This document shows, piece after piece, positions 1 to 64,000 of a stretch of DNA of 64,000 nt. The notes beneath the pieces were generated by a model. It had not been told where the DNA came from. It searched no databases and saw only the letters and a program-made list of their open reading frames with translations. Origin of the DNA: Diplonema japonicum (taxonomy: Eukaryota > Protista > Euglenozoa: Diplonemea); assembly GCA_964019335.1 (NCBI GenBank), contig OZ025671.1, forward strand, positions 372,001 through 436,000. The letters run 5' to 3'. The translations under genes and the position numbers were made by a program. The stretch's first letter is position 1; each line of letters starts with the position of its first letter.

Positions 1-1683
1 GAAAGAAAAAAGATGATAGAAGTCTCTCTCTTTTTTTTTATATTATTGTTACCTTTCTTTTTTTTCTTTTTTTCTTCTTTTTGTCACATATTTAGAAGAA
101 AACAAGGGTAACACCTCTCTTATTGTTCTTGAGAACAAAGAAGAGGAGAAAAGATATCGAGCGCAACATCAAAAGGACGGGGGGGGGGGGGGGGGGGGAG
201 GATGAGGCTGTGAGGCAAGGGGAATTGAGGCTGTTTTTCCTTTTTTGAAACCCCCTTTTTTTTTTCAATTACTTTTTTTTTTTTCTTGTTTCCTGTACTG
301 AAGGAGACCATTCAACAAGAGATAAAATCCCGCTGTGAATATCGTTACCTCTTAATGGATTGCAAAGAAGCTTTTTTTCTTTTCTTTTCTTCTTTCAAAA
401 ATTCTGTTTTTAAATAATTTGGTACATTTTTCTGCCGGCGTAAACTCATTTTTTAATCACGTTGGGGGGGGGGGGGGGGGGGAACTATCTCTGTGCAACG
501 TAATAAGGGGAAGATGAATGTTGGCTATGCACATTCGGGGTAAATCTGTAGAAGGGAATAAGCCCATGCCACCCCTTACCCCCTATCCTTTTTTTTCTTT
601 TCTTTTAGCAATAACAATTGTGATCTTTTTTTTCTCCTTTGCTCACTTTTCAATGCTACTCAAAAAAAGAATGACCCCCCACCATCTTACTATTTGTTTA
701 CTTTTTGTTTTGTTTTTTGTGTTTGTGTTTTAATTGTACATGAAAAAATACTGGATAGTCGTTAGTGATAACTATATTAGAAATATCAGAATCAGTTTTT
801 AAGACGAAACGATAGAATTCCTACCCCCCCTTTTCTTTTCTAAAAAAAAGAAAATTCTCTTGCCTTCTTCTCTTTCCCTTGCTCTTAAAGAGAGAAAGGG
901 GGCTTGTTCGCCCACTTTCTACTTCCCCCTTCTTCTTTTAATAACAGAGCAGACGGAAGATGCAAAAGAAAGAAAAAAAGATTCTTTATGACTATATGTC
1001 TTTGTTGTTCACATAAGATGTCGATATTTCACTTTTTCTTTTTTGCTTTGTTGTTCGCACTAGCAAAAAAAAAAAAAGAAAGAAAAAAACTTTTAAAAAA
1101 CCTGGCAATTTTTGCTACTAGTTTCATATAGTTAGTTATAAAATCATTTCTTTCTCGAAAGTAACTATTTGTAACGGGGGGGGGAAGGAAAAAAACAAAT
1201 TAGAATAATAATATTATTTAAAACGGGAAAAAAAAATTATTGTTTGTACAAAGTCGGGTTAAATCACGTTCAAGCCCTCTTCTTCTTCTTTTTTTTTTTT
1301 TTTTTTTATCTTCACCTTTTCTACTGAGAGACATAATCAAGTAGAGGAAGCCACCAATTTCTTACTTTCTTTTTTGTCTGCAGCATTCTTTTTCTCCAGG
1401 TCCTTACTGCCCTTTTTTTTCCCGTTTCAGTTAGAAATATAAAAAAAAGTCCGGCAGGGTTGTGGGGGTGTGCGCACGTTTGCTGTTCAAGAAAAGGAAA
1501 TTCACACTGATCGGTACACACCCTCTCTGCGGTTGCCTACTGGTGCCTGCCTTGCAAGAAAAGAAAGAATAAAAAAGAGGAAAAATAGCAGGGGGGGAAG
1601 GGGGTACCAAGAAAACTAAACCTAACAAAAAAAAAAAACTCTAACTTTTTTTTTTTTTTTTTTTTTTTTCCAAAATATATATT

Positions 1684-3807
1684 TCACACAAAATAAGCCT
1701 TTGCGTGTCCTCGCAACTTTTCCTTATACAACTGTGGGCTTTGTGACCCGCTCAAGAAACCGGACGGGGTTCGTAAAAAGTCACCCAAAATTAACTCAAT
1801 TTCATCTGAAGGAAGATCTTTGTCGCAACACGCAGAAAGAGAGTATCCTTGCGACCCCATCCCAGCAAGGAAGGATATATCGGAGTCTAGAATGGAAAAG
1901 AGTTCTTTATGGAGCTTTGGCAAGAGTGAGATGAAGGGAGGCTGCCCTGCTAAATCAGAGCGTCGGCGTTCGGGAGCAGGCAGCACCGCAAGGTTCTGTG
2001 TTTGTGATGAAGAGAACGGAGTGACCTTGAAAGCCGTCTCATCAATTTTACAAACAGAAACAATGTTTTCAAGCAAGGTCTGGGGGTTGTCCTCCAGGTG
2101 TTTAAAATACCCTTTCGCCATTTTTTTGAACGCGGAGTACTGCTTCCCGCTGATCTTCTCCACGAACAGGGCCCCGTCCCCCGTCACATAACCGTTTCCA
2201 GAACGCCTGCATCGTGACAACGACATCACGAACCCCACGTCGGAGATGCACAGGCGTGAACGCAGCTCCCTGAACTGCAAAGGGTACACAATCGCCACCG
2301 TCACCCCATTCACCTCATGTTTAAAAGTACTATTTGACAACGGCTTCATCGACAATGCTGAAGAAAGATACGAAGACGGTTCCCCTTCACGCACAAGTAC
2401 CGTAACAGGTAGATCGGTGGCGAGGAGAACCGGTGCAGGCGGGCCAACAACCGGCCATGATCTACGGATGAGGTCATTTAGAATGGAGTAGTAGGTCGGG
2501 GTGTCGAGGATTCCCGTGTCATAGTGGCGTTTGTTACTCTCTGCCTTCGCGAGAAGCTCCTCAGAAGGGTTTGTCTTTTTAAACTCTAAAAGCTCGTTTT
2601 CAAGGAATTTCTGTTGCGAGGGGTGCGACCGCTGCATCCGTTTTCCAAACTCCACATTGTCCCTCCGTGTGAGGGTCACCACGCCTTGGTTCTCACGCGC
2701 GAACGTGAACGCAGCCTGATACCCAGGATGCCCGCACTGTACAGCAAACTGTTCTGACCTCCCCGCCATCGTCGATATCAACCATGAAAACGTGAGTAAA
2801 GCCTCGTCCATATCCCTGATGTCATACCCGACTTGGCATTCTTTGCAGAATATCGACAAATCAGTAACTTGACAGTTCCCAATGGAACTACCTGAGTCCA
2901 TAGTACCTGAAGCAGGTGACGTGGGCTGCACGTGTATCTCAATACAGGATTGGTTCGTGACGAAGAACTCTGTGAACGGAAACGGCGGCGGCGGCACGAG
3001 GAGGAGGTCTAAGTACGAGGAGATCGAAGGCAACGGTTCATCCGCCAGATTAACAACGTCGATCTTCTTCAAACGGTCAATCCGTTTCACGGTGTAGTCC
3101 ATGCTCGGCCGGGCATCTCGATACGCGAACGACGACTCAATAGCCGACACGAACGACGCTCTTCTCCGAACAAATCCAGCGTATTGAATTGCGGCCTTTA
3201 CGTTCTTAGCGGTCACTGTTTCCAACCATTTGTCGGGGATGATGATCGTGACCTTAGATTTATTCGATCGAGCTCTTGGGTTGGCCACCATACAGATTTT
3301 TTCAGACCCGTACACGGTGACGTCGCAGCCCAGTAGAACACCTGATGTAATGAACATTCCATGGTTGGTTGTGTTGCGCAGGCAGTCGCGGAGGTCCTTG
3401 ACATGGCGTGGCTCGATTGTTATATCTGTTGAGCTGGATTTTTCCGTTGTGAACACCACGGCGGTGCCGGGGTCAGGGAGTTGTTTTTTAAAGGACCCCG
3501 AGGTGGCTGTTGAGAGGATGGTTTTTACCATCCCCTTGTGCGACATTGTGCCGACGTCGTGGGGGACCTTGAGGACTATGCCGTCCGTCACGATGCAACT
3601 GTCGGTGAGGCCTTCTACGTCCACTATCGTGACAGATATCCCGACCGACGGGTGGCCCGCCACCTCCCACGCGATTTTGCTCACTGTCGGGACTGCTTCT
3701 TCCCCCACACCTAGTTCTTTTATCACGAATTCAAGCTCTTTAAAGGACGTGCTCTCGTTCCATCCGTAGCATTGGCTACCGAGGGTGCTAACCCTCTCTA
3801 TTCTCAT
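1684..3807 (-). CDS. Fab1/PIKfyve-like protein (CCT-like N-terminal region plus C-terminal PIP5K domain), probably catalytically impaired
   Basis: 707-aa ORF. The C-terminus YPLQFRELRSRL..FVMSLSRC..YFKHL..PQTLL..DISFLA..GYSL..GDFLRT..SPQLYKEKLRGHAKAYFV follows the Fab1 kinase domain layout. MDYSL is replaced by QGYSL and GGKSG is absent. Confidence 0.75.
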   Translation of the reverse strand: MRIERVSTLGSQCYGWNESTSFKELEFVIKELGVGEEAVPTVSKIAWEVAGHPSVGISVTIVDVEGLTDSCIVTDGIVLKVPHDVGTMSHKGMVKTILSTATSGSFKKQLPDPGTAVVFTTEKSSSTDITIEPRHVKDLRDCLRNTTNHGMFITSGVLLGCDVTVYGSEKICMVANPRARSNKSKVTIIIPDKWLETVTAKNVKAAIQYAGFVRRRASFVSAIESSFAYRDARPSMDYTVKRIDRLKKIDVVNLADEPLPSISSYLDLLLVPPPPFPFTEFFVTNQSCIEIHVQPTSPASGTMDSGSSIGNCQVTDLSIFCKECQVGYDIRDMDEALLTFSWLISTMAGRSEQFAVQCGHPGYQAAFTFARENQGVVTLTRRDNVEFGKRMQRSHPSQQKFLENELLEFKKTNPSEELLAKAESNKRHYDTGILDTPTYYSILNDLIRRSWPVVGPPAPVLLATDLPVTVLVREGEPSSYLSSALSMKPLSNSTFKHEVNGVTVAIVYPLQFRELRSRLCISDVGFVMSLSRCRRSGNGYVTGDGALFVEKISGKQYSAFKKMAKGYFKHLEDNPQTLLENIVSVCKIDETAFKVTPFSSSQTQNLAVLPAPERRRSDLAGQPPFISLLPKLHKELFSILDSDISFLAGMGSQGYSLSACCDKDLPSDEIELILGDFLRTPSGFLSGSQSPQLYKEKLRGHAKAYFV

Positions 3808-4135
3808 GTTTTGTTTCCTCCTCCTTTTTTTTATTTTTTATTTTTACCCTGTTTTTTTTTTGCCGTTTTCCTGCAAAAAAAAAGGGGGTGGAGGGGGGAA
3901 ACGTGGACAGGGGGAGGGGAGGGACAGGGAAAACTTTTTTTGTATTTTTTTTTCGTCGCGAACAAAAAAGGGGGGAGGGAAGAGAGAGAGAGAGGGGGGG
4001 GAAGAAAAAAGGAACTGTGGGGGGGTTTCTTTTTTTATTTTGTTTGTTTCTTAGAAAATTTATTGAGTCATCTCCACTTTTTTTTTTGAAGAGGTTCAAG
4101 GCGGGGGTAGAGGTAGGAGTGAACGATATTGTCTA

Positions 4136-4170
<35 letters not shown>

Positions 4171-5999
4171 TTGTTGGCATTTGTTTTGTCCAAACGCTCT
4201 ACTCTATGTTTTCTTTTGCTCTTTTTTTGCAAGAAAATAAGCAGTACTTGTTAAATACAAAAGCTTTCCAAGGGGAGGGAAGGGGAGGGACACATAACGA
4301 AGAAGGCTATTGTCCACTGAGTACCGCCATTTGAATGATCGAAAGAACATGTCATCCTTCTTGATGGCAGTTTGTCAGGCGGCCCACGCAAGCTAAGGAA
4401 GTATATGGTACTGGCAATCAAAAGGCTCCAAGGAAGTTGCCATATGTGCTCGGGCAGGATGATGGGGGGGGGACAAAAAAGAAATTCCGGGGGGGGGGGG
4501 GCTTTAAAAGAATTGACAGTTGCCCTGTCTATTCGTCATTCTTATTTTAAAAATTAAGGGGAGGGGATGTGCCTCTTGAAACCGGAGGTACTTAAAAAAC
4601 GGATAATATTTTCATTTCGGTTCTAAAAAAAAAAAAAAATCCGTTTGACCATTTTTGTGTGAAAAACTTAAAAGGAAAAAAAAAGGTGTTTTTTATCGCT
4701 CGGAGTTGCCTTTTTCGTGTTTAAGGGCAAATCCCACTTGAGGATCACCCCTACGAGTGGTCCTATTTTTTGAAAAACCCCCATGAGACGCAAATAATAA
4801 CTTTTTTTTTTTTATTACTTGCCACACAAATAGTCACTTTAGAATACATAGCAAATAAAAAGGTGTGTGTGTGTGAAGAGTACAAGCACAATAGCAGCAA
4901 AAAAAAGGGGGGAGAAGAAGGGGGTAAGGCTGGGTGAGAAAGAAAAAAAAAAGAAAAGCCTGTTGTAAACCTTCTTTTGTGGGGCAGGTGCCTGCAGAAA
5001 TCTTTTTGAAGCTAAAAACAAAACAAAAAAAAACGGGACGATGGGGCCGTGTGTGGCAGGCATCACTTCCATAAAAATTTTTTCTCGTTTTTCTTTTTCG
5101 CTCGCAAAGCATAACTCTTAAGGGGGGTGGGGGTTTTTTTTTTCTTCATAAGAACCTTGGAAAGACAGTAAACAACATGCCCGGTCTCCACCAGGAGCTT
5201 CTTGAGGCTTCAAAACTTGGTTTCCATAAGGAAACCAGTGCGCCGGTATTGCTACCGAAGCTGACCTGATGGGTAAGTCATCATTCTCCCCCTATATGTC
5301 TTTTTTTTTTTTTTTTTTTTTTTGAAAAAGGACAATAAAAGCTGTTTTAAGTTTCAAGCAAAGGCCAAACTAGGTATGTGGTTTTTTTTTTTTTTTTTTT
5401 CTTGGGTGCCCCAAGAAAAAAAAAATCTACTACATTTGAGAAGGGGAACTGTTCGCAATACCCCCCCCCCCCCCCCCCCCAAGAAGAAGAAAAAAGACCA
5501 GGAAAAAAAAAATACATTCGAGAGGGACGCGCGTAGCTACAACCAAGATAGGCCCAAGGACCAGTAAATTGGGAATACGCGACTTTACTTTTTATATATA
5601 AAAAGTGAAGGGTCTAAGGTGAAGGGACATTACGAAAGTGTACTTTCGCACCAATGGTGTTCATCTTTGGCCATTCCGCGCTTTCTCTCTCTTTCCCCCC
5701 TTCATTTTAGTCCCTTCCCCATCCTTAATAGATGTTTCTTTCTTACTTAGGTGGATGGGAAGAGGGAATTGGGAAAAGTGCTGGCTGAACACACTGCATA
5801 AGAAGAAAAAGGGGGGGGGGGGAGGAAGAAAGAAAAACCTTTGAGTAGCGCTGCCGCTCACGTGCCGTGCCTTAGCAAAGAAAGGGGAAAAAGAAGGGGG
5901 CAAATAAATAAAATACTTTTTTCTTCTTCTTTTTTTTTTCCACTTAAAGTTTCTTTCTATAGTTTTTTTTTTTTCTTTTTTTCTCTTTTTTTTTTTTTC

Positions 6000-7168
6000 T
6001 TACGCCCCGAGGCAGTTTGTGCAAGGAGGCCTGGCAGGCTGCGGGATGAGACGACGAGGACACCAGTTGGCAATACACCTCCCTCCGTCAACGGAGCAGA
6101 ATTTTGTTGAATCACATTCAAGAACAGAGAGAGACGAACAGTCCGCACCAGGAACCATATGGAAGGTGAGGTACTTCGTTGGCTTCACAGAGGGCCCGAT
6201 CGTGACTGTCTCACCAATGGCAAGCTGCCTCCTGTATATCGCGGTCTCATGGTGGAAGGGGTTGACAATACGAGGCCCGCATGACCCGCTCTCCCAGCCC
6301 TCCGTGGTAAGGATACCAGGCCACCCACCATTTTCAGCAGAACTGCACGGCGGGCAGTGGTAGTGAGTGACGAACCAGTCGCAAGGGTACTCCGAGTCAG
6401 CAGGACACTTCAAGGTGTAAGTGGTACCCGTCGGGACGTTAAAGGTCCCTCTGCACGTGAACCCTGCAAACCATTCACCGGGAATGTGCTTCAGGTTGAA
6501 ACTACTGTCCGACCACCCATCCATGAGCTCCGTGGTGTCCACCTTTGCGTAAGTCAATGCCGGGCTAGCCTCAACACATTCATGAACAACAGGTGCCTCA
6601 GTGTCAGGTGCACTTGTAGCAGGTGCATCTGTGTCAGGTGCGTTGGTGTCGGGAGCATTTGTGTCTGGTGCATTGGTGTCAGGAGCATCAGTGTTGCAGT
6701 CGATGACTTTGATACGAGTGGAGTACTCGTAGTAGCTTCGCTTGTTGTACATCCTGACCTCGTACTCGCCAATGGGGTACTTGGCGGGGTTCATGTAGAA
6801 TTTCGCCTTCTCCGCAAACTGGTCGTCAACATCGTCGCACGAGCTGGAGGTCGCCCAGCAGTTGGACTGATACCTGCACGCCCACGGCTTGCCGACCCTA
6901 ACGTAGTACCAGCTGTACGAGAAGTACGTTTCCGTATTCTTAGGGACAAAGGCAAGCACTGTGCAGTAACGTGGTGCCCTGTGGGATTCATTTTTTTTTC
7001 TTTTTCATTAAAACCCTTCTTTCATGCATACCCGCTGAATTCAATGTACAAATCCTCCCCCTTGCACACCGTGCTGGTAATGCCGAGAGGGTCTCCTGCT
7101 TTCTTGCAGAACGTCGCATCGGCAGCGCCTGCTAAAAGCGTCAAAAGGAGTGTGAACGCGGACTTCAT
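6000..7168 (-). CDS. Secreted cysteine-rich protein with (D/N)APDT linker repeats, paralogue A; exons 7168-7032 and 6978-6000, ~371 aa
   Basis: Signal-peptide-like MKSAFTLLLTLLAGAADA. The 53-nt GTATGC..CACAG intron at 6979-7031 joins exon 1 in frame to the 319-aa ORF. The C-terminal domain is near-identical to that of the paralogue at 8719-9848. Confidence 0.85.
6592..6693 (-). repeat. Imperfect 15-bp tandem repeat encoding (D/N/S/E)AP(D/A)T units (mucin-like linker)
   Basis: Translation TDAPDTNAPDTNAPDTNAPDTDAPATSAPDTEAP; repeated gtgtc(a/t/g)gg(t/a)gc units on the + strand. Confidence 0.85.
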
Positions 7169-7687
7169 TTTTTTTTTTTTTTTCTTTTTTTTTTTTCGTG
7201 TTTAAATCTTCGCCTTTGATACATTGTGCGAGAGGAGGAGGGATTATAAAAAAAAAATAATAATAAAGAAAGAAAAAAAATAAAGGGAAAAAAAAAAAAA
7301 AAAGAGAAAAAGGGGGTGAAGAATTGCTGTTTACTTCATTTTGCTAACGACACGACCGAAGGCGCATGTGTAACTCGAAAGAGGGCTTGTATGGGGGAAT
7401 TAAAAAAAAAATTTTTTTTTTAATGTTACAAAAACCCTTTCTTTCGCACGTTTTTGGCGTATTGTCGTAGCTAATTTTCCCCCATTTTTTTTTTAAGGTA
7501 GTGAAGAGGAGAGGAGAGGAGAGAGGAATGGAAAAAAAAAAAAAAACCAAAAAAAATAGCCCGGTTACTCGGTTGTAGTAATCTTCCCTCCATACTCTCT
7601 CCAATAAATATAGCATGCAATGGATGTAACCTTTCTTTTAAAGGGCTCGCCAGCTAGGACGGCCTTTTTCCTCTTTTTTCTTCTCTT

Positions 7688-7733
<46 letters not shown>

Positions 7734-8060
7734 CAAAAGAAAAGAGTTGTAAATTGGGTATGTTTTCTTCTTTCTTTCTTTTTTTTTTTTTTTTTTTTTT
7801 CTCTCATAGTTAGGGATAAGAACAAGAAGAAAGTACTGGTTTTTTCTTGTTCATTTTTTCATATTTCATATTTCATTTTTTTTTTTTCGTTCGTTAATTT
7901 GTTAAAACTTGGTTTCTTATTTTTTTTTCTTTTTTTTTTTTTTTTTTTTTTTTGTTTCCAATTATTTTTCCCCGAAGGCACGCTGGAAGAGCCAATAAAA
8001 GCCGACATGACCGAAGAAGAAATAACAGAAAATAGTTGGGTTTGATGATCACCTCTTGGG

Positions 8061-8095
<35 letters not shown>

Positions 8096-8718
8096 CCCGT
8101 TCTTCTTTTCCCCCACCCTCCCTCCCCTCTTCCGTTGTTTCTTCCCCTCAGCCCCCCCCTTATCACAACCTTCTTATTTTAAAGAGGTTTAAAAGGGAAG
8201 GGGAAGGGAAGGAAACCTTCAGAAAAGCAGGAAAACTGCAGAGAAAAGAAAAGAATAGGGAGGGGGAAAAAAAAAAGTGGTAAGTAGAGAATTGATGAAA
8301 GACTGTTGAAATGCGAAAAGCCAGGAGCATATAAAAAAAAAAAAAAAAAAGAAAATTCAAGTCTGAAAGACAAGAATACACTCTTTTTTTTTTCTTGTTT
8401 CTCTCCTTCCCCAGTTTCTTCATTTCTCTTTGCCTGTCCATGCTTTTGTATAGACACAGATGGGCACGGGGATGGGCGCTTATTTAAAAAAAAAAAAAAT
8501 AAATAAAAAACTGAATTTAATAACTCCGATGAGGTCAGCCTTGGGGCTGAATAACTCAATTTAAGAACGAGGCTTCGCGCTAACGCGATTTTTTTTTTTT
8601 TTCTTCGGGTTTTGTAACGCATCATGGAGTTATTTTAGAAAAAAAAAAAAAAAGAAAAAAAAATAGAAATAGGAGAAGGCGAAGAGGCCAATATAGTGTT
8701 ATCTTTCTTCTATCCTCC

Positions 8719-9663
8719 TTAAAGGATGCATTGTTCAATGCAGTTTGTGCAAGGAGGCCTGGCAGGCTGCGGGATGAGACGACGAGGACACCAGTTGGCA
8801 ATACACCTCCCTCCGTCAACGGAGCAGAATTTTGTAGTATCACATTCAAGAACAGAGAGAGACGAACATTCCACACCAGGAACCATATGGAAGGTGAGGT
8901 ACTTCGTTGGCTTCACAGAGGGCCCGATCGTCATTGTTTCACCAATGGCAAGCTGCCTCCTGTATGTCACGGTCTCATAGTGAAAGGGGTTGACAATACG
9001 AGGCCCGCATGACCCGCTCTCCCAGCCCTCCGTGGTAAGGATACCAGGCCACCCACCATTTTCAGCAGAACTGCACGGCGGGCAGTGGTAGTGAGTGACG
9101 AACCAGTCGCAAGGGTACTCCGAGTAGGCAGGACACTTAAAGGTGTAAGTGGTACCCGTCGGGACATCAGCGGTCCCTCTGCAGGTGAACCCTGCAAACC
9201 ATTCACCGGGAATGTGCTTCAGGTTGAAACTACAATCTGACCACCCATCCATGAGCTCCGTGGTGTCCACCTTACTGTAAATGATAGGCGGGTCGGCCTC
9301 AACACATTCATACGAAACAGGCACGGAGGTAGGGATATCTGTCATAGGGGCAGGGGTGTCCGGTGCGTCAGTACACCTAATGAGCTTCACAGCCTTGTAG
9401 GCTAGGTAGTTGCTTGTTGTGTCGTACATCCTGACATGATGCCACCCTGGGCTGAACCTGGCAGGGTCGGCATAGAACTGTACATAAGTTGCATCAGGTG
9501 CAAGTTGGTCGACGTAGGTGCACTCTGTTGAAGTCGCATGGCACTGCGGCAGCATGGAGCATGCCTTGGGCTGCCCTACTCTAATGTGATAGTACCGTGA
9601 GGAGTACCGCTTGGTTTGTCCGCTCTTAGTTAGAGTCAGGACAGAGCACTTGCGAGGGGCGCT

Positions 9664-9708
<45 letters not shown>

Positions 9709-9848
9709 TTTTCATACTTTTCCTGCTTCACCAAGAACTTGCTTCCCAAGCACACGTGGTCACTTCCCACTAATTCAACTTTGTAGTACTGCGGCTGCCC
9801 CATCACAATTGACACCAATACTGTCATTGCCAGGAATAGCTTAGCCAT
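8719..9848 (-). CDS. Secreted cysteine-rich protein, paralogue B; exons 9848-9718 and 9661-8719, ~357 aa
   Basis: Signal-like MAKLFLAMTVLVSIVMG. The 56-nt intron GTATGAAAAC-A43-CAG at 9662-9717 has the same position and phase as in paralogue A (N|APRKC versus G|APRYC). Confidence 0.85.
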
Positions 9849-10829
9849 TTTTTTATTTTAATTTTTTAAAAGTTAAGAAAACCTGTGGAAAAGAAGAATT
9901 GTTAATTACACCAGAGAGGGAAAAGAAAAAAAAACCGGGGGCAGCGGGGGGGGGGGTGCTTTTTTCTTTCCCTTTTTATTTTCTTCTTCTTTCTCTCTTT
10001 CTTTTCTTCCAAGGTTAGGGGGGGAGGGGGAAAGAAAAGTGGGGAGCATTCAAAGGGGAAGAAGAAAGAGTAAAGGAAGTAAAACCAAAAAAAAAAAAAA
10101 AAAGAAGAATGACTTTGGTTGCTTCATAAACCGCCTGGCGTACGAACAACTTCTTAAAAAAAAGGGGGGGGAAACCTTTCTATGTAGGGGGATCGCTCAT
10201 AACGGGGCAAAAAAAAAATGAAAAAAAAAAACCGCTAAAAAAAAGCTGTATCGCGTGACAGGAACGGCAGAAAAAAATAATAATAATAAAAAGTATGGTT
10301 TCCCCTCCTTTTTTTTAAAGCGAGAAAGCGAATAAACAAGGGGAAGGGGAAGACACATTCTACAGAACAGAAGGGGCAAGGCAGGGAAAGGGTGAATGCA
10401 GATCGGCCTACATACAGGACCTTAACCCCTCTTCCCTCTTTTTTTTTTTCTTTTTTCCTTTCTTTTTTTTTTTTTGGTTCAAAAAGCAAAGGGGGAAATG
10501 GAACCGGGCTTTTCCTATGGCCCTCCGTATATTTGTATATGGCACATTGGAGAAGAAAAAAAAAAAAGACTTTATAACCTATGTCTTTGTTCGCACGAGC
10601 AATGTCGGCACAAGTTGCATAAGGTAATAAAACTTTTATTTCTCTTTTTTATTTCTCTTTTTTTTTTTTTTTTGTAAGATAAGTATTTGTAACAAATAAA
10701 AAAAAAATAAAGAAAAGGCGAGCTATTCTTTTTGTTTGCGCGCAAACGGTTACAAAAAAAGTTTCTTTTTTTTTTTTTTTTTTTTAAAAAAAATATATAT
10801 TCTTTCAATAAAGAGATTATTACTATTAT

Positions 10830-10862
<33 letters not shown>

Positions 10863-10902
10863 TAACGCATAACCCGCTGCCCAACCACAACAGCTCTACT
10901 AA

Positions 10903-12195
10903 TCAAGACCCCCCACGTGGGGGCGAAGGTATCAACTCCAAACTCCTCTCATACCGCCAAGCATCTATAACAGTTTGGTACGACCTGCTCACATGCTTAG
11001 ACGCTGCAGCGTGTGAAGGAACGGTCCTTCGCCTAAAGGAAACGACACCAGAAGAAGCCGTGAGGATGGACAAATCCCCAGGATCCACCCAATCATAAAG
11101 ACACCCCTCTGTGGTATAATGAAAAGGGTTGATCTCGATAAGCTGAGCGGTCCCTTCAGACACGTCACAGCACACATCCGCAACACAGCTAACGACAGGG
11201 AGCAGCGGGATGATCTTACCAACGAACTCTTCTATGAACGACTTCACGTTCACAGGATGCTCCTCGAAAAAACAATGGTGGTGGTACTGTGAAACCGCGG
11301 TCAGCCTCCCATCACGGATAAAGCACCTCCACTCATTCGAAGGCTTAATATCCTGCGAAAACCGCCTTACGATAACATGCATGTTGTTTGTCGGGTACAA
11401 CAGGGATTTCCGAAGATCCGTTGCAATACGCGACGAGCCTGAAAAATGGGTCAGAACTTGTTTCCCACTCTTCATGACAAGACTGTGGGACACTGTTTTC
11501 ATGACTGCAACAGCTTCTTGGTTTGCAATGAGATCAGACGATGAGATCGAAGCGATGTCCGCGTTGTCTAAAAGCGTTTTGAGGTACTCTGCAGACTGCG
11601 GTGAGCACTGCAGGATCGCATCGTCCTTTCCAGAACGAGACGACAGCTTCACGAACGCTTCATTGCCGAAGCTTTTGATGGCATCGTCGAGATCGGCTTC
11701 CAATTTGGAGAGATGTGACTTTGCATCACTTGATGTTGTGTCACTGTCACCTCCTGAGAGGACAGTCGTTGCGGTTTTGTTTAAAGGAATCAAAACTGAC
11801 TCCATTGAGTGTTTTCGTAGCTGTTCCGTCCATTGGTGGATTGCCACTGCGTGAGTCATGTTCCAAAATTCTGGTGTTGCAGATGAGACGAATGTGGTGT
11901 CGCCTTCTCGTAGTTGGGTCGGGTTTTGAGTTGTAGGGGTCGGTGACATGTTTGTCGTCTTCTCACTATTGTTGTTGGCCTGAGACAGCGACTGCATCAG
12001 GACCGCTCTGGTTTCGATCGCCTTCTGTTTTACGTCCGCGAGCCTGTCCTTCCGTCTCTCCTCCGCGGCGGCCAGACGCTCTGTTATGTTCTTCCCTTGC
12101 TGTTGCTTCTTCTTCCCCAACCTCTCTTCCAACCCTTTTGGAATCGTCTTTCTTTTCGGCTTTTGGTCATTGTCAACAGGAATTTCGAGGACCGA

Positions 12196-12198
<3 letters not shown>
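10903..12198 (-). CDS. Cdc123/D123-family (R2K ATP-grasp) protein with an N-terminal charged coiled coil
   Basis: AFVKLSSRSGKD, SSRIATDL, EWRCFIRDGRLTAVSQY and LIEINPF..GCLYDW are Cdc123-family motifs. Start taken at MSVLEIP (12198), directly after an A-tract; the upstream part of the track ORF is low-complexity. Confidence 0.8.
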
Positions 12199-12228
<30 letters not shown>

Positions 12229-12726
12229 CCCGAAAAGAAAAAAAACTGAATAGGCCATAGGTGGTTTACATGAGACGAAGGGTTTGCACGTCTTGTGTGG
12301 AGAGTATGCAGAAGCGGAAGATGTAAAAGCAGCCTCAGATGCGATGGTGTCCTCCTCTAGAATAGTTCCAGTCTTCCAGATCCCTGCTGAGTACATCCCG
12401 CAACAGAAGGTTAAACAAATTAAAAATATGAAAAAAAAGAGTGGGTAAGAAGGTGGGGATGACCGGTTGGAGGGCAAGATCGCTTTTTTTTTTTTTTTTT
12501 TTTTTTTGTCAAACAAATAAAAGAGTCAAAGTTAAAAAAAAATCCCACGTGTCGCACCCGGAGGGGGGAGAGTCTTATTTCCGACTATATGCATCAGCTA
12601 GCCAGAGGACGCAAAAGATAAAAGAGATCCATGGAGGGGGGGAGAAAAAAAACAGAACCACCCCAAATTTGAAGAAAAAAAAAAGATTTAGTGTTGAACA
12701 CCTGAGAGATTTAAAACAAAAGGAAA

Positions 12727-15700
12727 TTAAAGCATCTGTCCCATTGTTGGCCAAGCAGGCCTTGCATGAGCATCGAGCATGTCGCCTGCGTAGGTGTTTG
12801 AAGCGTTTAAAGCGTGGTTGCCACCGCCTATGGTTGAAGAACACTCGGGACACTTGGATTCCACCATTGCACCACCGCATTCACCAATGATGTACAAGTG
12901 GCCACAAGAGCATTTGAACCAGTGGCCTGCACCCATTCCGAGAGCTTTGGCTGCCATTTTCATGTTTCGGACAGTGGCTGCGTGGCCAAGCACCTCTGCT
13001 TCTATCTTTGTAATACGCTCTTCCCACGCATCCATGTCACTTGCCTCCTTTGCACATGCTTCAAAGGCACTTTGTTCGGCTGCGACCATTGCCTTCTCTT
13101 CCTTGTTGTCTGTTGATTTATCGACGAAGTATAACCTCCCTGCCATGACGAGTCTCCTTACTTGTAACACGAGCTTTACGGCGTCTTCTTCCTTCACTAT
13201 GTTTGTAAGCAGGTAGTGCAGCACATCTTCTGCCTCGTTCCCCGGCTTCCCGTATTGTGGCAGCTTCTCCCTCAGATCCGTCGATAAGAAAATGTCCACC
13301 TGATGCCTGAGTGCCAACAGGTCTTCCATCTTGCTCTGCTCGAGCCTCTGCTGCAGGTATTTCATTTCAGCTTCTTCCTGTAGCATCAGGGCTGCCGCGT
13401 GAGTGTTGTGCTCCCTCAGCCTTGCAATCAGGGACGCCTTCTCGTTGTTGAACTCCTGCTCGCATTCTACGATCTTCTTGCGTGCCATGTTAACGTCGAT
13501 GATAGACTGGTTCACCTCTTTACGATACCTTCCCGTGTCGTGCGGTGTGATGGGGCGGCGGCATGTTGGGCACGCCAGCCACTGTATTTTAGTTTCGTTA
13601 CGTCTGCTTTGCACGTAAGCATCGAAGACCTCCCCGTCAAATATGTGACCGCATGCCAGCTGCACCAAGAGAGTGTCGTCCTCGATGCCCACCATCATGA
13701 TGTCCTCGAACGTCCCCACATTGCAGTCTCCTTGGTCGCAGTAGGTTGGACATGCGTCACCGCAGTACCCCCTGCATTGATGCCCGCATGGGAGAAGCTT
13801 CTTGCATCTTTCGTCGCACTTTGGTCTGTCGCACACTTCCCAACACGTTTTCTTGCATTTGTGATGTTCACACGACCAGCCGCATTTCTCGACGCACTTC
13901 ACGCAAGGTGTCCCGCATGCTTTCCCGCAGCGGCTGTGCTCGCACGCCATGATGCAGTCTCTCTTGCATGGTGGGCACATCTTTGAGCAGGTGGAGTTGC
14001 AAGAGTGTCCGCACAGCAACGTTCTCTCGCAGTCGTTCATGCACTTGCTGTGCAGTGTGAACAAGCCTTTGTCACACTCACCGCATAGCTTGCTGCACCC
14101 ATGGTCACAAAGAAGCGTTGCGGCGCACTTTGTTTTGCATCGTATCCTTTCTGCGTCCAAGTAGCAGTAGCCTTGCTGCACATGGCCGCATTTCAGCTTT
14201 TTGTCAACATACGTTTTACACTTCTCCGTGCAAGGTTCGCCGCAATATTGATTGCACCTATGGCGGCAGGGAAGCATCTTCATACAAGGCGTTTTGCACT
14301 GTACAGTTTCCGGATCCTGAGAACACAGAATTTCCTGCTGGTGGCCGCATTTCAGGATTGCGCGGACCTTAATCATGCAAGGCCCACAGTCTTCGTAGCA
14401 TCTCTTTTTGCATTGATGCTCACAAGACCTTGGAGGGGTGCACGCCTCGCCTGATCTGCGACAGACTTCGTCGCAGTCGGAGTGCCCATGTACTGCTGCG
14501 TGGCATGGCTTTCTACAGGCGTGACCACAATCCATACGGACGGCACACTCCTTTCGGCACCCGCCAAGTGGGCACTTTTGCATGAATTCACGTGGATCAT
14601 AAATATGCGTTTGCTCGCCATGTGCTTCGCACTCCACGACCAGTGATGACTGCAGTATGTTCAAGTCCTTCGAGACGTAGTTTATCTGTTTTGTGTGTAA
14701 AAAGAGAAGTCAAACATACCACAGACTGCCATTCCGGAGAGACGGACTTAATGAAGTCCATATTTGCAATGACGTACATGCCCCATCTCGCGCGTGAGAG
14801 GGCAACAATCAAGCGGTTTTCCTTCTTCAAGAAGCCGTGGCCTTGGGTGCGCACGAGTGTGAGGATGATGATGTCGCTTTCTTCTCCCTGGAAGTTGTCC
14901 ACGCACGTTACTTTTAACTCCTTCAGCTTGTCGCTTTTGTCATGGTCGTTGATGATGTCGGAGATCTTGCTGCGCTGTCCATTGTACGGGACTAGGATGA
15001 CGACCTGGTGGGCGTCGTAGCCCTGCTGGAGGAGGTAGCATGCAAGCTCCACAGCGAAGTATGCTTCGAACTCGTTAGAAGGCGACGTACCTGCTTCATG
15101 GGTCTCGGGGTAGTGGTGGCTGAGGAACAACAGCGGTTTGCTGACGCCCTTCACCTTTTTGGGATGGTCCTCGGTGCTGGAGTGCGTCATGATCTCCTCT
15201 GGGTAGAACCGCGACGTGAGGCTACAAATTTCCTTCGTCATTCTACGCTGTGTTCTCAACATGGACGGCTGCATGCCACTCCGCACAAGCCGCTCCATCA
15301 TGGAGACACAGAGGTTCTTCCTCTGCATTGCCAAGTTATTCACCTTGGGTTGCAACTGCTTGTGGTCTCCAATCAAGATCAAGTGCTTCGTGTGAGGCGA
15401 AAGGACAGACAAGATATGGGACTCGAGCACCTCTGCTGCCTCTTCGACGATGACGATCTCAGGCTTCAGCTCTTCCAACATCTTTGAGTACTTTGCGCAG
15501 CCTGTTGTCGTAGCACCCACAATCCTGGACGTCTGCAGAATCCTCTGCGACAGTCTTATCTCTTCGGTCTCCTTGTCTCTGGAGCAGTCTTCGAATATCC
15601 TACACGTTGCTTTTATTTCCTCCTTCTTCGCGGTACGTGCTCCCTGGGTCCAGTTATCAAAGTACTTGTAACGTTCAGCTGCAGGAAGCGCCGAGTACTC

Positions 15701-18700
15701 TGCGTCTGTAGTGAGCTCTGGTAGGTTGTCCGTGAAATCTTGACCCAGCCTCCCAGCTTGGATGGCGTCCTCTTGGTCGTCGTCGCCCTTGTCGTTTTCT
15801 TCGCTGTTCCTGGCACCCTTGAAATCATCCCCATCCAGCCACGCCTCGACCACATTGTTGCTGCACCTCGTCAACCGCACAAGCTCTCTCGTGAGCTGTT
15901 TCACCGCTTTACGCGTGTCGCTTGCTTCTTGTGAAAAGCTTTCGAGTTTTTCCAATAATTTCTCAAGCCTTTCCACTTCTCTCTCGATGTCATTATGTTC
16001 CTGCCTATAACCAGCCTCCTTTCTATTGAAGTACGAATAGGCAGAGGGTGGGATCTTTGTCTCGGTAGAGTCCAAAAGCCTTTCGACTGTCAGCTCTGCG
16101 CAGCTTTGGTTGACATTCTTCGACAGTGACCAAAGTTCTCTCTTCAGCCTCTTGTATGCTATGTTGTTCGGCAGGCCATAGATGAGCTCGATGATGTTGT
16201 GCATCTTGATGAGCGGGACCTTCGTGGACCCACCGATCCTCACTATTCTGTCTTCGATCCCGCCTTCGAGGAGATCTCCCAGAACAGAGTCAAGCGCATG
16301 GTTCGTGTAACACAGGATGAGGATGGGCGGCTTGTGCTCGTCGTCGATGTCCCAACGGATCCTATCAGATTCCTCACGCTGCTCGCTTATGGACGTCTTG
16401 TCCCTGTCCGTCCCCCACAACGTGTCCAACAAAATCTGAATAATCTTGAGACCGACAAAAGTCTTCCCCGTACCGGGAGGGCCTTGTATAATAGCCACTT
16501 CATGCCGCAGGGCATTCATGATGCTATTATACTGCGCTTCGTCGATGGTGCTCATGTCGGGGGTTAGCTCAGGGGGGTCCGTGCCGTTCTTCCACAGTAA
16601 CTGGGGCTGTCCCGGAAGTAACAGGGAGTCGAAGACTATTTCGTCGTGGTCTTCCAACGAAGCCGGCGGGTTGAACGTAGTCAGCGCGTCGGGCTTTGCA
16701 AGTAAAACGTCGCGGAATGGGAGCTCGTCCAGTTCAGTGTTCTGAATGCCACGCAGCACGTGGGAGTAGGCTTCGAAGAATGCGGTCGACTCGATCATGT
16801 CGTACATGGTGCCGACCTCCATCGTGTGTTTAGGGAAGCGCGCGGCGAAGGTCATCGAGGTGCTAGTTTCCTCGACTGTGGTCTTGTTGCCCTGTACCGT
16901 CGCCCACAACAGCGAATGCTTCTTGAACGCATCGTCAGAGAAGCACAACAACGACCCAGTTTTAAGCCTGTTACGTGGGAAGCTCTGCCCATCGGACTTC
17001 GGGATGCAAATCCTGTAAACAACACCCATGGTGCTAGTTCCCATGCCGGTGACAGTGACGCCTTTGTTGAACCAGATATCGGAGGTGGCAGACTTCCCGA
17101 GCGCGTTCATTCCTGCACGAAGCGGGCTGAAGAAGTCCTCTCTGAGAAGGTGGAACTGTGTATTGAAATGCCACTGCAGACTAGGAACCTCCCTGTCTAC
17201 GACAGCTGCATCAGGTTCAGCAACGTCATCGTACACATCGTCAAAGGAGTCCACGTCAACGTCGAGGAAGGTGTAGTCGTCTAGCTTGTGCTTCTGATCG
17301 GAGGCTGCGTCCTTTTCAAGATTTTCGACAAACTCCTCCAGCCTTTTATGCTCCTTGAACCGCTCCAGATGTGCCTTGCCCTCCTCCAGCGTTATTTGGG
17401 ACTTATTCACTTTGCATATCGCACACAGCACATCGGCAGCAGCTGCATCTTTTGAGATGAGCTTTGCTTTCAAATAGTTTGAAAACTGTCGTATCCCAGC
17501 TGCTTTCAAGCAACTTGTAGCATGAAGAGACTCCTCGCCTGCCTGCAGGGCATGGTGGTACATTTCCTGCAACAGCCCGCAAGCGCGGTCGATCCCTGTC
17601 TGCATCCTCAGAATAGACTTCACCTTGAAGAGGTTGTCGTTGATCTCCTTCCATGAAAGCTTCACGTTGTCAAGTTGGACCAACCACAGCAGACTGCTGT
17701 CACCATCAGGGTTACTGCGCAGGAGAACCTCCTTGTTCTTGTTGTCGTAAGAACTCGGTTGGAAGACGCGGCCTTGACTTTTCCCCCGGTTTTCTTCAGC
17801 AGGTTCGGCTCTCCGTACGAAGACGGGGTTGTTGTTCCCTTTGCGACCCTTCTCACCGCCATCTTCGTGCCCTTTGCCCTTGTCGCCCTTTCCTTTGTAT
17901 CCTTTGCCTTCGTTTGGGTTGTTTCCTTTTCCTGCACCTTCGCCCTTGCCCTTTATTCCTTTTCGGTTGAAGGGAGCTTCATCGGCTTCACGCTCGATAC
18001 CGAAAGCATGGTGCTCGTCGTGACCTTTGCCCTTGGACCCTTTGCTGTAGTCACTGGCCACTGACATCACGTCATCGTCATGGTGTCCTCTACCTTTCAA
18101 GCCCCTTGCGACTTCTTCATAGTCGTGACCTTTACCCCTGTACCCTTTGCTGTAGTTACTGGCCACTGACATCACGTCATCGTCATGGTGTCCTTTTCCT
18201 TTCAAACCCCTTTGGACTTCCTCATAGTCGTGACCTTTGCCCTTGGACCCTTTGCTGTAGTCACTGGCCACCGACATCATGTCGTCATCGTCGTGTCCTT
18301 TTCCTTTGCTGATGTGTCCATATCCTTTGCCTTTTCCTTCATCGTCATCGTCATTGTAACTCGCATTCCCTTTGTGTCCCTTTCCACTGAACTCGCCTCT
18401 TGAACCCTTGCTATGATCGCTTGAAATGGACATGGCGTCATCGTCGTATCCCTTGCCCTTTGTCCCCTTGTGGCCTTTGTCGTGATACCCCTTCCCTTTG
18501 TCCTTTGATCCTTTGTTGTCCTCGTGACCTTTCCCTCCGTCTTCATCACGACTGTGTCCCTTCCCCTTGTAGCTATTGTCGCCTTTTCCTTTGCCCTTTT
18601 CGTTCCAGCTGTTTTCATCGTCAAAGTGACCTTTACCCTTGCCTTTATCATGACCATAGCCTTTGCCTTTGTATTCATCCTCATTGTCATAAGGATATCC

Positions 18701-19234
18701 CTTGTAGCCCTTTGAGACCATACCCCAGCTATGGCTGCTGTAACCTTTGCCTTCACTGTCGTCGTTGTAGAAGCCTTTCCCTTTCGAGCCCTTTGAGGAT
18801 TCTTCACCATACCCTTTGCCTTTTCCGTAATCGCTATCACTCACATCCCTCTTGTCCCCTCTTGAGTCCTTTGTGTCATCGTCGTAACCCTTGCCCTTTG
18901 TCCCTTTGTGGCCTTTGTAGTCCTCATAGTTGGATCCCTTCCCCTTGTGGCCTTTGTAGTCCTCATCATTGGATCCCTTCCCCTTGTGGCCCTTGTAGTC
19001 CTCATCATTGGATCCTTTCCCTTTGTAGGCTTCTTCATCTTGGTAGTAGCCTTTCCGCCCTTCTTTTCCCTTCCCCTTTCCTCCGTCTGTGTCGTCCCCG
19101 TATCCTTTGGACCCCTTTCCGTATTCGCCTCGGTTGCCTGTGTGCTCTTCACTGTTGCCCTTCTTTCCCTTCATGCCCTTGCTTCGCATGAGATCAATGA
19201 TTGCCTCATCAACATCTTCGTTCACGTCCTCCAT
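12727..19234 (-). CDS. ZNFX1: ZNFX1-like SF1 (UPF1-type) RNA helicase with NF-X1 zinc fingers, RING-like domain and C-terminal RZ finger; exons 19234-14720 and 14685-12727, ~2157 aa
   Basis: HFNTQFHLLREDFFSPLRAG; Walker A QGPPGTGKT; VEEAAE; LIGDHKQLQP; VDNFQGEE; VALSRAR; many LxCGHxC NF-X1 repeats; RZ motif GHWFKCSCGHLYIIGECGGAMVESKCPECSSTIGG. A 34-nt GTATGT..ACAG intron (14686-14719) joins the two track ORFs in frame. Confidence 0.9.
18017..19030 (-). repeat. Coding tandem repeats in the ZNFX1 N-terminal low-complexity region: ~2.7 x 105 bp and ~3 x 39 bp
   Basis: 35-aa unit KGKGH(D/H)DDD(M/V)MSVASxYSKGxxGKGHDYEEVxRGL at ~18017-18305; 13-aa unit GSNxEDYKGHKGK at ~18905-19030. Confidence 0.85.
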
Positions 19235-19382
19235 GGTGCCTTGTGGTAATGGTGTATGCAGGCGGTATGGTTGGGAATCAGTGTACAACAAACAAGGAAA
19301 AAAAAAAGAAGAAGAGAGGAGGAAAATAATGGAACCAAGATGTCCACACTTGCATCTTTCTTTTATTTAATACTTTATACTT

Positions 19383-20327
19383 TTATTTCAGGATAGACCG
19401 CAAGGGCGAAGTCGCCGAGTTCTCCAAGCGCATCCTGAGGGTGGGGGGGTTTTCTATATTGCAGGGCAGGTTGTATATCCCTGGGACCTGCCGTGGATCG
19501 AGTGCTTCGGAGTCGTAAAGAAAGGTGCAAGGCTTGTGGCGGTACTCAGAGAGGCCGGGAGCGTTGAGGAGCCTGCTGAGCGGGTTGAAGTACCCGAGCT
19601 TCACGAGATGGGCATTGCTTGAAGGATCGATAACTTTGCAATAAACGACCTCCGGCCGCTGCTCAATGGTGAGCGGAGTCGCAGGCGACGACAGAGGGAA
19701 CCCGAAGGACCCCACCGTCGCTGCTGGGTTGAGTTCCCTTGCTTGGTGGTAGAGAGTGTGTTGTTCACCGGATTTAAGCCCAACCGCTGACTTGATAATG
19801 CTAAACGACTCATTCCCACGCAGACGGATAGACAGGTGCGGCCTTCCAGGTGTCTTCACAAGGAAATAGAAGTATTCAGATTGATAGTCAGATCTGGTGG
19901 GTGACGGTTCCAGGTCAAGCTCGTTGTCAGGGACTTCATGGTAAAGGCGTGTGATGCCTGTTGCGGTGGAGGAAGTTGCGGATCGGGAGGCGACTTCTTC
20001 GTAGAGGGCCTCCTCTTCGTCTTGGGTTTGCATGGCGTCGTGATCCCTTAGGAAAACAGCGAGAGAGGTGAAGCCGTTGTCGAAGGCAAGGTGTTGGGGT
20101 TTCATCCCTTCCACGTCCCTCTCGCCTATCTTCATCCCGTTTCTGCACAGTAGTTTCACAACAACATCGTGGCCGTTGGCAGCTGCCATGTGGAGGCCTG
20201 TCTGTTCGTTTCCATCCTTCAGCTTTGCCAGCGCCTCCTCTCCCCTCATCATGCTGTCAACACCTACTACATCTCCCTCGCTGCATGCTTCAAAAAACTC
20301 TGTCTGGAGCTTGTACCTCACAGACAT
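19383..20327 (-). CDS. Ankyrin-repeat protein with two C-terminal ubiquitin-like segments
   Basis: Ankyrin repeats FFEACSEGD, QTGLHMAAANGHDVVVKLL and KPQHLAFDNG. The C-terminal beta-grasp-like duplications (TLYHQARELNPAATVGSFGF; TFLYDSEALDPRQVPGIYNL) are an inference. Confidence 0.75.
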   Translation of the reverse strand: MSVRYKLQTEFFEACSEGDVVGVDSMMRGEEALAKLKDGNEQTGLHMAAANGHDVVVKLLCRNGMKIGERDVEGMKPQHLAFDNGFTSLAVFLRDHDAMQTQDEEEALYEEVASRSATSSTATGITRLYHEVPDNELDLEPSPTRSDYQSEYFYFLVKTPGRPHLSIRLRGNESFSIIKSAVGLKSGEQHTLYHQARELNPAATVGSFGFPLSSPATPLTIEQRPEVVYCKVIDPSSNAHLVKLGYFNPLSRLLNAPGLSEYRHKPCTFLYDSEALDPRQVPGIYNLPCNIENPPTLRMRLENSATSPLRSILK

Positions 20328-20744
20328 AGACAACACCAGACCCGCCCCGCTTGATGGATTTTTTTTTTTTTTTTTTCCGATGGAGGGAAGCGGAATTATA
20401 GTAATAATAAAAGACTTTATGAACAAGAGGGAAAAAAAAAAAAATAAAGGAAGAAAAACATAAATACAGAATAAAAAGAAAAAAAAAACGGATTTATTAG
20501 CAAGGGGTGAGAGACAGCGAGGGGTGGTTTAACAGAGACAGGAGAGAGAAAAAAAAATATATATGAGTTAAAGGAGGCCGGTGTTGGCGGCGCCCTGCAC
20601 AAGAACTGTCTACTTGATTACAGGGGGCGCACCGCGGCCGAGTTGTAGCTTCTTCTGCGTTCCGCGTCGTGTCCTTAATGCGTGCGGTGTACAGCTCAAC
20701 CCCAGCCGGGACGTCCCGGTACCAAGATTCTGCGCTCGCAGTTT

Positions 20745-20878
20745 GCTGCCTGTTCGTCACCCTGAGCATCTGCGTTACGTTCTTCCACTCGGGCGCTACC
20801 GGTGATGACCGACGAGGAGGTCAACAGCGAACAACACATCTGATGGTTTTCTTATATTTTCATGTTATCTCCACCACC
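20745..20878 (-). ncRNA. HDV-like (nested double pseudoknot) self-cleaving ribozyme
   Basis: P1 GGTGGTG (20878-20872) pairs with CATCACC (20807-20801). P2 GCTGTTG pairs with CAGGCAGC (one bulge). P3 ACC/GGT closes L3 TCCTCGTC. P1.1 is CC/GG. P4 is CGCCCGAGT/GCTCAGGGTG. J4/2 is ACGAA with the catalytic C at 20756. Confidence 0.85.
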
Positions 20879-20884
20879 TAAATC

Positions 20885-20954
20885 CGCCGGAGTGGGGTTT
20901 GAACCCGCTTCGCCTAGGTGCAGGGCAAAGCCCTCCCAACTAGACCACCCTGGC
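20885..20954 (-). tRNA. Degenerate tRNA-like sequence (pseudo-tRNA or SINE head) with Pol III A and B boxes
   Basis: GCCAGGG-TGGTCTAGTTGG (A box)..GGTTCAAACCC (B box)..CTCCGGC-G. The D arm pairs, the acceptor and T stems have mismatches, and the anticodon arm is irregular, so it is unlikely to be a functional tRNA. Confidence 0.7.
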
Positions 20955-20959
20955 CTTTG

Positions 20960-21004
<45 letters not shown>

Positions 21005-21083
21005 GGAGGCACTTTTCTTTTTTCTTTTTTTTCTTTTTCTCCTCTCTTCTTTCTTTATTTCTTAATTCTATTAATTTCTTCGT

Positions 21084-22406
21084 TCACCTAAAAGGAGCTG
21101 GGGGAGTTCGGAAGCGCGATCTTGGCTGCTGGCCAGAGGCGTTGTAGGCGGAATAGATGGTTTTTATCTGTTTTTTTTTTTCTTTTTTCTGTTGTAAAAA
21201 TCTTTTTCATCCCCTCAAACACACCGACTGATATTTCTTCGGAACGCCAATGCCGTTGTGGTTGCTGCTGTCGATGTCAAAGGATCGCATCCGCAGCACT
21301 GTGTCACCAGGGGATCTGGAACGATTGCGAGGGATTAAAGAAGCTGTGGATGGAGACGGGGTCCTGCTTTTCACAGACGGTGATCTACTGTAGTCGCTGG
21401 GTTGGGTTCGCTTCGAGGCGAGCGCACTACGCGGCTGCCTTGAGACCTCTTTGTGACCACCCTCAAGCTCTCTAGCCAACGCCTTGGAGAGCGAAACGAC
21501 TAGATCTACCTTAGCAGAATACATCCTGGCACCGTTCCCATTTTTTTTCACGAAATCGTGGAATAATGGGTCGCTCTGCAATTCTTGTGCTTTTTCGCAA
21601 AGCTCGATGATGGGGCCTCGGATGGACTTTGCCTTCGGAGCCGGGAGGGATCCCTTGCTCGTACTCTTTCTTTCAAACCCAGATAATTGCCGTTTTAACG
21701 ATTCCAGTATTGACTCCTTACCCTTCATGCTTTCTGTCAGGTTCTTTACTTTTTGCTTAAGCATTTGGTTTTCTTCCAGTATTCCATTGGACTCTTCCCT
21801 AGAAAGGTCGATTTGAGCATCGTTGTAGTAGCTTTCATCATCCCGCAGGGTTTTCAAAGCGGTTTGTGCGGTGTTGTATAAGCCTTCGAGGCGGGTGTTT
21901 TCTTTTGTTTTTTCTTTTAGTTTCAGGTTCAGATTTTGTATTTCTGTTTTGAGCCCGGTGGCATCCACGTGCTGGTGTTCCAGTTTCTTCTTCATTTTGC
22001 TTATAAGACGAAGGAGCTCTTCGTTCTTTTCCCGCGCGTCGCTCTCGCTTACAGCACGTAATCCTTGTATCACCTCCTCCCTTGGACGATGGTTAGCGCA
22101 GAGATATATCTCGCACACAGGGCATCTCCCAACCTCTTTCCCTTCTTCGACATGTTGCCTGCACACACGGCACAGAACTCCCCGTTGCACCCCGCATGGT
22201 TCTATTTTTACAACATTCGAATGCTCTCTGTAGCAGGTGTCTACGGGATGGGTTTTTAAATTCTTCTGCAGCAGCGGGATCTTCCCGACCTCCAGATCTA
22301 CCACGCACCTATCGCCTTCTTCTATTATCTTGCCCACCAAACCGTTCAAATGGAGGAATTGTTCCAACTTCAAACCCTCCACTTCCACCCATGAACCTTT
22401 TCGCAT
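21084..22406 (-). CDS. Hypothetical protein: SH3/KOW-like N-terminus, Cys/His zinc finger, coiled coil; exons 22406-21225 and 21167-21084, ~421 aa
   Basis: GSWVEVEGL..LNGLVGKI..RCVVDL and CRVC..CPVCEIYLCANH. A 57-nt GTGTGT..ACAG intron (21168-21224) removes the 21207 stop and adds IKTIYSAYNASGQQPRSRFRTPPAPFR*. Confidence 0.7.
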
Positions 22407-23070
22407 TTTTTTTTCTTTTTTTTTTTTTGCTGGTTTAAAGTGGTACGTACTCAGATCTTGAGGGTATCCATATTTGCCCAGTGGAGAGGCCGTAAGGCTC
22501 CAGTCTGCAGGGGGGCGTGCCACCCTCGGGACAGCACGTGGGCCGATGTTGTACCCCCTCCCCAGCAAAGTAACCTTAGCCAGTGGTTCGTGAAGCGCCT
22601 ATTGGCCGACAGCAAGAGATTTCCTTGCACAAAGCGAGCGAGCCAAGGTGCCCCCAGAACGGCCCTCCAGCCCCAAAGGACGCCAAGGTGAAGATTGGGA
22701 GGGTCTCCCAAGATTGGGAGTTTGTCACTCCGGTATTTTTCTCTCCGGAATTTTCGCTTTACAGTATTTTTTTCTTCTTTTTTTTTCCCAACGAAGGATT
22801 TTATGAAAAGAAGAATAACATGGTCATACAAAGAGAGGGAATGTGGGGGGGGGGGGGGGGGGGGAGATTTGTTTCGTGTTACCCCCCTTTTTTCTTTCCA
22901 ATTGCTTCTTCATAAGTTACCTCATCCAAAGCAAGGGGGGGGATTGAGCCCGAGATATTAAAAAGAACAAATATTTAATAAAAAAAAAGAAGAGTTTACA
23001 TATCGACCGTACATTACTTTATTCTTCCTTTCGTTGTAAAAAAAGAGAAGAAAAAGAAGAAGAAGGAAAG

Positions 23071-23103
<33 letters not shown>

Positions 23104-23684
23104 GCTGGCCGTTGTTTGTACGTGTCGGGGGGGAGTAGAAACCAGGAGAAGTTTTTAACCCGCAACAAGCTCGCTCCCTTTCGTTTAGACAAGTGAAAGA
23201 AGAAAAAAAATCTTTTTTGTATCGGAAAGAAGAAAAAAAATCTAAAAAAGGGGGGAGACACTATACATGGGGATGTCATAACGGGGGGGGGGGGGTGTTT
23301 TATATAAACAGTCATCATTGAAGAGACATATACACCAAGGTTTCTTTTGCTGTTCAAAGAACAGAGAAAAGTAAACACGAAAATAAACAAGCAGTGGTAA
23401 AACTTACAATAGAGAGCTCTCTACGCCACCCCTTCTAACCAAGCCACGAAGGGCTAGTGCTGCCCTGAAAATAATAATTTTGAAAACTTGTCGAGTGGTT
23501 TAAGAAAAAAAAAGAAAAAAAAAAACCGGCACAAGTAATGACAAGTTCTAATTTTCAAAAATTCGCATTTGAACATCTTTACTTGTTTTTTTTTTTTTTT
23601 TCCTAGGAGGGGGAAGAAGATGAAGCTAACAGCTATGAAACGTGAGGAGGACGAAGAGAGAAAGAAGAAGAAGAACGAAAGAAA

Positions 23685-26605
23685 TCACTGCTGCTTTTCC
23701 CATTGGTTCAGGAACTCCCTCCAGTATTTCTTGGGCTGACCTTGGGCTTGGCCTTGACCCTGGTTCTGACCTTTTCTAGCAGGGCTTATATCTCTTCTAT
23801 GGGAGCCTTGTTTTTGGGCCTGCGGTGTTTGTTTTTGAACCTGAGGAGGTGTCTGTTGTGCTGGAGCTTGGTGTGCCCGTCCAGGTGTGACTGCATAGTG
23901 CCTCATGGAATGGGCCATAGGGGTTCGCATCTTAGGGACTACCGCAGCACTCGCTTCACTCCTCAGGTCAAGGGCACCAACCGTGTAGCTCGGTCCTATC
24001 GCTGAATGCAGTCGTGCCTCTAACTCCTGCGTCCTCTTCGACATGGCTTCTGCCTTCGCGTTAGCCACTGCCTCCGCTGTCTCTGCCCTTCGTACCATGT
24101 TCATGGCGTCCTGCAACGCTTGGCTCACTTCCGCCTGTGATGTGATGTGATGTGCAATATGTGAAGTGTGACGCATACCTCAACAGCTTTCATCTTGCTC
24201 GCTTTCTCGAAATCCTTTTTCCTCGGCTTCGAGGTCTCAGGTGTCATCCCATGCACCTCCGACGGGCTAATCGGTGGGCTGTCGCACGAGCTCTCCGGCA
24301 CAGGCGGCGGCGACTCCTCCCTCTCATCCGCGGCTATCACAGACGGTAGTGATGTAGTTGCTGCCGACAGCTGCGACATAGGTTCCAGCAGCTCATCTGT
24401 GGGCGTTGCGGACGCGATGGCGACTTCCACGGGCTCCGACTGCTGATGCCGAAGCCCCACTACCTCGGACATGAGGTTCTGTACAGCAGGCACGATGTAC
24501 GTGCCGTTGGGCCCCAGGTGCACCTTGATGCTGTCCTCGCTCGGAAAGGCGCTGACTGTGTCACTGCGGTCATCAAGGACCTGCTGCCCTATGTCGGTAA
24601 CTTGCGAAGACTGTGGAGCACTGCAGATGAAACTGTTTGCACTCATATTTTTGCTTGCCAACGTATTTCCGCTGCAAGCGGGCTTACCGCCCAAAGTGCT
24701 TGCTGGCTTGTCAACGTTGGACTGCTGTCGTGAATGGGAATGAAGCAGCTGATGCGATTGTTGGGTTGCAGGAAGGCTTTCCTGATAGATAGATGGCATG
24801 GAAGTAGTCGCGGTGGATTCGACTGTCGCACCGTCAGGTGGCGAGGGGCCGTCAGAGACAACACTCCTGTCGGCAGTGAAGCCTTTCGAGACCTCGCTGA
24901 TTGCGTCGTCGTTGTGGTGGGTGCGCAGTGCATCTGGCGACGGTGACGGTGCAGCTGTGCTGACCGGTGTGCCGTGGTAGAAAACTGGCGCGTTGGTGGA
25001 TTCGGCCCTCTTTGGAGGAGGCATGACCACAAGGGGTGAGGCCTTCTTGTACCTTTCGTGCACCTGCGGCGCAACGGGTGCGCCCCTACCTGGTGACACG
25101 TCCCGCCTTTCCTTTCCAGGCTGTGCTGCACTGAGGATCTTGAGGGCGGCGTCTACTAGGTCGCCGGCCTGCTTCACGGCGTTCTCGGCTCGCACTCTGC
25201 GTGGAATTCAAACCTCATAAAGCACATACCTGTCATCTTCTACAGCTGCTGCAGACTCTTGGACCTTCTTCTGCTCCGAGCGTGCTTTCTTTATTTGTCT
25301 ATTTATTTGTTCCATGGCATGCTTATTCCCCTCTGCTACTGCATGCATCTGCCCTGCCATTGTCGCATCCAGCGCTTGACGTTCCTGTGCAGCAAGAGCC
25401 GCTGCGTTCTGAGCTGCCATTCTTTCTCTTGTCGCCGCTTGCAAGGCCTGCTGGTTCTGCTCTTGCGTGTGCTGCAGAATCTGTGCCATGTCACTCGAGT
25501 ACAACTTGTTCTTCTGGCTGGCCTGCTGCAGCACTGCCTCAACACCCTCACGTTGCGCAATTGCATGCACAGCAGCCTGTTCTGCCAACAGCCTCTCACG
25601 CTTTGCCTGCTCTAGCAGCCGCTCTGCTTCCTGCTCTTTCTTCAAAGTGTATGCCGCAGCTTCTTTTTCTTTCTGTTCAGCAGCAGCGATGGCCGCAGCA
25701 GCCCGCTGTTCTGCCCGCCGTCTGGACCTCTCCTCATGCCCGCATCTTCTTGGTGGTGTCGGCATGGCGGCGGCCACGGGTGCATGGGGAAGTGTGATGG
25801 GGACGTAAGGCGTTTCCGTGTTTCCCTTCCCGAAGACGGACCTGTCGCTGATGGGAGCCACGGGCATTGGGGCAGGCAAAGAAACTGGTGTGGGTGTCTT
25901 TGCAGAAGGAACAGTGGAGGGCTTGGGTGTAGGCTTAGGAGAGGGCTTCGGCGTGGGTCTGGGAGTGGGCTTCGGAGTTGGTATCGGGGTGGTTTGTACA
26001 CCCGTGTCCTCTACTGGCGTAGCTTGGGTGGCAGCATGGATTTGAGGTGCTTGCATAGGAGTAAGCGTGTGCCGCTGCGTCTGGCGTGGCTCGGGGTGCA
26101 GGGGAGGTGGGGTTTGGTAGGGTGAAGGCTTTGGCGTCCAGTACCTCTTAGGGTGTATGGGTGGCCTAAGCGATACCTCTTCCTCTTCCTCTTCCTCGTA
26201 GCTCGACTCTTCCTCACTTTCGTACTGATGTCTCTGTGGCTGTTCATGCCCCTTTGCTGGCTGCGGTGCAAGTTCTTTCAAGATTTTTGCAGCTCTCCGT
26301 TTCGCTTCGGCAGGAGGGCACGCAGCGAGGAGGTCGGGGTCTATGTGGTGGATTTTCTTAGCGACGGCCTCTGCGTCAGCGTGGGAGTGCATCTTTGCCG
26401 GTCCAGATGAAAAGGGCCCCAGGGTGGAGGGGGGCCGTGCGGAGCAGTCGCCACATGACATCGTTGGGACACCGTGGATGCACACCCCGCCGCGCACGGG
26501 GGACACACCCATCTGGTTCAGCCCGGCTGCCTTGGCATCCGGCGGGGGGGGCATCATGGAAGGCTCCAACTCTGGCTCAGGTGCATAGTTCCTTATCTTC
26601 GACAT
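23685..26605 (-). CDS. Hypothetical Pro/Ser/Thr-rich and coiled-coil protein; exons 26605-25230, 25196-24179 and 24134-23685, ~947 aa
   Basis: Three track ORFs joined in frame by GTATG..CAG introns of 33 nt (25197-25229) and 44 nt (24135-24178). Confidence 0.75.
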
Positions 26606-26831
26606 TATGCATGCGATTCCCCCGTCCTAGGTAATAATATCCCCCCCCCCCCCCCCCCAAACAAAAGTATCGCAAAAAAAAAAGAACAAAAAATTCGATC
26701 AAGGTGACACAAATAAAACGGTGCTCAGTATGACATCACTACAGTCGGCACCAAGTGTACCATAAAGCACACGGGTGGGGGTGTTTGTAGTCAAAGGCTC
26801 GGACAGCTTCCTCTTACCTGCTGCATGAAAC

Positions 26832-27557
26832 TCATGAAACAAGTCGCTTCCGTCTGCGGTCCTCCCACACGGGATGCGCTTCCCAGGCTTTGCCTCGCCA
26901 CTGGCGGGCATCGGAATCCCACAGGCCCTTGCGGTGCTTGTCCTCTTCAGTCCACCTTCCCGTGCGTCTGTAAGGGTCTGCCTTCCAGACGGCATATAGT
27001 TCTACAGCAATGTTAAAGGCTTTCCATGCTGAGAGCCAAGCTTCGTAAGCAGGTTGGAGGTTTGGGCTGTGTTCAACTGACTCATAGGCACAACGAAACG
27101 CTCGCCATTCGATCAAGGCGGCGGTGAAGGCGGCTTTGTTGGCTTTGTCGGTTTCCTCTCGAAGAGCTTCTTCCTGCTGCTGCCGAAGAAGTTCGTCCTC
27201 CCTTCGCCTCCGCTCTTCTTCAAGCCAGCTCAAAATGTCTTTGTTCCTCTCAGGGTCAGCACGGTGATATGCATCTTTTAGTTCGTCGTCTTCATCAAAA
27301 ACAGCTGATGTGTTGCTTGTTCGTCCGCCATGCACGGTCCCCTGCTTCTTACTTCTCTTTTGGATTCTTGCTTCTCTTTTTAGCATTTGATAGGTGTCGT
27401 TAATCTCTTTCATGGAACCATCCCTCCCTCCTCTGTCAGGGTGGTGCTCCTTCGCCAGCTCGATGTACTTCTTCCGCACTTCAGTTTCGGTGGCATCCTT
27501 GCTGAGCCCAAACAGCGACCTCGCACATTTTGCTATGCATTCTGTTCTTTTGAACAT
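26832..27557 (-). CDS. DnaJ-domain protein
   Basis: J domain LFGLSKDATETEVRKKYIELAKEHHPDRGG..MKEINDTYQML with an intact HPD. Confidence 0.85.
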   Translation of the reverse strand: MFKRTECIAKCARSLFGLSKDATETEVRKKYIELAKEHHPDRGGRDGSMKEINDTYQMLKREARIQKRSKKQGTVHGGRTSNTSAVFDEDDELKDAYHRADPERNKDILSWLEEERRRREDELLRQQQEEALREETDKANKAAFTAALIEWRAFRCAYESVEHSPNLQPAYEAWLSAWKAFNIAVELYAVWKADPYRRTGRWTEEDKHRKGLWDSDARQWRGKAWEAHPVWEDRRRKRLVS

Positions 27558-27935
27558 TGCATTTTTTCCTTCTTTTTTTTTCCTCCTTTTTTTATTCTTC
27601 TACCCCTTTTCTTCTTGGGGGGGGGGGGGGGGGGGGTCCAGCGGGGGGGCTGAAATGAAATATTAAAAACCAATTCAAAGCGATAGCGACAATATACAAT
27701 AGCAACCGTGGCTGTCTTTCTATTCTCTCTCCTTCGATCCCTCTTTTCTTTTTTACCTCCAATTTTTTTCTTTGTTTTTTTCTTCAACCGCATTAAAGGG
27801 GGGATATAAAACGAAAAGCTAAAAAATAAAAAAATATGGATGAATAGACATGAGATGTTACAATTTTTGGACAATGGGTGGACACAGGGAAAAATCTTTT
27901 TTTATCTATTAGGGAGAAGGGGGAGGGTGGATTCC

Positions 27936-30900
27936 TTAACTTAGCGCAAAACTACCACCAAAGCCACCAGACCCGCTAAGTGCATGAGAAGAGTTCCCTC
28001 TAGCGGAGTAGGCAAAGCTAAGCTGGTTCAGAGGTGCAACACTTGAAGGGTGTTTACGGGTGCTTGCTTGTTTACCAACTGACTGATTGATATCGCGAAC
28101 GGCTCGAGAAAGCTCCCCGAGTTGATTCCTGATCTCTTGAACATCTTTAGAGGTTAAGGTCATCCCCTCCGTAATCTGTTAAACAAGTAAAAACCCAAAT
28201 TCCCTTTATCACATACTCGAGTATCCATATCTTCCAAGGTTCTGACCATGTCTTGCCCATGCAACTGTTCACTGCTCTCTGCTTTTTTTTTTTTTTTTTT
28301 TTTTTTAATTTTTGAAACCCCGCACCTTCAGTCTCTTGCTTTTTGTGATCCACCGCCAGCGCCTTGTTCAAAGGAAAGAACGATAGGTCCATCGTCTTTA
28401 CTTTCTCATAGACATACGACTCTTGTCCGTTAAATTCACTGACTTCCTTCAGCCGAAGGTGGTGCAAGAAGAACACGTAGAGCCACATGTTGTGGTCTTC
28501 CTTAATGTGGTTTCGGAACCCGTCTGCGTGCCTGTACAGATTTCTTTTAAAAAGGATTTATTTCTTCTTATACCTGTCAAACTCCGAGGCTTCAATCCCG
28601 CATATAAAGCACTTTGTGCGGATGTCCTCTTCGACAGCTTGTCGTTGAGATCGCAGTTCCGCAAAAGTGTCAATGATGATACCTTTTTTTTTCTTCTCTT
28701 TTTTTTTCCCCTCGTTAACATACCAAAGATGATGTTCAGAAGAATGACGATGACAAGAAGGAAGAACAGGACCTCAAAGGCCATCTGCATGCCGTACATG
28801 TGTTCGGACCACCCAGGGTCTGTCATGTGGTCCCCCAGGCCCCCATCCGACCGAACGCCATGGGTCAGTGCGTACGAGAAGCACCGTATCAGAGTGCTGC
28901 AGACAGGGTCACCGTTCTCAGACTTCAACGCATCGCGGAAAAAAATATAGGCAACCACAGAGAACAGGTACACGACCACCATCCCTAGCACGCAGGTCAA
29001 CAGCAGTGCCTTCCCATTCTGGGTCACTGCTCTGATCACGTTGTGTAGTACGTCGGAAGCTCGTGCGATGCTCACCAGATGCACCGACAAGAACAACGGG
29101 CGGTAGTACCCCAGCACAGCCAGCGCTATCATCGTCAAATAATAGTAAAACGAGGGTGTTACAAGACATGTCTGCAGCACCGCTGCGGTGTGTTGCACAA
29201 CAGGATCGAATGGTGTTAGCAGAGCGGATGCTTTCTTATCACTCTTCTGCCGTACTTCTGCCACCTCTGCGCTCCTCTCTGTGCTGCTTGTCGCGGTCGT
29301 CGCATTCGACTTCGGCGAATCGTTCGGTGTTTGCGGTGCCGACGCGGTGTCCGCATCGCACCCTATGTTCCTCCTCGGGGATTTATGTAGCTCCCCGTCT
29401 GCCTTTGACACCTTTGCGGAAGCTTGTTTGAACCTCTTGTACGCAAGCATCGGTGCCTCTGATGTGAGAAAACACCCAATGCACACCCACAGCAAGAGTA
29501 ACTGCAGTACAGCACATAATTGAATGTACCCAGACAGGCCAGTGTCATTACCCTCAACCCAGTCCTCCACCACGATCAAGACGTTGACGAAAATAGCAAC
29601 GTAAAGCATCAACATCTCGCAGCTCTCTCCGTACAGCCTGTACAGCGTGCGCAGACATTTTGCAAGGTCCTTCCCGCGCACGATGTGCGACAACATGGTG
29701 GCGGTGCTGTCTCGGGTGAACCACTTATCGGTGTACTCCACTTCGTAGATCAAAAGGTCGCCTTTGTCGAAGAAGTCTATGATACGCTCTGTCGATGTGT
29801 TGCGCCGCACAGTCCACAACAGCTCGTACTTGGTCCGCTCACTAAGGCCTGGTGCCACGCACAGTTCCGGTATCCTGAAGTACACCCTCTCCACGTCGGC
29901 ACCCCTGCATATCTCGATACGCCCTGTGCGCTCTTTGAAGTACCTAGTGCCATCCGTGTCGATCAGGTAGTCCAACGATGGTTGGTACGTCTGCAATGTC
30001 TTGAACAATATGAAGATCGAGAAGCCCAGCTCAAGTGCGTACTCTGCCTTGTCATTGTCGCCCTGAGCGTCGGCAAGCACCTTCATGTCCCACACCTCGT
30101 ACAGCGTGTCGCGGAACACCTCAAGGTCAAGGCCCTGGTTGCCCGTCATCATGGCGACGATCGACTGGTCGGTGCCGCCCTCCAAGAGAGACAGTACTGT
30201 GGCCACAGCGGCGGTCCGGATCTGGTCCACAAGCTCAGGTCGCGTACTTTGAACTAAAAAAAAGTCGACCCCACCTCCGTCACCCGGTGATTGGAATACA
30301 GCGTTCACTGCCAAGCACATCCCCCCATGGACGACGCATAACTGGTTTTCGATGACAGGCCCCTGACAGTACTCTGTTAGTGTATTGTACGTCTGCAGTG
30401 CGATCTCTGCCATGAACTCATCGATATGTGCGACCTGCAGCACTGCCGTCAGGAAGCACAGCGACTCGTTCACCAAGTTGAAGGAGTGCACGTTGTCGCC
30501 CTGCTCGCGCAGGTAGTTCTGCAGCTCGGTGTTGTGCCCTTCGCAGAACAGCTGCAGGTATCGCATCACCTCCTTCGTGTGGAACAGGTTCTTCGTTTTG
30601 TAGAGAGCCGTCTTTGTGTAGTCGACGGTGCTCCTAGTGTGCTCGAGGAACGGCGGAGTGTTTTGCAGGCGGGAAGGTTTAGTGTACGGGGATAAGGCGA
30701 CAGCTTTCTTAAGACTCACCCGCCTGCCACGGAGGTAAGAGCCTGACTCCACGCTTTGCATGAAGGAGATGGCGTCTCTGATTCTGTCCATTAAGGACTT
30801 GAACAGAACCTCGTCATCGCGAGAAAGGAAATAGAGAGCGAGGGATCGCTGTACTTGGTAGTTTCCGCCCTCCAGCAATGCAATACCGCACTCGAGACCG

Positions 30901-33900
30901 TTTTTGATGACGTCTGAGTTTCTTGATTCGATCAAGACAGCGATGTCAGCTGTTAGGCCCAAGTCGTCGAGGAGGTTCTGGCAATCCGTCAGCGTGAAAG
31001 GGATACCGTTGCCCCGCATAAGATTCCCTTCTGCAGCCATGTTCAGTACGGTGGTGAAAGTACGCAGAAGCACCACACACAGGTCATCCCCTTTCGGCAC
31101 TTCCTTCAAGTGGCGGAACAAATTTATCACATAACTATACTTGCGATCAGGCGGACCCTTCGGGTCCATGAGGTGCGACATTACGTAGTTGGCCATCGCA
31201 GTGATGCTCGAGTCGTCGATGTCAGCAAGTGTGTCTGATGTGTCGCAGCCAAGAGATTCCGAGAACGCGCGGTACAGCGTTTCAAGGGAGCGTCTGTAGA
31301 GCACAGAGTTCCCTTCGTAGAGCGTGGTCTCGAGCAGTATGTTGACAAGCAGGTCGTGTCCCTGCTTGTTGCCAAAACGGATCTCGGATATCCATGCCCG
31401 GAAGTCGTAGCCAGCCTCGCCTTCCTTGTCCATGATTTTCATGATCAGCTTGCAGACCTCAACCTTCGTGTTCATCACCACCATCGACACCTCGTTGTGA
31501 GTAAAGACGGTCATCTTCGCCTTCGGGCGAGCAACGCCTTGTCGCTTCCTGCCGAAGAACGACTGCCGATGCCCAGGGTCGGTGTTACTCCTACGCTTCA
31601 AGATCTTATTCAGCCACATGGACTGCGAGGCTCCGTTGCACATATTTTCATCGACGTAAGGCGCGCGCGTCGTGTTGATCGCATCGAGAACATCGCTGGA
31701 AGGGTCCAGCAGCCGTAGCAGCCAGGTCAGCATTTCCTTCATTTCGAAGGCTTCGTACATGGACATCTTCAGCATTTCCTGCACGAGTTTCAAGACCTCT
31801 GTAAGAAACACGTTTCTCGCAAGGCACTCCGTTACCATGACATAGTTGTCTTTGATGATATGCAGCAGCACTTTCTTCAAGCACAGGACGTACCTCTCAT
31901 TGCCCTTCCGTGGGAATTGCACGCCCTCGTCTGTGTTGATGGACACTGACCTCTTAATCGAGTCATCGCTCGCAGCTGCTACGTATAGGTAGCGTGTGAT
32001 GGTGGCATAAGCTGTTCGGATATTATCACACTCAGGTGTTCCAAAGTCCATGTGTATGCCGGTCAAGGCTTCTTGGAAGCTGATCATCTTGCTGACCTTT
32101 GAGCGTGTGTTGCTGTCACCGTCCACGCACAACATCGACCACAGTATCAACATGCCTTCGAAGTGCTTCACGTACGGCTGGTTGTCGTCTTGCGAAACGA
32201 TGAACTCCTTTACGGGCATCCACCCCTTCTTTCTCTTCCCTTCAGTGTCTCTGTTGTCTGTTAGTACCGGTGTCGACACAGGTGTGCTTGCGACGTCTTC
32301 CTCTCTAATGTCCTGCCGCAGATACGACAGGTCGCCATCGTCGTGTGACCACGCATCCTCGTCACTGTTCTCTTCTTCCTCTTCTTCTTCTTCGTTATCT
32401 GTAAATCCGTCGCGCTTCACGAATGTCGACGTGTGAGGTATGTCTTCCAAGTCCATGTGAACTGAGAAGCTCATGTCGGCAGTAGGCTTCCGTGTGAGCA
32501 AGCGAGAGGGGGACTTATCCCAATTAGTGCTGGGCTTTATCCATAACTGTCCCTTGTGCACCCGTGTGGGGAACACAACGCCCTCTGTGTTTTCCAACTT
32601 TTCCATGATGATGTTTTGATTCTGCTGCATGCCTACCTCCTCGCCTCCCGGTGCCACAGTGCATATGCATGCGCACGACAGGAGCTCCAAGTAAGGTGTG
32701 GGCGAGATATATGTTATAAGCTGCTGCTCTTTCAGTTTATACAGCAGTGCATAGTTATTCCTGTAGATGCCCACGAGTGTCTTCACTGCATCGTATTCGC
32801 ATGGAAGCTGAGACTCAATGAAGGGGATGTACGGTGCGAGTTTCACTGCGAGCGACACGTCGTCTTGGATCATGTTCTTCAGCAGCTGGTAGGACAGCTG
32901 AAAGAGCCTCGTGTACAACCTGTTCTCCAGGTTGCAGTCCATCTGGATCGGCACTTGAAGGATCTTCAGTACCCACAGATGTATGTTCTGAGAGAACAGA
33001 ATGCACTGCTTGTCATGATTCATTGCAGCCTTCGCACCGAACGTGTTTTTGCTGGACTCGGTGCAGAATCTGATCAGAGACTTCAAACATTCAATGGCAT
33101 TGCTGACGATAGTGTTGTCATGGCTTGGTGGCTCGACAGGAACTCTGCATTGCTTCTTCTTCCCAATCGGGAGTGATTCAGGGCTCGGAAGTCCAATCAA
33201 CGGGCTGCCTAACGTAGCGCCTTCATTAGGCTTTTCGGATGAAGTCACCCAGCTGTGGATGGTCTTCCCGAGAGACGCCCGCATGGTGCAGATGGTGATG
33301 AGTCTCTCGAACTCTATCTTCGACGCCTGCCGCACGGCGAAAACTGCTTCGTAGGCGACTTCGTCCGCAAGCTTTGGCTGTACCTTTGTGGTGGAAGAGA
33401 AGCCTAGGATACTGTCTTGGTTTTCCGTGTCGAGGTGAAGCCATTTCCGCGAGTGAACGAATTGTATCCTGCAGTAGCTGGAGGTGATGAGCATGCCTGC
33501 CTCCTCTGCGGAATTCTGGATGGTGTTAACAGGGTGGAACACCACAACCGTGTGGGGGTTCGTCGGGTCCGACGAGATGGTGAGCTTATGTGCGTTGTCC
33601 CTTGCATCGACTGTGAGATACCCGGAAGATGCGATGTGCCGGATGCGGTAAGCCTTCCTGTTTTGAAGCCATCCTACAGGTCCCCCGCGGGAGGGGTCGA
33701 TGTACTCGATGAGCCACAAGGCGTTAGAGGAGTGCGGGAAGTCAGCTACAACGTATGACGTGGACGACTCCCGAGGTGAGGCATTTGTGTCGTAGTACAG
33801 TTTGTGTACACCACCAGTGTCATTTAAGAAGGCCTCTGACACTGCCTTCCCAGGACGCGGGCACGACCTGACGTCACGTGCGACGAACGGTTTGTGCTTC

Positions 33901-36290
33901 TGGTCTAGCTCGTAGTCCGCAGTTAGAAAGCCCTCGAGTTCTTTATGGAACAGCAGCACGGCTTGTCCTGTGTGCATGCAGTCATCGCTGCTTTCTTCAA
34001 AAGGTCGTAAGAAATAAGAGTTGATTGTCCAGCGTGATTTATCCTCGTTCTGCATGAACCTACCCCGCTCAAATGTTTCTTGCTTCCTCACAGGCAGCAG
34101 CCCTGCTAGGTTCTTCGGTGTATCTATCGGAACAGTCGCATTCTCGGTGTACTTCTTGGGCATGACGCACCCATTGCAGGCCAACGACACGATCTCCACG
34201 TTGTCGCCTATGCGGACCTTCTCGCCGTCGCTGCGCAGGAGGCTGGAAGGCATGATCTTGAAGTTCAGGCAAATATCGCCGGCAAGCTCACCTGCTATTT
34301 CTCCTTCATTAAGGAGCGACAAGAAGTGCGGTGATTCTACCGCATCGTTCGACACCGCGCACAAGTACCTGCTAGAAAGAACGTTCACAAGCTTTATCGG
34401 CTGTCCGTAAGCAATGGCGAGCGTCGCTGCCACTTCCTTTATCTCACCGATCTCCAAGGGACCTTCTTCCACCCCTGTCACCCGCTCGATCTGGAAGACG
34501 GTCTTCTCAAACTCCCTAGGAATCTTATACCCCCCGAATACCGACTCCGTTACTGGGAAGCACCTATCTCCGTACCAGCATGCACACAACAGCCCTTCTG
34601 ACGACAGCAAACTGATTTTGTCCCCGACCTTGAGGAAATCCAGCTTAGGCTGCCGTTCGCCGTAGAATGGAGAGATTTGTTTGGGTTGAAATGCAGCGTC
34701 TTCCTTTTGTTTTTCAGGGAACAGTCCGCCGGACAGTGACGCCAGCAGCATCGTGTCCTCCCGCGTCATCGGGTACCCCGGAGTGAGGTATGGGGAGTGC
34801 GCGTTGGTAGTAGTCGTTTGCATCAACGCTGGCTTTTCCTCTTCTTCGGAAGAGGACACACCGTCTTCTTCGCCTTTCCAGCTGGCCTTTAGGATGTTGT
34901 CGCCAAGCTCCGTAATTTGCATTCTGCGCTGGGCAGATGATGTGTGCATTGAGACACTGAGCGCAGGGAGCACAGGTGCTTTCTCGGGAATTCTCACAGC
35001 AGGGGGCGAGGCCGTGAAGTCTTTTGCTGATATATCGTACCGCGACACTGAAAGGATGACCACCTTGCTGGCATCGGGGTGTTCAGGGATTCCCGCAGGC
35101 CACATCACCCGTACAGTCGACTCCAGCGAATAATAAGATTCTGCCGGGAGTTCGATCTTAACCGAGCCGATGAAGAAGGGCCCGCTAATATTGGGAAAGT
35201 TGATGGATTTCTGCACGTTGACATCTGAGCTGAACCAGAGGTGACTACGCCCTCCTGCTTCCCAGCACCTCAGCAGTTTTATGGATTTTTCTTTGCTGAG
35301 TGTCTTCAAAGCGACCGCACACGCTTCTTCAAGCTTGCATGTTATCAACCAGTGCTCGCCCTCATCGACACCACCTGGGATAAAAGGCACCAGCGACACT
35401 TCATGGGGCACGACGTCAGCAAGCTGTGCGCATGCTGCCATCGCAAAGTTAGCCCCCTGGCCGTTCATCTCGGCATTTGACTCACCCATGCCGCTGCACA
35501 ACACAAAGTGCATTACAAACGTTGCAGTGGTCAGCACCAAACTGTTGCCGGTGGGCTTCTCTAACATCATCGCATTCGGCATGATTGACAAGTCGCATTC
35601 CGGTATATTCTTGCTGCTCTGCATAGCTTTCAACACATGACTAGCTTTTACTGTCGTTGGTGTGACTGTGCCTCTTCCAAGGAGGGCCAGGAGCAGCTTA
35701 TGGGACACAACACATGGGTGCAGTGTGCATGAGGGCCAGACATGACTTCGAAACTCACCAGAAGGAAGGAGGAAGTGAAGAAGCCCACCCGCTTTTCCTT
35801 TGGGCTCTACTGAAGGGGCTTTGCCTCGCTGTGCGGTTCTAGATACGAGGAGCAGGTCGGAGGTGACAGGGATGCCGAAAATAAAACCAAATTTGTTTTT
35901 TGACCGGAAGCGAGAGAAAGACGTGGCAAGGGAGCAAAGAGGGACCCACGTGTTGCTCTCGCGCAGAGCAGCGTCATGAAAAAGGAGGTACGGATCGGTG
36001 CCGATCATACGGCAAGGAGCGTATATCGCAAGAACGCAGCGGTCGGCAGCCTGCATGTTCCTAGATAGACTCTCCATCACGTTGTTCAGTTGTGTAGATG
36101 TCGCAGCTTCGTTCTGCAGGAAGTGCACTGTGTATCCAGCAGCGTACAGCATCGCGGTCAACCTCGCCCCATCTTTCCCGAGATAAGGGTCGGCAGCGCA
36201 TTTCGCCGAGCGAAACGAGCTACTGCTCACTACAATAGCATGACACGCACCAGGCGGCCGCAGGGAGGACCTTCTTACTCGTTCAGGCAT
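27936..36290 (-). CDS. ITPR: Inositol 1,4,5-trisphosphate/ryanodine receptor-family Ca2+ channel with an N-terminal degenerate caspase-fold domain; exons (36290 or 36337)-28724, 28682-28574, 28531-28326, 28278-28217, 28175-27936
   Basis: MIR-like [12 protein letters not shown]; RIH-associated [21 protein letters not shown] and TLTEYCQGP; [13 protein letters not shown]; pore [10 protein letters not shown]. Splicing restores [20 protein letters not shown] and [11 protein letters not shown]. Four GT-AG introns of 41-47 nt keep the frame. Confidence 0.9.
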
Positions 36291-36390
36291 CTCCGCACCG
36301 CATGGTACCTCCTGTGGTGTGAGATAGGCGTTCAAGACTGTTTTGTTTTACAAAAAGTATAAGATAATAGACTCTATTACTCAGGCACTT

Positions 36391-38598
36391 TTAGTCCTCA
36401 CTTTGTTTGCTATTCGAAGCGACCTCGGCAGCAAGCAGATTCATCACCTCGGGACCGAGGGAGGTCCCGTTGAGCTCCAGCACTGTCAACGTGGGGCAGC
36501 TCTTGATGAAGTGCAGCAGCGGCTTTGAGGACGCGAGGGAAATGTTTGGGTTCCTGCGTAGCGTAAGTTGTCGGAGGCCCGGAAGGGACTCGCACGCCTT
36601 GCACAGCACCCTCACCTCGTCGTTCCCAAGCGACATGTCGTTGAACCGTAGCGTGTGCAGCTTTGGGAGGAACTGGAAGAGATACACGACACAGTCGAAA
36701 CCCCTCCCAAAATAGTTTAGCGACATGTCTAACTCCTCGATGTTTGCTGCATGCGCGGGCTCACTGGGCAACCTCGACAAGAACTGCGAGTTAGGCTTGA
36801 CACCCTTTTTCGCGCATGCTTCTCTGTACATCACTTTGATACCCGGCTCCTCTTCGATTTCTGATGACTCTTCCACTTCGAAGTCCTCTTGTATCTCCTC
36901 TTTCTCTGAAAGACATAACGGCGAGGCAACCCCCATGGGGCTTGAATTGCATGACACCGCCTCGGACTTTCGAGGGCTGCTGTTGTTGTCAATGTGTACA
37001 GACTCATTGATGGATGCCGAAGCAGCACTTTCGTCATCTGCTGACATGAGAAAGGAAGTCTTTTGCAAGTGAGGGATGTCGGACACGTCAACGGGGAGCT
37101 CCTCAGTCGCTACACTGATTCCTCTTTCAAAGTACCTTGTCTTCTTCTTTCGTCTGGAGGTCTCCTCGTCCTCTTTCATCTCATTCGGGAAGGGCACGAT
37201 GGGTACACCGTGGAAACCTTTCACAACGCCCCCTGTGCTGCAGCTCGCAAGGAACGCGTATCTCTGCACTTGCTGCTTTTTATCCTCGAACGCTTCGGTG
37301 AAATCGTCCTCCGTTATAAGGCGGATGGCAGTGGCTTCCGATCGCTGGAAAGCACCGTCGGCTTCCCGTTCAGGGATGAAGTAGACACCTTTCAACAAGC
37401 CTTGCATGATGTGCAGGTTCATGTCGAAGAGGCCCTGCCCCGTTCGTGTGAAATACGAGACGACAACGCCCATGTTGTTGTTGAGCGTCACGCAGCACAT
37501 TGCTTTGCAGAACTTTGAGTGCAGGTCCGACGACACAGATCCTGTCCACAGGTACGAAACACCGCTGCGGTTCCCAATGAAGTTCGTGAGCGGCGTACCA
37601 GAGGGCTTCGTGTTGACGAACTCCGACATGACAGAACGCATCTTGATGGTGCCGTACTCGGCGGCGGATAGGATGGTGGGGTGCCGGGCGCGAATGATGT
37701 CCTCCACATCGATACCGAGAGACACCTCCACAGGCTGCTGCTGCACATCGCACTCTTTGTCGTCGACTGCCATTTCTGGCGGCGACACCCTCAACACCAT
37801 GGTGAGGTTGAACAGATCAACCCGTGTATTAGCCAAGATGAGGGACGTACGGGGTTTGAGTGTCATTGGGTAGGCGGGGACCTTGAACGCAATGGCATAA
37901 TGCGTGTTGCGGTACGACAGCACGCCATAATCCCATTTTGCATCGACACCAGCAGGGGCTGTGAAATACGACTCGTCGGGAGTGGGCTCCTCCTTTTGAG
38001 CAGGTGGGTAAAGATGCAAGTTTACAGGGTTGCTGAAGTGATTGAGAACGGTTTTAGCGTAATCAGGAAGCGTGTCATAAGTGTCTTGAGAGGGGCAGGT
38101 TGTGTGGAGCACGACAGTGAGGTTTCGGGTGGAGTCAGGTACCCCGATGACATAATGCCCGTTCCATGTGTCGCCACCGACAGAGTAGGAGAAAGCGAAG
38201 GCGGGTTTTCCTGCAAGTATAAGCCCAGTGTTCAGCTTGTCGCCCACTGTGATGTTCCACATATCAGTCTCCCCGTTGATCTCCAGGACATTGGGCACTT
38301 CAAGTACCTTTCGTAGAAGCTTTCTGCAAACATCGGGAAGATCACCGAACTCATCAACAAGAAGCACGGAGACCGTTCTGGGGACGACGTCTCTGATTTC
38401 TGCTGAGGGGTCCTCTCGCGGGCCTATCAGCACGCCCCATTTATCGTTATACGCGATACACTCCGTGCACCCCAACACCTCCCCGCGGCTTTCGATACCC
38501 CATTGCAACGGTACATTCATCGTTATTCCGTATTTCCCCGAGTCCCACTGATACATCATCTCTGATGTTATGGAGGATTGGTGTGTCTTTTCCGACAT
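36391..38598 (-). CDS. Leucine-rich-repeat protein with two N-terminal PsbP/Mog1-like segments (possibly exon 1 of the IP3R gene)
   Basis: YREACAKKGVKPNS..ELDMSLNYFG..LHTLRFNDMSL..LRQLTLRRNPNI..LTVLELNGTSL are RI-type LRRs. The PsbP-like assignment (YGITMNVPLQW; YRNTHYAIAFKVP) is by pattern only. Confidence 0.75.
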   Translation of the reverse strand: MSEKTHQSSITSEMMYQWDSGKYGITMNVPLQWGIESRGEVLGCTECIAYNDKWGVLIGPREDPSAEIRDVVPRTVSVLLVDEFGDLPDVCRKLLRKVLEVPNVLEINGETDMWNITVGDKLNTGLILAGKPAFAFSYSVGGDTWNGHYVIGVPDSTRNLTVVLHTTCPSQDTYDTLPDYAKTVLNHFSNPVNLHLYPPAQKEEPTPDESYFTAPAGVDAKWDYGVLSYRNTHYAIAFKVPAYPMTLKPRTSLILANTRVDLFNLTMVLRVSPPEMAVDDKECDVQQQPVEVSLGIDVEDIIRARHPTILSAAEYGTIKMRSVMSEFVNTKPSGTPLTNFIGNRSGVSYLWTGSVSSDLHSKFCKAMCCVTLNNNMGVVVSYFTRTGQGLFDMNLHIMQGLLKGVYFIPEREADGAFQRSEATAIRLITEDDFTEAFEDKKQQVQRYAFLASCSTGGVVKGFHGVPIVPFPNEMKEDEETSRRKKKTRYFERGISVATEELPVDVSDIPHLQKTSFLMSADDESAASASINESVHIDNNSSPRKSEAVSCNSSPMGVASPLCLSEKEEIQEDFEVEESSEIEEEPGIKVMYREACAKKGVKPNSQFLSRLPSEPAHAANIEELDMSLNYFGRGFDCVVYLFQFLPKLHTLRFNDMSLGNDEVRVLCKACESLPGLRQLTLRRNPNISLASSKPLLHFIKSCPTLTVLELNGTSLGPEVMNLLAAEVASNSKQSED

Positions 38599-38713
38599 TT
38601 CCCTTTTTTTTTGCTTCTTGTTTTGTGTAGCTTTCAAGATGAAGCAGAAAAAAAGAGCAATCTGATCGCTATAAATATCCATAACAATACTGGTGATCCT
38701 CCTCCCCCCCTTT

Positions 38714-40904
38714 CTATCTCCTAGATAGCATGCTTTGTCTGTTCTCTAGTTCCAGATGTTTCCTGTGTTTCTTCTGTTTCCAAGTCGGTAGGCAACTTTG
38801 AATCGAACGGTCTATGGCATCCTGATTAAATTTTATGTTCCTTTCCCCCCCCCTTTTTTTTTCTTTTCCACACCTCAACGCGTTTTTCGTAATCTTCATT
38901 GAGAGGTATGTCGGCATAGGTGTCGGTGGGTTCTTTCAAGAAGGAGCTGCGCGAAAAAATTTTTAAATAAAATAAAAACGTTTCTTTTTTAATCTCGTCT
39001 GCATACTGTCTAGTAGCATAAGTACTCCCGTACAAATCAGGAGTAGCTAATGTAGCACGAAGAGAAGCGTGTTTTGAATAGTGTCCATTCAACTCTGCCA
39101 GCGCATTCCAGTCGTCTGGGTTAGGAGTAGAGATAGGGTGGTCGTAGAAACGAGAAGAAATGGACCGCTGGAGAAAGCCAGGTCGGTGCTTAAGCTCCTT
39201 GAAGATGAGCTCCCCAACACGGTCGTAGCCAAAGGGGGTCATTTCCAGTGAACCTGAGAAATAGCCCGGGCCGAGTTTGCCAAGCCATGTGGCTTGGCCA
39301 GTAGAAGTATTGGGGTTGCTCCTGAACGGGATCATCTTAAAGAGATCGACGACAAGCATGTCCTTTCTCTTACTACGAGCGAACCCTTCCAGTTCGCCGT
39401 TGACAGTCAACACACCTGGCCCGAGGATGTGCTTGTACTGCTTGCCGAACTGCGAGATGGTTAGCCCAACTGTTTTGCACCCATGCATGTGTGCAATATG
39501 GTGCATTCTCTTTAGGTTCTGTGCTACTTCACTCGCTTCCACCGCAGGTGAGAACAGGTCGTACACCCCTCCCCAGATGATCACCAGATCATACTGGTCG
39601 CCTGCTTCGTGCTTCTCAGTCAGTTTTCGCCACAACCTGTCCCTCATCTCATGTACCGTGTCTCTGTACACACCCATCACTTCGATGTCAGCGTTCATCA
39701 GCTCATGCAGCCTCATTGCATACGGGTGCTCTCGCACCTCCAGATCCTCGTTTTCTTCATGTAAAGGGTTCTTCCCTCTGTACGCATTTCCCGCGTCCGA
39801 CCCATACGCCATGCCCAAGGTCAGCGTGTCCCCGATGCAGAGAATCTTCATCTGCTGCCCTGGTTTTGACGGGTCGTGTTTGAGGTGGAGGTGTTTCTCT
39901 GCTCTGTGGAGCTTCTCCGTGACCCACTCCTCTTCGGCCCACTGGATGGGCCCGATGGTCTTCTGGATCGGCATCCCGTACTGCTTTGAATACTTCCCCG
40001 GTGTGGGATGCACGGCCACAGGGAACACATCAACTTCTGTGTTCGGCGTCACCTTCATCTCCACCCCGTCAACATCGACAGTCGTTGTGCCTGTCTCCTC
40101 GCGCAGCTGGTCGGGAGGAAGGGTTTCATCAGCAAGCGGCAGCGATTCCCACTGCGAGTGGGGTGCTGCCAAGAGCGGGTTCGTGGGCTCATCAAGCACC
40201 ATGTCGAAGGTGGTAGCGAGGGGGTCCCCTGCCCAGTTGTAGCGATCGCGTGCTTTACGCGCCCAGAACCCCGCCCCGACGTTCATAGAAGGTGACGAGC
40301 GGAACTTCATAGAAAGCCCCCTGTTGTGCCAGGAAAACAATATTTGCGCGTGTCTTTTCCCATCACTCGCAAAGTCCATGCGTGGGAGGGCAATCTGATT
40401 TTCATAAGGAGCCAGCTGATGGTCCTTGTAATGGTCGTACACGTGTGATGGGGTTATATCAGATTGGGACGCTGCAGGGTAGTGCAGTTTGTCGAAGTTC
40501 TGGTACGTCCTGAAGACACGGCGCTGCGGGCGGTGAGGGTCCGTCTCGTCGAATGGCCGCGTTGCCAGCTCCGTGTTTTCCACAGGGGTCATCTCAGTCC
40601 CCGAAGCGGGCACTATGGCATTCGCTTCCTCTTTCATGTTGTCTACAGGAGGCTCATGCACCTCTATTTGCTCCAGTTCTTCCCTGTTCATCTCCATAAG
40701 CTTCACAGAGGGTATCTTTGCTGCCTTTGGCCGTTTGATCCGCATCACCCTTCTTGGTGCCCGTTTGAACGCCGCCCCGGAGTCGACTGCTTCCCCTGTT
40801 GGGCCCTCCTGTGAGAACTGATCACTCCATTGTGCTCCGACTGCCTGGTACTTCCATGCTTGCTTGGAGAAGTTCCTTTTGAGGACGCGGAGGTTCCTGT
40901 TCAT
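38714..40904 (-). CDS. SGNH/GDSL-fold pseudo-hydrolase, probably mitochondrial; exons 40904-39007, 38946-38874 and 38821-38714, ~692 aa
   Basis: Arg-rich N-terminus MNRNLRVLKRNFS; SGNH blocks ILCIGDTLT, DLVIIWGGVYD and LEMTPFGY; introns 38947-39006 (60 nt) and 38822-38873 (52 nt). Confidence 0.75.
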
Positions 40905-40973
40905 GGCGCCAACCCGCCCCAACCTGTGGTGATGGAAGAAAGCAAGGGGGGAGAAATAATTATAAAAACAATT

Positions 40974-41576
40974 CTACAAACAGCCGCGATATCTCGAGTA
41001 TATAATATTGCGGTTGATCGAGACTGCGGACAGGGCTTGCGGGGGGACTACAGTGTTGGACATCGATGCAGAGCGTGGCTCCAAAGACGGCTCAGACCTG
41101 GGAGGGAGCGAATCGCACAAAGAGGCACCGGACTGGCTAGGAACCCGTGGAGGGTGGAAGCTGCAGGCTCTCTTTGTTTCCCACCTATTTGTTTGAGTTA
41201 CTTTGTCTATTGGCGCATCCGATGCAACACTGTCCCCCGAGACACCTGACGAACCTGAAAGGCTCCCTACTCTTTGCAACTCGTGCGTGTACAAACCCTT
41301 TGTTTCCCAGCAGCTTGTCTGTGTTTCCCTACTCTCGCATTCCAATCTGCCAGTGGGCAGTGGTGGTTCCAACCGCCTCTCCCTCTCCAACTCATCGTCG
41401 TCCCAAGCGGGGGGATACGGGAATGGAGAATCACACATTATCTTTTCATCTTTTTCCTTTTTTCTTTTTCCTTTGTTCCCACCTGTTATGGGTTTTGTAA
41501 CCCAGTAAACGCTTGTCGCAAACAGGTTAATGATGACACAATTCGTAGCAACAGGGGAGTGAGAGGGCTCGGTCAT
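40974..41576 (-). CDS. Hypothetical protein (start uncertain: 41576 or 41438)
   Basis: Open frame with coding-like composition between low-complexity spacers; no recognisable domain. Confidence 0.4.
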   Translation of the reverse strand: MTEPSHSPVATNCVIINLFATSVYWVTKPITGGNKGKRKKEKDEKIMCDSPFPYPPAWDDDELERERRLEPPLPTGRLECESRETQTSCWETKGLYTHELQRVGSLSGSSGVSGDSVASDAPIDKVTQTNRWETKRACSFHPPRVPSQSGASLCDSLPPRSEPSLEPRSASMSNTVVPPQALSAVSINRNIIYSRYRGCL

Positions 41577-41788
41577 CAGACCAAGGAGAGGGTTCGTTTT
41601 CTTTTTCTTCACTTTTTCCCCCTCTCTTCCTTCTTTTTGGGTTGAGGGCGGGGTCGAAAAGGGGGCAAAAAAATGGATCGGAAGTGCCGTGCCTTATCAG
41701 TCACGACACCCGTATTTTAAACACACTGTGGGGGGGGGGGGGGGGGGGGGGGGGGGGTTCCTCGCCTCTTTTCTCTAGTTAAATCTCA

Positions 41789-42065
41789 TTATCCATCCTC
41801 TAATACAGATATCCATACTGGCTGGACAAATCCTGCCGAACAGGTCAGCATCTGTTAAAGGTTATATCCTCCCCTTTTGTTTTCACACCTCAGGGCTGGC
41901 CATATCGGTCTCAGCCAGGACCATGGACACGCTGAGACCTTCCGCGCTAATCGTCTGCCCACCGATCTTAATGGAGTTCACTGGGCTTGCCACCTTCAAC
42001 ACAGAGTAGGGTGCTCTCTGGAACAGGGGTGCCCTGGAGGCCGCCCTCGCAAAACCACGCAACAT
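41789..42065 (-). CDS. Small 79-aa protein with a mitochondrial-type presequence; exons 42065-41889 and 41851-41789
   Basis: Presequence-like start MLRGFARAASRAPLFQRAPY. A 37-nt GTGTGA..AACAG intron (41852-41888) gives the C-terminus MLTCSAGFVQPVWISVLEDG*. Confidence 0.65.
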
Positions 42066-42301
42066 CTTTCTTTTACCCTTTTTGTGACATGGGGGAAAAA
42101 AGAAGAAGAAAACATAATAAAAAACTTGAGGGCGCTCTATGAAACTTTACATAGGGGCACAAAAAAAGGGAAAGAGGGAGGGAAAAGAGGGAAAATAATC
42201 GAATAAAGTATACAGAAAAAAAAAACACTTTTATAACCATACTTCCTTTTTTTTTTTTTTTTTTTTTTTCCCTCCTCCCTGCCGCAAGAAAAAAAAAGAA
42301 T

Positions 42302-43584
42302 CTATTGTTCTTTCCCCATTCGCTCGAGGACCATAGCACGGGTCTCGTCTTCCATTTTGTAACGCTGGCGTTTGTTCTCCATGTGCTCGAGTGCCTTGTT
42401 GGAAGGGTTGTCGCAAGCCGCGCGGAGGACTGACTTGAGCCCATGCAGAGCAAGGGAAGAAGGGAAGGCCCATTCGATGGCCCACTTTGTAGCAAGAAAG
42501 TCGACGAGGATGCTGAAGGAGTATGTGGCACCCTCTGCTGCCTGGTCGCCCCACACGTGGCCCACCACATCTATAATAGCGTCTGCCACTGCTTTAAGGA
42601 GCTGGTGAGGGACCCCTGCGGCAGAGGTAAAGAGCTCATCTGAAGCATCAACCGTCGCTAGCACAATCCTGCGCGCCTCGCGCAGCCCACGGTGCTTCAC
42701 CATCTGCTGCCCTAACGGCGATTCATGTACTTCATCACCCACCGCGCACCCTACCTGTTTCGACACACCTCTAAGCATGCCTTTTCCTCCCTCGGAAATG
42801 CTCCCAGCTGCGTTATTCACAACAAGCCCCGCCCGTCTTAGGTTGTCCAGCGTTCCTTGTTTTATTCTTAACTCCGACCCCGGCGGGCATTCCCGCAACA
42901 CCGACTTCCCAGCCTTGCTCAGCCCCCTCACACCGTTCAGCACGTCGACACGCTTCTCCGTCACACGCTTCGCCAGGAAATGCGCCCCGCTGCGCACCTC
43001 CTTCCCGATCATATCCCCGACACCGTCCTCCAACAGCTTCCCGCCTTCTGTGAGGTGCACGGGTACACGCCCTTTAGGAGGCTTGACCCCCTTCACGCGC
43101 AGCTCTGCGTTGTCCTTCAGCATGGACTCAAGGAGCTCCACCTCCTCGTCTTCAACAGTGTCCTCGTCTGCTGAGAGGTGGAACTCGAGGAACTTTCCGC
43201 ACACAACCGCCACGAACAACCGCGGGCCGTTCTTGAGAACGATCGTTTTCCTGCTCAAGCTCACCACCGTCGACCCGCACAGCATGATGTACACACTGGG
43301 CGTCTGCTCGATGGCAGGCTCAAGTTGCTCCTGCACCGAAGAGGCCAGGTTGCTCTGGCTGTACTGCCGTATCTCCAAGTCCTCGTCCTCGCACAACGTG
43401 TGCCGCTCGGCATTCATCACCTGCACCACCTTCGTTCCCTGTGCATTGTTGTACAAGCCTGTGAGCATACCTCTACTGCTAGGACGATCTCATGGTCCAA
43501 CTTCTGCAGAACCTCATGCAGCTCCTGAGCGGAGGAGACCCTCCGGCTGCCCTGCGGCATATTGGATCCTGTGGACTTTGACAT
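42302..43584 (-). CDS. Spartin/senescence-domain-like protein; exons 43584-43471 and 43438-42302, ~416 aa
   Basis: A 32-nt GTATGC..CACAG intron (43439-43470) links an ATG-bearing exon in frame. The helical C-terminus (DVVGHVWGDQAAE) resembles the senescence domain. Confidence 0.65.
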
Positions 43585-43625
43585 GATGTAAACTATCTGT
43601 CTGCAACTACAACAACAAGTCTTAA

Positions 43626-44510
43626 CTATTTTACAGATGCAGCAGTGTGTGCTGTGTGGTGTGTTCGTGCTGACGGGACGGATACAGCAGAGGGATGGTC
43701 AGAAAGAGCTGCCGATCGTGTGGCAGAAACTGCTGACGGGCTGGCAGTGGCAGGAACTGAAGGCACAATGGATGCAGTGGCAGAACGAGCAGCTGTGTGC
43801 ACAGAGGTCGGTGGCTGAGAAGTGTGTTGTGAGAGGGAAGACTTCGTAAGCTTGCTGCTCGTTGTGTGCTGCGAAACTACACTAACACGACGTGAAGCCA
43901 CCCTCGAAGGGACCTGTGATATGGAAGGGCCGATGTCTTCCTGAGGTGGGGTGGGTGGAGCTATTTCCGCTTCCGCTTCCGCGATGTGTGCAACGAGAGG
44001 TGCAGCGGGTGGTGCACCACCGCCACCAAAGCCCGGAGGCAACGCTAGCCCCAATCTTTTCGCCACTTCCAAGGCCCGTCCCATTCTGTTCTCAGCAGCG
44101 TTGTGGGCCACAGCTGTCTCTATGACACTGGTCTCCATGTCAGTTTTTTCCTGAAGGATCTTGATACTTTTCTCCAGTTTTTTTGACGCTTCGCTTTTCT
44201 CGGGCAGCTCTGTCGGCTTCCCGATCTGCTCTTCCGTCAAGTGTGCAGGTTTGTCAGGAGACAACAGCAGCCCATCGATGATCCCGCCTATCCGTACAGC
44301 ACGGGTGTCCACTGCGGTATACTGCCCGCCCTGCCAAGCAGGGTCGCGCACCCTTGCTGGAGAGTACAGCTCCCTCGCAGGGGACGGCGACACGTACGGG
44401 GTGCTCCTGTCACGCCACGGGGAACTCCATTTGGTGGCGTTTTCTAGGAGGTCGTTGTACGGCAAAACATGCGCCATTCTTCCCTCTTTCCCCCTTCCTT
44501 GTGGATGCAT
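43626..44510 (-). CDS. Hypothetical protein with Ser/Ala/Thr-rich C-terminus (start 44510 or 44477)
   Basis: 294-aa ORF on the gene-bearing strand with coding-like composition. Confidence 0.6.
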   Translation of the reverse strand: MHPQGRGKEGRMAHVLPYNDLLENATKWSSPWRDRSTPYVSPSPARELYSPARVRDPAWQGGQYTAVDTRAVRIGGIIDGLLLSPDKPAHLTEEQIGKPTELPEKSEASKKLEKSIKILQEKTDMETSVIETAVAHNAAENRMGRALEVAKRLGLALPPGFGGGGAPPAAPLVAHIAEAEAEIAPPTPPQEDIGPSISQVPSRVASRRVSVVSQHTTSSKLTKSSLSQHTSQPPTSVHTAARSATASIVPSVPATASPSAVSATRSAALSDHPSAVSVPSARTHHTAHTAASVK

Positions 44511-44578
44511 AGTTATCTCTTTTCATTAAAAAAAAGAAAGAAAATAGGGGTAAAGAAAAAAAGATTTTTTTTCTTTTT

Positions 44579-45355
44579 TCAAGCCGTGTGTGTGGCCACA
44601 TGAGCTTCAAGAACCGTTCTGAGAGTGAAACGTTCGAGGCAGTAAGGGCATTCCATGGAGTTGAAGGCAGCGGGGCGGTATGGGGTGCAAAGCTGCTCGT
44701 GTTTGGTGAATTCAGTGCAGGAAGATGTGGCGTATCCACAGACTTTGCAAACCGGCAAGTGGACAAAGCCGTTCCTGTTGGTTTGGTTTAACTCAGTTTT
44801 TTTGTCTTGCACGACTTCTTGAAGGAATGTGCTGCTCTCGGGGACCTTGGTGATGATTCCGGTTTTGTGTCTGGGGGTCCTCCTGTTAGGGATGGCCACT
44901 ATCGCGCTGCGCGGTTCTTTTTTTTTCTTTTTTTCTTTTTTGTCTTTTTTCTTCGCGCTCTTTTCCTTCCGTATGTTCCACTCATCGTCAGTAGAGATAC
45001 AAGCTGTCATCTCTTCTTGGAGAGTGCTTGAATTAACTTCTGGTTTTGTTACCACTTTCACCTCCCTTAGTCCCGTCATTACGTCACTTTGTTTCGGTGT
45101 TTGCCTATTGACCTGACCCCACGCTTCTTCTTCATCACTTGGTACTTTTTTCGCCTTCTTCGCCGGTGTGGACTCGGGTTTTTTGACCGGGCTTCGTTTC
45201 CGCTTTTTAGCCGGCGTTTTCGGTTCGACTTCCTCCTTTTTTTTCCGCTTGGGAGCTTCCTTAGTTTTTGGCTTGGGCTTCTTTTTATCCTTTTTATCCT
45301 TATCTTTTTTATTTGAAGGCTTCTCACTCTCGCTTTTTTTTTTTCTTCCCGGCAT
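44579..45355 (-). CDS. Lys-rich nuclear protein with two C-terminal C2H2-type zinc fingers
   Basis: CKVCGY..FTKHEQLC and CPYCLERFTLRTVLEAHVATH; basic NLS-like N-terminus. Confidence 0.75.
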   Translation of the reverse strand: MPGRKKKSESEKPSNKKDKDKKDKKKPKPKTKEAPKRKKKEEVEPKTPAKKRKRSPVKKPESTPAKKAKKVPSDEEEAWGQVNRQTPKQSDVMTGLREVKVVTKPEVNSSTLQEEMTACISTDDEWNIRKEKSAKKKDKKEKKKKKEPRSAIVAIPNRRTPRHKTGIITKVPESSTFLQEVVQDKKTELNQTNRNGFVHLPVCKVCGYATSSCTEFTKHEQLCTPYRPAAFNSMECPYCLERFTLRTVLEAHVATHTA

Positions 45356-46286
45356 TTTTTTTTTTTTTTTTTTTTTTCCTTTTTTTCAAAAAAAAAAAAT
45401 GTTTCACAACTTCTCGATACAAGAAAAGAAAATAAAAGAAAAAGAAAAAGAAAACCGCAGGAAAAAAAAAAAGATTCTTAACACAAGCAGGGAAAATGGG
45501 GGTGGGAGGGGTGCGGAAAAACATGTGAAGTAAATAAAAAGAGGGGGGGGGGAAGAAATATGCAAACCAATATCTCCCCTATTCACCCTCTGCCCAGAAT
45601 TTTTTTTTTTGGCTCTTGTTTTATTTTCATGGGTGGTTCCCTTTCCCGTCGACTAGGTTTATATATAACACAATTGCACTGTCGAAAAAAAGGGGGGGGG
45701 GGGCAAGAGCTTTCCTGCAATAATGCGCAGACGGGTAGGGCTTCGCTCTATCGTTGATTTGCAAAAAAAAAAAAAAATAAATAAAGAGAGAGAAAAGGAA
45801 AGTGGGAGGAGGAAGGAGGTGGAGAGAAATAATGAATAAAAGGGGGGGTAGCACTTGGGAGGTGGGAATGTGTGAAGTGAGGGGAAAAAAAAATAAATAA
45901 AAAAAATAAAAAGGAGATGCCGGCTCTCCAAGCTGGGAGAGGAGAGGAAAGAACAGAAAAAAAAATTTTTTTTTAAAAGGAAAAGTGGCGAAAAAAAGTT
46001 TTTCTGCACACTGCCTTATTCCTTGTCTTCGCCCCCTACTTAAAGGGGGAGGTTGTCTTTCTTTCTTTTCTTCCTAATTTGAAAACTCGTTTTTTTTTCC
46101 TCTTTTTTTTTTCCCCCTTCCCCTCTCTATCTCTTTCTTCGCCCAGTGTATCTATTGAAAAAAAAAAACATAATGTCTCACCCCCTACCAAAAGGGGGAG
46201 GTTGTAGGAACGGCTTTTTTTTTTTTTGTTGGAACGGCTTTTCTTTTTTGTTTTCCATAATCATCATCTCATGGTAAAAGGAAGGG

Positions 46287-46330
<44 letters not shown>

Positions 46331-47119
46331 GAAAAAACTTTTTTGAAAATTCTTTTTGGAATTTCTTGATATTTTTACCATTCTTTTTTGTTTGAAAATA
46401 CAGTAGGACTTAAATAGCAGGGCACCCTTTAAAAAAAAAAAAAACTCACCACCGGCAAGTAGAGGTTCACGCACTGAGTGCAAAAAAAAAAAAAAAAAAA
46501 AAAAAATAGAATTGAGGAAACACCGCGTATGCACCAAGGTATAAATTCCAGTTTTGGACTAATGGTGACGAGGACTTTAGGTTGTAAAGAATAAAAAAGA
46601 TGTTGTGGGCCTTTTCTTCAATTTAAGGAAGTTTTGTTGGGGCCCTATACAATGAAGGGCAGAAAACCCTTCACTAAAAGCTTGGGCACAATCTTTCGTT
46701 TCTTCTTTTTTTTTAATTTTGCTTTTATAACTTTTTTTTTTTAGAAATTCATTTTTATAAAAAAAAAAAAAAAAAAATAAAAAGAGATAAAAGAAGGGGG
46801 GAAATACAAGGAAAAATAGAAGAGACACAGAATTCTCTCCTTTTTTCCCCCATTTTTTTTTTGCTGAACTTTAAAAAAAAAAAAAAACTTCCATTCAAGA
46901 AAAAAACAAGAAAAAAGGAGAGGGGGGATAAGGGTGATTTCGCTCAACCCCCCCCCTTTTCACTTCCTTTTTTTTCCCTCTGAGAAGCTAAGTGATATTT
47001 CTTTTTTTTTCTTCTTTCTTTTTTTTTTTCCAAGTTCAACTGTTTCCACCCCTTCCTGCTTTTAGCGTTTTCGTTTTCTTTTTTTCTTTTTTTTTTTTTT
47101 TCCGGAACCGAGAATTGGT

Positions 47120-47158
<39 letters not shown>

Positions 47159-48095
47159 CAAATCAATACAAATAAAAAAAAAAATTGCGACTGAATGAAA
47201 TGGAGGAGGTAAGCAGGGGGAGGTGGGGACAAAGGAAACAAAAACAAAACGGAAATAAATAAAATAAAATAAAATAAAATGTAAGTAAGAGGCCCCTCCG
47301 TCGCACCTCTTCACTTGGCTGGCAAAGCTTTACAAGACAAAAAGTTTAAACTGTGAGGTTGGGCACTCGTCCCTCGCCTTCGTGTTACCCATTGTGCTGT
47401 TAATAATGGCTTCACAAGAGGCCAAAGGGGAGGTGTCTTCACACCTGAGACCTTGTACGGGGACTTCGGTCCTGCTGCCCTCCAAAGAAACTAAAAAAAA
47501 AAAAAAGAAAAAAGTATTTTTGTTTCACCAGCCTTGTAGAAAAAGCTACCAATCTCTCCCTGAGCGCGGGGGGGGGGGGGGGGTAAACAAAGAAAGTAGC
47601 ATTCAAGAGAATTTGTGCATTTAAAACAAAAAAAATTGGGCGCGGGAAAAAAAAAAAAAAAGGAAATAGCTCCTCTCGAACTTCAATGCAAATAGAACTG
47701 GGGAGGGGACTTTTTTCATTTAGGTGGTAGTTTGCACTCTGCACAGCACAAAAAAGGGAGGGAAGATGGGGCAAAAAAAATCTAAAGTAAAAAAAAAAAG
47801 TGCTACCAAAAAGGAGGGGATGGGGGGACTCAATAAAAATAAAATAAAAAAAACAGCAACATTCCAAACACGTTTTTAATTCTGAAAGAAAGCAGTTCTA
47901 AGTTAACATCTGTAATAACGTAGCCATTCAACCGTGGCTGGGGAAGGAAACCCTTGTTTTGGAAATTAGCTTAGGTTTTCTTTTTCTCCTTCTTTTGCTC
48001 ACTGAGGTAGAAAACAAAGAAGAAAGAAGAAGGAAATAAAATTAAAAGAAATAAAACGAAAAAATGACTTTTTTTTAGCTACCTCGCAAAATATT

Positions 48096-48132
<37 letters not shown>

Positions 48133-48474
48133 GCGGGCAACTTTTCGTCCGCAAGCAGATATAACTAGGAAAGGGTGGGGGCAAAAAAAAAAAGGGGGTG
48201 GGGGAAGAAAGGGAGGCGTGTTTGGCTACTTTTTCGTTGTTGTTGTTGTTTTTTTTTTTTCCTTCTTTTTTTTTTCTCTCGCTTTTCGATTCTTTTTTTT
48301 TTTTTTTGAAAAAAAACTTTTCCCTCGCTCTACTATGTTGGGCAAGTGTCACCCGAATCCCAAAGTTAATTGGGAATCGTTTTTTTCTTTCTTTCTTTTT
48401 TTTTTTTTTAAATTATTTGTATCGATAATTCTTTTTTTTGTTGTTGTTGTTTTTATTATTATTCCCATTCTGAC

Positions 48475-49860
48475 TTAAATAAGTCTATCAGCATTGGCAG
48501 CCTCGAGAGGGATGAACGAGACCTGCTGCTGCGCGTTGGTAGGCGAACTGTTGTTCGACGAATTGTTGCTGTGGTGGCCGTGGTGGTGGCCGTGGTTGTG
48601 GCCGTGCCCATGGTGATGGTGGCTGTGCCTTTCCCTGTTGTTCCTCTTGTTCTTCGAGGTCCGAAGGTACAGCTTCTTAGACATCTTTGCAGCGTGTGGC
48701 GTCTGCGGGAGAGCCGCATTCACCGTTTCCGTCAACACCGGGAGAAGGTGGTCAGGACAGTTCGAAATCGCTTTCTGCAACACAAAGTTCCCAGAATCAT
48801 GAGCTGCGATAAGCCCACACGCAGAAGGCGACAACAAGTTTGCAATCAAGTTGCCCAGCACATAAGCAGGCGTCTGTTGATGCTCCAAGATCGCCTCTGC
48901 AACGTACGACCCATGCTTGTGGAGGACGTACTTCTTGACGCTCTTTGAGATGATCTCTGCAGCGGTGGTGATGAGCGCAGGGCGGACGTCGAAACACTTC
49001 GACAACAAGTAGTTCCCTGCAGGGTGCAGGACAAGGTCCGTCACGCTGGTCTCGATAGCGGTCAGCACCGGCGCGCAGTCGATCCCCTGTGCGATGGAGG
49101 CCTCGATGTCGCCCTGCAGCCCCGTGCACTGCTTCGTGTTGTTCACCAACGTCATTAGATTCTGCGCGGCATACGCCATCTTCTCGTCCAAGGCCATCGA
49201 ATTGTACAAAGCACTCACATTCTCCCTCTGGCTCCCGGGGTACTCCGCCACCACCGACTTGCATGTCGGGCAGGTTGTCCTTTGCGGCATCTCATACGAG
49301 AGCACCACGCCAGGTGCGATCATGTGGAACTCGGATGCTTCCTGCACAGTGGGCGCGTGCAGGTGCATGGCGGGCAGCCTCGGTACAATGTAGACGGCAG
49401 CTCCCGGCGAGCATACCTGCTCGATGAAGGTGCTGTTGTGGAGCATCGAGTTCGCGCAGCTAACCTGGAAGTCCCTCGTGCTCCATCCGTACAGCGTGGC
49501 GACCTCTGTCTTTAGCATCTCGACAGTGGAGTGGCCCACGATGTACGGCATCCACACCTTGTGCCCAGAGGGGTGCACCACTGCTACCACTGTCTCTGGC
49601 GAGCTGGGCTTCGTCGAGGCAGGCACCCCCGACATGGTGGTGCTGCCGAAGCTGTTGTTGCTGATGTACCCGGAACCTCCAAGGCTGTTGCTGTAGCCGC
49701 CCCACACGCACTCTGAATACCTCTCCCACTTCTCCACTTCCGGCTTCAGGTACGAGTGCCATGCCTCATCCTGCTCGTAGTCGACAGAGCTCTGGGGGCC
49801 TGTGCTCAGCGTCTCTTCTGTGCCTTCGCTGTATGCACGCTCGCAGGTGAAGAGCGACAT
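48475..49860 (-). CDS. Pumilio/PUF-repeat RNA-binding protein with a ubiquitin-like segment and His-rich tail
   Basis: PUF repeats LVLHPAGNYLLSKCFD, YVLHKHGSYVAEAILE and IAAHDSGNFVLQKAIS; UBL-like segment STVEMLKTEVATLYG..QVSCANSML. Confidence 0.8.
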   Translation of the reverse strand: MSLFTCERAYSEGTEETLSTGPQSSVDYEQDEAWHSYLKPEVEKWERYSECVWGGYSNSLGGSGYISNNSFGSTTMSGVPASTKPSSPETVVAVVHPSGHKVWMPYIVGHSTVEMLKTEVATLYGWSTRDFQVSCANSMLHNSTFIEQVCSPGAAVYIVPRLPAMHLHAPTVQEASEFHMIAPGVVLSYEMPQRTTCPTCKSVVAEYPGSQRENVSALYNSMALDEKMAYAAQNLMTLVNNTKQCTGLQGDIEASIAQGIDCAPVLTAIETSVTDLVLHPAGNYLLSKCFDVRPALITTAAEIISKSVKKYVLHKHGSYVAEAILEHQQTPAYVLGNLIANLLSPSACGLIAAHDSGNFVLQKAISNCPDHLLPVLTETVNAALPQTPHAAKMSKKLYLRTSKNKRNNRERHSHHHHGHGHNHGHHHGHHSNNSSNNSSPTNAQQQVSFIPLEAANADRLI

Positions 49861-50031
49861 TTTTCTGTTTGTTTTCTTTTTTTTTCTTTTTTGATACTTT
49901 CTTATTCCCCAATTCATTGCAGTGAAAAAAGAAAAAAAGACTATTCTTCTAAGTTTTTGCGCTCACCGGGCCGAAAAAAAAAAAGAAAAAGAAAACACCC
50001 TCCCCTTCACAAAAAGAAAACACCCTCCCCT

Positions 50032-51264
50032 TCACTCCGCCCAACCCCTGCGCTTCAGCAACATGTCGATCTCATCGGCCACTTGTTCCGAACGCGAAGT
50101 GTTGCCCGCCCTGTCGTGCACGGAGCGCAGGGCTTTGAGAATCGTAATGTTCGCCTTCATATGGCGGTTGGGAATCTGGGAGAAAACCTCGTCAGCGACA
50201 GTGGGGTCGAGGGTTTGGAGGTAGGCCGCATACAGAGAAGGGCCGGACGTCATCCCAGAGGCAAGTGCGGTGTTGTAGTACGACCTAGTCAGGAGACGCC
50301 AGTCAGGCGGCTGGAGAACAGCAAGCGCGTGGATTTGAGCAGCGAAGACAGCTACAGAGGGTGGGTCGCTGAGGCGGGCAAATAGCTTGGTGACTTCATC
50401 CCTGTTCCCAAGGTTGGCATGAACAATTAAAAGCTCGGCAGGGACGCCAATCCCCGGCAGCCCTTCGAACTGTTCAGTGTACACGTCAAGGCAGTCTCTG
50501 TACTGCTGCAGGTCAACCAACCTCCTCACAACAGCAACACAGCTGTGCATGGTCACTCCTACGCCGTCGGCTTCTTTTAATCTCAATATTTTGCGCACTT
50601 CCTCTTTCGACTCTGCTAGGCTGAGCAGCCCGTCATGGACGGCACCCGTCATGCTAACCTTTTCTCGTTTCATGATGTTGTAGATTTTCCAAGCTTTTGC
50701 TTTTTTCCTACCTTTCACGTTGAGGGCAAGCAGCGACGCTAAGATCTCGTCATTGGGCTTCAGCCCCTCATTGTTTAGCTCGGTAAGGAACTCGTTGGCT
50801 GCGTAAAGGTCGATTGCGTTCCTAGCCACACTGAAAATGCTGACAAAGGTTTCCATGGTAGGGGGAATCCCCTTGTGGAGCATGCTCCTGTAGAGGCTCC
50901 TCGCTGCTGTCACGTTTCTGCTGTGTTTCATGAACCCTGCAAGGGTGTTGTACGTGGTCTTCCCTATTACGTGTTTTTGCTGCGCTTGTAACTCCTCGAG
51001 GAGATTCCAAACTCTTGTTCCTACTTCCTGCTGTCGCCATTTCTTCCCTCTCCCAACATCGAGCACCTCTTTTACGTACTCTGCAACTTCTGTATCTGTC
51101 ATCCCACCCCCCTTGCTGCGCTGTGTACCGACTTGTGCTCTGAAAGCTACCCGTTGCAGGAGGACATCGTCCTCTGTCTCTGCTCCCGTCACCCTTGCTA
51201 CGAGCTCGTCATAGCTCTCCACTAACCTGTTCAGGTTCCTTATTCTTAGCCTCCGAGTTAACAT
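50032..51264 (-). CDS. Pentatricopeptide repeat (PPR) protein
   Basis: 35-aa repeats TTYNTL..ARSLYRSMLHKGIPPTMETFVSI..ANEFLTELNNEGLKPNDEILASL; Arg-rich N-terminus. Confidence 0.85.
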   Translation of the reverse strand: MLTRRLRIRNLNRLVESYDELVARVTGAETEDDVLLQRVAFRAQVGTQRSKGGGMTDTEVAEYVKEVLDVGRGKKWRQQEVGTRVWNLLEELQAQQKHVIGKTTYNTLAGFMKHSRNVTAARSLYRSMLHKGIPPTMETFVSIFSVARNAIDLYAANEFLTELNNEGLKPNDEILASLLALNVKGRKKAKAWKIYNIMKREKVSMTGAVHDGLLSLAESKEEVRKILRLKEADGVGVTMHSCVAVVRRLVDLQQYRDCLDVYTEQFEGLPGIGVPAELLIVHANLGNRDEVTKLFARLSDPPSVAVFAAQIHALAVLQPPDWRLLTRSYYNTALASGMTSGPSLYAAYLQTLDPTVADEVFSQIPNRHMKANITILKALRSVHDRAGNTSRSEQVADEIDMLLKRRGWAE

Positions 51265-51478
51265 TTAACTTTTCCGTTTGTCATGTGTGGTCTGTTTTTT
51301 TTTTTTTCTCTTTCTATTTTGTTTCTCAAGGTGACCTGCGATGCATTGCGTTTGAAGAATGGCTGAGTCAATGATTTTTTTCTTCTTTTTTTAAATTTTT
51401 TTGAAAATGATTTTTTTGGCTTTTTTTTTTTTTTTTTCTTCTTCACCTACATCTTAACGATTGGCAGTTGCTTAGTGC

Positions 51479-52237
51479 TTAGTTACCCCAGTCACCGGCG
51501 GCATCGTCACCCCAGTTCTCCACACCAGCGTCCTCGGTGGCGGTGGTGACGACCTTCTTGTCCTCGATGGCCTTCTCCTCCTCGGCCTCCTTCTTGAGGA
51601 CATCCTCGGGGTCGCGGTAGAAGAAGAGGTCGACCTTCACCTCCCAAGGGACGGTCCTGAGGATGGTGGACCTCATCCTGAGGACCTCCCTGGAGAGCAT
51701 CCAGTAAAGCATACCGATGGAGAGCTTACCACGGTTGTTGCAGGGGATCGCGAGGTCGACGTGGGTGAGGGGGGAGTCGGTGTCGCAGAAGGCGATGATG
51801 GGGACGTTCACGTAGGCGGACTCCCTGATGGCCTGGTGGTCGGTACGGGGGTCGGTCACGATGATCAGCCTGGGCTGGGCGAACTTCTCCTGCTTCTGGT
51901 TGGTGAAGGACCCGGGGCAGAACCTACCAGCCATCGAGGTGGCGCCGGTGTTCTGGGCGTACTTCAGGACAGCCCTCTGACCGAAGGGCCTGGCGGAGAT
52001 CACCACCACGTCGGCGGGGTTCTCGACCGTCACGATCATACGGGCAGCCAGCACGAGCTTCTCCCAGGTCATGTGGAGGTTGATGATGTGGATCCCGTCC
52101 TTCCTCCTCGCGCTCACGTACCTCTCCATCGAGGCCGTCAAGTTCTTCGTCCCCATCTGGGCCTTGCATGCAAGGAGCTTCTGGATGTCGTTCTCCTCAG
52201 CACGGAGGACGCGCGAGCCGCTGTTGACGCAGGTCAT
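51479..52237 (-). CDS. RPSA: 40S ribosomal protein SA (uS2), copy 1
   Basis: [77 protein letters not shown]. Confidence 0.97.
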
Positions 52238-52649
52238 TTTAGTTGTTAAGACTTAACTACCTATTAATGAATATTTCAGAAATGACACATACCAACAAAA
52301 GGGAAAAGGCTAGAGAGTGGAAAGGTAAAAGGAGAAAAAAAGTGTATAGAAGCCTTGAAAAAGGCCCCCCCCTTTTTTTTTAACCACTAAGCCCACAGGC
52401 TAATAACCGAAAAAGTCAATTTCCCAAAAGAATTCAAAAAAATGGCAGCAATTACCAAACAAAGTGTTCTTTTTATGGAGAAGTGATCTCTAGAGCTAGA
52501 GACATTCAGGCCCTGAGCTGGCTTTGACCTTATGATTTTTGACCCAATACCTAAAAGTAAGGGGGGAGAAGTAAGAAAGTGGAAAATAAATAATCAAGCC
52601 CAGATTTAGCTTGCGTTTCACACCTCTCTTGTTGTAACCCTTGTCACCC

Positions 52650-52930
52650 CTCGTTCGTGAAGTAATTTCAGAGTGTCGTGAAATAAAACCACTTACCTAC
52701 CGCCAAGTAATGCTTTACCGACCTCTCAGTAAAGTCATTACTTGTTGGCAGTAAATAGCTATTATTGCACTCATGCTCATTACTTCACGGTGAAGTAATA
52801 AGGATGCGGCCCTTCCCGATCCGCAAAGTGTCCCGGCTCTATCCTCAAAGGGGGTCCTTTGGGTTACACAGGAAACATAAGGGACTTCATCTCGGGCGGT
52901 GGCCGGATCCAAAGAAACCTTGTTTCTCCG
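52650..52930 (-). ncRNA. Candidate structured RNA or element remnant (several long helices)
   Basis: ~24-bp hairpin at 52698-52753, 12-bp hairpin at 52776-52802 and nested helices at 52802-52910. G-U pairs in the two hairpins favour the minus strand. Confidence 0.4.
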
Positions 52931-53056
52931 GTAATTTCAAAAAAACTCGATAAAATTCCAGTGTGCATGGGGGTACTTACTGTTCAGGAAATTCAAAAAA
53001 AATAAAAAAAATGGGGCTTTGATTGCTACACTAAGTGGCGTTAAGTGTGCAACGAA

Positions 53057-53194
53057 GCACGAACTGTCTACTTGATTACAGGGGGCGCACCTCCCGGCCG
53101 CTCTGTAACTTATTCTGCGTTCCGCGTCGTGTCCTTAATACTTACCCGCTACCGGTGATGACCGACGAAGAGGTCAACAGCGAACAACCCCACC
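53057..53194 (-). repeat. Decayed second copy of the ribozyme/tail element at 20.6-20.9 kb
   Basis: 53057-53139 matches 20597-20679 and 53147-53188 matches 20794-20835; the 114 nt between them is replaced by 7 nt. Confidence 0.85.
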
Positions 53195-53350
53195 CACAAA
53201 AAAAGGGGGGGTAAATAATTCACCGATAAAAGTTGATTCAATATTTTTTTTTTTCTTACCCAGTTTTTAGACCAACACGCGGAAAGGAATGAGACTTGAA
53301 TTTCAGTGGGCCATGCAGTATATGGCATAGGCGGACAGAAGGGATTCCCC

Positions 53351-53384
<34 letters not shown>
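53351..53384. repeat. (TTG)n/(CAA)n microsatellite
   Basis: About 11 tgt/ttg units in a row. Confidence 0.9.
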
Positions 53385-53385
<1 letters not shown>

Positions 53386-55050
53386 GTTTTTTGTTCCGTA
53401 CTTAATCTTCAAAAATCTTTCTTTTTTTTTTATATCTCGCTTAATGTCGATCTCAAAAACAGAAGACAGCCACCTCACGGCGGCCAATGAAGCAACCCTA
53501 AGGGGTTGCCAGGCTACCTGTGTCACGCTGTCCACCGCCCTTCACGAAGCTTTTTTTAAAACAAAAAAGTGGGAAAAAAGAAAAAGAAAAACCGTTTTAT
53601 AACGCCCCATATCTCTAACCCTTCCGTTAGGACGACACAGAAAATTTGCTATTTTTTTTTTTTTTTTTTTTTTTTTTCAAAACAAAGACTGCAATACAGG
53701 CTCTAGAGATATGGGGCGCAAAAGGACCGGTGTGGTTTGTTCCTGCTTCAAACCAGAATTCACTGGTGTCGTGAAGGAACCTTAAAAGGACTCCAGACCG
53801 CAGCGCAGTGCATTCCGTTTCTGTGTCCGTTTCTTTATTTTTCAGATACTTAAGGAAACGCGTTTCATTCTCAGAGGGAAACGTCGGGTTCATAGGCCCC
53901 CAAAAAAAAGTTTTCGCGTGGTTTTGACCACTTTTTGGCACTTTATTGTGGCCAGAAAAGCAATCTTTAAAAAATTGTCCGCATGTGGTTTCGGGTTGGC
54001 TTACTTTTGCCCCTATCCTATGGTTTTGACCCCCAACCACTCCGTCGGGTAAGAAGAGATCAGCTGCAAGGAAAATTAGGTGAATCGTCCCATATTCCAG
54101 GAGCCTTTTTCTTGTACTAAGCCGGAACCACATGCGGGCAAAAAAAATCTTTTTTTTTTCGATTTCGTCGTTTAAAGGCAAATAAAGTGCCAAACACCAG
54201 AAACCACCCAATCCGATGTTTTCTTTACTACCCAGAATCCCGTCTTTCACCTTTTATAGGCTGTTCGACAGGTATTAAAAGTATTTATTGGCTGTTCGAC
54301 ACATTCTTCGAAAGTGACTTAATCGACCACGCCCCCCCCCCCCCCCCCCCCATGGATTTAAAAAAATAAATCTCGCTAGTTTTCCATTGGTTTAAGCAAT
54401 CGAGGCCATCTCACAGCTACAGTCTGTATGCGGCATAATCCCTTAGGGAAAGCCCAGAACCGTGCCCAGTGCTGCGCTTCAACTGCCCTTCTTGGGAGCT
54501 TATTATTTTATAATCATTATTTTCTTTCTTGTTGAAAATAAATCGCTTCGAGTGCGTGATACCCCCCCCCCCCCCCCCCCCTAGGGCTATGCATTTTTTG
54601 AAAAAAAGGGAAAGGGAAACGGAAACGGAACGTGAATATATATCATTTTCCCGAGGTTAGGATGTAGTTTGTTTTTGCAACTATTTCAGGTACCAAACCG
54701 TGGTCACTGTTTTCAAAAATACAGATAAAGTATTAACAAGTGCTCAGAAATGCTCTAATCCGGCGAATTTTGTTTTTTTGGTTAATTTGGAGGATATTGG
54801 GCGGTTTTTTTACCTTAGGGGAAAATTCTTTAAAAACTTTTTTTTTTCACGTTTAACCACGTTTTTTAGGACCATGTGACCCCCCCTACCCCCCCCCCCC
54901 CCCCGTTCGATTCTTGCAGGGCAAGATCGTGCGTTAAAAAGGCGTGTAAATGGGGGGGAGGAAAGAAAAGAAAAGGTGGCATTTGCGAGCATGCTCCTGA
55001 ACGAATACCTCTATCTTTGCAGTTTGGCAAAAGACGCATCCGCTTCCTTG

Positions 55051-57471
55051 CTAGTCTTCTGAGTGGAATGTCACGAGGGTGACCTCAGCGGGGTTTTGGA
55101 ACGACGCTTTCGACTTCTTGCTCGGGTTGGGCTTCTCCGTACGATACTTCTTGTGGTACCCCATCTTAGGACAGGCAAGGTGGCGCTGTTGCTTCTGCAT
55201 CTCGATGACAAGGGAAATTACAGGGTCCGCAGAGTTCATTTGGCCGAGCGTGCAGTCAACGAATCTCTTCGCGTACTCCTCCGTCCACTCTCGGGTGTAG
55301 TCTTCGTCGTTCATTACCATGTTGAGAAGGGATTCTGCTCTTAGTTGGAAGATGGTCATGGGCGGGATACCTTCCGCCTCCCATATGTCCACAGGACGAA
55401 TCACGCCATGGAGTGTCTTGTCGTCTGACAGCAACGCCTGCTCCCCGATAGAAGTGTTCAAAGCAAATACATCAAGCTCCCTGGCAGCTACAGCAAGTTG
55501 GTGCGCTATATTGAAGGCCATTCCTATGGTCATATGGTACCGTTTCTTCTCGTTCCCGATGTTTCCGTACAGACACGCGCCTGTTGCTGTCCCCACTGTG
55601 GCGCGCTGGAACCACTCAGAGCCGATTCGCTGGAACCCGCTGTGAAGCATTCCTACAAACCGCACAACGTGCTGCTGGTGCGCAGCGTTCTTCTTTGACG
55701 TGTTCCACGAGGCTATCATCGACATGGAAGTCACATTGTTCATCGTCCCGCGTGACCTATCCACCGCACCCATAACGACGTCTAGCAAGTCGCTTGTGTT
55801 GCTAAGAGGGTACTCGCAGTCGTTTAGGAACGAGTAGTCAATTGCGACGTGTGCTGCGCTCATGGACGCCACGTCGTGCAGCTTTGAGTGCAAGATTGCT
55901 TGCTTCAGTGAAGAAGCGATCGAATGGGAGTTGGACCGGATACTCCCGTTTCCGAAGCTGCGGGACTTCATGCTAGTATCGTCGTCCTCTGAAGGAGGCC
56001 TGAAGACATCAGACCTTCTTCTTTCCAAAACGGAAGGCACAAGGGTATAAATTGCGGGAGGAAGCCTCGGGGATGCTAGCGGCTGTAAGAAAGTAAGCGG
56101 GTACACAATAGGGCTGTCGAGTTGTGACAGGCCGCCGGTAGTGTCCCGGATGCCATCCAGCGAAGAAGAATCCACGCTGATACCCCCCGGAAGGGAAACC
56201 CCAAGCATTGATGTGGCATAGTTGACGGCAAGGCCGACGACTTCGAGCCTGCCTGTTATGATATTCTCTTCCACTTTGACGGGGCCGTAGTAGGCAGCCA
56301 TTTTCACGCGTAGCCCGTCTTGGAAATTACATGCGGCGATGAGATTCTCTGGCCACTCGGAGTACGAGAGGTCGCACTGTACCTTGAAGCAGAACTTCAA
56401 CGCACTTTGTAGATTCGTGAAAACGATCAAAAACGACTCACCGATGGTGTTGATCTCGTACCCACCGAAGTGCGAGATGGTCTTGCGCATGATTTCCTGG
56501 TGCATGGTCGACGCGTCCTTCATCCCAGCAAAACATGTCTCCCAGAGAGAGGCTTCGTCGTGTATTTCGGTGCAAACTATGGCGGCGTTGGTGAGGGAAA
56601 TGACCTCTTGTTGGAGGAGTGACGAGGCAAGCACGTCGGACTCATCGACGAAGAGCGCGTCGGGTAAGTACGGGCGGTACTGTTTGAGATTGAAGAGAAG
56701 CTTCGACAGGACAACAGAGAGGTCGGTGGTTCTCGTCGTGCTGAGGAGCCTCTCGGCGCCTTCCAGGTCGAACTTGACCAAGCAGTGTGCAATGTCCTCG
56801 GCCAGCTCCACAGATTTTGACATCCGGGTATTCCCGTCACGTACCTGTATGGCAAACCCCATCACAAACCCGAAGTTGACAACAAAGATAACGGCATACA
56901 GCACCACATGCAACACCCCAACGGCCTTGATGGCACAAGGCGGTTTCGTACAATCACAAAAATCGCCTCTGTCCGCTTCCGAAGGGGTTCCAGGCATATC
57001 AAGCAGCCCCCATCTGCTTGATGTATCTGTCGTCACGAAGAGCAGCCATGCAAGCATGGCAAACATTGCATTCCTCGCCGTCTTGCAACTGTTTCCCGTG
57101 ATGAGCAGTATGTCTAAAACTACAATAAAACACGGCCACGCACGTTCCAGTCCGGGTGATGCGGCAGAGGATAGATCCATCAGCATGATGCCCAGCATCA
57201 CGACGTAGCAGTATGCCTCGATTGTCCTTGGCGTGCTTTGCTTCGTGGCGACAAGGAGCAGCATCCACCCCAGCGAGGACAGCAAGATGACCAACATCCC
57301 AAAAGTAAATAACAGACTCGAGTTCGTCACCAAGGCGCCTACCAATGTCAACATCGAGCTGACGATGCAGAACAGGTAAATGTAAGCCATCAGTTCCTTC
57401 ACAACCGCTTCTTCTTTGGTCTCGTCTCCATCGAGAACGAGGCCTGTGATGCAGTTGCTGATGCGCTTCAT
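55051..57471 (-). CDS. Multi-pass membrane class III adenylate/guanylate cyclase-like protein with two degenerate cyclase domains
   Basis: About 6 TM helices, then LKQYRPYLPDALF, AAIVCTEIHDEASLW, GYEINTIGESFLIVF and GLRVKMAAYYG; second domain SMSMIASWN..GACLYGNIG. Confidence 0.8.
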   Translation of the reverse strand: MKRISNCITGLVLDGDETKEEAVVKELMAYIYLFCIVSSMLTLVGALVTNSSLLFTFGMLVILLSSLGWMLLLVATKQSTPRTIEAYCYVVMLGIMLMDLSSAASPGLERAWPCFIVVLDILLITGNSCKTARNAMFAMLAWLLFVTTDTSSRWGLLDMPGTPSEADRGDFCDCTKPPCAIKAVGVLHVVLYAVIFVVNFGFVMGFAIQVRDGNTRMSKSVELAEDIAHCLVKFDLEGAERLLSTTRTTDLSVVLSKLLFNLKQYRPYLPDALFVDESDVLASSLLQQEVISLTNAAIVCTEIHDEASLWETCFAGMKDASTMHQEIMRKTISHFGGYEINTIGESFLIVFTNLQSALKFCFKVQCDLSYSEWPENLIAACNFQDGLRVKMAAYYGPVKVEENIITGRLEVVGLAVNYATSMLGVSLPGGISVDSSSLDGIRDTTGGLSQLDSPIVYPLTFLQPLASPRLPPAIYTLVPSVLERRRSDVFRPPSEDDDTSMKSRSFGNGSIRSNSHSIASSLKQAILHSKLHDVASMSAAHVAIDYSFLNDCEYPLSNTSDLLDVVMGAVDRSRGTMNNVTSMSMIASWNTSKKNAAHQQHVVRFVGMLHSGFQRIGSEWFQRATVGTATGACLYGNIGNEKKRYHMTIGMAFNIAHQLAVAARELDVFALNTSIGEQALLSDDKTLHGVIRPVDIWEAEGIPPMTIFQLRAESLLNMVMNDEDYTREWTEEYAKRFVDCTLGQMNSADPVISLVIEMQKQQRHLACPKMGYHKKYRTEKPNPSKKSKASFQNPAEVTLVTFHSED

Positions 57472-57547
57472 GGTTTCTGCAGGGGTATGACAGTTTTCGA
57501 AAGTGCAGTGAGAATAAAAGCGGCAAAAGGAAAATTTGAAATGAACG

Positions 57548-57578
<31 letters not shown>

Positions 57579-57640
57579 GAAAAACCCTAAAAGAAATTCA
57601 AATTGCTTTTGTTTTGTCGTACGAGCAGCAAACTGCAGGC

Positions 57641-58399
57641 TTAGTTACCCCAGTCACCGGCGGCATCGTCACCCCAGTTCTCCACACCAGCGTCCTCGGT
57701 GGCGGTGGTGACGACCTTCTTGTCCTCGATGGCCTTCTCCTCCTCGGCCTCCTTCTTGAGGACATCCTCGGGGTCGCGGTAGAAGAAGAGGTCGACCTTC
57801 ACCTCCCAAGGGACGGTCCTGAGGATGGTGGACCTCATCCTGAGGACCTCCCTGGAGAGCATCCAGTAAAGCATACCGATGGAGAGCTTACCACGGTTGT
57901 TGCAGGGGATCGCGAGGTCGACGTGGGTGAGGGGGGAGTCGGTGTCGCAGAAGGCGATGATGGGGACGTTCACGTAGGCGGACTCCCTGATGGCCTGGTG
58001 GTCGGTACGGGGGTCGGTCACGATGATCAGCCTGGGCTGGGCGAACTTCTCCTGCTTCTGGTTGGTGAAGGACCCGGGGCAGAACCTACCAGCCATCGAG
58101 GTGGCGCCGGTGTTCTGGGCGTACTTCAGGACAGCCCTCTGACCGAAGGGCCTGGCGGAGATCACCACCACGTCGGCGGGGTTCTCGACCGTCACGATCA
58201 TACGGGCAGCCAGCACGAGCTTCTCCCAGGTCATGTGGAGGTTGATGATGTGGATCCCGTCCTTCCTCCTCGCGCTCACGTACCTCTCCATCGAGGCCGT
58301 CAAGTTCTTCGTCCCCATCTGGGCCTTGCATGCAAGGAGCTTCTGGATGTCGTTCTCCTCAGCACGGAGGACGCGCGAGCCGCTGTTGACGCAGGTCAT
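57641..58399 (-). CDS. RPSA: 40S ribosomal protein SA (uS2), copy 2
   Basis: Same 252-aa sequence as copy 1; the true ATG is at 58399. Confidence 0.97.
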
Positions 58400-58528
58400 T
58401 TTGTTAAGATTTGACTGATGAACAAAAGCTGTGGTGTGTGTGTGTGTATGTGTGCTGATTTCCCCCCCACTCATTTTCACGCAAAAACAGAAATAATTTA
58501 AAAAGATACAATTACAAAAAAGAAAATA

Positions 58529-59044
58529 TTATCTCCATTTCGCTGTCCGTTTTGGGGACGTGTGGGGGACAGGTGGTGTAGCTGCTTCAAGGACGGGGTC
58601 GAGATGATATCCTGTAAGTGAGGTGTAGGCTTTCTTGTCTATCGTCTTCGGGCGAGTTGAGGGAGAGGTACCGTGCTCTAGCTGGAGGAGGCGCGCACGA
58701 GCTGCTGCGAGACGTCGTTGCTGGTCCTCCTTTTCCTTGCTTCTGATGATCCTATGTTGGAACACCTGCTCGTTGGTGATTTTTTTTGTGTCTTCCTTGC
58801 TCTGTTCCATTGCTTCAGACCGCATGCACTTCAAAGCAACCGATCTTTCTGTTCGTGTTGCCCCGATCACGACCTTCTGCTCCACAGCCATTCTTGCGTC
58901 TTCCCCTCGAAGCTGCCTTTTCAACCCCTGGGCCTTTGCTTTTTCCGCTTTTCGCATCGCCGCTTTCATTACCTTCAGCTCCCCCTGCTGCTTCGCCGCT
59001 AAGACCCGTAAGGCGTTCACCTCCCATTTCTCAGGGTCCTCCAT
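58529..59044 (-). CDS. Hypothetical coiled-coil protein
   Basis: 171-aa charged helical ORF preceded by a pyrimidine tract and AG. Confidence 0.6.
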   Translation of the reverse strand: MEDPEKWEVNALRVLAAKQQGELKVMKAAMRKAEKAKAQGLKRQLRGEDARMAVEQKVVIGATRTERSVALKCMRSEAMEQSKEDTKKITNEQVFQHRIIRSKEKEDQQRRLAAARARLLQLEHGTSPSTRPKTIDKKAYTSLTGYHLDPVLEAATPPVPHTSPKRTAKWR

Positions 59045-59418
59045 CTTGCACCTAAAGGGGCAGAGAAATGAAGAAGCGGTTTATGATACGGGGGAAAAAA
59101 AACAATCCGTAGGGACAGGTAAACTACTGAAGAAAGACAGAAGAACTGGAAATATAAGGAAATATAAAAAAAGGGGGGGGGGGGCAATTCCCACTTGAGG
59201 ACCACCCTGGAATAAAGGGCCGGGGAGCAAAAATACATTTTGCGGATTGGTAAATAATCTAACTTAAAAAAAACAAAATTAGAAGGGACGGTGTAAATGG
59301 TTCAGAGTTTAAAAAAAATCAAGGAATTTACGGATTGAAATCAATTCCAGTATAAAGTGTTTAGCAACGACTTAAACAAAAAAAGGGGGGGGGGGGGAGA
59401 AAGTTATTCCAAAAGATC

Positions 59419-62400
59419 TCATTGATCAGGGTTCATCACAATGCAAGTCCCGCGGAGGATCCAGAGATTCGTGTTATTATCTAAGAGATGAAGGTTTAAA
59501 AACAGAACAAAAAAAAAAAAAAAAAAAAAAAAACACACACACACCTGGCGTTCTGAGGTTCGCAGTGAACACATAAGTGTCACCCCGAGAAGTAGTCCTA
59601 TAAGCCGGACACATATACTCATTCTTCCCAAAGACATGGTGGTCTGGAACCGCCCGAACATGGATGACAGGGAGGGGTGGGTGGTGAACCTTTAAAGCAG
59701 GATCTTCAAGAGTTCCCTGTGGCATTTTTTTTTTCTTTTTTTTTTTTTTTAGAAAGAACATACATTAACTGCGTTCCACCCTGCTCCTTCCAAGTATAGA
59801 CCATATATATAGGCACCCTCACGAGGGATGTGGGTGAGGTCTTCTTTTGTCTTATTCTTGACGACGTCGGTAGTCACGACGAGGGAGTCAAGAGGCATGT
59901 TTGTCTTTCTTGCGGTCATCTGTAACACCAAGGTCAAGAAAGCCTCTGGATGGAAGAGCCCTGAGATCCACACGCAGACCGGCAACGTCATGTGCTGCAT
60001 CCATGCGTCAAGGTGCTGGTGCCTCGCTTGGAGATTGTTGTACCACGACGTCAGCGACGAGACAGACGGGTACGCCCACTCCATCCACATGGTCGGCACA
60101 TGGCCTCGTGAAATCTCCTGCAGCATTCCGTCCATTTGTTCGGAGACGGTGATCGTCCCCTTCAGCCCCTGCAGGCAGTCCCACAACCCGATCCTCATCG
60201 GTGTTAAAAGCCTGTTCATACTGTCGATCTCCTGCATCACGAACACGGCCACAGGCGTCAGTGCAGCCACTTGCATATCATTCATGTTGAAGTTCTCCGG
60301 CAGCCTTGCGTACATATCCTCTATCGTCTCCTTCAATTTTTGATCTCTCTTTACAGTATCCCCTTCAACCATCTGCTCGGGTGAGCACAGTAGGCTTAAG
60401 TTCGAAACCATCGACCGCGCCTGCTGTGTAAGGTACCACATCTCTGCATTGGGGTGCATGTGGAGTAGCGCCGGTGACTCGGAGGGGAAATTGTGCTCTA
60501 TAAACTGCCCGTAATGCTGGAATGTCCCGCCTGCCGGGCACACCAGGTCTTGTGCAAGACGTCCGTTCTGTAGGTAAGCATCATTCAGCAATGTCTGGAG
60601 CAGCACGCTAAGCGTGCGTCTGTCCCACTGGTCTGTGATGTGTCCCCCGTACATCACCTCACCGAGGATGTAGCGTATGTCGTCCCAAGGCACGGCTCCG
60701 TTCGACCCCAAGTGGTTGGACAGGATCTGCGACGAGATGAGGAGGTCAGACGTGGAGAAGGCGTACAGCTTGCTCCAGCCGTGCTCCCCGAAACGCTTGC
60801 GGCACACCACCACAGAGTGGAAGTACGCCAGTGCAAAGAGAAGCCTTTTATGCTCATTCTTCTTCAGCGGGTTTTCTGCGGACTCGTTCGCAAAGCACAC
60901 CCATGACCGCTGCATACTCGCATGTAAACTAAACGACGGTTCGTTGGACAGCAGCTTGATCGACTGCTGCACCACACCCTGAGGAAGCTGCATCCGTGGG
61001 TCATCAGAAGGCTCTGCTGTTAAGAAGATCCTCAGGTCTTTGTTTGGTTTGCGCAACGCCTCCTCGAAAACCATTTCGAACTCCGACAGCCAGCTGCCCA
61101 TGAGGTGTATGTTAGTGAGCACAACCCATCCACCATTCTTCGAGCATTCCTCCAAAGCCTCCTTGGCCTCCTCTTCTTGCCCATCGCCCATCGCAACTGT
61201 TCTGAAGTTTCCCGATGATTCAGAAATTGCCAGCTTGTGGGCTATGGCTTCGATTTCCTTCAAGGGATCAGAGCCAGGGAACAGAATGAAGAGCAGGGGT
61301 GTGACAGGGCTCGTTTCGCGAAGCGCTTCATTCACAGACAGCGACGGGGGGCGCGTGAAGGTCACGCCGAGGACCCGCTGCACGAATTTTGAGGCCGCCG
61401 CCTCTAACCTGTCTGGCCGTAACACCTTTATGATAAGCATCTGTTCAAGTGTTCCAAGGTGCCTGGCTTCTCCTGGGAGCCGTTCTTCCTCAGGCTGCTC
61501 CGAGTTGGCCCAATCCTTCCATCTCTTCAACCTTTTTTCGACGTCGCTCGCAAGACCATTGAACCCTGTGACAGTGGACAGATAGCAAAGATTGTCCCAC
61601 TGGTCTTGTGTGAGCCAAGACGTTGTTGGCTGAGCGTGCTTTGCACGAGGTTTTTCCCAAGATAGCAAAAAGCTGAGCTGGTCGGTGGGGAGGAGATTGC
61701 TGTCGCTGAGGATGTTGAAACACAGCAGTAATTCGAATACCATCCGGTGCTTGACCAGTATGCCGCGCTTGACGAACTTCCCAATGGCGAGGGTTACGTT
61801 GTCCACGAGATTCGATATTCTTGCCTCGTACGACTCCTCCGTTTGGAAGGCGTCGTAGTGCTCCATGGTATTGACCTCAATGGCTTTCAAGAACAACAGG
61901 GCAAATGAGTGTAGTGAGTATTGGTACAACCATTCCAGCTTCTCAATGCTCAGGAGAAGGAAGTAGATCATCGACCCCCTCCTGGCCACAGGGCGGTATT
62001 TGTCGCGAGCTTCGTTCAGTTGTGTATCCGTCGTCTTTGCTAGCTGTACCTTCTCATTTAGCTCAACGACGGTAGACTTCATCTCCTCCAAGCTGCTCAC
62101 CAACGAGCTGTCTATAAGCGTGTTCCCTGCCTGGCTTATTTTCTGAATGAGCCCATCTTCTAGTTCCATGATATTGATTTTGTAGCGGTTCATGCAGAAC
62201 AAGATGTCTTGCTTCTTTGCCTCCAACCCTGGTTTTTCTTTGTTCACCACTAGTGCTAAAAGTTGCTCTTCCAAACCTTCTTCCGTTACTGCGAAATTCA
62301 CTGCGCAGACGTCCGACTGCAGCAACGCTCTCGCGACGGGATTCTTCTGCTTGCTGTGCAAAATAAGCCTGAAGTTGCTATGTATTCTCAGAACGTTGTT

Positions 62401-64000
62401 CTTAAACTTCACTTCTTGTCCCGTTGTGGCTCTCAGGAGCAATTTCAGCAGCGGGTGTACTTCGCTAAAGATCTTCTCTACTATGATGGTCGTACCGTTT
62501 GAAGCGGCCGCCTCCAGCTGGTCCTGCAGTTCTCGGCTGTTCTGCCGTGTGAAGACAGCAGGCTTCTTAACCTTAGAAGTAGGTTCAGACAGTTGAACTC
62601 TTTTCTTCTTCGTTTTGTCGGCTTCTTCTATTTCCGGTTTGCTTTCTTTCCTGGAATCGGGGTTGTTCCAGGAGTGCACCCAAGCAAGGCCTTGGTACTG
62701 TGGGTCGAGAAGAAGGCACGGCCTGATGGACCAGTGGCAGATGCAAGCGTTTTGAATAGAAACAGAGTCTCTAGGGAGGCTTTGGTTAAACCATTCTGCG
62801 AGCTGAGCAGGAGTGGAGAGGGTATTCACAGGGTCCATGCCCTCCTCAGTGTGGGGGATTTCAGCTGACACGATCTGGGAGCACCAGCTATCAAGTAGCT
62901 TCTTCCTAGCGTTCACGTCGAAGGGTCCTGCGTAGCACGTCAGCGCGGCTGCAAGCAGGACGTTACCTATCATAGACGTCCTCTTCTCTTCAAGCCCTGT
63001 GACCCCTTCCAGCCATCTGTCTTGTTCGCTTCCCAACGCGCCTACTAAGCGCTGTGACAGCTCCAGTCTGGCACCCATTTCCTGCGCTTGTTGGATGACG
63101 GTGTCTCTGTCCGCTCGTGCCTCTTCCACTGCTGTTTCCAGCTCCCCGAATTTAGAATGCAGCTTCTCCACATGTGCTTTGATCTTCGACACCCTGCTGT
63201 TGGCCTCCTCCAAACGAAGCTTCCCATCCATGACCTGCTGGCGCTTGGGTTGCACGAAGCAGTACACCTCGTAGTACTTCACGATGTTTCTGACCCATTC
63301 ACACAGCCCTGCAGCTGCTTGGCTCTTTGTGCCCACTACTTCTCCTGTGAAGTCAGGGTTGGACAGGTAGGGGCGCAGCTGTGCGATGGACGAATCGGGG
63401 ATGCTCTCCTTTTTGTAGTTGCGTAGTGACGCGAGGAACACATCGACACGCTGCATGAGCTTGTGCGCAGCTTGCCACGACTTGTCCCGCGCACCAGGGG
63501 GTGGGGTGAGCAGAATGATTACACAAGCAAGCACATTCTGCACCTCCATAGGAGGTGACTTGAAAGACTTCAGTTCTATCATGTTCGCCTTGTTGATAGT
63601 GTCCAGGGCACGCTGTGCGCCTTCGATAAGGGGTTCTGCCCTTGCGAGGTCGGTTTGCATCTCAGCGGATTTCTCCGAGACAAGCTTTTGCATTTCCGTG
63701 GCACGACTCTCTTCTGCTGTCGATTTCGAGTTCTCGATGGTAACGACCTGCTTTTCCTGACCTAGTCTGTGGAGCAACTCATCGACTTGTGCTTTTTTGT
63801 CGACCACCTGTTGTTGCTTTTTGGCGAGGACCTCTTGGAGGGTGTAGGTGTCCGTTGTGGCAGTTTTTAGCTTTGCAAGGCCCGCTTCAAGCCTTATCTT
63901 GTTGGAGTCAGCAAGGGCGAGCTTCTCGACTAAGATGTGCCCATAGATGTCGAGGAATGTCATGAAGGCTTTGCAAGTTACTGCCACTTCGTACTTTACG
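59419..64000 (-). CDS. Axonemal dynein heavy chain (outer-arm beta/DNAH9-17-like), 3' part; exons >64000-59764, 59716-59545 and 59480-59419
   Basis: Stalk/MTBD ELKSFKSPP..AAAGLCEWV; NFAVTEEGLEEQLL; YRPVARRGS; MGDGQE..GGWVVLTNIHL; GEVMYGGHITDQWDRR; EGAYIYGLYLEGA. Splicing (59717-59763, 59481-59544) restores YMCPAYRT..WILRG. The frame is open to the window edge. Confidence 0.92.

What the first reader, a model, noticed from the sequence alone, without database searches (positions are those of the whole stretch)
20560..20954. tRNA-like module followed by a complete HDV-like self-cleaving ribozyme inside a polycistronic gene cluster
Seen (minus strand): a 70-nt tRNA-like unit with A and B boxes (20954-20885), a 6-nt spacer GATTTA, then every HDV-fold element in the right order. 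These are G1 at 20878, a 7-bp P1, a 43-nt J1/2 with its own helix (GATAACAT/GTGTTGTT), P2, P3 ACC/GGT, L3 TCCTCGTC, P1.1 CC/GG, P4, and J4/2 ACGAA with the catalytic C at 20756. A tail conserved in a second copy and a T-run follow. Known: HDV-like ribozymes cap the 5' ends of R2, RTE and trypanosomatid L1Tc/ingi retroposons, and phage theta ribozymes trim tRNA 3' trailers. Inference: either a SINE with a tRNA promoter and a LINE-derived ribozyme, or a eukaryotic tRNA-trailer ribozyme system. Being sense to the cluster, it would also cut the pre-mRNA ~205 nt after the upstream stop (21084) and ~550 nt before the ankyrin ATG. I know of no description of this in diplonemids.
Basis: partly seen in the sequence, partly recalled or inferred. 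Interest (0 to 1): 0.93.

Follow-up and report, generated by a model that had tools for sequence, protein, structure and literature searches.

The report
Ribozyme-headed retroposon fused to tRNA-like RNA
The proposed HDV-like self-cleaving ribozyme is very probably real, but it is the standard 5' head of an abundant diplonemid retroposon family, and the tRNA-like piece in front of it is a one-off passenger, not a built-in promoter.

Summary

**What the HDV-like fold belongs to**
- The fold (G1 = 20878, minus strand) is the first ~130 nt of a ~335-nt non-coding retroposon. Its 23-nt core occurs exactly 486 times in the genome.
- All copies examined begin at G1.
- Two LINE families with APE and RT domains begin with a homologous core. 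P1, P2 and P4 have changed in a pair-preserving way, while P3, the L3 bases U-C-C..G, the P1.1 GG and the J4/2 C are kept.
- The LINEs and the short element share the same 3' tail.
- Copies have T-rich target-site duplications. They lie sense to neighbouring genes in 20 of 22 scorable flanks.

**What the tRNA-like unit is**
- It fails tRNA thresholds and belongs to a separate repeat.
- It is joined to G1 only in this window.
- 5S rRNA precursors are joined to G1 at five other loci. A second tRNA-like copy is fused to a truncated LINE.

**Reading**
- These are chimeric retro-copies, made by template jump or RNA ligation, and they mark the retroposon RNA's 5' end at or within 1 nt of G1.
- This is the trypanosomatid L1Tc/NARTc and R2 strategy, here in a diplonemid.
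- No cleavage or RNA-end data were available.
- Other first readers of this scan noted the same family elsewhere in this genome.

The parts
20750..20878 (-). HDV-like ribozyme candidate. G1 is at 20878. Coordinates: P1 20878-20872 with 20807-20801; J1/2 20871-20828; P2 20827-20823 with 20754-20750; P3 20821-20819 with 20810-20808; L3 20818-20811; P1.1 20817-20816 with 20800-20799; P4 20795-20758; putative catalytic C at 20756.
   Evidence: Sequence read. The descriptor hit falls at 20878. The sub-threshold Rfam HDV_ribozyme alignment places the core and C20756 correctly. G1 equals the repeat's 5' boundary.
20558..20878 (-). One full-length copy of a ~335-nt non-coding retroposon (SINE-like, here called SINE-1). 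Its 3' end, TCCTTTAACTCATATAT(AT)n, is shared with LINE-A.
   Evidence: 1584 first-look candidates, and the top 40 are 95-98% identical; 486 exact copies of the 23-nt core; the shared LINE tail.
20879..20884 (-). Junction GATTT + A. GATTT is the 3' end of the tRNA-like Pol III transcript, stopped inside its T-run terminator. The extra A is the base that precedes G1 in most copies.
   Evidence: Canonical tRNA-like copies continue GATTTTTT(T). GATTTA occurs only here and in L034. A is at -1 in 27 of 31 copies.
20885..20954 (-). tRNA-like unit with A- and B-box-like motifs. It is a retro-copied member of a separate repeat family, not a bona fide tRNA gene.
   Evidence: Rfam tRNA 18.1 bits against a cut-off of 29. 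ARAGORN makes no call. The MFE fold is not a cloverleaf. The family has 57 candidates and sits inside a ~500-600-nt repeat.
20955..21002 (-). 5' junction of the whole chimera: a T-run of 43 followed by CAAAG. This is the same 'T-run + CA(A)' signature seen at ordinary 5' junctions of the SINE and the LINEs.
20549..20557 (-). T9 run after the element's (AT)n end. It is probably the downstream half of a T-run target or target-site duplication.
   Evidence: T-rich TSDs of 7-9 nt are visible in other copies.
53058..53188 (-). Second, dead copy. It is 5'-truncated (starts near element position 48) and internally deleted, and it lacks the P1 5' strand, P4 and J4/2.
19383..20426 (-). Downstream gene on the same strand, an ankyrin-repeat protein.
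21207..22568 (-). Upstream ORF on the same strand (453 aa, no Pfam match). Its stop codon is at 21207-21209.

Best explanation
Window 20878-20558 (minus strand) is one copy of an abundant ~335-nt non-autonomous retroposon of a diplonemid.

**How the family works (inferred)**
- The first ~130 nt fold into an HDV-like self-cleaving ribozyme.
- The element is co-transcribed with the surrounding same-strand gene cluster.
- The ribozyme cuts immediately 5' of G1 and so frees the retroposon RNA from upstream transcript.
- The RNA is then copied by the reverse transcriptase of partner LINEs. These LINEs carry APE and RT domains, have the same 3' tail, and have a homologous ribozyme at their own 5' ends.
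- The copy is inserted into T-rich sites, mostly in the sense orientation of genes.

**How the tRNA-like unit got there (inferred)**
- It is not part of the element.
- It is a Pol III transcript from another repeat family, ending GAUUU inside its terminator.
- It became joined to the 5' end of a full-length retroposon RNA or cDNA, either by an end-to-end template jump of the RT or by RNA ligation onto the ribozyme-made 5'-OH.
- The joined molecule was integrated as one chimeric copy behind a T-run.

**Shown versus inferred**
- Shown: the anatomy, copy number, boundaries, shared LINE tail, between-family pair-preserving changes, orientation bias, and recurrence of Pol III-RNA-to-G1 chimeras.
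- Inferred: actual self-cleavage, co-transcription, and the joining mechanism.
For: **1. Repeat boundary.** The top 40 genomic matches start at query positions 79-85, which is G1 plus or minus a few variable bases.

**2. Abundance.** The core ACCTCCTCGTCGGTCATCACCGG occurs 486 times. The reversed-pattern control gives 0.

**3. Homologous ribozyme at the exact 5' ends of LINE-A and LINE-B**.
- P1 is GGGGCU/GGCCCU in the LINEs and GGUGGUG/CAUCACC in the short element. Two positions changed on both sides.
- P2 is CUGGGGA/UCCCCAG against CUGUU/AACAG. Two positions changed on both sides.
- P4 has one double change and two single changes between LINE-A and LINE-B.
- P3 ACC/GGT, L3 U-C-C-N-N-G, the P1.1 GG and the J4/2 R-C-R-A-A are kept.

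**4. Descriptor.** It hits these three families' starts and otherwise only chance-level sites.

**5. Rfam.** The HDV model aligns L3/P3, P1.1, P4 and C20756 to the corresponding model positions, though below threshold.

**6. Shared 3' tail** with a LINE whose ORF is on the ribozyme strand. That ORF has APE and RT domains. A transcriptome protein is 100% identical, and the nearest named relatives are from Diplonema papillatum.

**7. Retroposition marks.** T-rich TSDs of 7-9 nt and variable extra bases before G1. This matches Drosophila R2, where ribozyme cleavage prevents inheritance of junction variation (PMC3774820).

**8. Orientation.** 20 sense against 2 antisense flanks, and long same-strand runs of copies along contigs.

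**9. Chimeras.**
- The tRNA-like-to-G1 junction is unique.
- 5S rRNA precursor is joined to G1 at 5 loci, 4 to the short element and 1 to a LINE.
- L034 is tRNA-like + AA + 5'-truncated LINE-A + the 3' half of the short element.
- These parallel the U6/L1 and fungal tripartite chimeras (PMC6789731, PMC2104539).

**10. J1/2 length.** A 44-nt J1/2 is within the known range: P1 and P1' are 23 to more than 700 nt apart in R2 ribozymes (PMC3774820).
Against: - There is no biochemical or RNA-end evidence. Only assembled contigs were available, so starts and ends could not be seen.
- The Rfam HDV model scores far below its gathering score: 13.6 against 50 bits. Other HDV-like Rfam families do not hit, and the LINE-A 5' end has no HDV hit at all.
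- A loose fold descriptor matches random sequence about 1.65 times per 64 kb.
- MFE folding is no better than shuffles, as expected for a pseudoknot.
- An A precedes G1 in 27 of 31 copies, in most LINE copies and in most chimeras. The RNA might therefore start at -1, by another mechanism, rather than at G1.
- The covariation rests on only 3-4 independent families from one genome. The SINE-to-LINE alignment is mine, because MAFFT misaligned the core by one column.
- The TSD of the window's chimera is only a T-run and cannot be proven.
Confidence: 0.68

Rival explanations
1. Pol III cassette. The tRNA-like unit, and 5S rRNA at other loci, serves as an internal Pol III promoter. Transcription reads through the weakened GATTTA terminator into the retroposon. 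The ribozyme then cuts the promoter-bearing head off. Such fusions would be the functional source genes of the family.
For: - The unit has A- and B-box-like motifs, and only three T's remain of its terminator.
- The 335-nt body has no internal T4 run and ends in a T-run.
- Six independent Pol III-gene-to-G1 fusions exist.
Against: - The tRNA-like junction is unique among at least 486 copies.
- The unit is out of its native repeat context. It carries the retroposition signature, T-run + CA, at its own 5' end, so it arose as a retro-copy.
- This copy has private substitutions (GGAG and AAACC) that most copies lack, so it is not their source.
- A partner LINE of more than 6 kb has the same ribozyme and cannot plausibly be a Pol III transcript.
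- The absence of an internal T4 run is not statistically unusual.
Confidence: 0.12
2. The HDV-like fold is fortuitous or inactive. The shared 5' end of the short element and the LINEs is set by an internal promoter or transcription start at the A just before G1, or by another processing event. The conserved core would then be a promoter or protein-binding sequence, comparable to Pr77 viewed as a promoter.
For: - A at -1 is nearly constant.
- The Rfam score is sub-threshold.
- Descriptor matches occur by chance.
- There are no cleavage data.
Against: - Pair-preserving double changes occur in P1, P2 and P4 between families, while the catalytic-core bases stay fixed.
- L3 UCCUCG and J4/2 CGAA match the HDV core in the Rfam alignment.
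- The bases further upstream of -1 are variable and not inherited, as expected if everything upstream is removed from the RNA.
Confidence: 0.15
3. Two independent events rather than one chimera. A tRNA-like RNA was retroposed on its own, and a copy of the short element later inserted exactly at its 3' end.
For: - The element prefers T-rich sites, and the tRNA-like copy ends in TTT.
- The chimera's TSD cannot be read because both flanks are T-runs.
Against: - It needs an insertion within a few bases of a 70-nt target.
- The same architecture recurs with 5S rRNA at five loci, always at G1, and with the tRNA-like unit fused to a truncated LINE.
- No T-rich TSD lies between the unit and G1.
Confidence: 0.05
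4. A tRNA-trailer processing ribozyme analogous to phage theta ribozymes, which trims the 3' trailer of a tRNA.
For: A ribozyme lies 6 nt after a tRNA-like unit.
Against: - The unit is not a tRNA by Rfam or ARAGORN.
- None of the nine other copies checked has the ribozyme.
- The ribozyme belongs to a 486-copy retroposon.
Confidence: 0.01

Closest known systems
L1TcRz / Pr77 of Trypanosoma cruzi L1Tc and its non-autonomous NARTc, with the ingi/RIME/SIDER relatives (PMC3185411, PMC4035085, PMC3383444)
   Same: - An HDV-like ribozyme occupies the first nucleotides of an APE-type LINE and of its short non-coding derivative.
- The host is a euglenozoan with polycistronic transcription.
- The proposed role is release from co-transcripts.
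   Different: - The ribozyme here is ~130 nt with a 44-nt J1/2 insert, against 77 nt.
- The host is a diplonemid and the LINE proteins are nearest to Diplonema papillatum elements.
- The 3' end is (AT)n rather than poly(A), and the target sites are T-runs.
- Sequence homology to Pr77 was not tested, because no reference sequence was at hand.
- Promoter activity is unknown.
R2 retrotransposon 5' HDV-like ribozyme (PMC3774820)
   Same: - Same fold.
- The L3 and J4/2 core bases resemble HDV.
- P1-to-P1' spacing is long and variable.
- Non-templated bases at 5' junctions are variable and not inherited.
- The RT is known for template jumping (from my own knowledge).
   Different: - R2 is site-specific for 28S rDNA and uses a restriction-like endonuclease.
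- The elements here have an APE endonuclease and are dispersed in T-rich intergenic sites.
U6/L1 chimeric pseudogenes and fungal bi- or tripartite chimeric retrogenes (PMC6789731, PMC2104539, PMC4476161)
   Same: - A full-length Pol III small RNA is fused head-to-tail to a LINE- or SINE-derived sequence and integrated as one copy.
- A tripartite example exists here too (L034).
   Different: - In six of the seven chimeras found here the junction lies at the exact 5' end (G1) of a full-length element, not at variable truncation points.
- The partners are 5S rRNA precursor and a tRNA-like RNA.
- A ribozyme-made 5'-OH would be a natural RtcB substrate. This link is my inference and is untested.
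tRNA-derived SINEs
   Same: A tRNA-like head followed by a body with a LINE-matched 3' tail, which is the architecture from which SINEs are thought to arise.
   Different: The head is present in one copy only. The amplifying family has no tRNA head, and its 5' end is a ribozyme.
Theta ribozymes of gut phages (PMC10879173)
   Same: A minimal HDV-like motif next to a tRNA-like sequence.
   Different: - There the association with tRNAs is systematic. Here it is a single accidental junction.
- The ribozyme here is large and belongs to a retroposon.

Membership tests
HDV-like self-cleaving ribozymes | Nested double pseudoknot, with P1, P2, P3, L3, P1 3' strand, P1.1, P4, J4/2 and P2 3' strand in the canonical order. 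| tested here: met
   All elements are present with standard pairs in the window copy and in LINE-A and LINE-B. The descriptor hit falls at 20878.
HDV-like self-cleaving ribozymes | Conserved catalytic core: L3 beginning U-C-C with a G near its 3' side, a GG after P1 that forms P1.1, and a C in J4/2. | tested here: met
   L3 is UCCUCGUC in the short element, UCCACGU in LINE-A and UCCAAGU in LINE-B. GG is invariant. J4/2 is ACGAA or GCAAA. The Rfam HDV alignment puts C20756 on the model's J4/2 C.
HDV-like self-cleaving ribozymes | Helices supported by compensatory change. | tested here: met
   Between the short element and the LINEs, 2 double changes in P1 and 2 in P2. Between LINE-A and LINE-B, 1 double and 2 single changes in P4. 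SINE-2 shifts the P4 bulge register. Only 3-4 independent lineages, aligned by hand.
HDV-like self-cleaving ribozymes | Match to a curated covariance model at its gathering score. | tested here: not met
   RF00094 scores 13.6 bits against 50, E = 7.3. No other HDV-like family scores at E <= 10. The 44-nt J1/2 insert and the pseudoknot are poorly handled by these models, so this test is weak.
HDV-like self-cleaving ribozymes | Site-specific self-cleavage 5' of G1 that yields a 5'-OH and a 2',3'-cyclic phosphate. | not testable with these tools
   Only contig-level runs were available. Indirect support: element copies and six chimera junctions begin at G1.
Ribozyme-headed non-LTR retroposons (L1Tc/NARTc, R2 type) | The ribozyme lies at the exact 5' end of a LINE and of its non-autonomous partner, and the two share a 3' end. 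| tested here: met
tRNA gene | Passes tRNA detectors and folds as a cloverleaf with a 7-nt anticodon loop. | tested here: not met
   Rfam 18.1 bits against 29. ARAGORN makes no call, here or in canonical copies. The MFE fold is not a cloverleaf.
tRNA-derived SINE | The tRNA-related head is part of the amplified unit. | tested here: not met
   The junction is unique in the genome. 30 of the 31 copies inspected have unrelated upstream DNA.
Chimeric retro-copies (U6/L1 type) | A complete small Pol III RNA is fused to a retroposon sequence, the pattern recurs at independent loci, and each fusion is integrated as one unit. | tested here: met
   Window; L034; five 5S junctions. 5S was verified by Rfam at 93.5 bits. 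The native 5S trailer is AAACTTTT. A common TSD is inconclusive because the flanks are T-runs.
Theta-type tRNA-trailer ribozymes | Systematic placement downstream of tRNA genes. | tested here: not met

The most novel reading that the evidence does not exclude
The ribozyme-made 5'-OH at G1 may make these retroposon RNAs preferred substrates for an RtcB-type ligase, or for end-to-end template jumps. Either route would join them to nascent Pol III transcripts such as 5S precursor or the tRNA-like RNA. Some of the resulting chimeras, this window's among them, would then act as Pol III-driven source genes that cut off their own promoter. That would be a route by which ribozyme-headed retroposons repeatedly capture and shed Pol III promoters, and a living intermediate of SINE birth.
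Probability: 0.12. Interest if true: 0.8.

Novelty: new member of a known kind. Interest (0 to 1): 0.5.

Why it matters
- It would extend ribozyme-processed non-LTR retroposons from trypanosomatids and animals to diplonemids, a very abundant but genomically little-known marine group.
- It offers a compact system for study: a ~335-nt element with about 500 intact cores, plus two partner LINEs.
- The element combines three traits: T-run targeting, sense orientation within polycistrons, and 5' self-cleavage. Together these would explain how a promoter-less element keeps being transcribed.
- The recurrent Pol III-RNA-to-G1 chimeras are a genomic record of the RNA's 5' end. They give a testable link between ribozyme-made 5'-OH ends and chimeric retro-copy formation.
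- In the library searched, no paper held both 'HDV-like ribozyme' and 'diplonemid'. The Diplonema papillatum genome paper does not contain the word ribozyme.

Tried and rejected
- **Rfam gathering scan of the window:** nothing.
- **ARAGORN:** its only call, tRNA-Gly at 24327-24404(+), lies in GC-rich coding-like sequence and is unsupported by Rfam.
- **MFE folding:** z-scores near 0, uninformative for pseudoknots.
- **Sequencing runs:** all are kept as contigs and none is on record as RNA. The ratio of repeat depth to flank depth is similar in the 'RNA?' runs and the DNA run, so no expression or end information could be drawn.
- **MAFFT alignment of the short element with the LINEs:** it shifted the core by one column. 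A LINE-only alignment shifted P1. I therefore did not use the count of structure pairs and made the pair tables by script.
- **Metagenome scan** with a LINE-type core pattern: one hit, which looks like an unrelated chance match.
- **Other LINE families' 5' regions:** six were fetched and gave no descriptor hit, but their true 5' ends were not mapped.
Smaller requests worked.
- **OTU domain** reported by another reader: not found in LINE-A at E <= 0.01, but present in related transcriptome proteins.
- **Trans-splicing as the origin of the 5' end:** rejected as the general explanation, because SL-bearing copies are a minority and carry the full 39-nt leader.
Full report
**What is there.** On the minus strand the region reads, 5' to 3':
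- a run of 43 T (21002-20960) followed by CAAAG;
- a 70-nt tRNA-like unit (20954-20885);
- the linker GATTTA;
- from G at 20878, every element of an HDV-type fold in canonical order, ending with the P2 3' strand at 20754-20750.

Two details differ:
- The first in-frame stop of the upstream same-strand ORF is at 21207-21209, not 21084.
- The 'second copy' is a truncated, internally deleted fragment at 53058-53188.

The downstream ORF is indeed an ankyrin-repeat protein.

**The ribozyme-like stretch is the head of a repeat.**
- A search of the window's own 62.5-Mb genome with 20960-20560 gave 1584 first-look candidates. The 40 scored matches are 95-98% identical, and all start at query positions 79-85, that is at G1 plus at most four variable bases.
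- The unit is ~335 nt long and ends in TCCTTTAACTCATATAT(AT)n.
- The 23-nt core ACCTCCTCGTCGGTCATCACCGG occurs exactly 486 times. The reversed pattern occurs 0 times.
- Flanks of 31 copies show unrelated upstream DNA, often T-runs. One to a few variable bases (TTCA, TTTA, TCCA, AAAA and others) sit before G1.
- Where the flanks are not pure T, T-rich target-site duplications of 7-9 nt are visible: L002 TTTATTT, L003 ATTCTTT, L007 ATTTCTTTT, L014 TTTTATTT, L023 TCTATTT.
- These are marks of target-primed retroposition.

**Partner LINEs and strand.**
- A LINE (L053; ORF of 1948 aa with APE endonuclease and RT domains) ends with the same TTCCTTTAACTCATATAT tail. Its ORF runs in the orientation of the ribozyme strand, so that strand is the sense strand.
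- Its copies (LINE-A) and a second family that is 79% identical at the 5' end (LINE-B) begin uniformly with GGGGCTGG, again behind a T-run plus a few A-rich bases.
- A transcriptome protein in EukProt is 100% identical to LINE-A. The nearest named relatives are Diplonema papillatum LINE proteins at 34-49% identity.
- Some LINE copies carry a 39-nt spliced-leader-like sequence ending CAGTTTCTGTACTTTATTG.
- From these two points I take the organism to be a diplonemid other than D. papillatum.

**Evidence that the fold is meaningful.** Alone it is not significant. A loose descriptor of my own gives 1.65 hits per 64 kb of simulated sequence, and MFE folding is no better than shuffles. Three things raise it well above chance.

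1. *Position.* In 240 kb of fetched loci the descriptor hits the exact first base of 35 short-element copies, 11 LINE-A copies and 5 LINE-B copies. It gives 6 other hits, which is the chance expectation.

2. *Pair-preserving change between families*:

| Element | Short element | LINE-A / LINE-B |
|---|---|---|
| P3 | ACC/GGT | ACC/GGT |
| L3 | UCCUCGUC | UCCACGU / UCCAAGU |
| P1.1 | GG | GG |
| J4/2 | ACGAA | GCAAA |
| P1 | GGUGGUG/CAUCACC | GGGGCU/GGCCCU |
| P2 | CUGUU/AACAG | CUGGGGA/UCCCCAG |

   - P1: positions 3 and 5 changed on both sides, and positions 1 and 6 became wobbles.
   - P2: two positions changed on both sides.
   - P4: LINE-A and LINE-B differ by one double and two single pair-preserving changes.
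   - A divergent subfamily of the short element shifts the P4 bulge register.

3. *Rfam alignment.* In a narrow scan the Rfam HDV_ribozyme model aligns L3/P3, P1.1, P4 and C20756 to the corresponding model positions. The score is only 13.6 bits against a gathering score of 50. The model cannot span the 44-nt J1/2 insert. A spacing of that size is normal for retrotransposon HDV-like ribozymes, where P1 and P1' lie 23 to more than 700 nt apart in R2 (PMC3774820).

**The tRNA-like unit.**
- It scores 18.1 bits on Rfam tRNA against a cut-off of 29. ARAGORN does not call it here or elsewhere. It does not fold as a cloverleaf.
- It is a family of its own, with 57 candidates.
- In canonical copies it sits inside a ~500-600-nt dispersed repeat and ends in GATTTTTT(T), a Pol III-type terminator.
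- None of nine other copies is followed by the retroposon. The junction with G1 is unique in the genome.
- The ending GATTTA occurs only here and in L034.
- L034 reads: T-run, CA, tRNA-like unit, AA, about 750 nt of the LINE-A 3' end, then the 3' half of the short element. It is a tripartite chimera.

**5S rRNA chimeras.**
It holds a complete 5S rRNA (Rfam 93.5 bits), its trailer AAAC, an A, and then G1 of a short-element subfamily.
- A pattern search found five such junctions in all. Four are to the short element and one is to a LINE, and every one is at G1.
- Native 5S copies continue AAACTTTT.

**How I read the chimeras.**
- Pol III primary transcripts are repeatedly found joined to the very 5' end of full-length retroposon RNA, and the product is integrated as one unit with the family's usual 5' junction signature.
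- This is the pattern of U6/L1 and fungal chimeric retrogenes (PMC6789731, PMC2104539). Those are explained by RT template jumps, or by RtcB ligation of a 2',3'-cyclic-phosphate end to a 5'-OH.
- HDV-type cleavage leaves exactly such a 5'-OH. This is established chemistry, but its relevance here is my inference.
- The chimeras are indirect in-genome evidence that the RNA's 5' end lies at G1.

**Genomic behaviour.**
- Of 22 flanks with a clear coding strand, 20 are sense to the element (two-sided binomial p about 1e-4).
- The 486 core matches form long same-strand runs along contigs, as expected for insertion into sense-strand T tracts of directional gene clusters.
- That placement would guarantee co-transcription. 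The ribozyme would then release the element RNA, as proposed for L1Tc/NARTc in Trypanosoma cruzi (PMC3185411, PMC4035085).

**Caveats.**
- No cleavage or RNA-end data exist. The runs found were contigs only.
- An A precedes G1 in 27 of 31 copies, in most LINE copies and in most chimeras. It may be added by the RT or at the joining step. It could also mean that the RNA starts one base upstream, which a ribozyme cutting at G1 would not explain.
- The covariation comes from few lineages within one genome and rests on a hand-made alignment.
No cross-species test was possible.

**Verdict.**
This is a LINE-related HDV-like ribozyme at the head of a SINE-like retroposon, but the tRNA-like unit is a co-retroposed passenger specific to this copy. 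It is neither the family's promoter nor a tRNA-trailer system.
- The kind of element is known (L1Tc/NARTc, R2). Its presence in a diplonemid and the G1-anchored Pol III chimeras are new as far as the searched literature goes.
- Other first readers of this scan flagged the same family on other pieces of this genome.

Noticed in passing
L055 (C30:602299-605704), L074 (C27:396400-397100), L089 (C3:787300-789100): Some LINE copies of three families begin with a complete 39-nt spliced-leader-like sequence (…CCAACGATTCTAAAGCTACAGTTTCTGTACTTTATTG) fused to the LINE 5' region. In LINE-A and LINE-B this replaces the first one or two G. These look like retro-copies of trans-spliced LINE mRNAs.
   Followed up: partly
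L087 (C52:220200-221700) and L088 (C51:86700-88300), ~200-330 nt upstream of the first ATG: Two other LINE families (ORFs of 1480 and 1461 aa) share a structured leader. A long-range helix shows a compensatory change: GTACTACTTGG…CCAAGTAGTAC against GTACGACTTGG…CCAAGTCGTAC. It encloses CTGGCCGGCCCC…GGCCGGCC. This may be a different ribozyme or RNA element.
   Followed up: no
flanks; The base just before G1 is A in 27 of 31 short-element copies, in most LINE copies and in most Pol III-RNA chimeras, often as CA or an A-run after a T-run. The origin is unexplained. Candidates are untemplated addition, oligoadenylated partner RNA, or an RNA start at -1.
   Followed up: partly
L005 (C28:65936-69259), minus strand ~1884-1814: A tRNA-Lys(UUU) gene (Rfam 36.6 bits) is joined in its T arm to G1 of a short-element copy. 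The element's GGTGG stands in for the tRNA's 3' acceptor strand, which looks like microhomology-mediated 5' joining or insertion into the gene.
   Followed up: partly
L032 1150-1700 and L033, L035-L040: The tRNA-like unit lies near the 3' end of a ~500-600-nt dispersed repeat. That repeat itself starts after a T-run and holds a second B-box-like GGTTCGATCCC ~60 nt upstream. Its nature is unknown.
   Followed up: partly
L080, L081, L083 (5S loci): Further 5S rRNA copies, with trailer AAACTT or AAACTTTT, are fused to other sequences. One partner is a ~45-nt unit, CAGGCGTCCTGCCACATACCGCAGGTACCCTTAAATGTCTC, which also occurs between T-runs upstream of short-element copies in L027 and L028. 5S retro-copies seem common: the first look gave 3289 rough candidates.
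   Followed up: no
window 24327-24404 (+): ARAGORN calls a 78-nt tRNA-Gly(GCC) inside GC-rich, coding-like sequence. Rfam finds no tRNA there at the gathering score, so it is probably a false positive.
   Followed up: partly
window 20716-20703 (-): The body of the short element contains a perfect 14-nt palindrome, CCGGGACGTCCCGG. It may be a hairpin used for RT recognition.
   Followed up: no
window 49430 (+): A second hit of my loose HDV descriptor falls inside coding-like sequence. It has no repeat boundary and is consistent with the chance rate.
   Followed up: partly
L023 and L025 (C104:295193-298519 and C104:3340-6666): Two short-element loci on one contig have identical flanks on both sides. 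This is a segmental duplication rather than two insertions.
   Followed up: no
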